Part shown: piece after piece, positions 1 through 64,000 of the stretch
How the letters are laid out: each line of letters begins with the position of its first letter
How positions within the stretch are numbered: position 1 is the stretch's first letter
Source: Bacteroidota bacterium
Lineage (GTDB): Bacteria > Bacteroidota > Bacteroidia > 2-12-FULL-35-15
DNA: 64,000 nucleotides
Assembly (NCBI GenBank): GCA_040389865.1
Contig: JAZJZM010000025.1
Span: 4,421 to 68,420 of the forward strand
Reading direction: 5' to 3'
Made by a program: the position numbers and the translations under genes
The notes under the pieces: model-generated
Told to the model about the DNA's origin: nothing
What the model saw: only the letters and a program-made list of their open reading frames with translations
The model's database searches: none

Positions 1-1028
1 CGGGAACTTATACGTTTAAGGTTCGCTCCTGCAACAATGATGGCATTTGGAACTACGAACCCATAACTTATAGTTTTACAATAAAACCTCCCTTTTGGCG
101 AACAACATGGTTTTATATTCTTTTAGGAATAGTTGTTTTTTCGGTCATTATTTTCTTCATCAAATTACGGGAGAGGGTACTCAGGAAAGAAAACATAATT
201 CTTGAACAAAAAGTGAACGAACGTACCGAAGTTATAAAAAAACAGAATATAGAAATTGAAAAGAAGAACATCGCTATTACCGACAGTATAGAATATGCCT
301 CCATTATTCAACAAGCAATTTTACCATCTGAAGAGGAAATAAGTAAACATTTTAAAAATCATTTTGTACTGTATAAGCCTAAGGATATTGTTAGTGGCGA
401 TTTTTACTGGATACATGAAGAAGAAGACAGAGTGCTGATTGCTGCTGCCGACTGCACGGGGCATGGAGTATCCGGGGCTTTTGTTTCACTGATGGGGCAT
501 AACCTTTTGAATGAGACCATTAACGAGAACCACAACTTTAAGCCTTCTGAAATATTATACGAACTAAATGAAAAGATCTTAAATACATTAAAGCAGAACA
601 GTAAACAAACATCCGCTAAATACGGGATGGATGTAGCACTTATTGCTGTTGATAAAAAAAATGGAAGCCTTGAATATGCAGGGGCTCACAACCCATTACT
701 CATTTTCAGGAATGGTGAATATTTTCAGATAAAAGCAAATCAACGCTCTATTGGTAGTTATAAAAAAGAAGGACAACCGGATTTTACCAATCAAACCTTC
801 CAACTTTTAAAAGGCGATATGTTGTATATGTTCTCGGATGGATATGTTGATCAGATTGGCGGACCGGAAAAGAAAAAAATGTTCCATCAACCATTTCGGG
901 ATCTACTTCAATCTGTCTGCCAGCTTGAAATGGCAGAACAAAAGAAAACACTTGATGAGAAAATAATTAGTTGGAGAGGAAACAACAATCAAACGGATGA
1001 TATTTTGATTGTTGGTATTCGTATATAG
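1..1028 (+). CDS. 5'-truncated sensor PP2C/SpoIIE phosphatase (Y_Y_Y domain, TM helix, coiled coil, SpoIIE domain)
   Basis: Frame is open from position 3 (GTYTFKVRSCNNDGIWN...IKPPFWRTTWFY) into the listed ORF; PKDIVSGDFYW, ADCTGHG, SDG and DD motifs. Confidence 0.9.
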   Translation, partial: GTYTFKVRSCNNDGIWNYEPITYSFTIKPPFWRTTWFYILLGIVVFSVIIFFIKLRERVLRKENIILEQKVNERTEVIKKQNIEIEKKNIAITDSIEYASIIQQAILPSEEEISKHFKNHFVLYKPKDIVSGDFYWIHEEEDRVLIAAADCTGHGVSGAFVSLMGHNLLNETINENHNFKPSEILYELNEKILNTLKQNSKQTSAKYGMDVALIAVDKKNGSLEYAGAHNPLLIFRNGEYFQIKANQRSIGSYKKEGQPDFTNQTFQLLKGDMLYMFSDGYVDQIGGPEKKKMFHQPFRDLLQSVCQLEMAEQKKTLDEKIISWRGNNNQTDDILIVGIRI

Positions 1029-1061
1029 TGTCTGTCGATAGAGTCGGCATTAAACTTTGTA

Positions 1062-1148
1062 CGTCATTGCGAGGGCTTTTTCCCGAAGCAATGACGTACA
1101 AAGTACTTGTGTGAGATTGCTTCGACTGAAAAAGTCCTCGCAATGACG
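1062..1148. repeat. GTCATTGCGAG-type palindromic (REP-like) doublet
   Basis: CGTCATTGCGAG...GAAGCAAT...GAGATTGCTTCG...CTCGCAATGACG; related copy at 7518-7646. Confidence 0.8.
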
Positions 1149-1167
1149 CTCCAAATAGGCATTAAAT

Positions 1168-1203
1168 CCCGCCCGAACGACTGATGTCATTCAGTCGGGC
1201 AGG
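1168..1203. repeat. GC-rich hairpin between convergent genes (REP-like or terminator)
   Basis: CCCGCCCGAACGACTGATGTCATTCAGTCGGGCAGG, imperfect inverted repeat. Confidence 0.5.
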
Positions 1204-1247
1204 TATTTTAATAAATTAACTTATATAAAGTCTATTAAAAAAAACTC

Positions 1248-4200
1248 TTAACGCAATAAGGTAACTATCCCTTTATAAAAGTGTTCATCCTTTTTGATAT
1301 CAATAATTTTAATTGAATATACATACACATCTCCTTCCGCAAGTTCGGTACTGTTCTTTAATTTTCCATCCCATGGAAGATTAATATCTGTAGTTTTATA
1401 AATAAAATTCCCCCACCTGTCAAATATCGTCATTTCATATTCCTTTATATAAAGTCCTTTTCCGCTAAAAGTTTTATTGTGAATATCATTATTGGGTGAA
1501 AAAGCGTTTGGAATATAAAACACAAAATCAGGTTCTATTACTACTGTTTTATTTGCCGTATCGGAACAACCAAATTGAGTGGATGTGATCAGAGTAACTA
1601 AGTACGTTCCGGTATCAGCGTATGTATGGGCTCCGGGATTAGAGACAGAAGAAATTGTCTGATCACCAAAATTCCAATTCCAAAAATCAGCTCCGGCAGA
1701 TGCATTCGTAATTTCTACAAGAGGGGTTAAAAAACTTGTTTTAGTTGGTTGAGTATAAAAATCAGCAACAGGATTTGGAAAAACACTGATATAACTGTTT
1801 TTAGTCATAGTGGCAAAACAACCACTATCAGAAGTAACCGTTAAGATAATAGAATAATATTCGGCTGAACTAACAGAAAGGTTAGGGAAACAATGGTCGA
1901 ATGTTTGCGAATAACTTACCGCGCTTCCATCACCCACATTCCACTCATATAGCATAATAGTACTTGGTTGTGTAATAGAAGATTGATCAATAAAAGAAAT
2001 ACACAAAGGCGCACATCCGGAAGTATCAGGTGCATAAAAACTTACTACCGGATTAGGGCTAACAGTTACTCCTTTAGTGATTGAATCAGCGCATCCGAAA
2101 TTGGACACCACCACTAATTTAGCACTATACGTACCTATCGAAGAATAAGGATGTGAAGTAGTTTGATTATTGAAAACAGGGCTGCCATCACCAAAATTCC
2201 ATTCCCAGGATTGTATCAGATCCGGGGCAAGTACAGTAGATTGATCTGTAAAAGGTACAATAGTACCATCACATACATTGGTGGTACTGAATTTTGCCAT
2301 GGGCCGAGGATGCACATTCACACCTTTTATTGCAGTGTCTTTACATCCATTATGGCTGGTTACGATCAAAGAAACGTTATGTGGTCCTGCACTGATATAA
2401 GTACGACTTGCATTTTGAATAGTGCTTAACGCGCTTCCATCTCCAAAATTCCAGGCCCAACCTGTAACCGAATCATCGGGCATTGAGCTATTGATGGTAT
2501 CATCAGGTACAACCGACAAGTCAATAAAATTTATGGTTTGACTTAAACAAACATCAGTAGAACTAAAGTCGGCAACTGGCAAACAATTAACGGTCGCCAT
2601 TTTTGAAATTGAATCTTTACATCCCATGCTGGTTGTAACGGCCAATTTAACCAAATAAATTCCACACTGTGCATAGGTATGGGGTCCATTTTGTACTGTT
2701 GATACTGTTCCATCTCCGTAATTCCAATTCCAATTTATAATATTCCCTGTACTTGACTCATTATAGCTCATTGCGGTATTTAAGCAAACAGAATCCATTG
2801 CAAAAAGTGCTTGTGGCAAAGGATTTACAACTACGTTGATCTCTGACGAATCGATGCAACCATTTGAATTGGTTACTACAACAGTGTATATGGTGGTAGA
2901 AGATGGACTTACGGTAATAATTGAATCAGTTGAATTTCCGGGGCTCCATAAATAAGTTCCGCCACCTGTTGCGGTTAACGTTGTGCTATCACCTAAACAG
3001 ATCAAAGTATCACCTGTTACTGTTACAACAGGCAAAGGAACAACTGTTACGGTAATACTATCGGTATCCGAACAATTATTGGCATCAAAACCGGTAACGT
3101 AATAGGTAGTAGTAACCAATGGAGATGCAATAACTACAGCACCCGCACTTGTATTTAATCCTGTGGTTGGCGACCATGAATAGGTAACTGCCCCGCTTGC
3201 CGTTAATGTATCTGCACCTCCACCGCACTGCGGTGGAGATACAAGGGACTGGCAGTTGGTATCCAATGTTCCAAATGCTAAATTGCAATACGTTTCACTT
3301 TGGAGATAATCAAACGAAATACAGGTATGTAATCCGGGAAACTGGATGATGGTAAATCCTTCTGCACCTATAAAAGATGTATTGGTAGGATAACTCATTC
3401 CGATACCTGACCAGATAACCTGGTAAGGTACGGAGGTATTGATCTGAACACTGTTTCCGCCATTCCCTATACTCGACATTGCTATTTGAGGGTTAACAAC
3501 AGGCCTGTTGAAACAAAATGTAAATAATCCGGCCAGGTCATTTCTGATAGCTGTGTTATTAGCAGGTACATTATACTGAGGAGGAAAAACACCTCCATTG
3601 TACATTCCACCGGTAGTGGATAAGCCACCTGATGGCTTGGTGACCAAAACGCTTAAATCAGAAGAAATAGTTCCGGCTCCGGATGTTCCGGTAACAGTGC
3701 CCCAGGAAGCCCAGTTTAATTTAGTAGAATCACAAAGAGGATTCATAGGGCCTCTGACATCCACTGTAGGCTTAGGATTCACAGTTAGTGTAACAACAGC
3801 AGTATTGATACATCCTAAAATATCTGTTCCGGTGACGGTATAGGTGGAGGTTGCGGCCGGATTGGCTGAAACAGCGTCCCCGGTGCTGGCGCTTAGTCCA
3901 GTTGAAGGAGACCATGAATAGGTATCGGCTCCGCTGGCAATTAAATTCAATGCCGAACCGATACACGTGGATGGTGCAGGCGGTGAAACGCTAACTGTTG
4001 GTAATGGATTTACAGACACTGTTTTTGATGCAGTACCAACTCCACATGTTGTACAAGTATTGGTACCCTGAGTACAGGCGGGTGCCTGGTTGGTAGCTAC
4101 GCTGTATACTGCAGCAGAATTAACAACAATGCTTTGTGTAGTTTCACCTGTGCTCCATAAATAAGAATTTGCAATACTTGAAGTAAGCGTTACCGATTCA

Positions 4201-4721
4201 CCCTGACAAAGCTCAAGTGAACCACTTGCAGTGATAGTTGGAGTGGCTGGTGCTGATAAAGTATAAATTCCCATTTCACGGATAGCGATCCATGAAGGAG
4301 AGCTAATTGAGTTTATTCTTACTCCCCTTACATTGGTTAAAGGTGCACTGCTATAACATCTTTCTATTAATTGTCCGGTAACATAAAACCCTGTGGCTAC
4401 ATCAACTACTGTCCATGCAACCATATCAGGTGAAGTGAGTATTTCGTGGTTAACATTACCATTAGGTGCCATATCAAACATTATATTGATATTGTTTATG
4501 GTATAGGTTGATCCCAAGTCAATCTCAATATATTGTTGTGCAAAACCGCCTGAATTCCATCCGTCACCGCAACTCCCATTAATAGCATTAGCGGGAACAT
4601 TAGATAGATAGACACCACTTGCCGTAACAGGTTTCCCTATTGCCACATTATCACATTGTGCCGTTATGGTGGCATAACAGCAAACAAAAATAAAGTAAAA
4701 GAAAAGGACGATCTTTTTCAT
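1248..4721 (-). CDS. T9SS type B (gliding-motility C-terminal domain) surface protein with N-terminal F5/8 type C-like domain, Ig-like repeats and PKD domains
   Basis: Signal peptide; NVAIGKPVTAS...YIEIDLG...IRE discoidin pattern; repeated WNFGDG; C-terminal YIPNAFSPNND...IFDRWG...WDG...GIVTLLR. Confidence 0.9.
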   Translation of the reverse strand: MKKIVLFFYFIFVCCYATITAQCDNVAIGKPVTASGVYLSNVPANAINGSCGDGWNSGGFAQQYIEIDLGSTYTINNINIMFDMAPNGNVNHEILTSPDMVAWTVVDVATGFYVTGQLIERCYSSAPLTNVRGVRINSISSPSWIAIREMGIYTLSAPATPTITASGSLELCQGESVTLTSSIANSYLWSTGETTQSIVVNSAAVYSVATNQAPACTQGTNTCTTCGVGTASKTVSVNPLPTVSVSPPAPSTCIGSALNLIASGADTYSWSPSTGLSASTGDAVSANPAATSTYTVTGTDILGCINTAVVTLTVNPKPTVDVRGPMNPLCDSTKLNWASWGTVTGTSGAGTISSDLSVLVTKPSGGLSTTGGMYNGGVFPPQYNVPANNTAIRNDLAGLFTFCFNRPVVNPQIAMSSIGNGGNSVQINTSVPYQVIWSGIGMSYPTNTSFIGAEGFTIIQFPGLHTCISFDYLQSETYCNLAFGTLDTNCQSLVSPPQCGGGADTLTASGAVTYSWSPTTGLNTSAGAVVIASPLVTTTYYVTGFDANNCSDTDSITVTVVPLPVVTVTGDTLICLGDSTTLTATGGGTYLWSPGNSTDSIITVSPSSTTIYTVVVTNSNGCIDSSEINVVVNPLPQALFAMDSVCLNTAMSYNESSTGNIINWNWNYGDGTVSTVQNGPHTYAQCGIYLVKLAVTTSMGCKDSISKMATVNCLPVADFSSTDVCLSQTINFIDLSVVPDDTINSSMPDDSVTGWAWNFGDGSALSTIQNASRTYISAGPHNVSLIVTSHNGCKDTAIKGVNVHPRPMAKFSTTNVCDGTIVPFTDQSTVLAPDLIQSWEWNFGDGSPVFNNQTTSHPYSSIGTYSAKLVVVSNFGCADSITKGVTVSPNPVVSFYAPDTSGCAPLCISFIDQSSITQPSTIMLYEWNVGDGSAVSYSQTFDHCFPNLSVSSAEYYSIILTVTSDSGCFATMTKNSYISVFPNPVADFYTQPTKTSFLTPLVEITNASAGADFWNWNFGDQTISSVSNPGAHTYADTGTYLVTLITSTQFGCSDTANKTVVIEPDFVFYIPNAFSPNNDIHNKTFSGKGLYIKEYEMTIFDRWGNFIYKTTDINLPWDGKLKNSTELAEGDVYVYSIKIIDIKKDEHFYKGIVTLLR

Positions 4722-4933
4722 TTTTTATTTTTGTTAATCATATTAATAAAACAATTTAAAATTTGGTTCATTTTTTTGATCTTTTCTATACATACAAGTT
4801 GCATAAAACCTGCAAAAGGTTGCATTTGCGCATCCTTACTAACAATTAAAACCAGCTACCATCTTTCCACTCGCAAGATGGAATGAATGCACCTTTAGCA
4901 CGGGATGAATAGGATGAGTGATAAGGGTGGTAA

Positions 4934-7447
4934 TTATCTAAGTATGGTAACAATTCCTCTAAAAAAGTGTACTTCATTTTTAATGTCAGTGATCTTGAAT
5001 GAATAAATATAAATATCCACTTCGGCAATGTCACTACCCTTATTTGCTTTGCCATCCCAAGGTTCGTTAACATCGGTAGTTTTAAAAGTAAGATTCCCCC
5101 AACGATCAAATATCATCATTTCATATTCTTTGATAAAAAGCCCTTTTCCCGAAAATGTATCATTTTTAAGATCACCATTGGGTGAAAATGCCTCAGGAAT
5201 ATAAAACACAAATTCGGGTTCAATAATTACGGTTTTATAAGCGGTATCAATGCAGGCATATTGAGTGGCAGTGATAAGCCTTACTAAATAGGTGCCTGTA
5301 TCTCCATAGGTATGAGGGAGCGGATTTTCAATTAAAGCCGTTTGAAGATCTCCAAAATCCCAGCTCCAAAAATCAGCTCCGGTTGATGTATTTACAAAGG
5401 AGATCACAGGGTCTATTATACTTGTTTTTGGAGGTTGCACCACAAAATTCGCCACAGGATTGGGATATGCTGTTATATAATTATTTTTGGTTAAGGCGGT
5501 AACGCATCCCTTATCCGAAGTAGCTGTTAAGGTAACTGAAAAATAAAGAGCTGAACTAACAGATGTGTTCGCATAGCAATGGTCAAAGCTTTCCGAAACA
5601 ATTACAGCGCTTCCATCGCCAACATTCCATGCCCATTGCACAACTGTACCGGATGAAACAGTAGACACATCCTGAAAGGAAACACACAAAGGAACACAGC
5701 CGGTAGTATCACTTGCAGTAAAATTAACCACCGGGTTAGGATGAACAATCACCGTTTTAATAATGGAATCAACACAACCAAAACTGGAAACTGTTACTAA
5801 TTTAACACTATAGGAACCCGGTGCAGAATAAAGGTGGGAGGCCGTTTGATTTATAACAGCAGGGCTACCATCACCAAAAGCCCATCCCCATAACTGTATC
5901 ATATCGGGTGAAGTAATGGTTGATACATCTGAAAAAGTAACAGTGCTTCCATCACAAACATTTGCGGTATTGAAATTTGCATCCGGCAGAGGATGAACCA
6001 CCACGTTTTTTGTAATAGTATCCTTACAGCCATTATTGTTAGTTGCAATTAAAGTAACCGAATAAGTCCCTGCATTTGTGTAAGTATGATTAAGGTTTTG
6101 ACCAGTACCAGAAGGACTGCTATCGCCAAAATTCCAAGCCCAGCCGGTAACAGAATCGGCAGGCACCGACAGATCAGCAAAACTCATGGTTTGATTTAAA
6201 CATACATCAGTAAAACTAAAATCGGCCACAGGCAAACAAAATACCCGCGCAGTTTTTGAGATCGAATCCTTACATCCGGTATTGGCTGTTACTACTAATT
6301 TAACGGTAAAAACCCCGCAGGTTGAATAGGCATGAGTTAAAGTTGGAAGTGTTGATGAAGAGCCATCTCCAAAGGTCCATTTCCAAGATGCAATATTTCC
6401 AGGGCTTACGGTGGAGTTATCAGTAAATAAGGTGCCATTTTGCAGGCAAACATTTGTTTTACTGAAAGCCGCAGTAGGATTAGTAAACAACGTTACTGCA
6501 GTTGCAGCAGATGTTGCGGTACATGAATTTGCATCCGTTACTACCACGGTAAAACTTCCTGTTGCAGTTACTGTTATTGATTGTGTGGTAGCGCCATTGC
6601 TCCAGCTATAAGAACTCGCAGCCCCTACTGCAAGATCAACACTTCCTCCAGAGCAAAAGCTGGTTGGACCGCTGGGGGTGATCACTGATGAAGGGCTATT
6701 AACGGTAATGGTTACCGAGCTTTGCGAAAGGCAACCAAACCTATCGGTGGCCGTTACATCGTATTGTGTTGTTACTGTTGGCGTTACACTTGGGGTGGCA
6801 GATGTTGATGTAAACCCCGCAGGTAATGAGATCCAGCTATAGGTATAAGGCGCTGACCCTAAAAAAGTGGTGGTAGGGAGAGTTACACTACCGCCCGCAC
6901 AAATACTTGTAGCGCTTGGTGTAATAGTTGTGACAGGGCATAAATTAACTTCTATTACAGATTTAGAACCTCCTGAACTGCAATTAAGGTCATTCCACTG
7001 TCCGTCAGGATATATTTGAACACAATCTTCATTACCGGAATTATTAGGCTCCCCACTATGCCAGTTCGTATATATAACCGCACTTTGATCGTACCACACA
7101 TGGCCACCCTCGTTGGCTACGTCATTAAACCCTATCCAGATGATACCACCAAAACCATTGGTATTAAGCTCACTTACGATACATGCATTTTCAGAGGCTG
7201 ATTGCAAAGAAATAAGATTCGCCCCAAACCCCTGCGCCCAGGTCTGAGCATCATTACCTGTTTGTGAAAGAGGATTATAAAAATACATACTGCATGACGA
7301 AAGGCAGGAAGTCAATTCCGTACAGCCGGCATCGGCAAACGTAGACCGGATAAGATTAAAATCACAACCTGCCTGGCCTTTAACAGAAACTATCTTAAAA
7401 AAGAAGGCACAAAAGACAAAAATGAATATGAAATAGTTTTTTTTCAT
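4934..7447 (-). CDS. T9SS type B surface protein with N-terminal C-type lectin domain and PKD domains
   Basis: Signal peptide from MKKNY (alternative start 7459); WIGFND...NWHSGEPNNSGNEDCV...WNDLNC; WxFGDG repeats; YIPEAFSPNGD...IFDRWG C-terminus. Confidence 0.9.
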   Translation of the reverse strand: MKKNYFIFIFVFCAFFFKIVSVKGQAGCDFNLIRSTFADAGCTELTSCLSSCSMYFYNPLSQTGNDAQTWAQGFGANLISLQSASENACIVSELNTNGFGGIIWIGFNDVANEGGHVWYDQSAVIYTNWHSGEPNNSGNEDCVQIYPDGQWNDLNCSSGGSKSVIEVNLCPVTTITPSATSICAGGSVTLPTTTFLGSAPYTYSWISLPAGFTSTSATPSVTPTVTTQYDVTATDRFGCLSQSSVTITVNSPSSVITPSGPTSFCSGGSVDLAVGAASSYSWSNGATTQSITVTATGSFTVVVTDANSCTATSAATAVTLFTNPTAAFSKTNVCLQNGTLFTDNSTVSPGNIASWKWTFGDGSSSTLPTLTHAYSTCGVFTVKLVVTANTGCKDSISKTARVFCLPVADFSFTDVCLNQTMSFADLSVPADSVTGWAWNFGDSSPSGTGQNLNHTYTNAGTYSVTLIATNNNGCKDTITKNVVVHPLPDANFNTANVCDGSTVTFSDVSTITSPDMIQLWGWAFGDGSPAVINQTASHLYSAPGSYSVKLVTVSSFGCVDSIIKTVIVHPNPVVNFTASDTTGCVPLCVSFQDVSTVSSGTVVQWAWNVGDGSAVIVSESFDHCYANTSVSSALYFSVTLTATSDKGCVTALTKNNYITAYPNPVANFVVQPPKTSIIDPVISFVNTSTGADFWSWDFGDLQTALIENPLPHTYGDTGTYLVRLITATQYACIDTAYKTVIIEPEFVFYIPEAFSPNGDLKNDTFSGKGLFIKEYEMMIFDRWGNLTFKTTDVNEPWDGKANKGSDIAEVDIYIYSFKITDIKNEVHFFRGIVTILR

Positions 7448-7517
7448 TTTAAATTTCATTGAATTTCAAAGATAGTATATTTTATTACGTTAAACCGCAC
7501 AAATTTCACTTGGTTAC

Positions 7518-7646
7518 CGTCATTGCGAGCGAAGCGAAGCAATCTCAAACACAGAAATGTAACTATAATCATGAAAAAGGTAGCGCCTGAAAATACCAAT
7601 GTGTGAGATTGCTTCATCACGCCCAAAAGCGTGATTCGCAATGACG
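7518..7646. repeat. GTCATTGCGAG-type palindromic (REP-like) doublet
   Basis: CGTCATTGCGAGCGAAGCGAAGCAATCTC ... GAGATTGCTTC...TTCGCAATGACG. Confidence 0.8.
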
Positions 7647-7836
7647 TTTTAAATCAGCATTTGTTAAAAAAATCCCATTCTTTAATTCAAACCTCTGCAA
7701 TTCAGTGCAGAGTGCTTTATTTTAATATTTTTGAAATGCCATTTGAGTTTTTAATTTATATTTATTAAGTTTGTAAATAAGACTTTTAAACAGGCTTATC
7801 TCTCAAATTAAAATTCCAATACGCAAATTTTATATT

Positions 7837-8220
7837 ATGAAACATTCAATTTTTTATTTATGGTTGATGCTCCTTGTTACATTTTGTTATTTACAATCAT
7901 GTACCTATGATAAAGGAGATTTGCCAATTCCAATTAAAACTGCACCTTACCAAACTGCTATTAAGCCAATATTGATAACTTATTGCTATGGACAAGGAAC
8001 TCAAACCTGTCATGTTACTGTTTCAAATCAAGGAGCGCCAGGTGATTTTACTACTTATGCCGGTATTAAAGCAAAAGTAGATAATGGAACCATACAAAGC
8101 AGGGTATTAACTTCGGGTGGTGGGATGCCACCAACATACTCCAGTGGGCCAACTGCATTATCTTCCGAGGATCTGGAAAAATTAAAAACCTGGGTAAACA
8201 ATGGAGCTCAAGACAATTAA
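7837..8220 (+). CDS. Lipoprotein, putative cytochrome c-like domain with extended heme motif
   Basis: Lipobox LQSC; CYGQGTQTCH; distal GGMPP; C-terminal LKTWVNNGA. Confidence 0.65.
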   Translation: MKHSIFYLWLMLLVTFCYLQSCTYDKGDLPIPIKTAPYQTAIKPILITYCYGQGTQTCHVTVSNQGAPGDFTTYAGIKAKVDNGTIQSRVLTSGGGMPPTYSSGPTALSSEDLEKLKTWVNNGAQDN

Positions 8221-8269
8221 TTTTTTTGGAAATATTTTTTATTAAAAAGTTGATGTGATCCTGAATCCT

Positions 8270-11143
8270 CTATCGATTACAGATCCCTTTAAAAGCGCAG
8301 TATTCGCAATTATTAATGTCGGTGGTTTGTTTAAATTCAATTTCGGGATTGAATATTTCAGAAAGTATATTTTTTAATTGTTCTTCGAATTTATTTAAAA
8401 TGGGCAGATTCAATAGATCGTTATTATTTATTTTAACGGTTTTTAATCCCGCACTTAACTCCCGAAAGGTAATAATTCCTGAAACCATATTATCCAGTAT
8501 AGCCGGATTCATCTTTTGATACATCCATGCATACATCAATAATTGAAAGCTTTTTGCAAGTGTGCTATCCGTTTGTATGTTGCTCCATTCCTCCAGCTTT
8601 AATTCTTTATTATCAGCAATACCCGTTTTGTAATCAATGATACGCGTGAGACTACCAACATTATCAATACGATCGGCATTACCGTGCAATTTTATTGTTT
8701 GATCGTTAATAGTTAATGTGGTTTCAAGTTTCTGTTCCAGATTTTTTATGATAAGAGGGGTGCTATCTTTCTCATATTTACTAATGGCGTTCATTTCAGA
8801 ATCCAAAAAATTATTGAGGAATTTTAATGCCACCTTGATCGTCAATAAATTTTTTCCATAACTTATTTCAGTTTTGCTGTACTCCTTTTCAAAAACACTG
8901 ATGGTAAGTGTTTCCACCTGCTTTTTTAGTTCTTTAATATCGGCTGCGTTTATTTTTTTTCCAATAAAAGGCTGATAGAGTGTTTCCAGCACTTCGTGAA
9001 TGGTATTACCCAAGGTATCAGCACCAATAGTTTCTTCCACTTCCTCTGCTTCTCTTAATCCGGCAATTGCCTGAAAATAAAACTGCAAAGAACAATTGCG
9101 GTAGGTATTTAAAAGAGAGGGAGAAAAACCTTTCGCAGCTTTTGTATTTAATTTTTCAATGATAGCAGCTGTTTTTGATATGCTGATCACATTTCCTGTA
9201 TTATCAACATTTACCGGAATGTTAACCAGTTTTTCTTCGATCACTACATTCTTATTTACTTTTGGTAGCTCGTGGATCAACTGCGTTAAAAAACGACTTT
9301 TTTCTCCACTGCCAAGCGCATCACTCTCAGTATTATAAAGCAAATAAATATTTTTTGCCCGTTGGATCAAACGATAAAAATGGTAGGCAAAAATCGCATC
9401 TTTATCATTGTAGGTGGGCAATCCGAAATAGCGTTTTAATTCAAAAGGTATAAAAGAATTCATTGTTTTACCGGATGGTAAAATATCTTCGTTACAGGAT
9501 AAAAGAATAATATTTTCGAAATCAAGTGTACGCGTCTCAAGCATTCCCATCACTTGTAAACCCATTAAAGGCTCCCCATAAAAGGGCAAGGTTGTGCTTC
9601 TTACAATTTGTTTGAGAATGTTCTGCAATGTTTTCAGATCAACGATACTACCCGGATAATCAATCATCAGCGCTTGTATGCGTTTTATTATTTTGGTGAA
9701 AGCAAACAAATATTCCAATTCAAGACTTGCATTATTTTTTGATGAATTCCCTTGTTGTGCAACTATGGCATTTTTTAAGGTGTCAATTAAATAATGTACA
9801 CAAGCAATGGCATCAGCAGGAGTTTGCCAATGTTTAAATAAGGGCCTTAAAATATCAAGCGTATCTTCCTGTTTTTCAGTGATTATTTTTTCGAGCGTAG
9901 AAAATGCAGCGAATACAATATTTCTATCCTGAATTGCCTTTATAACAGGCTTAACAGAGTTGTGATGGTCTTTATTAAAAATTAAAATAGTACTGAACGG
10001 ATGGCTCAATAGTTTTAACAGATCTTTATGATAAAAACTATATTTCTCTTTTCCCTGGCTTAGTTTTATAGCATTAGTATGCAGATTAAAAACAAGGTCG
10101 AAATATCCTGCAATAGGCGTATTCTTTAAGGGATAACCCATTGTTACATTTATATCCTCAATATTTTCAGGGAGTGAATGTAAAACGGGGAACAACAAAT
10201 TTTCATCCGCAAGCACTAATGCCGTATTTTGCAGGCTGGCGTATTGCTTTTGAAATGCGGCTATTAAATTTCCTGCAACCTTGGCCTGTGCTACATTTTT
10301 TGCAGCACCAATAATGGTGATGTGTTTATCTTCAGTGGAAAGCTGGTTTTCCTCAAATACAATATTTTTGCCGGGAATCTTTTTAAAGCTTCCGTGATTA
10401 TCATATTTACGAATGAACTTGCCGGCTTCCTGCCTGGTATCATTTATATAATAACTATCGGTATCCCATATAATTTCAGCTTTACCAAGGTCCAACAGTT
10501 TTTCAATGATCTGTTCTTCCGCCTTATTTAGGGCGTTAAAACCGGCAAAAATTATTTTTTTCCAGGGGTGTTTATTTATTCTTTCCTCAATAGTGGAAGC
10601 AACTATTTTATATGCCAATCCCTGGTAGGCCTGATGTTTATCAAGTAACCTTTTATTAAAATCAAAATAGTAAGTTCCTAACGACTGCCAGAAACTCAGG
10701 TATTGTTGTTGAAAATCAGTAAGCACCTCCTCGCTATTCAAACTCCAGGCTTCAAGCTCTTTTATATCTTTTAAATTTCCAAACAATTGTGTTCCATCCA
10801 CCAAATAGCGGTCGATCTCATTCAGATCACTTAATAAGATCTGGCCCCATTTACTGAATTCATCAAAGCTCTCTACTTCATTTTTATTGACATTTTTTAC
10901 TGTTTCATATAATTCAAATAACAAGGTAGTAGAATCTGCAATTTCTAATTCGGCAAGTAGTGCAACAAAATCCTCGGTTGCATAAATTTCGGGACTCCAG
11001 AATGTTTTTTTGAGATTGTTTGCAAAGTGGGTTTTCAAAAACAATCCTGCTCTTCGGTTGGGAAGGACAATACATAATTCACTTATGTCGTCTCCATATT
11101 TTTCACACAGATGTTTTACCGTTTTTTCGAGGAAGGATTGCAT
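8270..11143 (-). CDS. AddB/RexB-like PD-(D/E)XK nuclease with inactivated helicase domain
   Basis: VLPNRRA start, LQVMGMLETR, FSPSLL..YRNC, ADRID...IIDYKTG, FQLLMY, terminal CEYCAFKGIC (Fe-S cysteines). Confidence 0.88.
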   Translation of the reverse strand: MQSFLEKTVKHLCEKYGDDISELCIVLPNRRAGLFLKTHFANNLKKTFWSPEIYATEDFVALLAELEIADSTTLLFELYETVKNVNKNEVESFDEFSKWGQILLSDLNEIDRYLVDGTQLFGNLKDIKELEAWSLNSEEVLTDFQQQYLSFWQSLGTYYFDFNKRLLDKHQAYQGLAYKIVASTIEERINKHPWKKIIFAGFNALNKAEEQIIEKLLDLGKAEIIWDTDSYYINDTRQEAGKFIRKYDNHGSFKKIPGKNIVFEENQLSTEDKHITIIGAAKNVAQAKVAGNLIAAFQKQYASLQNTALVLADENLLFPVLHSLPENIEDINVTMGYPLKNTPIAGYFDLVFNLHTNAIKLSQGKEKYSFYHKDLLKLLSHPFSTILIFNKDHHNSVKPVIKAIQDRNIVFAAFSTLEKIITEKQEDTLDILRPLFKHWQTPADAIACVHYLIDTLKNAIVAQQGNSSKNNASLELEYLFAFTKIIKRIQALMIDYPGSIVDLKTLQNILKQIVRSTTLPFYGEPLMGLQVMGMLETRTLDFENIILLSCNEDILPSGKTMNSFIPFELKRYFGLPTYNDKDAIFAYHFYRLIQRAKNIYLLYNTESDALGSGEKSRFLTQLIHELPKVNKNVVIEEKLVNIPVNVDNTGNVISISKTAAIIEKLNTKAAKGFSPSLLNTYRNCSLQFYFQAIAGLREAEEVEETIGADTLGNTIHEVLETLYQPFIGKKINAADIKELKKQVETLTISVFEKEYSKTEISYGKNLLTIKVALKFLNNFLDSEMNAISKYEKDSTPLIIKNLEQKLETTLTINDQTIKLHGNADRIDNVGSLTRIIDYKTGIADNKELKLEEWSNIQTDSTLAKSFQLLMYAWMYQKMNPAILDNMVSGIITFRELSAGLKTVKINNNDLLNLPILNKFEEQLKNILSEIFNPEIEFKQTTDINNCEYCAFKGICNR

Positions 11144-11263
11144 GGAACGAAATTAAGGATTATAAATTGAAAAGTGTTTTATACTTTTTAGGATTATACA
11201 ATTAATATTAGCTTATATTTGAAAGAGAAACATAGTTAATATTTATAAATTAAACTGACAAAT

Positions 11264-12013
11264 ATGTTAAATAAAAACAAACAGACTAAATTATTTAATT
11301 CTTTAAAAAAATATTCTAAGCAATATTTAAATAAAAAATTAATTGAATTAGATGAGTCAGGTACTAGATTAATGGTTAATTCATTTTTAACGGATGTATT
11401 AGGTTTTATACCAATCGATGAAATTAAAACTGAGTATATGATTAGAGGAACATATGCTGACTATGTAATACAAATCAAAGGCAACAGAAAATTTTTAGTG
11501 GAAGTCAAAGCCTTATCATTTAACCTTTCTGACAAGCACTTGCGACAAGCAATCAACTACGGAGCAAATGAAGGCATTGAATGGGCACTTTTAACTAATG
11601 GAAAATGTTTTGATTTCTATAAAATTATTTTTGGCAAACCAATTGATTATAGAAAGGTATTTTCGCTTGACCTAAGCAATTCTAGCTCACTTAAATCAAG
11701 TGTAGAATTCCTACAACACATACACAAAGATGGTATGGCAAACAAAGGACTTGAAATGCTTTGGAATAAATGTATTGCTTTAGACCCTGCAAATGTTGCC
11801 GGATTTTTGTATGCTCCAACTGTAGCTAATTTCATAAAAAAATCACTTAGACTTAAATACAAACACAAATTTTCAGACGAAGAAATTAAGACTGCCATTA
11901 ATAAAATTATTTATGAGGCAATTCAATTAGATAATGTAAAACATAAAAAGATAAAAAAATTAAAACCTAAAGAAAAAGCTCCAATTGTGTCATCTATTGT
12001 ACCCATAGGTTAG
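11264..12013 (+). CDS. Stand-alone type I restriction HsdR N-terminal-like nuclease domain protein
   Basis: ESGTR...FLTDVLG, EY, ADYVI, LVEVK, QAINY, WALLTNG motifs. Confidence 0.75.
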   Translation: MLNKNKQTKLFNSLKKYSKQYLNKKLIELDESGTRLMVNSFLTDVLGFIPIDEIKTEYMIRGTYADYVIQIKGNRKFLVEVKALSFNLSDKHLRQAINYGANEGIEWALLTNGKCFDFYKIIFGKPIDYRKVFSLDLSNSSSLKSSVEFLQHIHKDGMANKGLEMLWNKCIALDPANVAGFLYAPTVANFIKKSLRLKYKHKFSDEEIKTAINKIIYEAIQLDNVKHKKIKKLKPKEKAPIVSSIVPIG

Positions 12014-12037
12014 CAATAAACTAAATTTATCCGCGCA

Positions 12038-12703
12038 ATGACTAATTTTGAGCAAAAAGAAGAAAGCCTTAATTTCCTAAATATTTTAATTATAATTCTC
12101 TCATTTTATGTATTGGGAGCTTTATTGGTAGATACCTTTTTTAAACTATCGATCGAAATTTCAAAAATTTTAAATTATATAGACAACGTAATTTGTGGTG
12201 TATTTCTATTTGATTTTATTGTTCGTTTTAAAAAGGCGGAAAATAAGTTGCAATTCATGAAATGGGGATGGATAGATTTAATCGCCAGCATTCCAACTTT
12301 AGATTTCATGCGTGCAGGTCGGCTTTTAAGATTAATTAGATTAATAAGAATTATAAGGGCTTTTCGTTCAATAAGGCACATTGTTCAACACATATTTAAG
12401 AACAAAGTACAAGGAACTTTAACTTCCGTTTCTATAATTGCGGTTTTGGTCCTTTTATTTTCTTCAATCTTAATCTTGCAGTTTGAAACTGATCCCACAA
12501 GTAATATTAAAACTGCCGAAGATGCATTATGGTGGTCCTATGTTACCATAACTACTGTTGGTTACGGAGACAAATATCCTGTGACTACTGAAGGACGGAT
12601 TATTGCGGCAATATTAATGACAGTGGGCGTTGGGCTTTTCGGCACATTTACAGCTTATATTTCATCTTGGTTTGTTAAAGATAACCAAGAGACAATAAAA
12701 TAA
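12038..12703 (+). CDS. Six-TM voltage-gated-type potassium channel without RCK domain
   Basis: Selectivity filter TTVGYGD; S4 Arg repeat RAGRLLRLIRLIRIIRAFR. Confidence 0.92.
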   Translation: MTNFEQKEESLNFLNILIIILSFYVLGALLVDTFFKLSIEISKILNYIDNVICGVFLFDFIVRFKKAENKLQFMKWGWIDLIASIPTLDFMRAGRLLRLIRLIRIIRAFRSIRHIVQHIFKNKVQGTLTSVSIIAVLVLLFSSILILQFETDPTSNIKTAEDALWWSYVTITTVGYGDKYPVTTEGRIIAAILMTVGVGLFGTFTAYISSWFVKDNQETIK

Positions 12704-12773
12704 ATAGAAAATAAAATAGCCTTGCGTAGAAGTTTAGCGCACTTTCTGTTAAAAATAAAACATATTGGAAAAC

Positions 12774-15281
12774 TTACACCCTCACTCCAATCACCAACAT
12801 ATCATCAATTTGCTCCCTATCACCTTTCCAATCATAAATTACCTGCTCCAATGTTTGTGCTTGCTCTTCCATGCTTTGGTGGTGAATATCAAGCAGTAAT
12901 TGACGGAAGGGGTGATAGAAAAACTTTTGATTATCGGGGCCTCCTTTCTGATCGGCATATCCATCAGAAAAAACATAAAAACAATCACCTTTTTCCAATT
13001 TTATGGTATGGTTGGTAAATGGTGCCGAATTCGCTAATGAAATACCAATCGCTCTATTATTCGCTTTTGTTTCAGTGATCCCTCCATTTCTAACCAGGTT
13101 CAAAGAATTGTGTGCTCCGGCAAATTCCAGTTCATACTTTTCATAATTGATCTTACACAATGCAATGTCCATCCCTTCTTTGATCGATCCTACTTCATCC
13201 GTTTGTTTTAAAGAGTTTACAACCAGCTTACTTAATTCATCTAAAATCAATGCCGGTTGATATATTTTATTTTCTTTTACTATTTGTTCCAATAAATTAA
13301 ATCCCATGATACTCATAAAGGCCCCTGGCACTCCATGTCCTGTGCAATCCACAGCCGCTAAAAGTATTTGATCATCGTCAATGGCACTAGCCCAATAAAA
13401 ATCCCCGCTTACAATATCTTTGGGCCTGAAAAATATAAATGAATCAGGTATAATGCTGCTTATCATTATTTGTGTAGGCAGGATAGCTTGCTGAATCCGC
13501 AGCGCATAGTTGATACTATCGGTTATCTTCAGATTTTTTTCTTCCAGTAATTCTTTTTGTTTTTCAATTTCTGCTGTCCTGATTTTTATCTCGCTCTCCA
13601 TATTATCGTACAAACGCGCATTATCCAAGGCGATGGCAACATAAGAAGCCAGAGTTTGAAGAATTTCAAGATGATTTTGGGTATAGGTATTTTTCCTTGG
13701 ACTCTGCACACTTATTAATCCAACGAATTTCTCTTCAATTACCAAAGGCAAACATATCACCGATTCTAACAATAATTTTCCATCTCCCGTATATGAATCT
13801 AAATTAGAAATGTATTTAGAATATTCATTCTGCATATCATTGATAAATACAACCTTTTTATTTTCAGCACACCAAACCGATAAACGATTTTTATCATCCA
13901 TCGAAACCCAGGTATCCAGGTCGGATGACATTCTTTTTGATTCATAGTAATAAAAACTAAAATCAATAGATTGCTTTTGCTGATTGTAAATCCCTATTCC
14001 GAATTCTGTTGCATCCATCAAAGAGTTTACTTTTTCATAAACTGTGTCAAGCACTTTTTCAAAATTTAAAGTAGAAGTGATCTCCTGCCCTATTTCACTC
14101 AATACCTGAATATTATTATAGGTTTTTTCGATCTCTTCATTTTTCTTCACTAATTCGATGGTACGTTCTTTCACCTTTTCCTCCAGGTTCTCATACAGTT
14201 TTGCATTTTCTATTGCAATAGCCACATAAACAGCCAGGTTTTTAAGGATATTCAGATGAGAGGAAGTATAGGCGTTTTTATGAAAACTTTCCACATTGAT
14301 AACTCCTACCACGTTGTGATTGAAAAACAAGGGCAGATAAATAAGTGATTCCGGATGTTCCCCTGCTATTGGAGCAGGGATAAAGGGTATATACTGATTA
14401 AATTCTTTTTGCAGATCGTTGATTATAATTTCCTGATGATTTTTAAAACACAATACAGGAAATCGGCTGTCGTCATCAAGGTTATAGGAGCTATTGTATT
14501 TTTTTCCTTTTTCAAGAAAGCCCGGAAAATCAATACTGTTGTTTAATTTATTGTGAATACCGATACAAAAAACATCAGCATCCATTAATTTATTTATACT
14601 GCCGTATGTTTTTTCTATAATTGTTTCAATAGAAAGAGAAGAAGTAATTTTCTGACCTATTTCCCGCAGTATGGAAATATTTTTTTGCGATCGTTCAAGT
14701 TCAAGATACTGCGCGCTTAATTGTTCTTCAATTTTTTTCCGTTCGCTAATATCGGTGTCAATCACTACCAATTTTTTAATATTGCCAGCTTTATCTATTA
14801 TAGGTGTAAGGGTGCTTTGTATCCACCTTTCGCCTCCATCCTTAGTCGTATTTAATAGCTGGTAGGTAGAAGATTTTTTATTTTTTATGCTTTGATTTAT
14901 GATGTGTTTTATATCCGGATTGGAACTTAACTCTTCTATGGTATTACCACGTTTTTTCAATTCTTCAAACGTATAACCGATCAACCGGGTGAGTCCTGCA
15001 TTAGACCATTCTATTTCACCATTGGGACCGCAGATCAATACACCATTATCTGTTTCTCTTGCAACAATGGATAGTTGTTCGAGCTCCTCATTAAGCCGCT
15101 TTTTTTGTCGGAAACTTCGAAAAATAAATACAGATAAAACAAGTACCAGCAATAAAAATCCTGCGACCCAAAGTGGATCAATACTAATGGTATTGGGGAT
15201 GCTATTAGTAACCGACTGAGCTTCTAAACCAATAGATAATATAAGGAGTGTAGATAAAAGAAGGCTCTGAATTATTTTCAT
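12774..15281 (-). CDS. Membrane-anchored PAS-GAF-GAF-SpoIIE (PP2C) phosphatase
   Basis: PAS (WSNAGLTRLIGY...DISERK), two GAF-like repeats ending AIAIENAKLY / AIALDNARLY, PKDIVSGDFYW, VDCTGHGVPGA. Confidence 0.9.
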   Translation of the reverse strand: MKIIQSLLLSTLLILSIGLEAQSVTNSIPNTISIDPLWVAGFLLLVLVLSVFIFRSFRQKKRLNEELEQLSIVARETDNGVLICGPNGEIEWSNAGLTRLIGYTFEELKKRGNTIEELSSNPDIKHIINQSIKNKKSSTYQLLNTTKDGGERWIQSTLTPIIDKAGNIKKLVVIDTDISERKKIEEQLSAQYLELERSQKNISILREIGQKITSSLSIETIIEKTYGSINKLMDADVFCIGIHNKLNNSIDFPGFLEKGKKYNSSYNLDDDSRFPVLCFKNHQEIIINDLQKEFNQYIPFIPAPIAGEHPESLIYLPLFFNHNVVGVINVESFHKNAYTSSHLNILKNLAVYVAIAIENAKLYENLEEKVKERTIELVKKNEEIEKTYNNIQVLSEIGQEITSTLNFEKVLDTVYEKVNSLMDATEFGIGIYNQQKQSIDFSFYYYESKRMSSDLDTWVSMDDKNRLSVWCAENKKVVFINDMQNEYSKYISNLDSYTGDGKLLLESVICLPLVIEEKFVGLISVQSPRKNTYTQNHLEILQTLASYVAIALDNARLYDNMESEIKIRTAEIEKQKELLEEKNLKITDSINYALRIQQAILPTQIMISSIIPDSFIFFRPKDIVSGDFYWASAIDDDQILLAAVDCTGHGVPGAFMSIMGFNLLEQIVKENKIYQPALILDELSKLVVNSLKQTDEVGSIKEGMDIALCKINYEKYELEFAGAHNSLNLVRNGGITETKANNRAIGISLANSAPFTNHTIKLEKGDCFYVFSDGYADQKGGPDNQKFFYHPFRQLLLDIHHQSMEEQAQTLEQVIYDWKGDREQIDDMLVIGVRV

Positions 15282-15337
15282 AAATACTATGTTCTCTTAT
15301 CTTATATAACAAGGAGTTTGGAAATAAAATTTATTAT

Positions 15338-16882
15338 TTACATCAAACTTTGCAATACCTTTTTGATACTCACTTTATCATCAATGATCTGTTGTAATTT
15401 ATCAATTGCTACGCGCTCTTGAAGCATCGTATCGCGGTAACGAATGGTTACGGTATTATCTTCTAATGATTGATGATCGATGGTGATACAAAAAGGTGTT
15501 CCAATAGCATCTTGTCTGCGGTAACGTTTACCGATGGTATCTTTTTCATCAAAAGCGCACGCATGCTCACACTTCAATACATTCATTATTTCACGGGCCT
15601 TTTCAGGCAAACCGTCTTTTTTTAACAAAGGCAATACTGCCACTTTTATTGGAGCCAGGAAAGCCGGAATATTAAGTGCAACACGTATGGTACCATCATC
15701 CAGTTTTTCTTCAACATATGCTTTAGATAGAACAGATAAGAACAAACGATCCAGGCCTACTGATGTTTCAACTACATAAGGCACATAGTTTTGATTTAAT
15801 TCCGGGTCGAAGTATTGTAATTTTTTTCCGGAATGTTGTTCATGCGCTTTTAGATCGAAATCGGTACGACTGTGAATACCTTCTAATTCTTTGAATCCGA
15901 AAGGGAAATTAAATTCAATATCGCATGCTGCATTGGCATAATGTGCAAGCTTTAAATGATCGTGGAAACGATAGTTGGTTTCACCCAAACCAAGAGTACT
16001 GTGCCATTTCATACGAGCACCTTTCCAGTAGTTATACCATTCCATTTCGGTACCTGGCCGAACAAAAAATTGCATTTCCATTTGTTCAAATTCACGCATA
16101 CGAAAAATGAATTGACGTGCTACGATCTCATTACGGAAAGCCTTTCCGGTTTGTGCAATACCAAAAGGAATTTTCATTCTTCCTGATTTTTGTACATTTA
16201 AAAAATTTACAAAAATGCCTTGTGCTGTTTCGGGGCGAAGATAAATAACATTGGAATCCTCAGTCACTGCGCCCATTGAAGTACTGAACATTAAATTGAA
16301 CTGACGTACTTCTGTCCAGTTTTTTGTACCGGAAATCGGACAAACAATTTCGCAATCAATAATGATCTGACGAACTTCTTCCAAATTATTTTTTTCCAAA
16401 GCATCTTTAAAACGGCCCAGGATTAAATCGATCTTCGTTTGATTTTCCAGCACGCGTGCATTGGTTGCTTTGAATTGCGCTTCGTCAAACGATGCTCCAA
16501 AGCGCTCTTTTGCTTTATCTACTTCTTTTTGAATTTTCGCTTCTATCTTTGCAACATGCTCTTCAATTAACACATCGGCACGATAGCGCTTTTTACTGTC
16601 CTTATTATCGATCAAGGGATCATTAAATGCATCCACATGTCCGGAAGCTTTCCAGGTGGTAGGATGCATAAATATAGCAGCATCAATACCTACAATATTT
16701 TCATGCATTTGCACCATTGCTTTCCACCAAAACTCACGCAGATTTTTTTTGAGCTCAACCCCCATTTGTCCGTAATCATAAACGGCACTTAAGCCATCAT
16801 AAATTTCACTGCTTTGAAAAATAAATCCATACTCTTTAGAGTGGGAAATAATGTTTTTAAAAATATCTTCTTGATTTGCCAT
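15338..16882 (-). CDS. glyQS: Glycine--tRNA ligase (homodimeric type)
   Basis: YLRPETAQG, GKAFRNEI, FRMREFEQME, IGKRYRRQDAIGTP. Confidence 0.97.
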   Translation of the reverse strand: MANQEDIFKNIISHSKEYGFIFQSSEIYDGLSAVYDYGQMGVELKKNLREFWWKAMVQMHENIVGIDAAIFMHPTTWKASGHVDAFNDPLIDNKDSKKRYRADVLIEEHVAKIEAKIQKEVDKAKERFGASFDEAQFKATNARVLENQTKIDLILGRFKDALEKNNLEEVRQIIIDCEIVCPISGTKNWTEVRQFNLMFSTSMGAVTEDSNVIYLRPETAQGIFVNFLNVQKSGRMKIPFGIAQTGKAFRNEIVARQFIFRMREFEQMEMQFFVRPGTEMEWYNYWKGARMKWHSTLGLGETNYRFHDHLKLAHYANAACDIEFNFPFGFKELEGIHSRTDFDLKAHEQHSGKKLQYFDPELNQNYVPYVVETSVGLDRLFLSVLSKAYVEEKLDDGTIRVALNIPAFLAPIKVAVLPLLKKDGLPEKAREIMNVLKCEHACAFDEKDTIGKRYRRQDAIGTPFCITIDHQSLEDNTVTIRYRDTMLQERVAIDKLQQIIDDKVSIKKVLQSLM

Positions 16883-17054
16883 TACTACGAATTACGAATT
16901 TGTTATGTTGATTTAAGGATAACGAAAGTACTACTAATTTAGAAATTACTAAGAGCCTGTTTAAATTTCATTCATTATTTTTTATGCAGAAGCCTCCGAC
17001 TCGGTTTCAAACCCTGTTAGAGGTAAAAAGCGTAGTTTAAAAGCCCAATTATTT

Positions 17055-17092
17055 ACCCCTAACAGATTCTTCTTTGAAGAACCTGTCAGGGT
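17055..17092. repeat. CCTAACAG/CTGTCAGG palindromic repeat
   Basis: ACCCCTAACAGATTCTTCTTTGAAGAACCTGTCAGGGT; related hairpin at 21156-21189. Confidence 0.6.
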
Positions 17093-17247
17093 GGATCAGT
17101 TTTTATTTGTAATTATCTTTATTAGTAGGACTTTTAGATTTAAATGAAAATCGCAATGTAAAGGTACGTGGGGATTCAATTTTAAGAGGACGTAATAAAC
17201 AAATCTATTATTTTTTAAGACAAGGCAAGGCAAGAAAATTAAACATT

Positions 17248-18111
17248 TTACTGTGGAGGCAAAATGGTATCATACGTGCAGCCAAAACCACCCCATACGC
17301 CCAATCCACCACCATTGATATTACTAATAATACTTACCGGTGATGAAAAAGGATTGCCGTTGGTTTGCAAAGCCGCCTCGTAGGTAGTGTAGAACTTAGC
17401 AGTATAATAATCGATGGTGCAAAATTTTATATAAATGGTATCTGTTATTTTGAAAAAGCCTACTTCTGATAATGTAGGAGGGGCCACAGCCTGATCATTC
17501 GGATCGGTACCACGGTTATACGCGAAATCAAAACTTTTTCCATCAATAAATTTATCATCGAAGCTGGAAGCATAAGGCGAAATAAAACGTCTGTCTTTTG
17601 TTTCACGTTTTGCAAACCATTTATAGGCATTGCCATATCCGGCAGGCTCAGATAAATGCGCCCAAGCGTATCCAAGACTATCTCTTGGAGGTTCCGCTTT
17701 CCACCAAACCGAATCTAAGGCTACAGGCTCGGGAATAGTAGTAATGGATGTAAATGTTTTACCATCGGCAATCACCGTTAAATAATACGTTTGATGAGGA
17801 GCTCCAATAACCAATGATCCTGTGTAAACCAATGGGAAAGATGCAAAAGAGTCAATACTTAATACTAAGGTGTCGGTAATAACTCCATTGGAAACATACA
17901 CTTTTGCATCCGTTACTAAAATAGAATTCACATCTATCGTTTGTGATAAGGGGCTGTTGCGGGTAACAATTACTTTAGCCGGCTGACCATTTTCAATACT
18001 GCCTTCTATCACAATTTTTTTTTCTCCACCAACTACAGTAAGGTTTATATCCTCCGTGCAACTAGCAAGAAACATTAATGATGCAATGGAACATAAAATT
18101 AATTTTTTCAT
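17248..18111 (-). CDS. DUF4249-like lipoprotein, partner of upstream TonB-dependent receptor
   Basis: Lipobox LASC, KIVIEGSI, VALDSV, SNINGGGLGVWGG; directly downstream of the TBDR. Confidence 0.85.
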   Translation of the reverse strand: MKKLILCSIASLMFLASCTEDINLTVVGGEKKIVIEGSIENGQPAKVIVTRNSPLSQTIDVNSILVTDAKVYVSNGVITDTLVLSIDSFASFPLVYTGSLVIGAPHQTYYLTVIADGKTFTSITTIPEPVALDSVWWKAEPPRDSLGYAWAHLSEPAGYGNAYKWFAKRETKDRRFISPYASSFDDKFIDGKSFDFAYNRGTDPNDQAVAPPTLSEVGFFKITDTIYIKFCTIDYYTAKFYTTYEAALQTNGNPFSSPVSIISNINGGGLGVWGGFGCTYDTILPPQ

Positions 18112-18122
18112 ATTTATTGCAT

Positions 18123-20600
18123 TTAAAATTTAAAATTCCATGTTACTGATGGCAGTATTGGAAATAAATATACCTGCTTTGCTTTCGCTTTATAATCACC
18201 AGTTGCAATACTTCCTTCGTTCGAAAAATAAACGATGTATGGATTGTGACGATTATACACATTGAAAACACTGAAGCTCCAACTGGACTCATAATTTTTC
18301 GACCATTTTTTTGGAACCTCAATCGTGGAAACATCTTTACCCTGCTCTTGATAACGTTTTATTAAACGTTGCTTTTTGCGCTCGATCTTTTTATTACGAT
18401 CAGGAGTAAATGTTGCAGAAAGATCCAAACGATGATATGCCGGCATACGAAATGCATTTCTATCACCATACTCAGTAACAAAATTACCATCAATGATATA
18501 ATAGGCAACAGGCACAGTAATCGCATTTCCGGTGCTGTACACCCATACAGCTGCGAAGGTCCATTTTTTACTTAGATCATAACTTCCCAATAAAGAAACA
18601 TCATGTCGCCTGTCGTATTTTGCATAAAATTCTTTACCTAAATTCAGATCAGGAAAAATACGTTTTGTGTACGATAAGGTATAACCAACCCAACCGTTAA
18701 ATCTGCCCAAGCGTTTTTTTATAAAAAATTCAGCACCATAAGCTTGCCCTTTACCAAATATAAATTGATTATCGGCATTATCATTAATATCAGTGGATGG
18801 CAACGATCCATCTTTATATTCGATCTGATTTTGCAGGTCTTTGTAATAAATTTCAACAGATGTTTCATACGTATTTTCTTTAAAATTCCGGAAATAACCT
18901 AATGAATATTGAGTTCCTTTTTGCGGCTGCACCAGCTGGGAGCAAGGCACCCAGGTATCTGTTGGAAGTGCAACAGCCGAAAGCGATGCAAGATGTATAT
19001 ACTGTAAATTATAGGTATAAGATGCTTTGAGAGATGATTTTGAATTGAACTGATAACGGGCGTTTACACGAGGTTCAAATCCTCCGTAATCTTTCACCTT
19101 TTTGTTGGATGTATAATGTACGATCTGACTTGTTTGTCCATTTATAGGATCTTTGATATAACGATCGAAAGGTCCGATCTGGGCAAAATAGGAATAGCGC
19201 AAACCTGCATGGATCCTTAATTTATCACTTACATCAAAATCATCCGAAAGATAAACAGCAGCTTCATGCGCCTTATCTTTTCTTATTTTCCCAAAATCAA
19301 ATTCTACATCACCCTGCTTTGCGGAAACGCTTGTAGGGGTGAAGGTGTGGAAAATATAATTTGCTCCGAACTTAATTTCATGACGGATGCTTGGGAAATA
19401 ACTAAAATCAACCTTTGCATTCCAATCACGAATACCTGAATATAATTTGAATTCAAAACCACTTTGTCCTGCACCAAAAGAAAAATTATAATCGCTGAAT
19501 ATAGCGGAAGTATTCATAAACAATTTATTGCTGAACAAGTGATTCCAACGCACTACTGCAGTTGAATTTCCCCAACCTACTTTTAAATTAAATTTGGCAA
19601 CCTTGTCTTCAAAATTTAATACATCCCTGCCAAAGTAACCACTTGCAAAGATCCTGTCTTTATCAGATAAACGATAATTCACTTTTGCATTCAGATCATA
19701 AAAATAATAACCCGAATTTTTTAATGGGGAATCCGGCTTTGCAAAAGGTTTTGCAAGCACATCAATGTAAGTTCTTCGGCCGGAAATAATAAATGAACCT
19801 GTATCTTTTTTTATCGGCCCTTGCACAGTTAAACGGGAGGAAATTACTCCAATACCACCTTCGGCATGATACTTTTTGTTGTTGCCTTCTTTCATTGAAA
19901 TGTCGAGCACCGAAGCCAGGCGGCCTCCATATTGCGCAGGCATCCCTCCTTTAATTAAGGTAATGCTTTTTACTGCATCGCCATTAAATACCGAAAAAAA
20001 ACCGAGTAAATGTGATGCATTGTAAACTACTGCTTCATCAAGCAAAATAAGGTTTTGGTCAGGCCCACCTCCACGCACATAAAAGCCGGTATTACCTTCC
20101 CCTGCAGATTTTACACCCGGCAATAATTGGATGGTTTTCAAAACGTCCACCTCACCCATGAATGCAGGGATCTTTTTAATTTCTTCCATGTCCATTTTAA
20201 CGGAACCAACTGAAGTACTCGAAACATTTTTATCACTTTTTTCCGATACCACCTCTACCTCTTTGGTGGTGATCACTTCCGGTCTCATATCCACATTCAA
20301 GCGAATATCTTTATCGAGTACTATTTCTTTTATATAGTTTTGGAAACCAAGGTAGGAGACCACCAAATGATAAGTACCTTTTTCAACAGTAATGGAATAA
20401 AAACCATATTGATTACTGTTTGCACCTTTCAGCAATTCTTTGATGTATACATTTGCTCCTATGCTATACTCGCCTGTACCGGCATCTTTTACATAACCAC
20501 TGATCGTAAATTTTGTTTTTTCCTGAGCATTTAGATCAGAAAAAAAACAAATAAATACTATAGCAAAAAGAAAAAAATGTTTAAACCAAAATTGTTTCAT
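18123..20600 (-). CDS. TonB-dependent receptor with carboxypeptidase-like N-domain
   Basis: TISGYVKDAGTGE, plug DVLKTIQLLPGV...YVRGGGPDQNLILLD, C-terminal WNFKF. Confidence 0.93.
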   Translation of the reverse strand: MKQFWFKHFFLFAIVFICFFSDLNAQEKTKFTISGYVKDAGTGEYSIGANVYIKELLKGANSNQYGFYSITVEKGTYHLVVSYLGFQNYIKEIVLDKDIRLNVDMRPEVITTKEVEVVSEKSDKNVSSTSVGSVKMDMEEIKKIPAFMGEVDVLKTIQLLPGVKSAGEGNTGFYVRGGGPDQNLILLDEAVVYNASHLLGFFSVFNGDAVKSITLIKGGMPAQYGGRLASVLDISMKEGNNKKYHAEGGIGVISSRLTVQGPIKKDTGSFIISGRRTYIDVLAKPFAKPDSPLKNSGYYFYDLNAKVNYRLSDKDRIFASGYFGRDVLNFEDKVAKFNLKVGWGNSTAVVRWNHLFSNKLFMNTSAIFSDYNFSFGAGQSGFEFKLYSGIRDWNAKVDFSYFPSIRHEIKFGANYIFHTFTPTSVSAKQGDVEFDFGKIRKDKAHEAAVYLSDDFDVSDKLRIHAGLRYSYFAQIGPFDRYIKDPINGQTSQIVHYTSNKKVKDYGGFEPRVNARYQFNSKSSLKASYTYNLQYIHLASLSAVALPTDTWVPCSQLVQPQKGTQYSLGYFRNFKENTYETSVEIYYKDLQNQIEYKDGSLPSTDINDNADNQFIFGKGQAYGAEFFIKKRLGRFNGWVGYTLSYTKRIFPDLNLGKEFYAKYDRRHDVSLLGSYDLSKKWTFAAVWVYSTGNAITVPVAYYIIDGNFVTEYGDRNAFRMPAYHRLDLSATFTPDRNKKIERKKQRLIKRYQEQGKDVSTIEVPKKWSKNYESSWSFSVFNVYNRHNPYIVYFSNEGSIATGDYKAKAKQVYLFPILPSVTWNFKF

Positions 20601-20634
20601 AAAAAAATACCAATTAAAATTTGGGCTTGTGAAC

Positions 20635-21092
20635 GCCTGCCCAAGGTCTTCGATGGTTCGACAAAAAGCTCAGCACTGGCCTACTCAGACTAACCGTGCG
20701 CTGGTCATTTCGAGCTTGTCGAGAAATTGTGTGTAAGCATTTTAACCATAAAACTTCGTTGTAAACATTATAATGTATTTTAAATTATACAAAGTCTAAT
20801 AATATCGTGCAAAATTATAGAGTTTTTCCGATTTAGGTGCTTTCTTAGTTTATATTTTACAAATGATCTTAATCAAATTTCTTTCAGGTGTTATGTTCAT
20901 TCATAATTAAATATCGCTTTTAAAGCCATCGCAAATATTTCGACAGGCTCAATATGACCAGCGCGCAGTCAGTCTGAGCTTGTCGAAGACCTTGGGCAGG
21001 CTTCCTGTTAGAAAAGTCCTTAAATAATGACATTGAATGCTAAGCTCAATATGCACCGTTCGCTTCAGTCTGAATTTGTCAAAGACTTTGGG
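20635..21092. repeat. Cluster of GTCA-N4-GAGCTTGTCGA-N4 REP-like doublets
   Basis: 20635-20728 and 20930-21001 are inverted copies of one another (GCCTGCCCAAGGTCTTCGA...); degenerate third copy 21042-21092. Confidence 0.8.
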
Positions 21093-21155
21093 AGCAATCG
21101 CTTTTATTGCCGGCCTGTTTAGAGATACAAAAAATTGATTGGAGTAAAAAAAATG

Positions 21156-21189
21156 AACCCTAACAGGGGCTTAAAGCCCTGTCAGGGTT
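21156..21189. repeat. CCTAACAG/CTGTCAGG palindrome, possible terminator of mltF
   Basis: AACCCTAACAGGGGCTTAAAGCCCTGTCAGGGTT. Confidence 0.6.
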
Positions 21190-21225
21190 ATATCATAAAA
21201 GAAAAAGGGACTACAATTGTGATAA

Positions 21226-22740
21226 TTAATTCCCTACAAAACTTACATTATTTTGTTGAACGTTTTTGTAATTTTCGTAGCGGTTCAAAATTTCTTTAAC
21301 ATACATAAACGTTTCCTGACCTCTGCAATAACCACATTTTACTACCGGATCGTTGTAGATCATCGGGTTCGATTTTTGCAGTACCATGTACTCAACATTG
21401 TGAAACCACAAATTAGGATCTTTTCCATACTTTGAAGCAAGGTTACGCGCATCGATCACATGACCTAATCCAACGTTATAAGAGGCGAGAATAAACTTTA
21501 TGCGCTCCTCCTTATACGAGATCCGATGTTTCCAGTATTTATCCAGATCCGAAATATAACTTGTTCCTGCTTTAATACTTTGCTCAGCTGTTTGGGAAGT
21601 ACTATCAAGGCCGTAATGTTTGGCTGTTCCCGGGACAAGCTGCATGAGACCATTTGCGCCCGCCCAGGACTGGGCAGTGGCAATAAAATGTGATTCCTGA
21701 TACACCATAGAAGCTAGTAGTTGCCAGTCCCAACCTATTTTTTCGCTGTATACTTTAAACATGTCGTCATATTGCGATATATTACCACCTCTATACGAAA
21801 AACGATTGTTTTCAGCCCTGTTCACCGTTTTTTTTGCACTTTTAAAATATTTAGTGTAGGCTAAAGTCGATTCATTGGATTTTTTTATTTTCTCCATCCA
21901 CTTGTTTAATTCCTGATTTAAAAGAGGAGATTTTTTTCGTATTGCCCAGGCGATCTGTTGCGGAAAACTGATCGGTGTTTCTATATCAATATTCGAGTAA
22001 TAGGTTTGGTTATTAAGGGCTATATTTTCGTCCGCTACCGTATAATCAATTTCTCCCCTGGCAACTCTCCTTATCAATTCCTCGGTATCCACTCCACCCG
22101 AAACTTCAGTAATATTAATTTTTCCACCAATTTCTTCCGACAGACTAACCAGTCTGGTGTAAAAAGAAGAGCCTTTCCGAACATCTATATTTTTTCCATC
22201 AAGGTCAAGAATATTTCTGATCAATTTTTTATTCAATTTAGTTTGGTCAAGGGTTTCCCAATTATCGGGTTTCCGCTGAATAAGAACTTGCCGGGTTAAC
22301 ATTAAAGGTTCTGTAAAATCCACCATGGCCAATCTTTCCTGGGTAACTGTTAAATTAGCTGCTATAATATCAACATCACCTTTATTAAGTTGATTAAAAA
22401 TAGAGTTCATGTCTTTAACAATTACCAATTCAAGTGTAACCCCTATGTTTTTAGCGAATGAATTCAACAATTCGAATTCGAAGCCCATAGAGTCACCTTT
22501 GTAAATGTAAAAACCTGTTGAACTATTTTCAGTTAGGACAATAAGTTTTCCCCGTTTTTTTATTTGATCCAGATCGAAGTTAACACAGTATATAGAATCG
22601 TTTTGCGAATTCGGATCAATTCGGCTTGAAAAGTCAAACGGATAAATGCATATTATTCCGTAAAGAATAATTAGTGATAAAGCGAATTTATTTTTGGGAT
22701 CTGAAAAAATCATAATACCCTCCTTTTTTTTAAAGAACAC
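21226..22740 (-). CDS. mltF: Membrane-bound lytic murein transglycosylase F-like (SBP + SLT domains)
   Basis: GFEFELL..FA, DFTEP; SLT motifs YQESHF, GANGLMQL, ASYNVG. Confidence 0.88.
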   Translation of the reverse strand: MFFKKKEGIMIFSDPKNKFALSLIILYGIICIYPFDFSSRIDPNSQNDSIYCVNFDLDQIKKRGKLIVLTENSSTGFYIYKGDSMGFEFELLNSFAKNIGVTLELVIVKDMNSIFNQLNKGDVDIIAANLTVTQERLAMVDFTEPLMLTRQVLIQRKPDNWETLDQTKLNKKLIRNILDLDGKNIDVRKGSSFYTRLVSLSEEIGGKINITEVSGGVDTEELIRRVARGEIDYTVADENIALNNQTYYSNIDIETPISFPQQIAWAIRKKSPLLNQELNKWMEKIKKSNESTLAYTKYFKSAKKTVNRAENNRFSYRGGNISQYDDMFKVYSEKIGWDWQLLASMVYQESHFIATAQSWAGANGLMQLVPGTAKHYGLDSTSQTAEQSIKAGTSYISDLDKYWKHRISYKEERIKFILASYNVGLGHVIDARNLASKYGKDPNLWFHNVEYMVLQKSNPMIYNDPVVKCGYCRGQETFMYVKEILNRYENYKNVQQNNVSFVGN

Positions 22741-22899
22741 AGCTTATTTACGGGATTAAAATACTTAAGTTTCAATTTACCGCCCTTTTGGCCCGATATA
22801 GTTAATAACAATGCTTCCGGTAAGCAGTCGCATTTACTTGATTTAAAACCAGTTACAACATAGAATAAAATAGTTTAATTTTTCCGATATTGCGGACGG

Positions 22900-24237
22900 A
22901 TGGAGAAACAATTTTTACCTTTTAGCAAACAATTTGCTTACGCATTTGGCATGATGGGATGGAGCATAATGATCAATCTCATTAGCGTTCTATTGGTTTA
23001 TTTGTATTTACCGCCTACAGGCAGTGGTTTACCGAACTTAATTACACAGGTTGCCATCTTTGGCATTTTCAATGCTATTGCCATCATCACTGCAAGCGGT
23101 CGCCTGGTAGATGCCTTATATGACCCCCTGATAGCACAATTCAGTGATAGCAATCAAAACCCTAAAGGACGAAGGATTCCTTTAATGAAGATGGCAATAA
23201 TTCCATCCCTGATCTTTTGCTGCCTGGTTTTTTATCCTTTGAAACATGAAGAAAACACTGCTAATATTGTCTGGCTGGCATCAATGCTTATTTGTTTTTA
23301 CGTTTCATCCACTACCTATATTATTCCATACAATGCTTTATTGCCGGAATTAGCACCCACTTCCCAGGATAAGATCCGTTTGGCAACATGGCAATCTGTT
23401 GGTTATGTGGTTGGAATTGGAATAGCCTCCAATGCATTTAACCTTACCGATCTGTTGCAACATTCCTTTAATATTACTTCGCGCATTGCAGCTTTGCAGT
23501 ACACTGTTTTTTTAATGGCGCTGTTAGCCTCAGCATTTATGGCTGTTACTGTATTCGCGATAGATGAAAAAAAATATTGCATCAGCAAACCAAGTATAAT
23601 TCCCTTGAAAGAAGCGCTGAAACAAACACTCTCCAATAAGCAGTTCTTATTATTCATTGTTGCCGATTTTTCTTATTTCATTGCGGTAACCATCATTACA
23701 TCCGGCTTATTGTATTTTGTCACAGTATTACTGGGGTTGCACGAAACCATTGGAAATAAATTAATGATAACAATGGTACTTGTTTCATTTTTGTTTTATC
23801 CAATTGTAATTTATTTTTCCAAAAAAGTGGGTAAAAAAATCATCATCATTTTTTCACTCTCCTTATTATCGATCGTTTTCCTGGGAATCTATTTTTTAGG
23901 AAAAAGCAGTATTGATGCGGAACTTCAAATCTATTTATTGATCACACTTGCTGCCATTCCTTTGGCATCCCTCAATATTTTACCAAATGCAATATTGGCT
24001 GAAATCATTGAAAAAGATACTTTAGACACAGGTGCTAATAAGGAAGGAATTTATTTTGCTGTGCGCTACTTTTTTGTGAAGATCGCTCAAACCTTTGGCA
24101 TTGCTTTATTTGCTATGCTTTTACTTTATGGAAAAGATCCGGGGAATGATTTTGGTATCCGGCTCAGTGGAATTTTAGGTTTTACACTTTGCTTTTTGGC
24201 GGCTATTATTTTTAGTAGGTTTAAAGAGAAAAGGTGA
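22900..24237 (+). CDS. MFS transporter, GPH/MelB-like family
   Basis: About 12 TM segments; DALYDPLIAQFSD...GRRIP; PYNALLPEL; EGIYFA. Confidence 0.88.
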   Translation: MEKQFLPFSKQFAYAFGMMGWSIMINLISVLLVYLYLPPTGSGLPNLITQVAIFGIFNAIAIITASGRLVDALYDPLIAQFSDSNQNPKGRRIPLMKMAIIPSLIFCCLVFYPLKHEENTANIVWLASMLICFYVSSTTYIIPYNALLPELAPTSQDKIRLATWQSVGYVVGIGIASNAFNLTDLLQHSFNITSRIAALQYTVFLMALLASAFMAVTVFAIDEKKYCISKPSIIPLKEALKQTLSNKQFLLFIVADFSYFIAVTIITSGLLYFVTVLLGLHETIGNKLMITMVLVSFLFYPIVIYFSKKVGKKIIIIFSLSLLSIVFLGIYFLGKSSIDAELQIYLLITLAAIPLASLNILPNAILAEIIEKDTLDTGANKEGIYFAVRYFFVKIAQTFGIALFAMLLLYGKDPGNDFGIRLSGILGFTLCFLAAIIFSRFKEKR

Positions 24238-24334
24238 ATTTAGAGATACGCGGTGCGCTTTATATACAAAGATCTTGGTACAAAACCCTTGAAAACATCA
24301 AGTCTAAATACCTTTGGCCAAACACACGAAGTTG

Positions 24335-24499
24335 TTAACGAGAATGGGATATTTTTGTTTTAGGTAAACCCACTGTCTTGAGTATGCGATTAGCTTCCTC
24401 CAACTTGTCTGGGAAAAGTACTTTCTCAGCAAGTTTGTCAAGGGTCTTATTAATTTTGACGATTGGGGTTTTGGATTTATTTAATTCTTTAATTGTCAT
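24335..24499 (-). CDS. Small basic protein (54 aa) not in the ORF track
   Basis: MTIKELNKSKTPIVKINKTLDKLAEKVLFPDKLEEANRILKTVGLPKTKISHSR; TAAATTTG (-7 box) at 24503-24510 just upstream; 12 bp after the stop of 24512-24955. Confidence 0.7.
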   Translation of the reverse strand: MTIKELNKSKTPIVKINKTLDKLAEKVLFPDKLEEANRILKTVGLPKTKISHSR

Positions 24500-24511
24500 A
24501 ATGCAAATTTA

Positions 24512-24955
24512 CTACTTTTTCCGCTTAATTAAAAATGCTTTATACTCTGTTTCTTTACGAAATTGATGCCATTGGTCATCCTTTAAGCCAAATACCTCAA
24601 AGTCTTTTTTTATTTCCAACAAATTATTCGTTATTCCGATTCTGTAAAGACGTGTCCGAGCGTTATTACTGCCTCTTGCGTAAATCCATACGTCCGGGTG
24701 TTTGTCGGTGAAAGCGTAAACTGTAGAAGCAACGGTTGCTAAAACCTCTTGGCTGTCACCGTTATTAGTTATTATGGTGTCGTCAATTTCTCCGGTCTTT
24801 TCATTTTTGTCACCGAAACCCAAATTATAGTAGTCCTTTAAATTGGTTTCGGTGTACTGAATTATTTTTTTAATTCTCCCCTTTGGTCCAACACTTACAA
24901 ATTCAAATAATAATAATTTCCTATCCGATTCGAGTTGATATTTGTCATATTTCAT
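24512..24955 (-). CDS. DUF6934-like protein
   Basis: FEFVSVGPKGRIKK, YNLGFGD, NNGD..VLATV, RTRLYRI pattern recalled for this family. Confidence 0.7.
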   Translation of the reverse strand: MKYDKYQLESDRKLLLFEFVSVGPKGRIKKIIQYTETNLKDYYNLGFGDKNEKTGEIDDTIITNNGDSQEVLATVASTVYAFTDKHPDVWIYARGSNNARTRLYRIGITNNLLEIKKDFEVFGLKDDQWHQFRKETEYKAFLIKRKK

Positions 24956-25054
24956 ATTAGGCTAAATTTACGAACATTTTTTAAATCTAAATCAACTTTT
25001 AAGTTCAGCTCTCATTTGTATTTTTCCATACTTCCATCTCCCAAAAGATAATAG

Positions 25055-25326
25055 CATCCCTGAATATTTTTACCAAATATGTTACTGGCTGAAATCTTAA
25101 AAAAAACACTTTAGATACAGGTGCTAATAAGGAAGGAATTTATTTTGCTGTGCGCTACTTTTTTGTGAAGATCGCTCAAACCTTTGGCATTGCTTTATTT
25201 GCTATGCTTTTACTTTATGGAAAAGATCCGGGGAATGATTTTGGTATCCGGCTCAGTGGAATTTTAGGTTTTACACTTTGCTTTTTGGCGGCTATTATTT
25301 TTAGCAGGTTTAAAGAGAAAAGGTGA
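25055..25326 (+). pseudogene. Duplicated 3' end of the MFS gene
   Basis: 25108-25326 matches 24019-24237 with 2 mismatches; 25055-25107 is a degenerate match to about 23965-24018. Confidence 0.92.
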
Positions 25327-25342
25327 TTTTGGTGAGCGTTCG

Positions 25343-25530
25343 TTATAACGAGTGCAATAACTGTTGCGGGCTAGGAGCTGTGCTGAATTTACTTGCAAAA
25401 GCTGCCCCATAGCACAAATATAAATTAAAAGAGATGATTGAATGGCAAATACAAAATTTCCACGCAGCGACCGCTGAAAAAAGCATTTGAAAATGCAGAA
25501 ACTCCGCATTGCATTTAGGCCATGTTATCG
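25343..25530 (-). other. attC-like site 1 (terminal, arms pair poorly)
   Basis: Minus strand CGATAAC...GTTATAA; interior similar to sites 2 and 3. Confidence 0.7.
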
Positions 25531-25554
25531 GCTCCTCTTCTATTGTTGTCCAAT

Positions 25555-26163
25555 TTACAAATCTATTGTCCTGAAGGTTAAGTTTATTCTTGGTTTGTTT
25601 ATGAGTTTTGTCGGTGGAAGTCGGTGTAGCCAATTTGTTTGCGTTGTATCTTTCATTACCAATAAACTTCCGTGTTCTAAAATCAATGAAATGGTTTCTT
25701 TTGTTTCCTTGTGCTTGAATGAAAATTTGCGTTCTGCTCCAAAACTTAATGAACCGATTGCCCCATTTTTCTTTAAATCTTTTTCAGCATCACTATGCCA
25801 CGCCATTCCTTCATCGCCATTATGGTATAAGTTAAGCAAACAGGAATTGAATTTTTCGCCTGTTTTTTCTTCGGCAATTGATTTTAATTCTAATAATTCA
25901 GTTGTCCAAGATAAGGCTCGTTTAGTTGTGTTAGAATAGGTGTATTCAAAATCGGTGTCGCCATACCAAGCTACTTTTCGTTTTGTAATTATTAGCTTTC
26001 CATAGATAATAGCCTGGTCATTTTTCCATTCGATTGTATTCATTAAAAAATCGAAATAATGATTTGCTTCTTTGTTACTCAGTAGTTTTCCGTAATAATT
26101 TACAATACCATCTTTTGGTAATACGTTTTTTGAACTGTCTATTTCGTTGTTGAATAAATCCAT
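25555..26163 (-). CDS. AlkB-family 2OG-Fe(II) dioxygenase (ALKBH2/3-like)
   Basis: FNSCLLNLY, GMAWHSD, LEHGSLLVM, WLHRLP, RINLTFR. Confidence 0.93.
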   Translation of the reverse strand: MDLFNNEIDSSKNVLPKDGIVNYYGKLLSNKEANHYFDFLMNTIEWKNDQAIIYGKLIITKRKVAWYGDTDFEYTYSNTTKRALSWTTELLELKSIAEEKTGEKFNSCLLNLYHNGDEGMAWHSDAEKDLKKNGAIGSLSFGAERKFSFKHKETKETISLILEHGSLLVMKDTTQTNWLHRLPPTKLINKPRINLTFRTIDL

Positions 26164-26915
26164 TATTTAGTATTTGATAATCCACCATCAATTACAATTT
26201 CTGCTCCGTGAATGTATGAAGCATCTTCGGAAGCAAGAAAAAGAACCGTCTTGGCAATTTCAGATGGTTCGCCAAAGCGTTTAAAAGGTAGCGTTGGCAT
26301 AATACCTGCTACAGCTCCTTCAATTTGGTCAAGTGTTAGTCCTGTATTGTTAAATATATTTGTTTTAATATATCCCGGGCTAATTCCGTTTACTCGGATT
26401 TTCTTTGCCGTACATTCAGAAGAAAATGTTTTTATGAATGATTGCACTGCTGATTTTGCTGCTGAATAAATTGAAAAATTCTCTATCCCAAATTCTGTTA
26501 CAAAAGATGTGTTTAAAATTATAGAACTTCCTGCATTCATTATTGGTAATATTTGTTGAACAGTAAAGAATGTTCCTTTTACTAACATATTAAATAGTTC
26601 ATCAAAGTGAGTTTCGTCCACCATTTCAATTGGTGCAAATTTGCCATATCCCGCATTTACAAATAAAACATCCAATTTATTTGTGTGTATTTTAACCTGC
26701 TTTTGTAATTCAAAAATATCTGATAATTTTCCCGCATTTGATACAAGTCCAATAGCATTTGAACCTAAACGGCTTACTGCTTTATCTACTGTTTCTTGAC
26801 TACGCCCTGTAATGATTACAGTTGCACCTTCATTAATAAATTCTTGAGCTGTGGCAAAACCCATTCCGTTTGTTCCACCTGTAATTAAGGCTACTTTGTT
26901 TTTAAATTTTTGCAT
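26163..26915 (-). CDS. SDR family oxidoreductase
   Basis: TGGTNGMG, VNAG, YSAAK, IRVNGISPG. Confidence 0.93.
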   Translation of the reverse strand: MQKFKNKVALITGGTNGMGFATAQEFINEGATVIITGRSQETVDKAVSRLGSNAIGLVSNAGKLSDIFELQKQVKIHTNKLDVLFVNAGYGKFAPIEMVDETHFDELFNMLVKGTFFTVQQILPIMNAGSSIILNTSFVTEFGIENFSIYSAAKSAVQSFIKTFSSECTAKKIRVNGISPGYIKTNIFNNTGLTLDQIEGAVAGIMPTLPFKRFGEPSEIAKTVLFLASEDASYIHGAEIVIDGGLSNTK

Positions 26916-26934
26916 TTCTTATTTTATATTTAGA

Positions 26935-26981
26935 TGCAAAGATTCACATTGTTGATTAGCTATAAAACCCGAAACTTGCTA
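26935..26981 (-). promoter_or_regulatory. Putative operator plus -7 element upstream of SDR-alkB
   Basis: Minus strand TAGCAAGTTTCGGGTTTTAT-N20-CTTTGCA; same module at 27849-27895. Confidence 0.65.
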
Positions 26982-27830
26982 AATAAACTCTGAATGTGTT
27001 TTTGTTCCTTCCCAACCAATGATGGCTGTTTTTCTTGTATTTCCCCACATATACCCACCAAATATTCCTGAAGATTGAATCACTCGGTGACAAGGAATTA
27101 AGAAAGCAACAGGATTACTTCCAATTGCCGTTCCTACAGCTCTTGAAGCATTTGGATTTTCAATTTCATTAGCAATTGCTCCGTAAGTTGTCAATTGTCC
27201 TAATGGAATTTTTAAAAGTGTTTGCCAAACTTTTAGTTGAAAATCTGTTCCCTTTAAATGTAATTTTATTTGGTTCAATTTTGTCCAGTCGTGTGTAAAA
27301 ATATAGAGTGCATTTTGCTGAATTAAATCAACCATTTGCCTAAAAACAGCATTTGGAAAATGGTTTTTCATTGTTAAAAATGCAACATCTTCCTTATCAG
27401 AAAATGCCATATAACAAATTCCTTTTTCTGTGGAAGCAACTAAAATGTTTCCAAATGGACTTTCTGCAAAACTGTAATTTATAGCTAAATTTTTTCCTCC
27501 ATTTTTATATTCAGCAGGTGTCATACCTTCTATATTGATAAACAGGTCGTGTAAACGACCTGTGCCTGAAAGTCCTGTTTCGTGTGCAGTTTCAAAAAGT
27601 GTTGCTTGATTTTCTTTCAAAAGTGCCTTGGCGTATTCTACTGTTGTGAATTGTAGAAATTTCTTCGGACTTGTGCCTGCCCATTCGCTAAAAATGCGTT
27701 GAAAATGAAATGGACTTAAATGAACTTTCTTTGCAACTTCATCAAGATTGGGTTGTTCCTTAAAATTTGTTTTTATATACTCTATTGCTTCTGCAATTCG
27801 GTTGTAATTGATATTTTGTTGTTCGGTCAT
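26979..27830 (-). CDS. ada: AraC-HTH / O6-methylguanine-DNA methyltransferase fusion (Ada-like, no Zn-binding N-domain)
   Basis: LSPFHFQRIF..WAGTSPKKF HTH; ASRAVGTAIGSNP, active site IPCHRV. Confidence 0.9.
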   Translation of the reverse strand: MTEQQNINYNRIAEAIEYIKTNFKEQPNLDEVAKKVHLSPFHFQRIFSEWAGTSPKKFLQFTTVEYAKALLKENQATLFETAHETGLSGTGRLHDLFINIEGMTPAEYKNGGKNLAINYSFAESPFGNILVASTEKGICYMAFSDKEDVAFLTMKNHFPNAVFRQMVDLIQQNALYIFTHDWTKLNQIKLHLKGTDFQLKVWQTLLKIPLGQLTTYGAIANEIENPNASRAVGTAIGSNPVAFLIPCHRVIQSSGIFGGYMWGNTRKTAIIGWEGTKTHSEFI

Positions 27831-27848
27831 TATCGTCAAATTTTATAA

Positions 27849-27895
27849 TGCAAAGGTCGAAAGAAGTTTATCATCATAAAATCCGAAACTTGCTA
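27849..27895 (-). promoter_or_regulatory. Putative operator plus -7 element upstream of ada
   Basis: Minus strand TAGCAAGTTTCGGATTTTAT-N20-CTTTGCA. Confidence 0.65.
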
Positions 27896-27942
27896 ATGTT
27901 TAGTCTGTCTGTTTGAAGGATGCAGTGTGGTCATAGAGTTGT

Positions 27943-28122
27943 CGATAACGTTCCGGAGCTTTGCGATGTGTGGGTTTTAAAAGCACAAAACTGAATTAAC
28001 CGGAAAACTTTATTAAAAGGACAAAAGGAAATTGCAAATGCGAAAAGTTCCGCGCTTCAACGCACCTATGATGCATTTGCAACTTGCAGAATCTCCGCAT
28101 TTATTTTGAGCCGCTGTTATAA
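27943..28122 (-). other. attC-like site 2
   Basis: Minus strand TTATAAC...GTTATCG; interior shares AAACTGAATTAACCGGAAAACTTTATTAAAAG with site 3. Confidence 0.8.
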
Positions 28123-28129
28123 GCTGCCC

Positions 28130-28621
28130 CTAGTTATTATATTTTTTAAAAGGGTCAACATACACTATTTCTTTTCGTCCGAAGATAAAAGCGATTAAAG
28201 CAAACAACGGAAATAAAATGACGGATAAGCAACCCAAGTCAGAACTATAATAATGAAATGGTTGTCCAGTCATGTTCAAATTAAAATACACTTTAGATTT
28301 CCAATGTCTGCCAAAAATAAAAATGTCTTTGCTCACCCAACCCATTTCAAAAACTGGGGCTAAGAAATTGTCCACAAGTTTTATATTTTCATCATTAAAA
28401 CTAATGTCTCCGTTATATTCACCAGACCAACCTTTTGTCTTGTCATTATAATAGTGAATGTCGTTTATTTGTTTCCAGTCCTCACTAGGCCAAATGAAGG
28501 AAATACTCGTTCCTGTTGCGATGTGTTTAATGGTTAAAGTATTTGAAATATCTTCTGTGGTGAAAGTGAATTGTTCTTTCGGAATGAATTTATTGTCGAT
28601 ATATTTCTTCCAGTTTTCCAA
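28130..28621 (-). CDS. Cassette-encoded hypothetical protein with C-terminal TM segment
   Basis: ORF (TTG start) fills the space between attC-like sites 3 and 2. Confidence 0.75.
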   Translation of the reverse strand: MENWKKYIDNKFIPKEQFTFTTEDISNTLTIKHIATGTSISFIWPSEDWKQINDIHYYNDKTKGWSGEYNGDISFNDENIKLVDNFLAPVFEMGWVSKDIFIFGRHWKSKVYFNLNMTGQPFHYYSSDLGCLSVILFPLFALIAFIFGRKEIVYVDPFKKYNN

Positions 28622-28637
28622 CGATCAAAGGGGTTGC

Positions 28638-28819
28638 TTATAACGTTTTCAGGCTACACGAAGTGCGGAATTTAAAGGCACTAAACTGAATTAACCGGAA
28701 AACTTTATTAAAAGTACAAAAGGGAATGGCAAATGCAAAATGTTCCGCGCTTCGCGCACCGATAAAAATGCATTTGCAGCTTGCACGATTTCCGCATTTT
28801 GTGTGAGCCTGTGTTAGTG
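28638..28819 (-). other. attC-like site 3
   Basis: Plus-strand arms CAGGCTACACGAAGTGCGGAA / TTCCGCATTTTGTGTGAGCCTG pair with G:T wobbles and one extrahelical G. Confidence 0.88.
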
Positions 28820-28829
28820 CCAGTGCTTA

Positions 28830-29348
28830 TTATTCTGAGCGTTTATTCTTTCGTAGCTTCTCTAGTATTCGCCAACCTTTCGATGTATTAATTATTTTGA
28901 CAGAAATAGTTTCTGTTATTTCGCTGCATTTATATTCGATTTCAAGTTGTCCAATTTCAACAGGGAGATTTCGTAATTTGTCAGTAATTGGTATAATGTT
29001 TCCGATTTGAATATTCTTTTTGCAGTTCTTGATATTTATGTCATTTATAATTTCTGTGTAGCTTCTTTGTATTTGTTCTTTCGTTCTTTCTTTGTCTGTG
29101 TTTAATTTGGTAATGAATTCTTTTTTGAATGGAATTAATATAGAGTCTGGCAGGTCGGATTGGTCAAGAGTATTTTCTGTTTCTTTTTCTGTGACAATCA
29201 GGTCTAGTAATGCCTTTTCTTTTTGATTTTTAATTGCCTCAAAAATTTTCAGTCCAAGTTCTTTCGGTGTTTTGTCTTTTTTGTCTGCTAAGAATGATAG
29301 CATAAAAAAGGATAATACTAATAATGTAATTTGTCTAAATATTTTCAT
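28830..29348 (-). CDS. Cassette-encoded secreted hypothetical protein
   Basis: Signal peptide MKIFRQITLLVLSFFMLSFLA; start revised to 29348 (or 29363) because the listed 29411 start lies inside attC-like site 4. Confidence 0.75.
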   Translation of the reverse strand: MKIFRQITLLVLSFFMLSFLADKKDKTPKELGLKIFEAIKNQKEKALLDLIVTEKETENTLDQSDLPDSILIPFKKEFITKLNTDKERTKEQIQRSYTEIINDINIKNCKKNIQIGNIIPITDKLRNLPVEIGQLEIEYKCSEITETISVKIINTSKGWRILEKLRKNKRSE

Positions 29349-29366
29349 GGTAGATTTTAGCATTGG

Positions 29367-29553
29367 CACTAACGTTTTGCAAGCAGGCGCAGGCGGCATT
29401 TGAAAATACAAACGTGTCTACTTGCACAAAAGTTTATTCGAAGATATGAACTTTATTAAGCGGAGGCAAATAAAACAAATGTCTGCGAAGCAGGCAATAA
29501 TAAATGCCGGAGCCCTTGCACTTCCTGCCGCTTGCGCTTGCTTGCTGTTATAG
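29367..29553 (-). other. attC-like site 4
   Basis: Plus-strand arms GCAAGCAGGCGCAGGCGGCA / TGCCGCTTGCGCTTGCTTGC inside CACTAAC...GTTATAG. Confidence 0.88.
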
Positions 29554-29584
29554 GCAGGGGTATACAGATTTTCGTATCAATTTT

Positions 29585-30406
29585 CTATTTTTTGATTGGA
29601 CCAAAAAAATCTTCAAATGTTTTTTTTTGGCTTTCATTATTGTCATCAAGCATCGCTGATGGTCTAGTTATATTTGGAAACGGAAGCCAGTATGATATTG
29701 CCATTTTTCTATCGTTAATTTCGACAGCCTCTTTTTCGCCCATTGAAAGATAGTATTTTTTAAATTCATCAAAACTTGCCTTGTCAATAAATAAACTAAA
29801 TGTGTTGTTATTATACTTAATTGTCGATGGGGAATTTAAGTCAGGAAAATTTTTAAGCCATGGTCTTTTATTCGGTGCGTAATTATAATCCCATAACATC
29901 ACTTCAATTTTATTTGGAAGCCATTCTTTTGCAGAGCCATTTTTGTATTTTTTTATCTTATCATAAACTTTCAAAAACTCTTTTGGTGTTTTTTTTCTCG
30001 CATCTTTACTGTCTTGTAGGTCGCCATAAACGCTAATAATTCTAGTAGAATCAAAATTTAGTATTAAATCACTTGAAGGTTGGTCGGTCCAACTACTAGC
30101 TTCAATAGAGCTTTTAAGTTTATAAAGGTCGTCTGAAACAGAAAGTGACCTAATTAATTTTTCGAGTTCGTCTCCAGTTAGGGTAACTTCATAAAGTTTT
30201 AAATGTCCGTTTTCTATTTTTTTATAAATAATCCGGCCATTCTCATACATAGCAAAGGTGGGGATGTCTGAACCAATAACCATTAACCATGGATTTGTTT
30301 CTGTTAAAACGATTAACGGCTTACCATAAACAGTATCGTATTCTTGGCCAACGAGGATATTACAAATAAATGTCAGTCCGATAATTAAAGAAAATGGTTG
30401 TCTCAT
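29585..30406 (-). CDS. Cassette-encoded secreted hypothetical protein (first cassette)
   Basis: Signal peptide; flanked by GTTATAGGCA and TGCCTATAAC. Confidence 0.8.
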   Translation of the reverse strand: MRQPFSLIIGLTFICNILVGQEYDTVYGKPLIVLTETNPWLMVIGSDIPTFAMYENGRIIYKKIENGHLKLYEVTLTGDELEKLIRSLSVSDDLYKLKSSIEASSWTDQPSSDLILNFDSTRIISVYGDLQDSKDARKKTPKEFLKVYDKIKKYKNGSAKEWLPNKIEVMLWDYNYAPNKRPWLKNFPDLNSPSTIKYNNNTFSLFIDKASFDEFKKYYLSMGEKEAVEINDRKMAISYWLPFPNITRPSAMLDDNNESQKKTFEDFFGPIKK

Positions 30407-30448
30407 TTTATCTTATAATAGTCTTAACTATTTTCAATTCGCCCTTGC

Positions 30449-30515
30449 CTATAACTTGTTTATACCCGCTACAAAGTAGCGCATAGCAACCTGTTTTTGG
30501 GTAGATATGCGAATG
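30449..30515 (-). other. attI-like site
   Basis: Minus strand ...GGGTATAAACAAG/TTATAG with no attC hairpin partner; upstream inverted repeats CGCATATC...GCTATGCG and CGCTAC-TTT-GTAGCG. Confidence 0.6.
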
Positions 30516-30574
30516 TTTGTATCGTTTTTCTTTTGTCTTTCAATTTCAACAATCGAATGGAGATCACAAAAAAA

Positions 30575-31339
30575 TTATTTTACAGCAACAAAAAGGGATT
30601 CAACCGCTTCCCAGTTCAATACATTCCACCAGGAGGCGATATATTCTGCTCTGCGATTTTGATTTTTTAAATAATAGGCGTGTTCCCAAACATCCAATGC
30701 GAGGATGGGTGTTCCTTTTACTTCAACGCTATCTAAATTCATTAATGGGTTATCCTGATTGGCTGTTGATGTGATCACTAATTTCCCTTTACTCACTACC
30801 AGCCAAGCCCAACCAGAGCCAAAACGTTTCATTGAAGCATCCGTAAATTGTGTTTTAAATTCATCGAAGGAACCAAAAGAAGCATTTATAGCAGCAGCTA
30901 TTTTCCCTTTTGGTTGTCCGCCAGCATTTGGTTTCATTAATATCCAAAACAAAGAATGGTTATAATGGCCACCGGCATTGTTACGAACAGCGGCAGGTAG
31001 TTTTGCTACTTTATCAAAAATATTATCAAAAGATTGAGGACTTCCCAACACATTTCCATCAACTGTTTCCAAGGCTTTGTTTAAATTGGTCACATACGCC
31101 TGGTGATGTTTGCTATGGTGGATCTCCATCGTTAATTTATCAATATGAGGCTCTAAAGCATCATAATTATAAGGCAAAATAGGAAGACTGTATTTCCCAC
31201 CGTCCGGAGTTGCCTTTTCTTTTTCGATATGCTCAGAAGCTGCAAATACATTATTGACAATAGTTGTTGCTGCAAGAGTGCCCAGTGCAAGTGCAGCTGA
31301 TTTTTTAAAAAAATTTCTACGTGAGTTATTGTTTTCCAT
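30575..31339 (-). CDS. sodA: Mn/Fe superoxide dismutase with Tat signal peptide
   Basis: SRRNFFK; [28 protein letters not shown]. Confidence 0.95.
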
Positions 31340-31516
31340 ACTACTACGAATTACGAATTTAAAACGAATTTACTTGGTTACGGATAACGAATCATACGGT
31401 TACGGATAAACGAATCGTTACGAATTTACGAAACTGTATGTATAAAAAAAACAGCAAACACAGTTTCGTAAATTCGTTTTTCTATTCGTTATCCGTAACC
31501 ACGTTTATTCGTAACC
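31340..31516. repeat. Short-unit (TACGAAT/TACGGAT) repeat cluster with inverted symmetry
   Basis: GGTTACGGATAACGAAT ... ATTCGTTATCCGTAACC and ACGAATTTACGAAACTGT ... ACAGTTTCGTAAATTCGT. Confidence 0.75.
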
Positions 31517-31518
31517 AA

Positions 31519-32022
31519 TTATACAAAATTAATCAGTACTTGATTTTTTTCTACAGCCACACCTTTCTTCACATTTATTTTTTTGATAATTCCATCTGTG
31601 GGTGATTTGATAATGTTTTCCATTTTCATGGCTTCTAAAACAATGATGGGATCGCCTTTTTCAATAACATCGCCTTCCGAAATGCATACATCAATAACCA
31701 AGCCGGGCATTGGAGCTTTTATTTCATTTATTTTATTGGCATTCAAATTATCAAAACCTAAGGTTTTTAATAATTCATCAAATTTATTTTCTACCTGAAG
31801 TTGATAGTTGTTCCCATTCACATTTACCAAAAAACTTTTTTGGACAAAATCAACTTCAACCACCTCAACATTGTATGATTTAAGATCTTTAATTATATGA
31901 AAACTGCCTTGTTTCACTTCTATCATATCCAGGGCAAAAGAGCTTCCATTAATAGTTCCGCTTGTTGGACCTTCAAACACAATTTTGTGTTCCTTGTTGT
32001 TGTTTACCTTTACTTTTAGCAT
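31519..32022 (-). CDS. Biotin carboxyl carrier protein subunit of an acyl-CoA carboxylase
   Basis: KAPMPG, LEAMKMEN. Confidence 0.92.
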   Translation of the reverse strand: MLKVKVNNNKEHKIVFEGPTSGTINGSSFALDMIEVKQGSFHIIKDLKSYNVEVVEVDFVQKSFLVNVNGNNYQLQVENKFDELLKTLGFDNLNANKINEIKAPMPGLVIDVCISEGDVIEKGDPIIVLEAMKMENIIKSPTDGIIKKINVKKGVAVEKNQVLINFV

Positions 32023-32099
32023 ATCACAAATGTAATTTTTTTAATACAAAAAACCACTACGTTATCTACTAAATTTACAACTCTGCGAAGTAAACCTAC

Positions 32100-32138
32100 C
32101 GCACAGTCTTCGACAAGCTCTGACTGACCACCGCACGA
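32100..32138. repeat. Single GTCA-tagged REP-like unit
   Basis: GTCTTCGACAAGCTCTGACTGAC. Confidence 0.7.
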
Positions 32139-32243
32139 AATAATCCACAAACTACTGAAGTTTTTGCATAATAAATAAAACCACTGATTCGTAATTCGTT
32201 AAAATTCGTAATTCGTAGTATATTTACAAACACAAAAGGAATT

Positions 32244-34001
32244 ATGGAAAAACGGTGGAATATAAAACCAGGTGCTGATGAAGCAGTGGTAAAACAGCTT
32301 ACTTTAGAGCTGGGTATTGATAAGATATTGGCAAATATGCTTGCAAAACGTGGCATTAGCAATTATGAGGATGCAAAAAAATTTTTCCGCCCATCGCTGA
32401 GTGACCTGCACGACCCTTTTTTAATGAAGGATATGGATAAAGCGATCATCCGCTTGGAACAAGCCATTAAAAACAATGAGAAAATTTTAGTGTATGGCGA
32501 TTATGATGTGGATGGAACCACAGCGGTTTCGTTGGTATATTCCTTTTTAAAAAAGCTGCCTTTTATTACTCAACCGGGAAAACTATTGAATAGTTCTCCG
32601 GAGAGCGATAATTTATTAGTTGACTATTATATTCCTGATCGTTATGCCGAGGGTTATGGAATTTCCTTCCAGGGGATTGATTATGCGAAAGAAAATAATT
32701 TCAGCCTGATCATTGCCCTTGATTGTGGCATCAAAGCCAATGATAAAGTAGATTATGCAAATGAACGAAATATCGATTTTATCATTTGCGATCACCACCG
32801 TCCCGGAGAAACCTTACCAAATGCTGTTGCTGTATTGGATCCCAAGCGAAATGACTGCTCCTACCCTTTTGATGAGCTTTGCGGCTGCGGTGTTGGTTTT
32901 AAACTCGTTCAGGCCTATGCACAAAAAAATAATATCCCTTTTGATGAACTTTCTGAATATCTTGACCTGGCTGCCATTTCCATTGCTTCCGATCTTGTGC
33001 CTATAACAGGTGAAAATCGTACACTCTGTTATTTTGGTTTGGAGCAGATCAACAAAAAGCCGCGTAATGGTATAAAAGCAATTTTAGATCTGGCAAACAT
33101 CAAAAAAAAGGTCACCATCAATGAACTGGTCTTTACCATTGGGCCACGTATTAACGCGGCAGGCAGAATTCAGACAGGACGTAATGCTGTAGCCTTACTT
33201 GTGTCGGATAATGTTGATCATGCCAAAACATCCGGGCTAAATATCAACACCACCAATACCGAACGAAGGGTACTTGATTCAACCATTACCCAGCATGCCT
33301 TAAGTATGATCGATGACAATATTGAATTGATCAATCGTAAATCAACGGTATTGTTTCATTCGGATTGGCATAAGGGAGTGATCGGTATTGTAGCTTCCCG
33401 CTTGATAGAAAAATATTACCGCCCTACCATAGTGCTTACCGAATCCAATGGAAAAGCTACCGGCTCGGCACGTTCAGTAAAAGATTTTGATGTGTATAAC
33501 GCCATTGAAGCCTGTTCCGATCTGCTGGAACAATTCGGAGGGCATAAATACGCGGCAGGATTAACCTTAAAATTGGAAAATCTGGAAGCCTTTCAACAGC
33601 GTTTTGAAGAAATAGTAAGCTCCACAATTAAGGAGCACATGCTTGTTCCGGAAATTGTAATTGAGGCAGAATTAGAATTGAATGAGATCACTCCTAAATT
33701 TTTCAGGATATTAAAGCAATTTGAACCTTTTGGTCCTGAAAACATGTCGCCAGTATTTATTACTAAAAATTTAGTGGATAAGGGATACATTCGGATCGTT
33801 GGGAGCAATCATTTAAAAATGGACATTCAGGCAGCTCAACATCCTGCCGAAAGTATTTCATCCATCGCTTTTGGTCAGGCGCAGCATTTTGACGATATAC
33901 TCCGTAAAAAACCATTTAGTGCCTGTTACGCTATTGAAGAAAACGAATACAATGGTAAAATTTCGCTTCAATTGAATGTGAAGGATATAAAAATGGAATA
34001 G
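32244..34001 (+). CDS. recJ: Single-stranded-DNA exonuclease RecJ
   Basis: GDYDVDG, DCG, DHH, PRINAAGR, GSARS, GGHKYAAG. Confidence 0.97.
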   Translation: MEKRWNIKPGADEAVVKQLTLELGIDKILANMLAKRGISNYEDAKKFFRPSLSDLHDPFLMKDMDKAIIRLEQAIKNNEKILVYGDYDVDGTTAVSLVYSFLKKLPFITQPGKLLNSSPESDNLLVDYYIPDRYAEGYGISFQGIDYAKENNFSLIIALDCGIKANDKVDYANERNIDFIICDHHRPGETLPNAVAVLDPKRNDCSYPFDELCGCGVGFKLVQAYAQKNNIPFDELSEYLDLAAISIASDLVPITGENRTLCYFGLEQINKKPRNGIKAILDLANIKKKVTINELVFTIGPRINAAGRIQTGRNAVALLVSDNVDHAKTSGLNINTTNTERRVLDSTITQHALSMIDDNIELINRKSTVLFHSDWHKGVIGIVASRLIEKYYRPTIVLTESNGKATGSARSVKDFDVYNAIEACSDLLEQFGGHKYAAGLTLKLENLEAFQQRFEEIVSSTIKEHMLVPEIVIEAELELNEITPKFFRILKQFEPFGPENMSPVFITKNLVDKGYIRIVGSNHLKMDIQAAQHPAESISSIAFGQAQHFDDILRKKPFSACYAIEENEYNGKISLQLNVKDIKME

Positions 34002-34039
34002 GCGGGCTTTTTGTTTAGGCAAAAACTGTTTTATAGACA

Positions 34040-34138
34040 TGTCATCCCGATTGGCTTTTTCGCCAAGAGGGATCTCGTAATTTGTCAGCTGTATCGTCCA
34101 TAAATAACAAGATCCCTCACAAAAAGTTCGGGATGACA
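34040..34138. repeat. GTCATCCCGA-type REP-like doublet
   Basis: TGTCATCCCGA...GAGGGATCT ... AGATCCCTC...TCGGGATGACA. Confidence 0.78.
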
Positions 34139-34363
34139 CACCGGTAGGTATTCAGCTGTTTGTGTTAAGGGCACTCAATACCCAATTATGATACAAAATT
34201 TCGATATTTTGTGTGCAAAAACCTTCGTTTTATCGTTAATTTTCATGATTTTTGATGTAAAGTAACAATAAACACCTTTTTGGCCAAAAGCGACATTCAT
34301 GGGCATTATTACTGCCTTCATGGGGGCTAAAATGGCATTAATAAACAAAAATAGTCGATTATT

Positions 34364-34395
34364 TTTGTTTTATCGTCTATTAAGTTATACTTTTG
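34364..34395 (+). promoter_or_regulatory. Bacteroidota housekeeping promoter of the cold-shock gene
   Basis: TTTG (34364-34367), 20-nt spacer, TACTTTTG (34388-34395). Confidence 0.65.
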
Positions 34396-34426
34396 CCAAT
34401 AGTATTAATTTTAAATTTTTAATTTA

Positions 34427-34618
34427 ATGAAAACAGGAACAGTAAAATTTTTTAATTCAGCAAAAGGTTTTGGCTTTATTACAGTAGATGGTACCAATCA
34501 GGAACTATTTGTTCACGTAACAGGTTTAGTTGATCAAATTCGCGATGGCGACAAAGTTACCTTTGAAATTCAAGAAGGTAAAAAAGGTTTAAACGCAGTA
34601 AATGTGAAAAAAGCTTAA
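34427..34618 (+). CDS. Cold-shock protein
   Basis: GTVKFFN..KGFGFI, LFVH. Confidence 0.96.
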   Translation: MKTGTVKFFNSAKGFGFITVDGTNQELFVHVTGLVDQIRDGDKVTFEIQEGKKGLNAVNVKKA

Positions 34619-34636
34619 TTAGCTTTTACCTTAAAC

Positions 34637-34676
34637 AAAAAAGGCTCCCCGGATAAAACCAGAGAGCCTTTTTTTT
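34637..34676. terminator. Bidirectional intrinsic terminator
   Basis: AAAAAAGGCTC-loop-GAGCCTTTTTTTT between convergent genes. Confidence 0.8.
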
Positions 34677-34689
34677 ATTCAACATTTTT

Positions 34690-35421
34690 CTATTTATCTT
34701 TTATCTCCTCACCTCTTACCCATTTTTCTTTGGTAGCCTTACCGCTTTCGTCATATACGTTCCACATGCCATCTTTCTGATAATCAATAGTAGAAGCACT
34801 AAATCTCATAGGACCTTCCGCTTTTATTTTACCATTTTCATAATACTCCTTTTTGGTATATTTCTTTTTCTTAGGGTCAGTACATTCAAATATCTCCTGT
34901 GGCTTTCCGTCTTCAGCATAGGACTTACGACTGATCAGGCTCGTCATGTCTTTGGTATTTTCCTCCGAATATTCGATTTGTCCGTTGGCATAATAATCTA
35001 TCCATATTTGGGGATTGCCCTCATAATAGGTGATCTCAGATTTAAGTTTCCCTGTTGGATAATACATTTGCATGTTACTGCGCTTGAAATCAACTGTTTT
35101 AAATGAACGTTCAACGTTACCATTTTCGTAAAAATTTTTGTAGATCTTAAGTTGTCCATCCTCGTAATACCCTCTGTGCAAAACTTTACCACTTTCATAA
35201 ATGTCCTGCACCCACTCTTGTGCAGCATAGCCTTTCCTATCGTTACGAACCGAATCACCGCCTGTTTTTAAATTTAATTTCTCATACATTGTGATTCCGT
35301 ACACAGGATCCACCACTTTTGATGCTTTGTATTTGTTGGGTGGTGGCACAGTTCCAAAACCTTGCGAAAACGACAATTGAGCAACAGCAATAAAAATAAA
35401 AAGGAGAACTATTTTTTTCAT
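34690..35421 (-). CDS. Secreted MORN-variant repeat protein
   Basis: Signal peptide; repeated YYENG / YYPTG / YYANG units. Confidence 0.8.
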   Translation of the reverse strand: MKKIVLLFIFIAVAQLSFSQGFGTVPPPNKYKASKVVDPVYGITMYEKLNLKTGGDSVRNDRKGYAAQEWVQDIYESGKVLHRGYYEDGQLKIYKNFYENGNVERSFKTVDFKRSNMQMYYPTGKLKSEITYYEGNPQIWIDYYANGQIEYSEENTKDMTSLISRKSYAEDGKPQEIFECTDPKKKKYTKKEYYENGKIKAEGPMRFSASTIDYQKDGMWNVYDESGKATKEKWVRGEEIKDK

Positions 35422-35534
35422 TTGAAAATTAGCGTTGAATCATGAATATTTTGTAAAGATAAAAAAAAGCTAATTAGAAAGCAACAAAAACCAAAATGCA
35501 AGGGTTCCATTTCTCTCATTAAAATTTTGCCGGT

Positions 35535-36494
35535 TTATTCAACTAAAACTGAATTCGCGAACTCTTTGGCAACCAGGTAACGTTCAGCATCCAGGGCTCC
35601 CATACAACCACTGCCTGCCGCTGTAACTGCCTGACGATACACCTTATCCTGAGCATCTCCTGTAGCAAATACACCAGGGATATTTGTTCTGCTTGTTCCC
35701 GGAACGGTTTGAATATATCCGGTTTCATCCATATCTAACCAGCCTTTAAAAATTTCTGTATTTGGTTGGTGTCCGATAGCAACAAAGAAACCGGTAACAT
35801 CCAGTTTACGTTCTTCACCTTTGTTGTTCACAACTATTGCCGCATCAACACTTTTGCCACCAAGAATTTCTTTGGTCTCTGTATTAAAAAGCACTTCGAT
35901 ATTGGGTGTATTCAATACCCTGTATTGCATTGTTTTTGAAGCCCGCATTTCACCTTTACGCACGATCATGTATACTTTTCTGCAAAGTTTTGCAAGGTAA
36001 GTCGCTTCTTCTGCAGCCGTATCACCAGCTCCAACAATTGCGACATCCTGTCCTTTAAAAAAGAATCCATCACATACGGCACATGCCGATACACCAAAAC
36101 CATTTAAGCGTTGTTCCGATTCCATGCCCAGCCATTTTGCAGATGCACCAGTTGCAATAATCACAGTATCAGCATGTATGGTTGTTTTTTCATCGATTAC
36201 TACTTTATGTATCGGGCCACAAAAATCAACAGATGTAGCCAGTCCCCAACGGATATCAGTACCAAAACGTTCGGCCTGCGCCTTAAAATCTTCCATCATT
36301 TCCGGCCCTTGGGTACCTTTAGGATAACCCGGGTAGTTTTCTACTTCGGTAGTTATTGTCAATTGTCCGCCTGGTTGTAAACCTTGGTACATAACGGGTT
36401 TCATATCAGCTCTTGCAGCATAAATTGCGGCAGCATATCCGGCAGGGCCACTACCTATTATCAGGCAATGAACGTGTTCTATTTTTTCAGTCAT
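35535..36494 (-). CDS. trxB: Thioredoxin reductase
   Basis: GSGPAG, CAVCDG, GAGDTAAEE, RQAVTAAG. Confidence 0.97.
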   Translation of the reverse strand: MTEKIEHVHCLIIGSGPAGYAAAIYAARADMKPVMYQGLQPGGQLTITTEVENYPGYPKGTQGPEMMEDFKAQAERFGTDIRWGLATSVDFCGPIHKVVIDEKTTIHADTVIIATGASAKWLGMESEQRLNGFGVSACAVCDGFFFKGQDVAIVGAGDTAAEEATYLAKLCRKVYMIVRKGEMRASKTMQYRVLNTPNIEVLFNTETKEILGGKSVDAAIVVNNKGEERKLDVTGFFVAIGHQPNTEIFKGWLDMDETGYIQTVPGTSRTNIPGVFATGDAQDKVYRQAVTAAGSGCMGALDAERYLVAKEFANSVLVE

Positions 36495-36588
36495 AATATT
36501 ATTTTATTTAGTAATGCTTTACAAAATCAGTACCAAAAATTGAGGTATTGATCTTTCTTTAAATGTTTATTTATATTGAAGTATTTCA

Positions 36589-36762
36589 TTAGGGCGTTCC
36601 CTTTCTTGAAAAATAAAGGGGCGGGCTTGGAGTTTATCCTGAGCCTTTCGACTCCGCTCAGGACAAGCTCCACCGAAGGGCTTCAATCTTCCTCCCGCTA
36701 ATTAGCGGGAAGAAAGATTTACGCCAAATTTATCCAGAGCCTGTAGAAGGAATCCCTAACGC
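36589..36762. repeat. Composite intergenic repeat (TTAGGGCG...TCCCTAACGC) with nested REP-like units
   Basis: Terminal TTAGGG/CCCTAA; internal TTTATCCTGAGC...GAAGG twice and hairpin CCCGCTAATTAGCGGG. Confidence 0.6.
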
Positions 36763-36851
36763 AGCATTATCAATGAGAGACATGAATACATTGTAATTTT
36801 TATAGAAGGCTTATCAATATGCAATTAATTAATACAGGAAAATTGATCCGT

Positions 36852-37352
36852 TTAAGAAAATGCACAAATTATGCCACCCATCAATGCTAAACAAACGATC
36901 CAATATCCGCAATTTACAGCGATGTATTTAAATCCTTTTCCTTCAAACATTGCATTGGTACCTAAAATCGGTAAAGCTATCATTATACCAGCTATTGTGC
37001 CATGTAAAGCACCATGTTTAAAGGTACGAAAGTTGGTTCCGTATTTTGCCATAAAATCCTGTACCATCAAACTTACTTCTGAAGTTGGATCAGTAATTCC
37101 CGGCTCATTTGCCAAAATAGAATAAATACTCCATTGATGAATTACCATGAATTGTAAAGAAAATGCAAGCAAAAGGCTTAAGAAAAAAGAAAGACCAAAA
37201 ACTAAAGCAGAATGTCCGCCTTTCATAGTCATTTCCGATGTACCGGCAGCAGCTTTCCATGCATTTCCGAATACTTTCGGGTTGTACCATACAAAACCCA
37301 ATACCATTGGCACAAGAGCGGCCACAAGAATAATCATAAAATTTATTTGCAT
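36852..37352 (-). CDS. DUF1761-like membrane protein
   Basis: LGFVWYNPKVFGNAW, FKHGALHG, INCGYW-like C-terminus. Confidence 0.82.
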   Translation of the reverse strand: MQINFMIILVAALVPMVLGFVWYNPKVFGNAWKAAAGTSEMTMKGGHSALVFGLSFFLSLLLAFSLQFMVIHQWSIYSILANEPGITDPTSEVSLMVQDFMAKYGTNFRTFKHGALHGTIAGIMIALPILGTNAMFEGKGFKYIAVNCGYWIVCLALMGGIICAFS

Positions 37353-37417
37353 ATTTTTTGTTTTTAAAGTTTGTTCAAAGATATATGAAAAATTCGATTT
37401 TCTTGTACCTCCTTTAT

Positions 37418-38881
37418 TTATTCAAGCAAATTCAAGATATCCTGCAACGTGTTTTCATCATCGGGTCGTTTGGCATTTGGATCTACCACATTCCCCTTTT
37501 TATCGATCAGCATATATCTCGGAATACCACTGATCTGATAATACTTCGCCACAAAGGAACTCCAACCACCGGGGGATAAGGCGTGCACTCCGCCTAATTG
37601 CAAACTATTCACCGCTTGTTTCCAAATTTCTTCTGTATTATCAATTGAAATATAAAGAAATACAACTTCTTTTTTTTGTTTGTCGGTAAGTTGCTCATGC
37701 AACTTTTTGCTAAATGGAAACTGCTGTCTACAAGGGCCACACCAACTTGCCCAAAAATCTACATAGATAACTTTCCCTCTAAAATCGGCCAGGCTGATCT
37801 CTTTACCATCAAAACCCTGCAATTTAAAGTCAGCTGAAGCAATATCTAATTTCCCTTCTGCATTTTTTGGTAATTTTGTTTTCATCCATTTCCCCAGTTT
37901 TTCTTTTACAATTGCTGTGTACTCCCCTGTTTTATCCTCCTTCTCCATTTCTGTATAAATCCGCTTCACCGTTTCCGGATTTGTTTTTTCTCCCATTTCC
38001 AATAAATATTTTGTCAGATAAAACAGGAAGGGCTCTCCTTTTAGATTATCCCTGGCAATCACGTATTTTTTTTCGGTGGAAATTGTGTAGTCTTTAAATT
38101 TATTAAACCCATTCAATTCGGATGCATAATAAGTAACAAAAGAAGTCAGGAAATTCCTGTACGATTCGCTGATCATCGCTTCCTCATCATTTGCGGTTTT
38201 CTTATCCAGCACTTCCAGAATTACTGCGGGCAAGGAATTCACTTTTAGGATTGTCGTACTTTTATTGGCATTCACAACAGGAAAGGAAAGCAGATAGTTG
38301 AGGTAATTATATTTGATGTGATTCTCAATATATTTTTTGAAATCCGAAGTCAATAATTTTTTATCCGCATAATCGGTGTAAAACATTTTCTCTTTTTTTC
38401 GATTATCATAGATCAACATTTCAAACTCATCCAGACTAAGGGCTCTCATTTTTTCTTCGATAACACCGGAAGTAAAATCATTTTTAAATTGTGAATTAAA
38501 TTTTTTATTGAATCGATTATTTTCACTTCCTTTCACAGAAAAAACAATACTTTCAGATAAATCACCTGCTTTAAATTTTATATCCAGATTATCGCCCGGT
38601 TCAATATAAAGTTGAATGAATTGCCCTTGGTAACTTAATTCAACCAATCGATTTCTGTCCAACTGAAATTCAAAACTAAATTGATTTTGTTTAAGAGGGA
38701 TCTGGTATTTGGTTTGTTTTTGAGATAGATATGTTTTATCAATTGTAAAATTAACAGAGTCGTTCGTTCCGTTTTCAATGGTTCCTGAAATGATTGTTTT
38801 TATTTGCCCAAAGGATTGATTTGGGAGTAAACAGACCAGAATAAAATTCAGGAAAACTGAATGAACTATTATTTTTTTCAT
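37418..38881 (-). CDS. TlpA-family thiol-disulfide oxidoreductase
   Basis: Signal peptide; DFWASWCGPC; GIPRYMLIDKKG. Confidence 0.9.
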   Translation of the reverse strand: MKKIIVHSVFLNFILVCLLPNQSFGQIKTIISGTIENGTNDSVNFTIDKTYLSQKQTKYQIPLKQNQFSFEFQLDRNRLVELSYQGQFIQLYIEPGDNLDIKFKAGDLSESIVFSVKGSENNRFNKKFNSQFKNDFTSGVIEEKMRALSLDEFEMLIYDNRKKEKMFYTDYADKKLLTSDFKKYIENHIKYNYLNYLLSFPVVNANKSTTILKVNSLPAVILEVLDKKTANDEEAMISESYRNFLTSFVTYYASELNGFNKFKDYTISTEKKYVIARDNLKGEPFLFYLTKYLLEMGEKTNPETVKRIYTEMEKEDKTGEYTAIVKEKLGKWMKTKLPKNAEGKLDIASADFKLQGFDGKEISLADFRGKVIYVDFWASWCGPCRQQFPFSKKLHEQLTDKQKKEVVFLYISIDNTEEIWKQAVNSLQLGGVHALSPGGWSSFVAKYYQISGIPRYMLIDKKGNVVDPNAKRPDDENTLQDILNLLE

Positions 38882-38948
38882 TTTTTTTGTCTTTTAAACT
38901 TTTTAGAGTAGAATAACAGTAACAATTGAGTAGTATCTATTATTTTTC

Positions 38949-39042
38949 CAACACAGAGTACACAGTGAAAACAGAGTCGCACAGAGTTAAAAAAAACTAC
39001 TATGCTCTGTGAAACTCTTAATACTCCGTGATCTCTGTGTTG
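38949..39042. repeat. CACAGAG/CTCTGTG short-unit inverted repeat element
   Basis: CAACACAGAG...CTCTGTGTTG ends with several internal ACAGAG / CTCTGTG units. Confidence 0.7.
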
Positions 39043-39094
39043 ATTTTTTTTTATTTTTTTAAGCTGAGTATTTAAATATAATTATAGTGCCCCT

Positions 39095-40030
39095 TTAAAA
39101 AGGCAAGTCCGTTAAATCCACATTCCCACCTGAAAGTATAATGCCAACTTTTTTGTTCTTGAATTTCTCTTTTTCCTTTAACAAGGCTGCAAATGCAACT
39201 GCACTGGAAGGTTCAATAATTATTTTCATGCGCTCCCAGATCAGTTTCATTGCTTCAATTATTTCATCTTCAGTAACCCGTATTATGCCTTCTACATGCT
39301 TCTGAATTATTGGGAAATTAAGTTCACCCAAGTGTGTTCTCAAGCCGTCAGCAATGGTATTTATTGTTAAGTTGCGCTCTATTTTTCCACTTTGTAACGA
39401 CCGGTATGCATCATCAACTTCATTTGGTTCGGCTCCAAATGTTTTGCATTTTTCGCTAAAAAAATGTACCGCCAGAGCTGTTCCTGAAACTAAGCCACCG
39501 CCACCTACAGGGGCAAAAACTGCATCTAAATCGGGATGCTCTTCCAGGAGTTCGATACATGCAGTCCCTTGTCCTAAAATCACATCTAAATTGTCGAAAG
39601 GATGAATAAATATAGCTCCTTTGTTGTGTTCAATATTTTTAGCAGCCAATTCCCTTGCAGCCGGGGTTGGTTCACACTCTATAATTTCGCCTCCATATCC
39701 CTTTACAGCTTCTTTTTTTACTGAGGCTGCATTGGATGGCATTACAATATATGCTTTAATGCCCAGGTTCTGCGCAGCAAGAGCCAGGGCTTGTGCAAAG
39801 TTCCCGGACGAATGCGTTACTACACCTTTTTTCTTTTCTTCGTCAGAAAGTTGCAAAATAGCATTGGCAGCGCCTCGCATTTTGAATGCTCCTATTTTTT
39901 GGAAATTTTCGCATTTAAAATAGATATCCGCACCCGATAATTTATTTAATATCCGGGAAGTTAAAACTGGGGTTCGATGTACGTAAGGTGCAATTCGCTT
40001 ATGAGAGTTTAGCAGATCTGATTTTTGCAT
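39095..40030 (-). CDS. PLP-dependent serine/threonine dehydratase (serine racemase-like)
   Basis: KCENFQKIGAFKMRGA, HSSGN, PVGGGGL, LSGGN. Confidence 0.92.
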   Translation of the reverse strand: MQKSDLLNSHKRIAPYVHRTPVLTSRILNKLSGADIYFKCENFQKIGAFKMRGAANAILQLSDEEKKKGVVTHSSGNFAQALALAAQNLGIKAYIVMPSNAASVKKEAVKGYGGEIIECEPTPAARELAAKNIEHNKGAIFIHPFDNLDVILGQGTACIELLEEHPDLDAVFAPVGGGGLVSGTALAVHFFSEKCKTFGAEPNEVDDAYRSLQSGKIERNLTINTIADGLRTHLGELNFPIIQKHVEGIIRVTEDEIIEAMKLIWERMKIIIEPSSAVAFAALLKEKEKFKNKKVGIILSGGNVDLTDLPF

Positions 40031-40099
40031 ACTATTAAAATAAATTGATTGAATTAGGGCAATAGCTTATAATTTTTTTACCGTGAACTCAGGCTAAAT

Positions 40100-40160
40100 C
40101 GTGCGAAGGTCATACTGAGCCTGTCGAAGTATATGGGCTGCCCCACGCACACCCTTCGAC
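40100..40160. repeat. GTCA-tagged REP-like doublet
   Basis: GTCATACTGAGCCTGTCGAAGTA ... CCCTTCGACAAGCTCTGGGTGAC. Confidence 0.8.
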
Positions 40161-40252
40161 AAGCTCTGGGTGACAGCACACATTGTAATATCAAGCATTA
40201 GTGTTTAAATTATGCATTAAGTGCCTAATTCATTAAATTGATTTGTTATAAT

Positions 40253-40984
40253 CTATCCGTTCGAAAACAACATGAACCTTGTTTTCTTTTTTTTGCATCT
40301 GGTTTTTGTAAAATATCCTACATCATAATCAAATCCGATCATCATCATAGCCGTTAACGGATTTGAGGACTTATAAACCTCATAACTTTTGATCGAAGGG
40401 AAATCACTTTGCTGACCTGCAACGCTTATAATATCATTTAATGAATAGGATATTCTGCATCCCAATGTTACGCCAAAGTTTTCGGTGCCCATTATATATC
40501 CTCCAAAGCCTATTACAGCTGAAACATAGGATTTAACAAGATTTTCGGAAATATCTATATTTTTTGTATGAGTTAGATTATCACTCCCCCTGGTTTTATT
40601 GATCATAGATAATTGAGGACCAATTTCAAAATAACTGGAGTTTACTGATCTTCTATACATCAATAAAATATTAGTTGCATTAAAACCGATACTGCGTACG
40701 TAATTAGTTTTATTGCTATCCAGACTATAGGTAAATGATTGGTCAAAAGCAGAAGATGTTACATCTATTGTAACTGCATGCTCTTCATTAAAATTTATTC
40801 CGAGTTTTCCTCCATACATATATCCGTAAGATAGTTTTGGAGCAAAATTACGATCATTATAAAAGTTCTTGTTTACCAGAAATCCTACTCCGTATGCACC
40901 TCTCGCTCCAATATCAAGCCAGCTCTGAGAATAAAGTGATTGTGAAAAAATAAATATACTGAAAGCAATTGTAATTTTTTTCAT
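40253..40984 (-). CDS. Secreted protein, probable outer-membrane beta-barrel
   Basis: Signal peptide; alternating beta-strand pattern (YFEIGPQLS, FGVTLGCRISY). Confidence 0.65.
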   Translation of the reverse strand: MKKITIAFSIFIFSQSLYSQSWLDIGARGAYGVGFLVNKNFYNDRNFAPKLSYGYMYGGKLGINFNEEHAVTIDVTSSAFDQSFTYSLDSNKTNYVRSIGFNATNILLMYRRSVNSSYFEIGPQLSMINKTRGSDNLTHTKNIDISENLVKSYVSAVIGFGGYIMGTENFGVTLGCRISYSLNDIISVAGQQSDFPSIKSYEVYKSSNPLTAMMMIGFDYDVGYFTKTRCKKKKTRFMLFSNG

Positions 40985-41148
40985 AGCAAACCCTATTTTA
41001 ACCTGATCAGAGGCGGTTTATTAATTTCGATTACACTTGTTCAAATTTAATATTATCCCTGAAATAAAGGCACGATAATTCCAACATTTTTCTACAAGAA
41101 AATCCCTTCATTTATGTTGGAATAAATAAAATGCCTAACCCGTTCTGG

Positions 41149-42102
41149 TTATTTTACCTCTAACTCATTAAGGAAATCAGTAATTACTCGGATGTTTTGC
41201 TCCGGATTATCTTGCATGGTCATGTGGCCAGCATTTTCGATAAGTGAAAATTTAGCACCCGGGACCAGGCTTTGGTAATACTGCACTGTGGATGGACGGG
41301 CTTCATCAAATTCACCCGTTATAAAAAGGGTCGGCACTTTTATTTCTGCCAATCGGTTGGTGCGGTCATAATCTTTTAATGGTCCAATCATTGTAAATTC
41401 ACTGGGGCCTCCCATGTATTCATATACATTTTGCCCAATTTGAGAAAAAGCACTGTCAATGTCAGTTGACCAGGGTAATTTTCTTGCAAGGAAATTTTCA
41501 TAATAAATTTTTATTGCCGCTTGATATTCCAGTGAGGTAAAGGTTTTGTTTTGTTCATTGATGAGAATATCTTTTTGAACCGAGTCTGGTAAGGTAGCTA
41601 TTAGCGTGTCCGCATCTTTTAACCACATAGGAATGCTAATTGCAGGACTGCTAAGAATTAATGCTTTTATGCCTTCAGGAAATTTCAGATAATAGTCAGT
41701 TGCAAGCATGGTTCCCCAGGACTGTCCGTAGAGATAATATTCTTTCAAACCAAGTGCCTGTTTCACCTGTTCAAGTTCATTAACAAAATGTTCCACTGTC
41801 ATCAGGGCTGTATCTGCTATCCTGTCGGACTTACCACACCCCAACTGATCGTAAAAAATTACAGGACGGTTTTTACTCAATGCTTCCAACGGTTTAAGAT
41901 AATAACTGGGAACACCAGGGCCACCATGCAATAAAAGAATAGGCGTTCCTGGACCTTCACCAATTATTCGATACCAAACCTTGCCACCGGCAACATTAAT
42001 GAAACCTTCCCCCTGAACTAATTTCTTTGGCTGCTTACAACTTGTAACCAATAAAATTAAAATAGCGCCAGTAATCAATTTCAGAGTATTTAATGTTTTC
42101 AT
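41149..42102 (-). CDS. Proline iminopeptidase-family alpha/beta hydrolase lipoprotein
   Basis: Lipobox VTSC; LHGGPG, YDQLGCG, GQSWG, GEFDE, AGH. Confidence 0.9.
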   Translation of the reverse strand: MKTLNTLKLITGAILILLVTSCKQPKKLVQGEGFINVAGGKVWYRIIGEGPGTPILLLHGGPGVPSYYLKPLEALSKNRPVIFYDQLGCGKSDRIADTALMTVEHFVNELEQVKQALGLKEYYLYGQSWGTMLATDYYLKFPEGIKALILSSPAISIPMWLKDADTLIATLPDSVQKDILINEQNKTFTSLEYQAAIKIYYENFLARKLPWSTDIDSAFSQIGQNVYEYMGGPSEFTMIGPLKDYDRTNRLAEIKVPTLFITGEFDEARPSTVQYYQSLVPGAKFSLIENAGHMTMQDNPEQNIRVITDFLNELEVK

Positions 42103-42242
42103 GTTTTTATATTTTGAATTCAAAAGATTATTTTTTTTTTAATTGCAGCCTTTGCTTTAAACTTAAAATTATATTTTATCCAGACTGTATTTAAGTTAAA
42201 ATACATTTATTGTTTACAACGAAATGATGGTTAAAATGCTTA

Positions 42243-42308
42243 CGCACAATTTTCTCGACAAGTTCGAAATGACCACGCGCAGTCCTTTCGAACTTGTCGA
42301 GAATTGCG
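42243..42308. repeat. GTCA-tagged REP-like doublet
   Basis: TTCTCGACAAGTTCGAAATGAC-CACGCGCA-GTCCTTTCGAACTTGTCGAGAA. Confidence 0.8.
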
Positions 42309-42348
42309 GCTGTCTGCCTTAACAAATTAAATATATAAAGTCTACTAA

Positions 42349-42873
42349 TTACCGCCCCAAGTTTCGCAACGTTATTTTCTGATGCTGTTCAACATGATGA
42401 ATTGTGAAAAACAACATTTCTCTAATTGTTAATTTACCCAGTAAAGGGTGCGGTAAAAGGTATTCATCCAATTCAGCTTCTGAATATTTATCAATCTTTT
42501 TAGATAGCTCTTTTACAACTTTTAATAAGCTGTTTGTCAATTGCTCTTTTTGGTCTACGCCTATTGCTTGAGGAACAAATCTCCCTGTTGCCACTCCTCC
42601 GGTTTCAAGTTTTAACATATATTTTTTTACCAGATCATCATAGTTTTTTGAAGGTCGGTTTGCCTTACCAAAAAGCAGGCGAATAACAAATTTTGGAAGT
42701 GAAAGAGCCATTTTTAATGGCGAAACGGATCGCACAATATGATCAAGTTGCTGTCCGGCTGTCCATTTATTATCAAACGAAAACATAAAATCTTTGTCGC
42801 TTAATCCTTTGATCAATTCAACAAAATCGATATGCTTTTTTATCAATTTATTTATTATTTCCTGTTTAGTCAT
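42349..42873 (-). CDS. DinB-family protein
   Basis: WTAGQQLDH, PHPLLGKLTIREML, HVEQH. Confidence 0.88.
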   Translation of the reverse strand: MTKQEIINKLIKKHIDFVELIKGLSDKDFMFSFDNKWTAGQQLDHIVRSVSPLKMALSLPKFVIRLLFGKANRPSKNYDDLVKKYMLKLETGGVATGRFVPQAIGVDQKEQLTNSLLKVVKELSKKIDKYSEAELDEYLLPHPLLGKLTIREMLFFTIHHVEQHQKITLRNLGR

Positions 42874-42983
42874 TTGTTCTTCTTTGTTTTAACATATAGG
42901 ATTAGAATAGATCAAACAATAGCAATGAAGGAGGAGGCAATAGAGAATATGCAATTGTAAAATTGCCCAATTGTAAAATTTTT

Positions 42984-44225
42984 CTATTCAAACCTAAGAG
43001 CATCAATAGGATCCAGTTTTGAGGCTTTTATAGCAGGGTACAATCCCGCAAATAATCCAACAAACATACAGAGTACCACCCCACTGATGATCCATACCCA
43101 GGGAATTACAAACCCCACTCCTAGCTGGTAAGAAATAAGATTACCGATCAACATTCCAAGAATAATTCCCAACAAGCCACCTATCTGACAAATTACTATT
43201 GCTTCAACCAAAAACTGGCCACGAATAGCTGTTTTTGTTGCTCCAACAGCCTTCCTGATACCGATCTCCCGGGTTCGCTCCGTTACCGAAACAAGCATTA
43301 TATTCATTAAACCAATAGCTGCGCCTAACAGCGTAATAATTCCTATGATAGTAGCTCCGGTAGTTGCTTTTCCGATCAAACCAATCAACATATTTGCCAG
43401 GTTATCGCTTTTGGTTATTTCAAAATTATTGTCTTCACCTATCCTTACTTTTCTAACCACCCTGAACGTACCAATAGCTTCATTAATAGCGGCATCCATT
43501 TGTTGCGAACTGGTGGTAAGCACATTTATGGTATAGGTCATATTGGGCATCGAAAAATACTGACGAACATTGTTTAACGTCAATATCCCTACTTTATCAC
43601 CACCAAAACCTGCACTATTCCCTTTTGATTTTAAAACACCGATTACTTTGTATTTACCACTTCCTATTGTTACCACTTTATCAATGGGCTCTTCTTTTTT
43701 ATTAAATAAAGCTTCAACCACCTCTTTACCCAATATTACCACGTGACTGCCGTAAAGCACCTCTTGCGCTGAAAAATTCCGCCCGCGCTCCAGGTCATAA
43801 CCCGAAGTGGCCATGTAATTTTCGTCACCGCCAAATACACGAATATTCGGGTTCGTTTTTTTTGATGCATATTTCATCGTTCCCGCACCGGCTGCCATAG
43901 TTGAAACCGAAGGTTTTGCAGGAAATGAGTACTCTTTACTAAAACGTACCGCTTCATCATACGTTATGTTTTTGAATTTTTTTGGTTTTTTACCGTTTTG
44001 ACCGATACGTAATTTCATTTCACGATTACGGATAGTGAACGTATTTGCACCCATATTGGTAAAATTACTGTTGATGGACGATTTAATTGCATCAATTGCT
44101 GTTAAAATTCCAACCAAAGCCATAATTCCGATAGAGATAATTAAGACAGTAAGTGTAGTTCGCAAAAGCTGAGCCCGGATCGACCCAAGTGATATTCTAA
44201 TATTTTCCCTAATATTTGAAGCCAT
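42984..44225 (-). CDS. MacB/FtsX-like ABC transporter permease
   Basis: MNIMLVSVTERTREIGIRKAVGA, LYPAIKASKLDPIDALRFE. Confidence 0.93.
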   Translation of the reverse strand: MASNIRENIRISLGSIRAQLLRTTLTVLIISIGIMALVGILTAIDAIKSSINSNFTNMGANTFTIRNREMKLRIGQNGKKPKKFKNITYDEAVRFSKEYSFPAKPSVSTMAAGAGTMKYASKKTNPNIRVFGGDENYMATSGYDLERGRNFSAQEVLYGSHVVILGKEVVEALFNKKEEPIDKVVTIGSGKYKVIGVLKSKGNSAGFGGDKVGILTLNNVRQYFSMPNMTYTINVLTTSSQQMDAAINEAIGTFRVVRKVRIGEDNNFEITKSDNLANMLIGLIGKATTGATIIGIITLLGAAIGLMNIMLVSVTERTREIGIRKAVGATKTAIRGQFLVEAIVICQIGGLLGIILGMLIGNLISYQLGVGFVIPWVWIISGVVLCMFVGLFAGLYPAIKASKLDPIDALRFE

Positions 44226-44299
44226 TAAATATAATTGTGTAGCGCTACAAAAATAGCAAAACTAATCGGTACGGATAAAAAACAAAGAAAGGTTATATC

Positions 44300-44438
44300 T
44301 GTTTAAATTAAAATCGAAATTTTTGTTTGGCCAACGCAATGTCTTCAAGAGGCTCAGACCTACCCGTGCGAGGTCATGTTGAGCTTGTCGAAATATGTGC
44401 GAGGGCTTTCATAGTGTATTTTATTAAAATTTAAACAG
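44300..44438. mobile_element. Degenerate MITE-like element enclosing a REP-like doublet
   Basis: CTGTTTAAATT...AATTTAAACAG ends; internal GTCATGTTGAGCTTGTCGAAATA. Confidence 0.55.
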
Positions 44439-44497
44439 TTTCTTAGAAAAAGATGATATTTTTTAGGTAAAGCTGTCCAAAAATTACAACAATAGCC

Positions 44498-44505
44498 TAT
44501 CTTTG
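44498..44505 (+). promoter_or_regulatory. -7 promoter box upstream of aconitase
   Basis: TATCTTTG matches TAnnTTTG. Confidence 0.5.
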
Positions 44506-44588
44506 ATGCATAAAATTATGTTTCGTTTTAAAAATGTGTCAATTAGCAATTAATAAATAACAAATATATAAATCAAAATTTTCTAACT

Positions 44589-46856
44589 ATGGCATTTGAT
44601 ATTGAAATGATTAAGGCACTTTATGAAAAATTGCCTGCTAAAGTTGAAGCTGCACGTAAATTATTAGGGCGTCCACTAACACTTACAGAAAAAACATTAT
44701 ATGCTCATTTGCATATCGATCAAAAAGCGGAATCTTTCCAGCGAGGAAAATCGTATGTTGATTTTGCACCGGATAGAGTTGCTATGCAAGATGCAACAGC
44801 ACAAATGGCATTGTTGCAATTTATGCAATCAGGGCGCCCGAAAGTTGCCGTTCCTTCCACTGTTCATTGTGACCACTTGATCACCGCCAAAGATGGTGCT
44901 GCAACCGACCTGGCTTTTGCAACAAGTGAAAGTAAGGAAGTGTTTGATTTTTTAGGTTCCGTTTCTAATAAATATGGTATCGGTTTTTGGAAACCGGGTG
45001 CCGGAATTATCCATCAGGTGGTTTTAGAGAACTATGCTTTCCCCGGAGGATTAATGATCGGTACCGATTCGCACACTGTAAATGCAGGTGGATTGGGAAT
45101 GATAGCAATTGGTGTTGGTGGTGCCGATGCATGTGATGTGATGGCCGGATTGGCTTGGGAATTAAAAATGCCCAAATTAATTGGTGTTAAATTAACCGGA
45201 AAACTAAATGGCTGGACTGCTCCTAAAGATGTGATCTTAAAAGTAGCCGGTATATTAACTGTAAAAGGTGGAACCGATGCTGTTGTTGAATATTTTGGTG
45301 AAGGTGCAAGATCCATAAGCTGTACAGGAAAAGGAACTATTTGTAACATGGGTGCAGAAATTGGTGCTACCGCTTCCACATTTGCTTATGATGCTTCTAT
45401 GGAACGTTACCTAAATGCAACAGGTAGAGCTGATGTTGCTGAACTTGCAAATAAAGTTAAAGAACATTTAACTGCCGATGCAGAAGTTTACGCAGATCCT
45501 TCCAAGTATTTTGATGAAGTGATTGAAATTGATCTGTCAACATTGGAGCCGCATGTAAATGGACCATTCACACCGGATCTTGCAACTCCTATTTCTAAAT
45601 TAAAAGAAGAAGCAATAAAAAATGGCTGGCCATTAAAGATTTCCGTTGGCTTATTAGGTTCCTGTACCAACTCTTCTTATGAAGATATTTCACGTGCAGT
45701 GAGTATTGCTAAACAAGTTTCTGCTAAAAATTTAAAATCAAAAGCAGAATATTTGATCAATCCGGGTTCAGAACAAATTCGTTATACGATTAAACGTGAT
45801 GGATTTTTAGATGTGTTTGACCAAATTGGCGCTAAAGTATTTACCAATGCTTGCGGACCATGTATTGGTATGTGGGATAGAATGGGTGCTGAGAAACAAG
45901 AAAAAAACACCATCATTCATTCCTTCAACAGAAATTTCTCAAAACGCGCAGATGGAAATCCAAATACGTATGCATTTGTTGCATCTCCTGAAATAGTTAC
46001 TGCAATGGCTATTGCGGGCGACTTAACGTTCAATCCATTAACAGATTTTTTAACAAACGAAAAAGGCGAGAAAGTAAAACTGGATGCACCAACAGGCGAT
46101 GAGTTACCTACAAAAGGATTTGCTGTTGAAGATGCCGGATACCAAGCTCCTGCTAAAGACGGAAGTTCAGTGAATATAATTGTTTCACCTACTTCCAATC
46201 GTTTACAATTATTAAATCCATTTGCTGCCTGGGAAGGTGTTGATCTGAAAGGATTAAAATTACTGATCAAAGCAAAAGGTAAATGTACCACCGACCATAT
46301 TTCAATGGCAGGCCCCTGGTTAAAATTCCGCGGACATTTAGATAACATCTCTAACAATATGCTGATTGGTGCGGTGAATTATTTCAATGAAAAAACCGAC
46401 ACAGTTAAAAATCAACTTACCGGTGAATATGGCGCTGTTCCGGCTGTACAACGTGCATACAAAGCTAAAGGTATAGGTTCGATTGTGGTAGGTGATGAAA
46501 ATTACGGTGAAGGATCCTCACGTGAGCATGCCGCAATGGAGCCACGCTTCCTGGGTGTGCGTGCAGTATTGGTGAAATCATTCGCAAGGATCCACGAAAC
46601 AAACCTTAAAAAACAAGGGATGTTGGGATTAACATTTGCCAACAAAGCAGATTATGATAAAATAAAAGAAGATGATTCAATTGATATCGTTGGTTTAACA
46701 TCCTTTGCTCCAAATGTTCCTTTAACTTTAGTATTAAACCATGCTGATGGAACTAAAGATGAATTTAAAGTAAATCACACTTACAATGAGCAGCAAATAG
46801 AATGGTTTAAGGCTGGTGGTGCATTAAATATTATACGTGCTAATGTAAAAGCGTAA
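44589..46856 (+). CDS. acnA: Aconitate hydratase (mitochondrial-like type)
   Basis: [49 protein letters not shown]. Confidence 0.95.
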
Positions 46857-46889
46857 TATTGATTTATAGAACATAGAATAAAAAATCAG

Positions 46890-46928
46890 GAAAATACCCT
46901 TCGAAATTCGTTGGGTATTTTCTTTTTT
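46890..46928 (+). terminator. Intrinsic terminator after aconitase
   Basis: GAAAATACCC-loop-GGGTATTTTC followed by T run. Confidence 0.7.
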
Positions 46929-46953
46929 ATATTAATTGAATTTAACACTATTT

Positions 46954-47823
46954 ATGAAAGCATATAACCCGAAAGATTGGTTTAGCCTTATTTTTAATTT
47001 TCACAAAAGCGATACCTTCAGGTTGCTTATGCCCGCAATGGGAGGACTTACCGTTTTATCTTCCGTTTTATGTTACCTAGATGTGGAGATGCATGTTATT
47101 ACTTTTCGAAGCACCACTGTAATGCACTCTTTACTGGGCTTTGTAATTTCATTATTGCTGGTATTCCGAACCAATACAGCGTATGAAAGGTGGTGGGAAG
47201 GCAGAAAATTATGGGGCGACTTAGTAAATAACAGCAGAAATTTAATGATGAAGATCAATGCTTTTTTACCGGATGACCAAAAGGAATTAAAAAACAATTT
47301 CAGAATATTAATAAGCAATTATGCCATTGCTTTGAAAAATCATTTGCGGGGAGGCTTTAAGGAAGGCGAACTGGAAGAGCATCCTAATCTTCGTATAATT
47401 GATCTGAAACAATCAAACCATACACCCAATAAAATTGCCCAACAATTATACATTGAAGCTGATAAATTAGTTAAACAAAAATTGATTTCTGAAGAAAAAT
47501 TTATTGTATTAAACGAGGAATTGCGTTCCTTTACCAATGTAGTGGGTGCTTGCGAGCGCATAAAAAAAACACCGATACCGTATTCTTATAGTTCCTTTAT
47601 AAAACGTATCATTTTTTTATACGTAATTACACTTCCTTTAGGTATAATTCATGACCTGCAATGGGCTACTATTCCAATAGTTGTATTTGTGTTTTATGCA
47701 TTTGGGAGTTTGGAATTGCTTGCCGAAGAGATCGAAGACCCATTTGGTACCGAACGGAATGATCTTCCAACAGATGAATTAGCCATTACGATCCGTAAAA
47801 ATTTAAAAGATATACTTAAATAG
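46954..47823 (+). CDS. Bestrophin-family channel
   Basis: FRTNTAYERWWEGR, CERIKKTPIP, EIEDPFG...DLP. Confidence 0.93.
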   Translation: MKAYNPKDWFSLIFNFHKSDTFRLLMPAMGGLTVLSSVLCYLDVEMHVITFRSTTVMHSLLGFVISLLLVFRTNTAYERWWEGRKLWGDLVNNSRNLMMKINAFLPDDQKELKNNFRILISNYAIALKNHLRGGFKEGELEEHPNLRIIDLKQSNHTPNKIAQQLYIEADKLVKQKLISEEKFIVLNEELRSFTNVVGACERIKKTPIPYSYSSFIKRIIFLYVITLPLGIIHDLQWATIPIVVFVFYAFGSLELLAEEIEDPFGTERNDLPTDELAITIRKNLKDILK

Positions 47824-48089
47824 ATCTCTCCTTTACGAAAACAAAACTGCCTCAGTCTGGAGTTTGTTTTTCATCGTTTTGAAATATTGAACATCTATAA
47901 GGACAAAAAAACTATAAAAAGGCAAATGTAAGTATAGCCTTATTTTCGGGAGAGAACCACAACAAATTTTCAATTCAAAGTATTAAATACCAAGTATTTG
48001 TAACTTTTTTTGTGATTATTTCGTAAGGGAAAATGTTATTGTTGGGAAATTTTAGTATTTTTATTTTTAAAATTTTTAATACTGCAAAT

Positions 48090-51000
48090 ATGAAAAACAA
48101 CTACTCCTCCATCCAAAATATGAATAAAACTGCTGGAACTATTTTAAAGCAGTTTTTTATTGCAATCGTTTTAGTTGTTTCTGCCAGTTTTAACAATGCC
48201 TTTGCGGATGTGGTTATCACAGCCCCCCCCCACTAACTATAACTGATTGTACATTCCCAACAATTTATGTCCCTTTGGGTAATATTGTAATTACAGAAGC
48301 CGTCAATAATGATATTGCATCATTTGCAGATTTTTTTCTCAGTGCTCCGGCCGACTTTGAGTTTAAACCTTCCACTGGAACAGTTACTTTCACTGCTGGC
48401 AGAAACATAACATCCGCTTCTATTATTATTTCACCCACTTCAATAACCGTTACATTAGCTGGTAGCGGAACTTCCTTAATAGATGCGATAACGATTAGTG
48501 GGATTCAGGTAAGAGGAATAACTGGTGCTGCCGGCCCTCAAACCATTTTAAGAGGAGGCGGAACATCTTTAATAACTGGTCATTTTGGTCTTGTTCATGC
48601 AACTTTAACATCGGTTTTAAATAGTGTAACTGCCGGTGTCATCTCAGGTTCACAAACAATATGCAGCGGTGGAAATCCTAATATCTTTACTGAAACTACT
48701 GCTGCCACAGGTTCAGGTACACTTACCTATTCATGGAGAAAAAGCACAGATGGATTTTCGGGGCAATTGGCAACAACCCCCACTTATGATGTGCCGGGAG
48801 CTTTAGCTGTCACTACGGATTACAATCGAATAACCACAAGTACCTTAAGTAGTGTGGCTTGTAGCGTAACCACTAATCTTATAGGTGTAAAAATAAATGA
48901 GGTAACAGGAGGTTACGTTTCTACTCCTCAAACAATTTGTTATAATGGTGACCCCTTACCTTTTACAGAAACGGTTGCTTCTACAGGAACGGGGCCCTTA
49001 ACCTATCAGTGGAAACATAGCATAGATGGTTATACTACTGCCACCTTAGGAATTAATGCAACTTATAATGTTCCACCGGGCTTAACCACCCCCACTACTT
49101 ATAGACGTATAACTACCAGCACCTTAGGCAGTGTTGCTTGTACAGCTAACAGCTCCAGCGATATTCCAATAACCATAATGCCTGTAGTAACGGGTGGGCC
49201 CCTTTCCGCTCCACAAACTATTTGCAGCGGCTCTACTCCATCTCAATTGACTGGACCTACAGGAACTGGTGGTGATGGCAACTACACGTATTTATGGCAA
49301 CAATCTACTGTAAATTCCACCACGGGTTTTACTCCGGCAACCTTTACCAATACCACTGTTAATTACTCTCCTACTGCATTATCCGACACAACATGGTATA
49401 GAAGGAAGGTGTCATCAGCAGGTTGTAATTCAACTGATTCAGCTGCAATTAAAATGACCGTTGAAATACCTTTAGTCACCAATCCTCCAACTTTCATCAC
49501 TTGCAGTGGGGCACAAATAAATATTGGATTAACATCAAACGTCCCCTCCAATTTTACATGGACGATAGGAAGTATTTCAGGTGGTATTTCAGGAGCAACA
49601 ACCGGGGCTGGAAACAATATAATTCAAACACTCACAAACCCGAGCAATACAACTGCAGGAAGCTTACAATATATTATTACGCCAACTTCTACAGCAGGTT
49701 TATGTGTAGGCACGTCATTTACAATTACAGTAACTGTAAATCCCAGTCCTGAATTAAGCAGCACATCACCTTCTCCAATTTGCAGCGGAGAACCCTTCAA
49801 TTATACAGCTTTAAGTCTAACGCCTGGTGCAACTTTTTCATGGACAAGGGCTGTAGTTGCAGGTATCAGCAATCTGGCAGGCTCGGGAATTATTTTATCC
49901 GAAACTCTAACCAATACAACTGCATACCCGGTCAATGTTACTTATGTTTATACAATTGTAGCTAACGGTTGCAGCAATACTCAAAATGTAACTGTAACTG
50001 TAAACCCAACACCTACTTTAAGTAGCGGTTTAACTGCGACCATCTGTAGTGGTATGATTTTCAATTACAATCCAACAAGCCTGACAACAGGGGCCACCTT
50101 TGACTGGACACGAGCGGAATTGCCTGGTATAAGTAATTATACATCAAATGGTACTAATGACCCAAACGAAACACTCGAAGATACTACAGCATCCCCGGTT
50201 AATGTTAATTATGATTTTACTACGGCAGCCAATGGTTGCGACAATACTGAGACCCTTGTTGTAACGGTAAACCCTGCCCCATTTGTTACCAATGTATCTA
50301 ATGATACATCTTGTAGTGGAGCCGACCCCAATATCACTTTAACTGCTAATATATCCAGCACTTTTGCATGGACATTAGGGGAAAACCCGGGTGGAATTAC
50401 CGGAGGAAGTAATAGTTCAGGCCCTTTACTCAACCAAATCCTTACAAATCTCAGCAATTCAACAACATATAGTCTGCAATACAATGTCACTGCTACTTCT
50501 GGGACTTGTTCGGGTAATTCTTCCGCAATATTTATTAATGTAAATCCACAACCACTTGCAAACGCAGGAAGCAATAGTACAATCTGCTCTGATTCATCCA
50601 TTATTATAGGAGGCTCCCCTACAGCAATAGCAGGTAATGGACCATACACTTATTCCTGGAGTCCTTCAAGTGGGCTGGACTCACCAACATTATCTAATCC
50701 AACTGCTAATCCGACAATCAGTACAACTTATTCAGTTACCGTAACGGATTCTTTGGGCTGTGCTGCTTCTATAAGTTCAATGATGGTAACAGTAAATGCT
50801 TCACCAAATGTAAATGCGGGTGCTGATGTTTCTATTTGTATTGGGAATAACATCACACTTTATGCAAGTGGTGGCACATCGTATCTTTGGTCAAATGGCT
50901 CTATTACAGATTCAATTACCGTTAATCCGACAGTAAGTACAATTTATTCTGTTATGGGAACCACCAATGGATGTTCCCATAGCGATACTGTTTTAGTAAC

Positions 51001-52819
51001 TGTTAATCCTCTGCCAGTTGTTAATGGTGGGAACGATACTACTATTTGTGCGGGACAAAGCATCGTACTTAGCGGAAACGGCAACGGATTCCCTTACACT
51101 TGGAACAACGGTGTAAGTGATGGTGTTTCATTTACTCCAACAGCAACTACTACTTATGTTGTTACCGGAACTATAAATGGATGTTCGCAAAATGATACTG
51201 TTTTTGTAACAGTAAAATCATTACCTGTGGTTAACGGTGGGAACGATACTACTATTTGTGCAGGACAAAGTGCCATACTTAGCGGAAACGGTAACGGAGC
51301 CCCATACACCTGGAACAACGGTATAAGTAATGGTGTTTCATTTACTCCAACAGCAACTACTACTTATGCTGTTAGTGGAATCTTAAATGGATGTGCCAAT
51401 AGCGATACTGTTTTAGTAACCGTTAATTCATTACCACTTGTAGCTATTAGTGCATCAGCTCCAATTTGTGAAGGACAAAACGAAACATTAACCGCCAATG
51501 GTGGTGTACTATTCGCATGGTCAACTGGTGCTACCACAAATTCAATAACTGTAACTCCTGCAACTACCACTACATATACTGTTACTGTAACGGATGTAAA
51601 CGCTTGTTCCGATGTTGCAACTGCAACGGTTATAGTTAATCCGGCTCCTATAGCAAATGCAGGGGTCGACTTTACCATTTGTATTGGTGATACAGCAAGC
51701 CTTGCGGGAGCAGGAGGCGTTATCTATGTATGGACCGATGGCACCACTACTTTTAATACATCAACAATATCAGCAAGCCCTATAGCATCAACAGTGTATT
51801 CATTATCCGTTACTGACAATTTAGGTTGTTCTGCCTTCGATACAGCAATGGTGAATGTTACACCGAGTAAAGATATTTTTGGTAATGTGAGATATTCCGG
51901 AGGACCTGTTACAAACGGAATGGCTGTTTTATATAAATATGTACAATTCCAATCACGCTTTGATTCGGTTCAATACGTACCACTAAATCCAACAACCGGT
52001 GACTATGTTTTTAATAGTGTCAATTATGGGGAGTATTTAGTTAAAGTATTTGCAGATTCGGCAAGCTACCCTACGCTAATAAATACGTATTATGGCGATG
52101 ATTTTTTATGGGATGGTGATTCCGTTCAAGTTATTGATCATACTTGTGCTTCAAACACTATACTTGATAGTATTACCATGGTAGAATTAACTGGTACAGG
52201 AGGTGGTATTGGATTAATAATCGGACAAATTATTGAAGGAATTAGTTTTGGCAGGGTGGAAGGTGAGCCTATTGAAGGAGTAGATGTGAAACTTGGTAAA
52301 AACCCGGGCGGTTCTATTGTAGCAACCACCACCACTGATTCAACCGGTCATTTCACTTTTTCAGGAGTATCCAATGGTAATTATACCATCTATGTTGACA
52401 TTCCGGGCCTTGGCAGAGATTCGACCTATACATTTACGATAGATTCTACTAATAACCAGTTTGTGAACCAGAATTATATCGCGGATTCAAACAGTGTATT
52501 TATGAATCCGACTTCAACCGTTGGAATCAGCAATCCAGCAAATGCTTTTGAAAATAAATTCAGCGTATACCCTAATCCGGTAATAGGAAATACAACCATC
52601 GAATACAGTATTCTTCAAATGACGGATTCGAAAACAATACTGGAGATAACCACAGTTCTGGGAGTAAAAATCACTTCGCTCGTAAATACCACACAACAGA
52701 CAGGTACATACAAGTATAATTTTAATCCTCAAAACTATCAATTGAATTCAGGAGTGTACTTTATTACACTTACCATTGATGGAAAAACCTCAACAAAACG
52801 AATAGTTGTAATGGAATAA
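48090..52819 (+). pseudogene. Large T9SS type A surface protein (PKD-like/Ig-like repeats), frameshifted at a C9 tract after the signal peptide
   Basis: Signal-peptide ORF ends at 48236; the -1 frame is open from the C run (48223-48231) to 52819; C-terminal SVYPNP...LNSGVYFITL...KRIVVME. Confidence 0.85.
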
Positions 52820-52842
52820 ATTTTAATTATTTAAATGTGCTG

Positions 52843-52893
52843 ATGTGCTAATTTGGAAATGGAATTTTAATTTTCAAATTAGCACATTTTTTT
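52843..52893 (+). terminator. Intrinsic terminator-like hairpin
   Basis: ATGTGCTAATTTG...CAAATTAGCACAT followed by T run. Confidence 0.65.
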
Positions 52894-52925
52894 ATAGTTT
52901 TACTAAAAAATAGAGCCATCCGAGA

Positions 52926-55900
52926 TTGAATAAATTTAAACTAATATTCCTAAGTACTTTTCTCTTTACGAGCATAATTAATTCTTTTGCTCAAAATTAC
53001 AATTTCCAAAATTTCACTGTTGAAGATGGATTAGCCCAATCCCAAGTTCTGTCTATGTGTCAGGATAAGAATGGAAACATCTGGTTTGGCACTAACCGGG
53101 GAGGAGTTAGCAGATATGATGGGAATAAATTTACCACCTTCAATGAGTACGATAGTTTAATAAATAATGTTGTTTATTCAATAACCGAGCTAAAAAACGG
53201 AATGCTACTCTTTGGAACAGCGGGAGGCTTAAGCACTTTAAGTGGAAAAACAGTTATAAACTATACCGATAAAAATGGATTGCCCCATAATCGTATATTT
53301 AAAACAATTCAGGATAATAAGGGTACTATTTGGATTGGAACAGGAAAAGGGTTATGTCAGTTATTAGGCAATAAAATTATTCCATTTACGATTGACACAT
53401 TGCTTAATAAAGCAGATATTTTTTCGATGTATGCTGATAAATCAAACAATGTATGGTTTGGTACAATGTCTTATGGACTTATAAAATATAATCTCGATTC
53501 AAAAAAAATTAAATATTTTAATAAAGCGAATGGCTTACAAAGTAATTTCATTTGGACCATCAATGAGGATCATCAGGGCAACATCTATGTTGGAGGCAAT
53601 CCGGGTATATGCAAAATTACCCCTTTGGGAATTATTGAAATAATTAATATCAAGGGCGCTGAAAATAATAATTTTAGAAATATTATTTCGGACAATAAAA
53701 ACAATTTATGGTTTTCTACTCCATTTGGCGTTTATAAATATAATAACAACACATACAAATTCTTTAACAATAAAAACGGATTAGCCGGCAACAGTATCTA
53801 TTGTGGCTTAGAAGATCGTGAAGGCAATCTTTGGTTCGGTGTTCATGGATTTGGTGTATCAAAATTTGGCGGTGAGGCTTTTTCATCCTATAGCACAAAA
53901 GATAGTTTACCAGGAGACAATATCAATTCTATTTTTCAGGATTCAAAAAAAAACATGTGGCTTGGTATTAAAGGTTTTGGTGTCTGCCAAATAAAAAACA
54001 ATAAAATAACCAATTATAAATTGGATGAAAAAAACAGAAAAAACTCCCTTATTGATTCTGAAATTCAAGCTATTTGCGAAGATAATAATGGCAATATGTA
54101 TTTTGGAGGGCTTTATAAAGGATTGAGCATCTTTAATGGTAAAACCTTTCACAATATAGATGATGCAGGTGGATTACCAAGTAATAACATATTTTCTATT
54201 GCAAAAGATTATTTAGGAATTATCTGGATTGGAACAGAACAGGGCTTGTGTTTTTTAAAAGACGGTAAAATTGAAATAATTGAGATCGTTAATAAATTAA
54301 AAATAAAGAGTGGCACTGTACCCATCTATTCCATTTTTGAAGACAAAAACCATAACCTTTGGTTAGGAACAGAAGGTGGTGTAATTAAGTATAATAGAAT
54401 AACTGCTATTAAATACACTAAAAAGAATGGTTTTACAGATAAACGAGTAATTTCAATTACTCAGGGGGCAAATGGATATTTATGGTTTGGTACTGATGAA
54501 GGAGTGTTTTGTTTTAACCAAACAGATTTTAAAAAAATTGATCACAATAATGGGCTAGCCTCAAACAGCGTATATTTTATTGAATTTGACAAGATCAATA
54601 ATTTATGGATAGCTACCACCAAAGGGATGGACAGGCTCAATGTAACACTTTACAATGCGAACAAAAAAATTGAAATTCGACATTTTGATAAAGACGATGG
54701 CTTAAAGGGCATGGAATACAATAGAAATGCTAAATTTAAGGACAGCGATGGTAATTTATGGTTTGGGACAATTAAAGGTGTTACAGTTTACAATTCAAAT
54801 TTTGCAAAAATTAATCGTCAGGAAGCATTAACACGAATTACCGGAATACGTTTATTTTTCGAGAATGCTGAAAAAGATCTTAGTGAATATTCAGAAGGTT
54901 TAGACAGCATTTCAAGTCTGCCGAAAAATTTAGTTTTGCCATATACTAAAAATCACATCACATTCGATTTTATTGGAGTGTGTATTACAGACCCAAACAA
55001 GGTAAAATATCAATTCAAATTGGAAGGTATTGATAATGATTGGTTCCCTCCTTCTTCAAAAACCGAAGCTACTTATTCATCATTACCACCCGGTGAATAT
55101 ACTTTCCATTTAAAAGCTATGAATAATGATGGTTTATGGAACAAGAAAGATGTAACTTATACATTTAGCATTCTTCCGCCATGGTACCAAACATGGCGAT
55201 TTAGAACGCTTTCGGGGCTTTTGATTATTGGTTCAGTTGTCGGCTTTTTTTATTACAGAACAGCCACTTTACGTAAACGCCAAAAACAATTGGAACAAAC
55301 TGTTGTAGAAAGAACCGCTGAAGTTGTTTTACAAAAGGATGAAGCCGAAAAACAAAAAGATATTGCAGATAGTCAGCGTGTGATATCTGAGGAATTACGA
55401 GAAATTTCTGAACAGCAAAAATACATCGTTGAGAAAAAACAAAAAGAAATTGTAGATTCTATCACTTATGCAAAACGTATACAAACCGCTTTGCTTACCA
55501 GTGATGAGTATATAAAAAGTAATTTGCCGGCAGATCATTTTATTTTGTTTAAACCAAAAGATATTGTTAGTGGTGATTTTTATTGGGCCTTAAGCATAGC
55601 TCGCATACCGGGCTGGGATCTGGGAACCAATTCAGTAAAATCGTCTAATTCGAGAATTTCAAAAAATACTTTTTACATCGTTACAGCTGATTGTACGGGG
55701 CATGGCGTACCCGGAGCTTTTATGAGCATGCTCAACATCTCATTCCTAAACGAAAACATTGTAGACCACGGCATCCGACTGCCACATGACATATTGAACG
55801 CACAGCGAAAAGAAATTATAAATGCTCTTAACCCTATTGGAAGTACTGAAGAATCAAAAGACGGTATGGATTGTGTGCTTTGCGTTTATGATTTTGATAA

Positions 55901-56261
55901 AATGCTTTTGCATTTTGCCGCTGCAAATAACCCTTTATGGTTAGTGCGAAATGGAGAGTTAAAAGAATACAAGGCTGATAAAATGCCGGTTGGGAAATAC
56001 ACTGAAGCCCCACCCTCCTTTACCTTACAAACAATAGAACTGCAAAAGGATGACATTATTTACACCTCTACAGATGGCTTTGCTGACCAGTTTGGTACTA
56101 CCGGTAAAAAACTGATGAAGAAAAAATTCAAAGAAGAATTGCTTAAAATCCATACCCTTCCAATGATTGAACAAAAGGAATATCTGAGCAGTTTCTTCAA
56201 AAACTGGAAAGGTACTTTGGAACAAGTGGATGATGTTTGTGTGATTGGAATACGCATTTAA
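52926..56261 (+). CDS. Beta-propeller / Y_Y_Y sensor fused to SpoIIE (PP2C) phosphatase
   Basis: Repeated DxxGNxWxGT propeller blades; YSSLPPGEYTFHLKA; PPWYQTW TM; PKDIVSGDFYW, ADCTGHGVPGA. Confidence 0.92.
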   Translation: MNKFKLIFLSTFLFTSIINSFAQNYNFQNFTVEDGLAQSQVLSMCQDKNGNIWFGTNRGGVSRYDGNKFTTFNEYDSLINNVVYSITELKNGMLLFGTAGGLSTLSGKTVINYTDKNGLPHNRIFKTIQDNKGTIWIGTGKGLCQLLGNKIIPFTIDTLLNKADIFSMYADKSNNVWFGTMSYGLIKYNLDSKKIKYFNKANGLQSNFIWTINEDHQGNIYVGGNPGICKITPLGIIEIINIKGAENNNFRNIISDNKNNLWFSTPFGVYKYNNNTYKFFNNKNGLAGNSIYCGLEDREGNLWFGVHGFGVSKFGGEAFSSYSTKDSLPGDNINSIFQDSKKNMWLGIKGFGVCQIKNNKITNYKLDEKNRKNSLIDSEIQAICEDNNGNMYFGGLYKGLSIFNGKTFHNIDDAGGLPSNNIFSIAKDYLGIIWIGTEQGLCFLKDGKIEIIEIVNKLKIKSGTVPIYSIFEDKNHNLWLGTEGGVIKYNRITAIKYTKKNGFTDKRVISITQGANGYLWFGTDEGVFCFNQTDFKKIDHNNGLASNSVYFIEFDKINNLWIATTKGMDRLNVTLYNANKKIEIRHFDKDDGLKGMEYNRNAKFKDSDGNLWFGTIKGVTVYNSNFAKINRQEALTRITGIRLFFENAEKDLSEYSEGLDSISSLPKNLVLPYTKNHITFDFIGVCITDPNKVKYQFKLEGIDNDWFPPSSKTEATYSSLPPGEYTFHLKAMNNDGLWNKKDVTYTFSILPPWYQTWRFRTLSGLLIIGSVVGFFYYRTATLRKRQKQLEQTVVERTAEVVLQKDEAEKQKDIADSQRVISEELREISEQQKYIVEKKQKEIVDSITYAKRIQTALLTSDEYIKSNLPADHFILFKPKDIVSGDFYWALSIARIPGWDLGTNSVKSSNSRISKNTFYIVTADCTGHGVPGAFMSMLNISFLNENIVDHGIRLPHDILNAQRKEIINALNPIGSTEESKDGMDCVLCVYDFDKMLLHFAAANNPLWLVRNGELKEYKADKMPVGKYTEAPPSFTLQTIELQKDDIIYTSTDGFADQFGTTGKKLMKKKFKEELLKIHTLPMIEQKEYLSSFFKNWKGTLEQVDDVCVIGIRI

Positions 56262-56395
56262 AGGCATCTAAGCTAATTGCTGTTTCTGCATTAACTAAAG
56301 TTCATGGCTTTGAAGAAATTATTAGAATATTAAAGGACTAAAGTTACAATATCCAAATGCCGGAAGTCGAGAGAAACAGTTGATTCCTAAAGCTC

Positions 56396-56671
56396 TTAAA
56401 GCGCAATCAAACCTTCAATACCTTCCATTTCTTTGTATTTGGAAATAATAGAATCAGCATTAAGCATTACTTCCTTTACTGTAATACTAAAGTATTTTCC
56501 GGTCGTAGATTCTTTATGCAAAATAACAGCTTCGTCAGAAAATTTGGCTTCTACCAATGCTATTTTTTTATTATCGGCCGGTACAATAAATTTAAACATG
56601 TAAACCATTGGCCAGTTATTTTCTTTGTTTAAAAGTTCGCGGAGTTTCTCGAATTGCTCATCTCTATTCAT
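56396..56671 (-). CDS. DUF493-family protein
   Basis: WPMVYMFKFIVP, STTGKYFSIT, IEGLIAL; TATCTTTG box at 56676-56683. Confidence 0.85.
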   Translation of the reverse strand: MNRDEQFEKLRELLNKENNWPMVYMFKFIVPADNKKIALVEAKFSDEAVILHKESTTGKYFSITVKEVMLNADSIISKYKEMEGIEGLIAL

Positions 56672-56733
56672 ACAACAAAGATAAATTTTAATCCATTTAG
56701 TTTATTAATTTTGTTGCGTAAATACAACAATTC

Positions 56734-56940
56734 ATGGAAAAATTTAAAATAAAAGGAGAATATATACAGCTCAATCAATTGATCAAAGCAATGGCATGGA
56801 GCAGCAATGGTGCAGAGGCAAATTCATTTATTGATTTAGGAAAAGTAAAAGTGAATGGGGAGATAGAATACCGAAAACGGAACAAATTAGTACCGGGGGA
56901 TAGTGTAGAATATAATTTGCAGAAGGTTGAAATAGAATAA
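56734..56940 (+). CDS. S4-domain RNA-binding protein (YaaA/YbcJ-like)
   Basis: EYIQLNQLIK, GKVKVNGEIEYRKRNKL. Confidence 0.9.
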   Translation: MEKFKIKGEYIQLNQLIKAMAWSSNGAEANSFIDLGKVKVNGEIEYRKRNKLVPGDSVEYNLQKVEIE

Positions 56941-57000
56941 GGTAATTGAATAGAACGCTGATAACACGGATTTTTTATGATTAAATAAGATTTATCTATG

Positions 57001-57157
57001 AGCCTGTTTAAATTTATATAAAAAATAACAATATTGCTTATAAAAGCCACCGCACCTTTCTCGACAGGCTCGAAATGACCATGTGCGCTGTCATTTCGAG
57101 CGATTCGAGAAATCGTGGGAAGGTTAGAACCTGCTTTGAATCAAATTTAAACAGGCT
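57001..57157. mobile_element. 157-bp MITE-like element with 15-bp terminal inverted repeats enclosing a REP-like doublet
   Basis: AGCCTGTTTAAATTT (57001-57015) / AAATTTAAACAGGCT (57143-57157); internal TTTCTCGACAGGCTCGAAATGAC...GTCATTTCGAGCGATTCGAGAAA. Confidence 0.72.
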
Positions 57158-57181
57158 ATATGTCTTAATAAATTTTGCAAA

Positions 57182-57544
57182 TTACCCATGATAAACACGT
57201 GAAGCTTTAATTAATCCATTTTCAACTTCCAATACTTCAGCAACATTCATATCCGGCTCACCATCTACTTTCCTTACATACTCCATAAATACCCTCACAT
57301 TATTGGCAGTTAAGGCTGTGAGGTTATAGCTCAGTGTTGGTAGTTTATCAAAAGCTTCGTGCCACCATTCGCGCATCGCGTTTTTACCAATAATTAATCC
57401 TCCGGTTTCCGGTTTTCGCATTTTCAACTTCGGGCTAAAATGCCTCGCATCAGCATGATACAATGCCAATAGTTTTTCTAAATCATGTGTATTAAAAGCT
57501 TCCAGCCAGGTTAAGGCAATAGCTTCAATTTTATGTGAATCCAT
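57182..57544 (-). CDS. SnoaL-like / NTF2-family protein
   Basis: WLEAFNTHDLEKLLALY, ENGLIKASRVYHG. Confidence 0.88.
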   Translation of the reverse strand: MDSHKIEAIALTWLEAFNTHDLEKLLALYHADARHFSPKLKMRKPETGGLIIGKNAMREWWHEAFDKLPTLSYNLTALTANNVRVFMEYVRKVDGEPDMNVAEVLEVENGLIKASRVYHG

Positions 57545-57649
57545 CAAAAGAAATATTTCAACAAAAATAGTTCAAAAAATGCAGATAAAAGTTCCGCAAA
57601 ATTATTAAAGCCAAATCTATTTTGTTATTTTTACATACAAATCATTATA

Positions 57650-59725
57650 ATGAATTGTGTGCGTATAAAACTGTTGTTTCTTTTCTTATTTCTATGTTCG
57701 ATTTGCTTTTCGCAGGTAAATCCAAACAATATCACTATTGCCAGAGATTCCTTTGGAATTCCACATATTTTCGCGCCAACGGACGTTGAGGTAGCCTACG
57801 GTTTGGCCTGGGCGCATTGTGAAGATGATTTTGAGCATATTCAACTCATGTTGATTGCCGCCAATGCCCGCATGGGGGAAGTATCCGGCAAAGATGGCGC
57901 AGCTACTGATTATTTTGTTCAATTCATAAAATCACGCGAAACTGTTGAAAGATATTATGAAAAAGATCTTACAAGCGATTACAAAAAAACAATTCAGGCG
58001 TATGCCGATGGACTGAATGCTTTTGCACTTACACATCCGAAAGAAATAAAACTTAAAAATATTTTTCCGGTAACGGCAAAAAACATTCTCACCGGGTACC
58101 AATTGATCCTCACGAGCATGATAGGAGTACCAAGGGCCCTGGAATTTATTATTAAAGGTAAACCGGATGATTATATTTTCAATGCCAGCGCAGGATCGAA
58201 CGGCATTGCTGTGAGTTCCAAATTAACTGGCGACAGTTCCTCCTATTTACTTATCAATCCCCATGTGCCTTTGGAAGGGCAAGCCTCCTGGTATGAAGCG
58301 CATGTATGCAGTGAGCAAGGGTGGAATATGTATGGTGCGCTGATACCCGGTATGATGTCGCCTGCCATGGGCTGCAACGAGCACATCGGCTGGGCGATCA
58401 CCTTTAACTGGCCTGATTATGTTGATATTTATGAGATGGAAATAAATCCTAAAAATAAAAATGAATATAAGTTTGATGGTGCCTGGTATACTTTTGAAAT
58501 ACGTCAAATTCCTTTAAAAGTTAAAACGAAACTTGGAATAATTACAGTAAAAAAGGAAGCTTTGTGGTGTATTTATGGCCCTGCTTATCGCACAAAAAAA
58601 GGCGTGTATGCTATGAGATACAATACCATGTTTAATGTTAAAGCAGCTGAACAGTGGTTTAATTTGGGTAAGGCAACAGAGTTTATGTATTTTTATTCTG
58701 CAATGCAGATGCAAGGCATTCCTCTTTTTAATTTTATATATGCGGATGATGCTGATTGTATTTCTTATTTATTTAATGCCTCCCTCCCTCACCGTAATCC
58801 TGAATATAACTGGCAAAAAGTTGTTCCCGGAAATACGTCAAAAACATATTGGGATAAATTTTATACTGTAAACGAATTACCACAAAAAAACCGACCCAAC
58901 TGCGGGTATGTGTACAATACCAATAACAGCCCTTTCCGTTGCACAGCTGCTGACGAAAACCCAAATGAGGCTCTCTTTAATAAAGAATCAGGTTTCAACT
59001 GGAACAGAACCAATAATCGCGATTTACGCTTTAATGAGTTGATGGAAGGGAAAACACATATCACTTTTCAAGAGTTTAAAAAAATAAAATATGATTGCAG
59101 CTACCCTAAACAAGCGGGAGGGATCTATAAAACATTCAAACCAATTTACGCACTTAAAGAACAGGACTATCCGGATATAGCAGATGCAATTGCTAAACTA
59201 AAAACATGGAATTTCTCAGGCGATACAGCCAACAGGGAAGCGGCTTTGGTAACGTTCACATTTAATTATTTATTTAAAAAAAAGGAAGCAGCCTATAACG
59301 AATTGGAAATTGGAATTGAATATGATACAGAATTATTGATCGAAGCTATCCGTTACGCAAAAAAACAATTATTAAAATATCACAAAAGCATTGATGTGCC
59401 TTTTGGTGATGTGCAGCGCCTGGTGCGAGAAGACCAAACGTATGCTGTTTCAGGCCTGCCTGAATGTTTGAAGGCAATGGTAAGTGAAGAAACTGAAAAA
59501 GGTTCTTTGCGTGCAATAAACGGTGACTCTTTCATCATGTTTGCTAAATTTTCGAAAAAAGGAAATACATACGAATCAGTGGTACCCTATGGAGAATCCC
59601 GCAGAAAAGAAAGTCCGCACTTAATGGATCAAATGAAATTATATAGTAAACAACAAACTAAAGCGATCATACTTGACAAAGCCAAAGTTTTGCAATCTGC
59701 AATACGCACTTATCATCCACAATAA
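57650..59725 (+). CDS. Penicillin acylase-family Ntn hydrolase
   Basis: IARDSFGIPHI, GSNGIAV (nucleophile Ser), LINPH, WYEAH. Confidence 0.92.
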   Translation: MNCVRIKLLFLFLFLCSICFSQVNPNNITIARDSFGIPHIFAPTDVEVAYGLAWAHCEDDFEHIQLMLIAANARMGEVSGKDGAATDYFVQFIKSRETVERYYEKDLTSDYKKTIQAYADGLNAFALTHPKEIKLKNIFPVTAKNILTGYQLILTSMIGVPRALEFIIKGKPDDYIFNASAGSNGIAVSSKLTGDSSSYLLINPHVPLEGQASWYEAHVCSEQGWNMYGALIPGMMSPAMGCNEHIGWAITFNWPDYVDIYEMEINPKNKNEYKFDGAWYTFEIRQIPLKVKTKLGIITVKKEALWCIYGPAYRTKKGVYAMRYNTMFNVKAAEQWFNLGKATEFMYFYSAMQMQGIPLFNFIYADDADCISYLFNASLPHRNPEYNWQKVVPGNTSKTYWDKFYTVNELPQKNRPNCGYVYNTNNSPFRCTAADENPNEALFNKESGFNWNRTNNRDLRFNELMEGKTHITFQEFKKIKYDCSYPKQAGGIYKTFKPIYALKEQDYPDIADAIAKLKTWNFSGDTANREAALVTFTFNYLFKKKEAAYNELEIGIEYDTELLIEAIRYAKKQLLKYHKSIDVPFGDVQRLVREDQTYAVSGLPECLKAMVSEETEKGSLRAINGDSFIMFAKFSKKGNTYESVVPYGESRRKESPHLMDQMKLYSKQQTKAIILDKAKVLQSAIRTYHPQ

Positions 59726-59829
59726 AAATTTAGAGAAATAGAGAATTGGAAAATTAAACAAAATACTGAGTCAACAAATTACTAATAAATCATTAAATCT
59801 CTAAATCAACAAATCATTAAATAAATTAT

Positions 59830-60855
59830 ATGCCATTAAAAAACGATTTAATTTTAAGAGCTGCGCGAGGCGAAAAGGTTGAACGCACACCTGTTTGGTT
59901 GATGCGCCAGGCAGGACGTATATTACCTGAATATAGAAAGGTACGTGCTAAAATGGGAGGATTTAAAGAATTAGTGGAGACCCCTGAATTTGCTTGCGAA
60001 GTTACCATTCAGCCCGTAGATATTTTAGGTGTTGATGCTGCTATTATCTTTTCCGATATCCTTGTTATTCCGGAAGCAATGGGCTTACCTTATCAGATGA
60101 TAGAAGCGAAAGGTCCATGGTTTGAAAAAACAATTAAAACAGCAAATGATATTGCACAGCTTAAAATTGCAACCGCTGATGACCTGAACTATGTGATGGA
60201 TGCCATAAAACTTACTAAAAGCGGATTAAACGATCGTGTTCCACTTATTGGTTTTGCTGGTGCCCCCTGGACAATTTTCGCATACATGATCGAAGGCAGT
60301 GGTAGTAAAACATTTTCACAAGCTAAAAAATTCTTATACACTCAACCGGTTCTATCCCACCAGTTATTGCAAAAAATTACCGACAGCACTATTAATTATT
60401 TAAAAGGTCAAATTACTGCAGGAGCCGATATGTTGCAATTATTTGATAGTTGGGCAGGAGTATTATCTCCTGAACAATATAGAGAATTTGCATTAAAATA
60501 TATTTCTCAAATATGTGATGCTATTACAGAAGTTCCTCTTACCGTTTTTGCAAAAGATGCTCATTTTGTCCGTAAAGAGCTGGGGCAGTTAAATTGTAAT
60601 TCCATTGGTTTGGACTGGACCATGGACATTGCTGAATCACGTGAGTTGATTGGAAATACCAAAACTCTGCAAGGTAATATGGACCCTTGTTTACTATATG
60701 CCGATTATACACGCATCAAACAAGATACTATAAAAATGCTGAAATCATTTGGTCCTCAAAGGCATATTGCAAATTTAGGACATGGCCTATATCCGGATAT
60801 AGATAAAGATAAAGTGATCTGTTTTGTAGAAACAATAAAAGAATTTAGGTTTTAA
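59830..60855 (+). CDS. hemE: Uroporphyrinogen decarboxylase
   Basis: [33 protein letters not shown]. Confidence 0.97.
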
Positions 60856-60882
60856 TAAATACTACGAATTCCAATAGAATAA

Positions 60883-61983
60883 ATGAAACCACAGATAGTA
60901 AGTACAAAAGCATTTTTTCAAAAGGCTCTTTTGCTTTTTGCATCATTGCTGTTGTGTGTTGGTTCATTCGCTCAAAAAAAGGAAAAAAACCTGGTGCCTA
61001 ATCCCAGTTTCGAAAAACACAAAAATAAATCCGCTGTTATAAAAAATGCTGCACCTTGGTTAGGCGTTGGAACAGTGGATTATTTTATGAAATCGGAGAA
61101 AAAGGATACGTCAAAAAGCAAAGGTGCGCATTCCGGAACCTGCTACGCAGGCTTGCGCTTTCAGCCCAACTATAAGGAATATATGTATGTAAAATTAACT
61201 GAAACTCTTGAAAAAGGGAAATTTTATGATTTTGCAATGCATGTAAAATTGGTAAGAAGCAGCACAGTAACGGTTAAACAATTGGGTGTTTATTTTTCGG
61301 ATAAACCCTTCAAGGTTGGAATGAGCTTCGATGAAGCAGGAATAATAGATTCTACATACGGTAAAGGGATTTCCGGAACCATTGGCTGGATCCCGATACA
61401 GGGAGAATATAAAGCACGTGGCGGTGAGAAATATATTATTGTAGGGAATTTTAAAACCAGAATGAAAGACGATTTTGTTCGAATAAACAAATGGAACATT
61501 TTTAAAAGTCGTGAGGCATATTATTATGTTGATGACATATCTGTTGTTAAAAAATTGACCGCAGCAGATTCAGCACTTATGAAACAAACCGAGATCAATC
61601 CTAATAAAATAGCACCTGCCTTAACCGATACATTCACAACGGGACAGGTAATTGAAATAAAAAACATACATTTCGAAAATGGAAGCGCCATTCTGCTAAA
61701 ATCTTCATTCAATGTGTTAGATGAATTAGTGCATGTGCTTAATGATCATCCAAGCATGGAAATACAAATTAACGGGCATACCGATGATCAGGGAAAAGAA
61801 GCGGTGAATCGTAAATTATCAAAAGCCAGGGCCAAAGCTGTTTATGATTACCTGGCGGCTCAAAATGTAATAAATTCTATGACGTATAAGGGTTTTGGAC
61901 CATCTCAACCTCTTGTACCAAATGATACGGATGAGAATAAAGCAAAAAACAGGAGAGTGGAATTTATTATTATAAAACAATAA
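60883..61983 (+). CDS. OmpA-family protein with N-terminal NLVPNPSFE carbohydrate-binding-like domain
   Basis: NLVPNPSFE...YYYVDDISV; GHTDDQG...LSKARA...NRRVEF. Confidence 0.9.
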   Translation: MKPQIVSTKAFFQKALLLFASLLLCVGSFAQKKEKNLVPNPSFEKHKNKSAVIKNAAPWLGVGTVDYFMKSEKKDTSKSKGAHSGTCYAGLRFQPNYKEYMYVKLTETLEKGKFYDFAMHVKLVRSSTVTVKQLGVYFSDKPFKVGMSFDEAGIIDSTYGKGISGTIGWIPIQGEYKARGGEKYIIVGNFKTRMKDDFVRINKWNIFKSREAYYYVDDISVVKKLTAADSALMKQTEINPNKIAPALTDTFTTGQVIEIKNIHFENGSAILLKSSFNVLDELVHVLNDHPSMEIQINGHTDDQGKEAVNRKLSKARAKAVYDYLAAQNVINSMTYKGFGPSQPLVPNDTDENKAKNRRVEFIIIKQ

Positions 61984-62112
61984 AATATAATACTACTTAT
62001 TCTATTCGTCAATGAATTAAGGTGCTGAGTGGTACAAAAAACAAATTAAATACTATTTTATCAGTAAAAATGGTGTTCGTCAATTGATAGAAATTAAAAA
62101 AATTAATAGCCT

Positions 62113-63465
62113 ATGACAGAATTTAAAAAAGGAGATAAAAAAATAATTAGCGCCTGGACGTTCTATGACTGGGCCAATTCATCCTATCCCTTAGTAATAA
62201 CAGCCGCAATTTTCCCCATATTTTATGTAAATGTTACGGGTACTAAGGATGCTAATGGAAATATAATTAGTGATGTGGTAACATTATTTGGTAGGGATTT
62301 CAAAAACACCGAATTGTACGATTATGTAGTTGCTCTATCGTTTATTATTGTCTCCTTGTCCTCACCTGTATTGTCTGGTATTGCTGATTATAGCGGGAGT
62401 AAAAAACGTTTTATGCAATTTTTTTGTTATTTGGGTTCACTATCATGTGCATCACTGTATTTCTTCAGTGCCGAAAATTTGGGTTTAGGCTTGCTGTCTA
62501 TTTTATTTGCAAGTGTTGGTTATTGGGGCAGCGTTGTTTTTTACAATGCATATTTACCTGAAATTGCAGAACCTGCCGATCATGACAGAGTGAGTGCCAA
62601 AGGCTATGCAAAAGGGTATTTCGGTAGTGCTTTACTTTTGATCATCAATTTAATTCTAATAAAACAATTTAACATGCCTGCCAAATATTCGTTCGTCACA
62701 GTTGCATTGTGGTGGGCTGGTTTCGCACAAATAACTTTTGCTAAGTTACCAACCTCCACAAGAAAACATTCATCCGAAGGAAATGTTATTACAAAAGGGT
62801 TTAAAGAATTGCAGAAAGTATGGAATGAACTAAAACATATTAAACGATTGAAGCGTTTCCTTATCTCCTTCTTTATTTATAGCATGGGGGTACAAACAGT
62901 AATGTTAATGGCTGTTATGTTCGCAAAAAAAGAAGTTAAAGATCTTGTTGAGGTTACAGAAACTGTAAATGGGGTAATCGTTACATCCCTTAAAGAAGTG
63001 CCCATTCAGGATGCATCATTAATTGCCAGTATATTGTTAATTCAATTTCTTGGAATAGCAGGAGCTTATTTATTTTCATTCATCTCCCGGAAGATCGGCA
63101 ATATCAAAACATTAGGTCTTAGTTTATTTATCTGGATCGCAATCTGCTTTACTGTTTATAAATATGTACATACCTCCTTCTCCTTCTATGTTATTGCAGC
63201 CTTGGTTGGGCTAGTTATGGGGGGGATTCAATCATTATCGCGTTCAACTTATTCCAAACTTCTGCCTGAAACTGAAGACCATGCATCCTACTTTAGCTTT
63301 TTCGATGTATGCGAAAAAATAGGCATTGTTATCGGGATGCTTTCATTCGGTTTGATAGAGGGAGTAACAGGAGGTATGCGAAATTCTGTATTAGCATTGA
63401 TCGTCTTTTTTGTGATTGGTTTTTTAGTTTTGCTTACCATACCAAAAACAAAAGATGTAAGTTAG
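62113..63465 (+). CDS. MFS transporter, UMF1/ATG22-like family
   Basis: WTFYDWANS, FYNAYLPEIA, MGGIQSLSRS. Confidence 0.9.
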   Translation: MTEFKKGDKKIISAWTFYDWANSSYPLVITAAIFPIFYVNVTGTKDANGNIISDVVTLFGRDFKNTELYDYVVALSFIIVSLSSPVLSGIADYSGSKKRFMQFFCYLGSLSCASLYFFSAENLGLGLLSILFASVGYWGSVVFYNAYLPEIAEPADHDRVSAKGYAKGYFGSALLLIINLILIKQFNMPAKYSFVTVALWWAGFAQITFAKLPTSTRKHSSEGNVITKGFKELQKVWNELKHIKRLKRFLISFFIYSMGVQTVMLMAVMFAKKEVKDLVEVTETVNGVIVTSLKEVPIQDASLIASILLIQFLGIAGAYLFSFISRKIGNIKTLGLSLFIWIAICFTVYKYVHTSFSFYVIAALVGLVMGGIQSLSRSTYSKLLPETEDHASYFSFFDVCEKIGIVIGMLSFGLIEGVTGGMRNSVLALIVFFVIGFLVLLTIPKTKDVS

Positions 63466-63600
63466 TTTTTGGGCAAACAGGGCAGTAGGCAATTTTACAA
63501 TAGGCAATGGATGATTCGTTAAAGTGTAAAATTGCATACTGCAAAATTGTTAAATTGCTAAATTGTTTCGTTATTCATATAAATTCGTAATTCGTTTAAC

Positions 63601-64000
63601 ATGATTGTAGATATTTTTATTCCTTGTTTTATTGATCAGATCTATCCGGATACCGGATTGAATATGGTGAAAATTTTAGAGAAAGTAGGTTGTGGAGTAA
63701 ATTATAATCCTGAACAAACATGTTGTGGCCAACCTGCCTTTAATGTAGGTCACTGGGCCGAATGTAAAGAGGTAGGTGAAAAGTTTATCCGGGAGTTTCA
63801 GAACGACCGTTATATTGTTTGCCCTTCGGCATCTTGTGTGGGAATGATAAAAAATTATTACCCTGATATGTTCCATAACTCTGTTTTACACAATGAGTAT
63901 AAACAAATTCAAAAAAACATTTTTGAGTTCTCTGATTTTATGGTAAACATTTTAAAAATTACCGATATAGGTGCCACCCTTAATGGAATTGGAACGTATC
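63601..64000 (+). CDS. 3'-truncated CCG-domain (Fe-S)-binding protein, LutA/LldE-like; absent from the ORF track
   Basis: MIVDIFIPCFIDQIYPDTG...QTCCGQPAFNVG...PSASCVGM, open to the window end. Confidence 0.88.
   Translation, partial: MIVDIFIPCFIDQIYPDTGLNMVKILEKVGCGVNYNPEQTCCGQPAFNVGHWAECKEVGEKFIREFQNDRYIVCPSASCVGMIKNYYPDMFHNSVLHNEYKQIQKNIFEFSDFMVNILKITDIGATLNGIGTY

What the first reader, a model, noticed from the sequence alone, without database searches (positions are those of the whole stretch)
25343..30455. Integron-like cassette array with long attC-like sites in a Bacteroidota chromosome
Seen: six minus-strand genes grouped into four units by four sites of 188, 180, 182 and 187 bp, each starting with NNNTAAC just after a stop codon and ending in GTTANNN. 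Each unit's two ends are complementary to each other and differ between units: GTTATAGGCA/TGCCTATAAC (29585-30406), GTTAGTGCCA/TGGCACTAAC (28830-29348), GTTATAAGC/GCTTATAAC (28130-28621), GTTATCG/CGATAAC (25555-27830). Sites 3 and 4 fold better on the non-coding strand (G:T wobbles), and site 3 has an extra G on the arm next to the gene. Known: this is the footprint left by circular integron cassettes recombined at G/TT, with bottom-strand folding. Inference: a lineage-specific integron-type system with attC sites longer than most described proteobacterial ones, which standard models may miss.
Basis: partly seen in the sequence, partly recalled or inferred. Interest (0 to 1): 0.88.

Follow-up and report, generated by a model that had tools for sequence, protein, structure and literature searches.

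The report
Integron-like cassette array without IntI
This is a real array of mobile gene cassettes separated by folding recombination sites, built like an integron but belonging to a widespread Bacteroidota system whose recombinase lacks the domain that defines integron integrases.

Summary
Four 176-187-nt sites (25355-25530, 27943-28122, 28638-28819, 29367-29553) split six minus-strand genes into four cassettes. Each cassette's two ends are complementary across an invariant TAAC/GTTA core.

The array ends at 30452-30529 in a conserved 78-nt attI-like element, present six times in this genome. Next to it lie the last five codons of a deleted tyrosine recombinase.

In congeners the intact 370-390-aa recombinase sits directly upstream of the same element and of arrays of at least 11 sites. 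It is Xer-like, has an extra N-terminal domain, and lacks the IntI-specific domain. No canonical IntI was found in 0 of 68 genus genomes.

A covariance model built here finds such sites in 63 of 68 genus genomes and in 60 of 151 sampled Bacteroidota genomes. In 80 loci from several orders, 67 of 69 hits lie downstream of the recombinase, and all 69 are on the opposite strand. Cassette-end complementarity holds for 47 of 57 neighbouring site pairs. Stems covary and favour the bottom strand.

The closest relative lacks the array at this locus. The window's copy is an orphan, with two decayed sites. I found no published description. Recombination itself is inferred, not shown.

The parts
25355..25530 (+). 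attC-like site A, the last (distal) site of the array; its stem is decayed
   Evidence: R1 covariance-model hit at 78.4 bits. It is 89% identical to a well-paired copy on C13. Relative to that copy it has four extra mismatches in the stem, counted by eye.
25555..27839 (-). Cassette 4, carrying three genes: an AraC/Ada-type methyltransferase (26979-27839), a short-chain dehydrogenase (26163-26915) and an AlkB-like 2OG-Fe(II) oxygenase (25555-26163)
   Evidence: ORFs. Pfam hits: PF01035 7e-30, PF13561 1e-50, PF13532 6e-33. Flanked by sites A and B.
27943..28122 (+). attC-like site B, 82-83% identical to site C; its stem is partly decayed
   Evidence: for the identity to site C. R1 hit at 119 bits. 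MFE does not form the terminal stem.
28130..28621 (-). Cassette 3, one ORF of 163 aa with no Pfam family
28638..28819 (+). attC-like site C, a long imperfect hairpin on the + strand with a 4-nt bulge, G:T wobbles and one extra G
   Evidence: Folds. R1 hit at 159.9 bits; note that this site is a seed of the model.
28830..29348 (-). Cassette 2, one ORF of 172 aa from the ATG, with no Pfam family
29367..29553 (+). attC-like site D, the best-folding site of the four
   Evidence: MFE -35.5 kcal/mol on the + strand against -30.6 on the - strand. R1 hit at 68.3 bits although it is not a seed. Copies 91-92% identical occur in four other species.
29585..30406 (-). Cassette 1, one ORF of 273 aa with a weak DUF6438 match
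   Evidence: PF20033 at 9e-5, below its cut-off.
30452..30529 (+). attI-like element: a conserved 78-nt sequence that begins exactly at the TAAC crossover core
   Evidence: Six copies in this genome, all starting at TAAC with unrelated sequence to the left. The same element lies just downstream of the recombinase gene in congeners.
30546..30563 (-). Remnant of the recombinase gene: the last five codons plus the stop
   Evidence: Homology to the C2 copy runs on to 30564, where C2 encodes the C-terminus of a tyrosine recombinase. The reading frame was read.
25097..25335 (+). Flank: a second, 97%-identical copy of the 3' end of the MFS gene. It carries the native downstream sequence and abuts site A.

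Best explanation
The region is an orphan cassette array of an integron-like site-specific recombination system that is widespread in Bacteroidota.

A complete element has three parts. First comes a 370-390-aa Xer-related tyrosine recombinase with an extra N-terminal domain of about 85 aa and no IntI-specific insertion. About 90 nt downstream lies a conserved attI-like site. After that comes an array of mostly single-ORF cassettes, transcribed in the same direction as the recombinase. Each cassette ends in a 130-185-nt imperfect palindrome.

The proposed mechanism is as follows. The strand opposite to the genes (the bottom strand) folds into a hairpin. Its base is the duplex xxxTAACG / TGTTAyyy. 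Next come a 4-nt bulge and then a roughly 20-bp stem that carries a nearly invariant G:T wobble. The recombinase cuts inside the invariant AAC/GTT. It exchanges strands either with another folded site, which excises a circular cassette, or with the attI-like site, which inserts one.

What is shown: the cassette boundaries, the covarying hairpin, the strand bias, the linkage to the recombinase and the variability between relatives.

What is inferred by analogy with integrons: that this recombinase is the catalyst, that the substrate is single-stranded, and that the junction is resolved by replication.

In this genome the recombinase gene next to the array has been deleted down to five codons. 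The only other copy, on C2, is truncated at its 5' end. Two of the four sites have decayed stems. The window's array is therefore probably no longer mobile unless a recombinase acts in trans.
For: **Cassette signature**
- 47 of 57 neighbouring site pairs have 5-6 of 6 complementary flanking bases across the core (mean 4.88). Within a site the mean is 2.28, and for random pairs it is 2.23.
- In all six cases I read, the variant core GTTG is followed by CAAC at the next site.

**Hairpin**
- 14 of 26 pairs show compensatory changes and 78% of cells are paired. 0 of 500 shuffles reach the observed covariation score.

**Strand bias**
- In the main helix there are 162 G:T pairs against 66 A:C pairs. 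One pair is G:T in 83 of 91 sites and another in 89 of 91.
- The bottom strand is the more stable one in 69 of 91 sites.

**attI-like site**
- Six copies in G000 all begin at TAAC.
- One copy abuts a truncated recombinase gene.
- The same element follows intact recombinase genes in congeners.

**A complete element**
- In G042 the recombinase is followed by the attI-like site and then by at least 11 sites. All ORFs are on the recombinase's strand.
- Locus L081 has 14 single-ORF cassettes in 10 kb.

**Linkage to the recombinase**
- In 80 loci fetched with the recombinase, all 69 model hits are on the strand opposite to the gene.
- 67 of these hits lie in the 244 kb downstream, against 2 in the 576 kb upstream.
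- In a sample of 151 phylum genomes, 33 have both sites and recombinase, 16 the recombinase only, 27 sites only, and 75 neither.

**The recombinase**
- The catalytic R, K, H-x-x-R, H and Y positions are invariant in 61 sequences.
- Its closest matches are XerA and IntI by sequence and by fold.

**Variability**
- The closest relative, 92-94% identical in the flanks, has a single unrelated 284-aa gene between the MFS gene and sodA.
Against: - No recombination product was seen. The one public run that holds this DNA is kept as contigs only, and its single relevant joint is a paralogous locus.
- G000 has no full-length recombinase, so activity cannot be argued for this genome.
- Sites A and B do not form the terminal stem.
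- 12 of 32 recombinase loci with at least 2 kb of downstream sequence show no site with the genus-trained model.
- In the phylum sample, 27 genomes have sites without a recombinase hit and 16 have the reverse.
- In three cases from that sample (G125, G089, G138), sites and a shorter or truncated family member do not stand in the expected order.
- The A6 alignment was fitted to the model's structure and its sequences are related. The counts therefore overstate independence.
- The one duplicated cassette I examined (L081) has its identical segment ending inside the sites, not at GTT. That fits homologous exchange as well as site-specific exchange.
Confidence: 0.85

Rival explanations
1. It is a degraded canonical integron: a CALIN whose cassettes were, or are, moved by a true IntI integrase.
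For: The architecture is that of a CALIN: four sites and no recombinase on contig C25. The GTT/AAC core and the bottom-strand hairpin match the textbook attC. Integrons have been reported in Bacteroidota in the broad sense (passages read).
Against: - The integron-integrase model TIGR02249 passes its cut-off in 0 of 68 genus genomes. Its best hits are the Xer-like family, and they skip model positions of about 180-230.
- The gene remnant beside the array belongs to that Xer-like family.
- Arrays sit directly downstream of that family in several orders.
Confidence: 0.03
2. The sites are selfish or structural intergenic repeats, of the REP/BIME or MITE type, that accumulate after genes. The 'cassettes' are not units of mobility.
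For: There are many copies per genome: 22 in G000, including singletons. The sites are palindromic and share a conserved core sequence.
Against: Plain repeats do not explain three things:
- The 6 nt outside each site match the far end of the neighbouring gene unit rather than the site's own other end.
- Orientation relative to a recombinase gene is constant, 69 of 69.
- A shared non-palindromic terminal element begins exactly at the core.
Confidence: 0.04
3. The sites act as RNA: 3'-UTR terminators, stabilisers or regulators of the upstream genes.
For: Each site starts 5-15 nt after a stop codon and would be transcribed with the gene. The top strand also folds, with a mean of -20.5 kcal/mol.
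Against: - The conserved wobbles are G:T on the strand opposite to the mRNA. In the transcript they would be C:A mismatches.
- The bottom strand is the more stable one in 69 of 91 sites.
- No Rfam family matches at E up to 1.
- RNA function does not explain the cassette-end rule.
- A secondary role as a terminator is not excluded.
Confidence: 0.03
4. The arrays are built and reshuffled mainly by homologous recombination between similar sites, or by double-stranded Xer-type exchange at the short core. Hairpin folding plays no part.
For: The identical segment of the duplicated cassette in L081 ends inside the flanking sites. Sites within one array are 82-92% alike. The recombinase lacks the I2 helix, which published work holds to underlie single-strand recombination by IntI (abstract of PMC7790495, seen).
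Against: - Homologous exchange would not keep the 6 nt outside the core complementary between the two ends of a cassette, nor make the fourth core base follow the cassette.
- The stems covary over about 20 bp, far beyond a Xer core site.
- The G:T over A:C excess points to selection on one folded strand.
Confidence: 0.05

Closest known systems
Integrons (IntI integrase, attI, attC cassette arrays), including sedentary chromosomal integrons
   Same: - Tandem, mostly single-ORF cassettes in one orientation.
- Each cassette ends in an imperfect palindrome that folds best on the bottom strand.
- There is an invariant AAC/GTT core. The sequence just outside it travels with the cassette.
- A non-palindromic attI-like site lies next to the recombinase gene.
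- Arrays vary between close relatives.
- Sites within a host resemble one another, as the repeats of Vibrio super-integrons do (that comparison is recalled, not tested here).
   Different: - The recombinase has no IntI-specific domain (I2 helix) and fails the IntI model cut-off (194-196 bits against 265). Instead it carries an N-terminal domain with no significant structural match.
- Its gene points the same way as the cassettes.
- The unpaired spacer is a one-sided 4-nt bulge on the R' side.
- Extrahelical bases are not regular.
CALIN (clusters of attC sites lacking an integron integrase; Cury et al. 2016, passages read)
   Same: The window's array has four sites and no recombinase on its contig. 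A gene remnant shows that the integrase was lost.
   Different: CALINs are defined through the standard attC model and a lost IntI. Here the lost gene is of another family. Whether the standard model sees these sites is untested.
Xer recombinases (XerC/XerD, archaeal XerA) and Xer-dependent modules such as pdif modules (the abstract of PMC7399989 was seen)
   Same: The catalytic core is closest to XerA by sequence (E 3e-39) and by fold. Gene modules bounded by recombinase sites are a shared idea.
   Different: - Xer sites are short double-stranded cores of about 28 bp. Here the sites are 130-185-nt covarying hairpins.
- The protein scores below every Xer cut-off: 211-214 bits against 220 for XerA, and 189-195 against 329.6 for XerD.
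- It has an added N-terminal domain.
- The genome keeps separate 300-aa Xer-like genes on C21 and C13.
Integrons with the integrase in 'reverse' orientation (typical Spirochaetota IntIs; passage read)
   Same: The recombinase gene and the cassettes point the same way.
   Different: Those integrases still carry the IntI additional domain, according to the literature. These do not.

Membership tests
Integron (IntI + attI + attC) | A tyrosine recombinase with the IntI-specific additional domain near patch III (I2 helix; the intI_Cterm profile of IntegronFinder) | tested here: not met
   TIGR02249 scores 194-196 bits against a cut-off of 265, in two stretches that skip model positions of about 177-229. 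It is over the cut-off in 0 of 68 genus genomes. The protein aligns to XerA in one stretch but to IntI4 (2a3v) in two. The intI_Cterm profile itself was not available.
Integron (IntI + attC + attI) | attC: an imperfect palindrome with R''/R' boxes ending in AAC/GTT, folding as a bottom-strand hairpin | tested here: met
   The TAAC/GTTA core is nearly invariant and 14 of 26 stem pairs covary. The bottom strand is favoured, by 162 G:T against 66 A:C pairs and in 69 of 91 MFE comparisons.
Integron (IntI + attC + attI) | Crossover at G/TT, so that the remainder of R' sits at the cassette's 5' end and pairs with that cassette's own R'' | tested here: met
   47 of 57 neighbouring pairs have 5-6 of 6 complementary bases, against a within-site mean of 2.28. 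The fourth core base follows the cassette. The exact phosphodiester bond cannot be placed within the invariant GTT.
Integron (IntI + attC + attI) | An attI site adjacent to the integrase gene, at the head of the array | tested here: met
   A conserved 78-nt element begins at TAAC, with six copies in G000. It lies between the recombinase stop codon and the first cassette in congeners. In the window only the element and five codons of the gene remain.
Integron (IntI + attC + attI) | Extrahelical bases on the R''-L'' arm that set strand choice | tested here: inconclusive
   Site C has one extra G on that arm and site D has none. The family-wide asymmetric features are a 4-nt bulge on the other arm and conserved G:T wobbles.
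Integron (IntI + attC + attI) | Sites recognised by the IntegronFinder attC covariance model | not testable with these tools
   Neither the model nor the program is available here, and Rfam holds no attC family. There were 0 Rfam hits at E up to 1.
Integron (IntI + attC + attI) | Integrase divergent from the cassettes, with a Pc promoter | tested here: not met
   The recombinase and the cassettes are on the same strand in G042, L081 and the 80 loci. I did not test for a promoter.
Xer chromosome-dimer resolvases (XerC/D/A) | A score above the curated family cut-offs and a two-domain architecture of about 300 aa | tested here: not met
   Scores are 211-214 bits against 220 for XerA, 189-195 against 329.6 for XerD and 180-186 against 335 for XerC. 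An extra, confidently modelled N-terminal domain covers residues 1-85.
REP/BIME or MITE repeats | Repeats that insert on their own, unlinked to a site-specific recombinase and without cassette-end logic | tested here: not met
   Orientation and position are tied to the recombinase gene, 69 of 69 and 67 of 69. The cassette-end rule holds.

The most novel reading that the evidence does not exclude
Bacteroidota carry their own integron-type gene-capture platform, present in roughly 40% of the genomes sampled. It is run by a Xer-like recombinase that recombines folded single-stranded hairpin sites without the I2 helix, which has been regarded as the key innovation of integron integrases. A new N-terminal domain may read the hairpin's bulge or wobble instead. 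Two origins are possible. It may be a sister lineage that shows what integrons looked like before I2 was acquired, or it may be an independent invention of the same logic.
Probability: 0.55. Interest if true: 0.92.

Novelty: new variant of a known kind. Interest (0 to 1): 0.86.

Why it matters
Integrons are the textbook device for gene capture in bacteria. Standard surveys find them to be all but missing from Bacteroidota proper: only In0 elements in 2016, and one complete integron, in Salinibacter, in 2022 (passages of PMC9024848 read).

The present system would fill that gap for a major environmental and host-associated phylum. It would open thousands of unannotated cassettes to study, because the recombinase family alone has more than 8000 database relatives, named only 'XerD' or 'site-specific integrase'.

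It would also make a long-standing question testable: is the I2 helix really required for recombining folded single-stranded sites (abstract of PMC7790495, seen)?

On the practical side, the sites break assemblies. Many recombinase contigs end within 1-2 kb of the gene. Current integron finders, which rely on IntI, would not report the complete elements.

Tried and rejected
- **Strand folding size limit.** I folded them with ViennaRNA DNA parameters in Python instead.
- **MAFFT misalignment.** MAFFT misaligned the 3' arms of the D-type sites. I left those sites out of the model's seed (A4). The model then found them anyway.
- **IntI in the own genome.** None is over the cut-off.
- **Full-length recombinase in the own genome.** tblastn finds only the truncated C2 copy and two 300-aa Xer-like genes.
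- **Excision evidence.** Only one run holds the region. It is the likely source of the assembly and is kept as contigs. The joint 29557 to 30445 comes from the paralogous C3 locus, not from an excised cassette.
- **Paralogues of the window's cassettes.** There are none in G000 or in the held loci. Across the genus, DNA matches are almost all to the sites, plus 69-78% matches to the alkB-like, ada-like and first-cassette genes.
- **Fold of the N-terminal domain.** No PDB match reaches E below 0.001. The best are YciH (0.068) and the damage-recognition domain of XPB (about 0.1-0.2), with a HARP domain at 0.35. These are hints at most.
- **Rfam.** No match.
- **Duplicated cassette in L081.** Its edges do not decide between site-specific and homologous exchange.
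- **Promoters.** I did not run the promoter scan. It uses a sigma-70 consensus that does not apply to Bacteroidota. By eye I saw no exact TAnnTTTG in the attI-like element.
- **Phylogeny.** I built no tree with IntI and Xer references, so sister versus independent origin is open.
- **Literature.** Seven searches, and passages of PMC9024848, PMC8618304, 10.1101/2024.07.02.601686, PMC4889954, 10.1101/2022.02.06.479319 and PMC13616975, gave no description of this system. Subscription journals and supplementary tables were not visible. The supplementary figure S1 and tables of Cury et al. 2016 could bear on whether members of this family were among their '21 integrases near attC sites'.

Full report
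**1. What is in the window**

The region 25343-30455 holds six ORFs, all on the minus strand:
- An AlkB-like 2OG-Fe(II) oxygenase (25555-26163).
- A short-chain dehydrogenase (26163-26915).
- An AraC/Ada-type methyltransferase (26979-27839).
- Two ORFs without a Pfam family (28130-28621 and 28830-29348).
- A 273-aa ORF with a weak DUF6438 match (29585-30406).

Four long intergenic elements divide these into four units. On the + strand each element begins NNN-TAAC and ends GTTA-NNN.

Site A really begins at the second TAAC (25358). This is shown by an 89%-identical copy on contig C13 and by the covariance-model hit 25355-25530.

The flanks are an MFS transporter gene (22900-24237, +) and sodA (30575-31339, -).

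**2. The sites are hairpins**

Sites C and D fold into long imperfect hairpins whose base is TAACG paired with TGTTA. A 4-nt bulge follows, and then a stem of about 20 bp.
- They are more stable on the + strand, the strand opposite to the genes. Site C gives -28.4 against -25.4 kcal/mol and site D gives -35.5 against -30.6.
- The z-scores are -3.5 and -5.0 against shuffles.
- The difference is due to G:T wobbles, which become C:A mismatches on the other strand. Site C also has one unpaired G on the arm next to its gene.

Sites A and B do not form this stem by MFE. Laid against their well-paired relatives (C13 for A, site C for B), they show extra mismatches in register. I read them as decayed copies.

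**3. The array has a head**

Just right of the last TAAC (30452-30455) lies a stretch that recurs in this genome. An alignment of the six copies (C25, C2 twice, C3, C24, C14) shows three things:
- The homology starts exactly at TAAC.
- The sequence to the left differs in every copy.
- The conserved part is 78 nt long (30452-30529).

On contig C2 the element overlaps the 3' end of a tyrosine recombinase gene whose 5' part is missing. The window shares a further 35 nt or so with that copy, up to 30564. Read on the minus strand, this encodes the last five codons and the stop of the same gene (30546-30563). So a recombinase gene once stood between the array and sodA and has since been deleted.

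**4. The recombinase**

With the 114-aa C-terminal part as the query, 36 of 67 congeners have a match at E of 1e-20 or better. Most are in open frames of 370-410 aa.

Scores against curated families:

| Model | Score (bits) | Cut-off (bits) |
|---|---|---|
| Archaeal XerA (NF040815) | 211-214 | 220 |
| Integron integrase (TIGR02249) | 194-196 | 265 |
| XerD | 189-195 | 329.6 |

- The IntI match comes in two stretches that skip model positions of about 177-229. That is where the IntI-specific domain lies.
- Against solved structures, the protein aligns in one piece to XerA (4a8e and 5hxy, E about 3e-39). It aligns in two pieces to the Vibrio integron integrase 2a3v.
- An AlphaFold model (pLDDT 87.7) is closest to XerA and then to 2a3v.
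- Residues 1-85 form an extra alpha/beta domain that is modelled with high confidence and has no significant PDB match. The best hits are at E 0.07-0.35 and include the damage-recognition domain of XPB and a HARP domain. These are hints only.
- The catalytic Arg, Lys, His-x-x-Arg, His and Tyr positions are invariant in 61 family members.
- No genome of the genus has an IntI over the model's cut-off (0 of 68).
- Database names for the family are only 'integrase/recombinase XerD', 'site-specific integrase' and the like.

**5. Complete elements exist in relatives**

In G042 the 380-aa recombinase is followed by the attI-like element and then by at least 11 sites over 11.5 kb. Every sizeable ORF is on the recombinase's strand.

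G005 has the recombinase, the element, one cassette and one site, and then a housekeeping gene.

Locus L081, an uncultured Flavobacteriales record, has 14 single-ORF cassettes of 130-225 aa. Each is followed within a few bases by a 130-nt site.

**6. The cassette signature**

I compared two sequences for consecutive sites of one array: the 6 nt after GTTA of one site, and the 6 nt before TAAC of the next. These are the two ends of one cassette.
- They are complementary at 5-6 of 6 positions in 47 of 57 cases (mean 4.88).
- The two ends of the same site give a mean of 2.28 (n=75). Random pairs give 2.23.
- Where the core reads GTTG, the next site reads CAAC, in the six cases I read in that output.

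This is what excision and insertion of circular cassettes by exchange inside the invariant GTT/AAC would leave.

**7. Structure and strand**

On the 11-sequence seed alignment:
- 14 of 26 pairs change on both sides.
- 78% of cells pair.
- No shuffle of 500 reaches the covariation score.
- Sliding the partners by one to three columns drops pairing to 37-59%.

On 91 model-aligned sites, the main helix has 1489 Watson-Crick, 162 G:T, 66 A:C and 163 other cells. One pair is G:T in 83 of 91 sites, and the closing pair of the core is G:T in 89 of 91.

The bottom strand has the lower MFE in 69 of 91 sites, by 2.2 kcal/mol on average.

These sites are related to one another, and the alignment was fitted to the model. 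The figures therefore show a trend rather than independent events.

**8. Distribution**

The model R1 finds:
- 22 sites in G000.
- Sites in 63 of 68 genus genomes at E of 1e-5 or better. At most 39 candidates were scored per genome, so the counts are lower bounds.
- Sites in 60 of 151 evenly drawn Bacteroidota genomes of at least 90% completeness, covering 37 of 89 genera.

Loci encoding the recombinase family were fetched from one genome per species. They come from Flavobacteriales, Cytophagales, Sphingobacteriales, Chitinophagales, Bacteroidales and an Ignavibacteriota MAG. In these 80 loci:
- All 69 R1 hits lie on the strand opposite to the recombinase gene.
- 67 hits lie in the 244 kb downstream, and 2 in the 576 kb upstream.
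- 20 of the 32 loci with at least 2 kb of downstream sequence have at least one site.

In the phylum sample, sites and recombinase (profile A5, E of 1e-70 or better) co-occur in 33 genomes. 16 genomes have the recombinase only, 27 have sites only, and 75 have neither. Kin are not independent, so I give no test.

Most sites are about 130 nt long (64 of 91). The 176-187-nt form is typical of this genus.

**9. Variability at this locus**

G002 is the closest relative, 92-94% identical in the MFS, sodA and neighbouring genes. It has 1.1 kb with one unrelated 284-aa minus-strand gene between MFS and sodA. It has no attI-like element and no full site. By eye, a short stretch after its MFS stop codon resembles the 5' arm of a D-type site. 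So the array is an insertion, or a variable segment, at a hotspot.

**10. State of the window's array**

G000 is 97% complete in 27 contigs. It has no full-length family member, six attI-like elements and several arrays. With the adjacent gene deleted and two stems decayed, the window's array is best seen as an orphan of the CALIN type.

I found no direct evidence of recombination. The one run holding the region is contigs only, and its relevant joint is the C3 paralogue.

**11. Comparison with what is known**

The logic is that of an integron. The sites meet the attC criteria I could test, and the attI criterion is met in relatives.

The defining protein feature, the IntI additional domain, was tested and is not met. 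The gene orientation is also the minority 'reverse' one. The system therefore works like an integron but should not be filed as one.

It is also not a Xer/dif system. It scores below all cut-offs, has an extra domain and uses 130-185-nt hairpins, and the genome keeps separate Xer-like genes.

Published surveys based on IntI and the standard attC model report almost nothing in Bacteroidota proper. They also state that tyrosine recombinases near attC sites that lack the IntI domain are not IntI. Seven full-text searches found no description of this system. Subscription journals and supplementary files were not visible.

**12. Verdict**

The finding extends to a phylum-wide system with its own recombinase and attI-like site.

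Confidence that this is a genuine cassette-recombination system linked to the Xer-like family is 0.85. The probability that it is undescribed and works on folded single strands without an I2 helix is about 0.55.

Noticed in passing
window 24008-24246 and 25097-25335: The last 240 nt or so of the MFS gene occur twice at 97% identity, 1089 nt apart, with a DUF6934 gene (24512-24955, -) between them. The second copy carries the downstream sequence seen in G002. The intact gene's 3' end therefore appears to have been supplied by an inserted 1.1-kb segment.
   Followed up: partly
G000 contigs C2, C3, C13, C14, C24 (loci L052-L060): This genome has six attI-like elements and 22 sites, including a four-site array on C3 and smaller ones on C2, C13 and C24. 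All are without an intact recombinase.
   Followed up: partly
window 29367-29553 versus G021:C27, G048:C54, G024:C79, G003:C9: Site D is 91-92% identical to sites in four other species whose sodA genes are only 73-76% identical to this one. The adjacent genes do not match. This points to horizontal spread or to strong constraint on the site.
   Followed up: partly
L081 6002-6771 and 10424-11193: One 213-aa cassette occurs twice in the same 14-cassette array. The 100%-identical segment begins and ends inside the flanking sites rather than at GTT.
   Followed up: partly
window 25555-27839; G050:C27:38507-40240: Cassette 4 is a three-gene alkylation-repair-like unit (ada-like, SDR, alkB-like). 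G050, which has no R1 hit, carries ada-like and alkB-like homologues side by side. This suggests that an operon was captured as one cassette.
   Followed up: no
genus loci such as G067:C25, G064:C325, G076:C33, G009:C43: Some relatives of the recombinase sit in open frames of 490-585 aa. This may be a subfamily with a larger N-terminal part.
   Followed up: no
window 31364-31512: Between sodA and the biotin-lipoyl protein gene there are nested inverted repeats: 29-nt arms that are 90% complementary, and 18-nt arms that are perfect (I1 and I11).
   Followed up: no
window 24056-24072 / 25145-25161 versus 30473-30489: A 17-nt stretch inside the MFS 3' end is 94% complementary to the middle of the attI-like element (I24 and I25). 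By my rough estimate, about 0.2 such matches are expected by chance in 8 kb, so this is probably coincidence.
   Followed up: no
G000:C2:18261-18817 (L001 2062-2618): Two small overlapping ORFs of 97 and 92 aa lie directly upstream of the truncated recombinase, in the arrangement of a toxin-antitoxin pair. I did not search them against any family.
   Followed up: no
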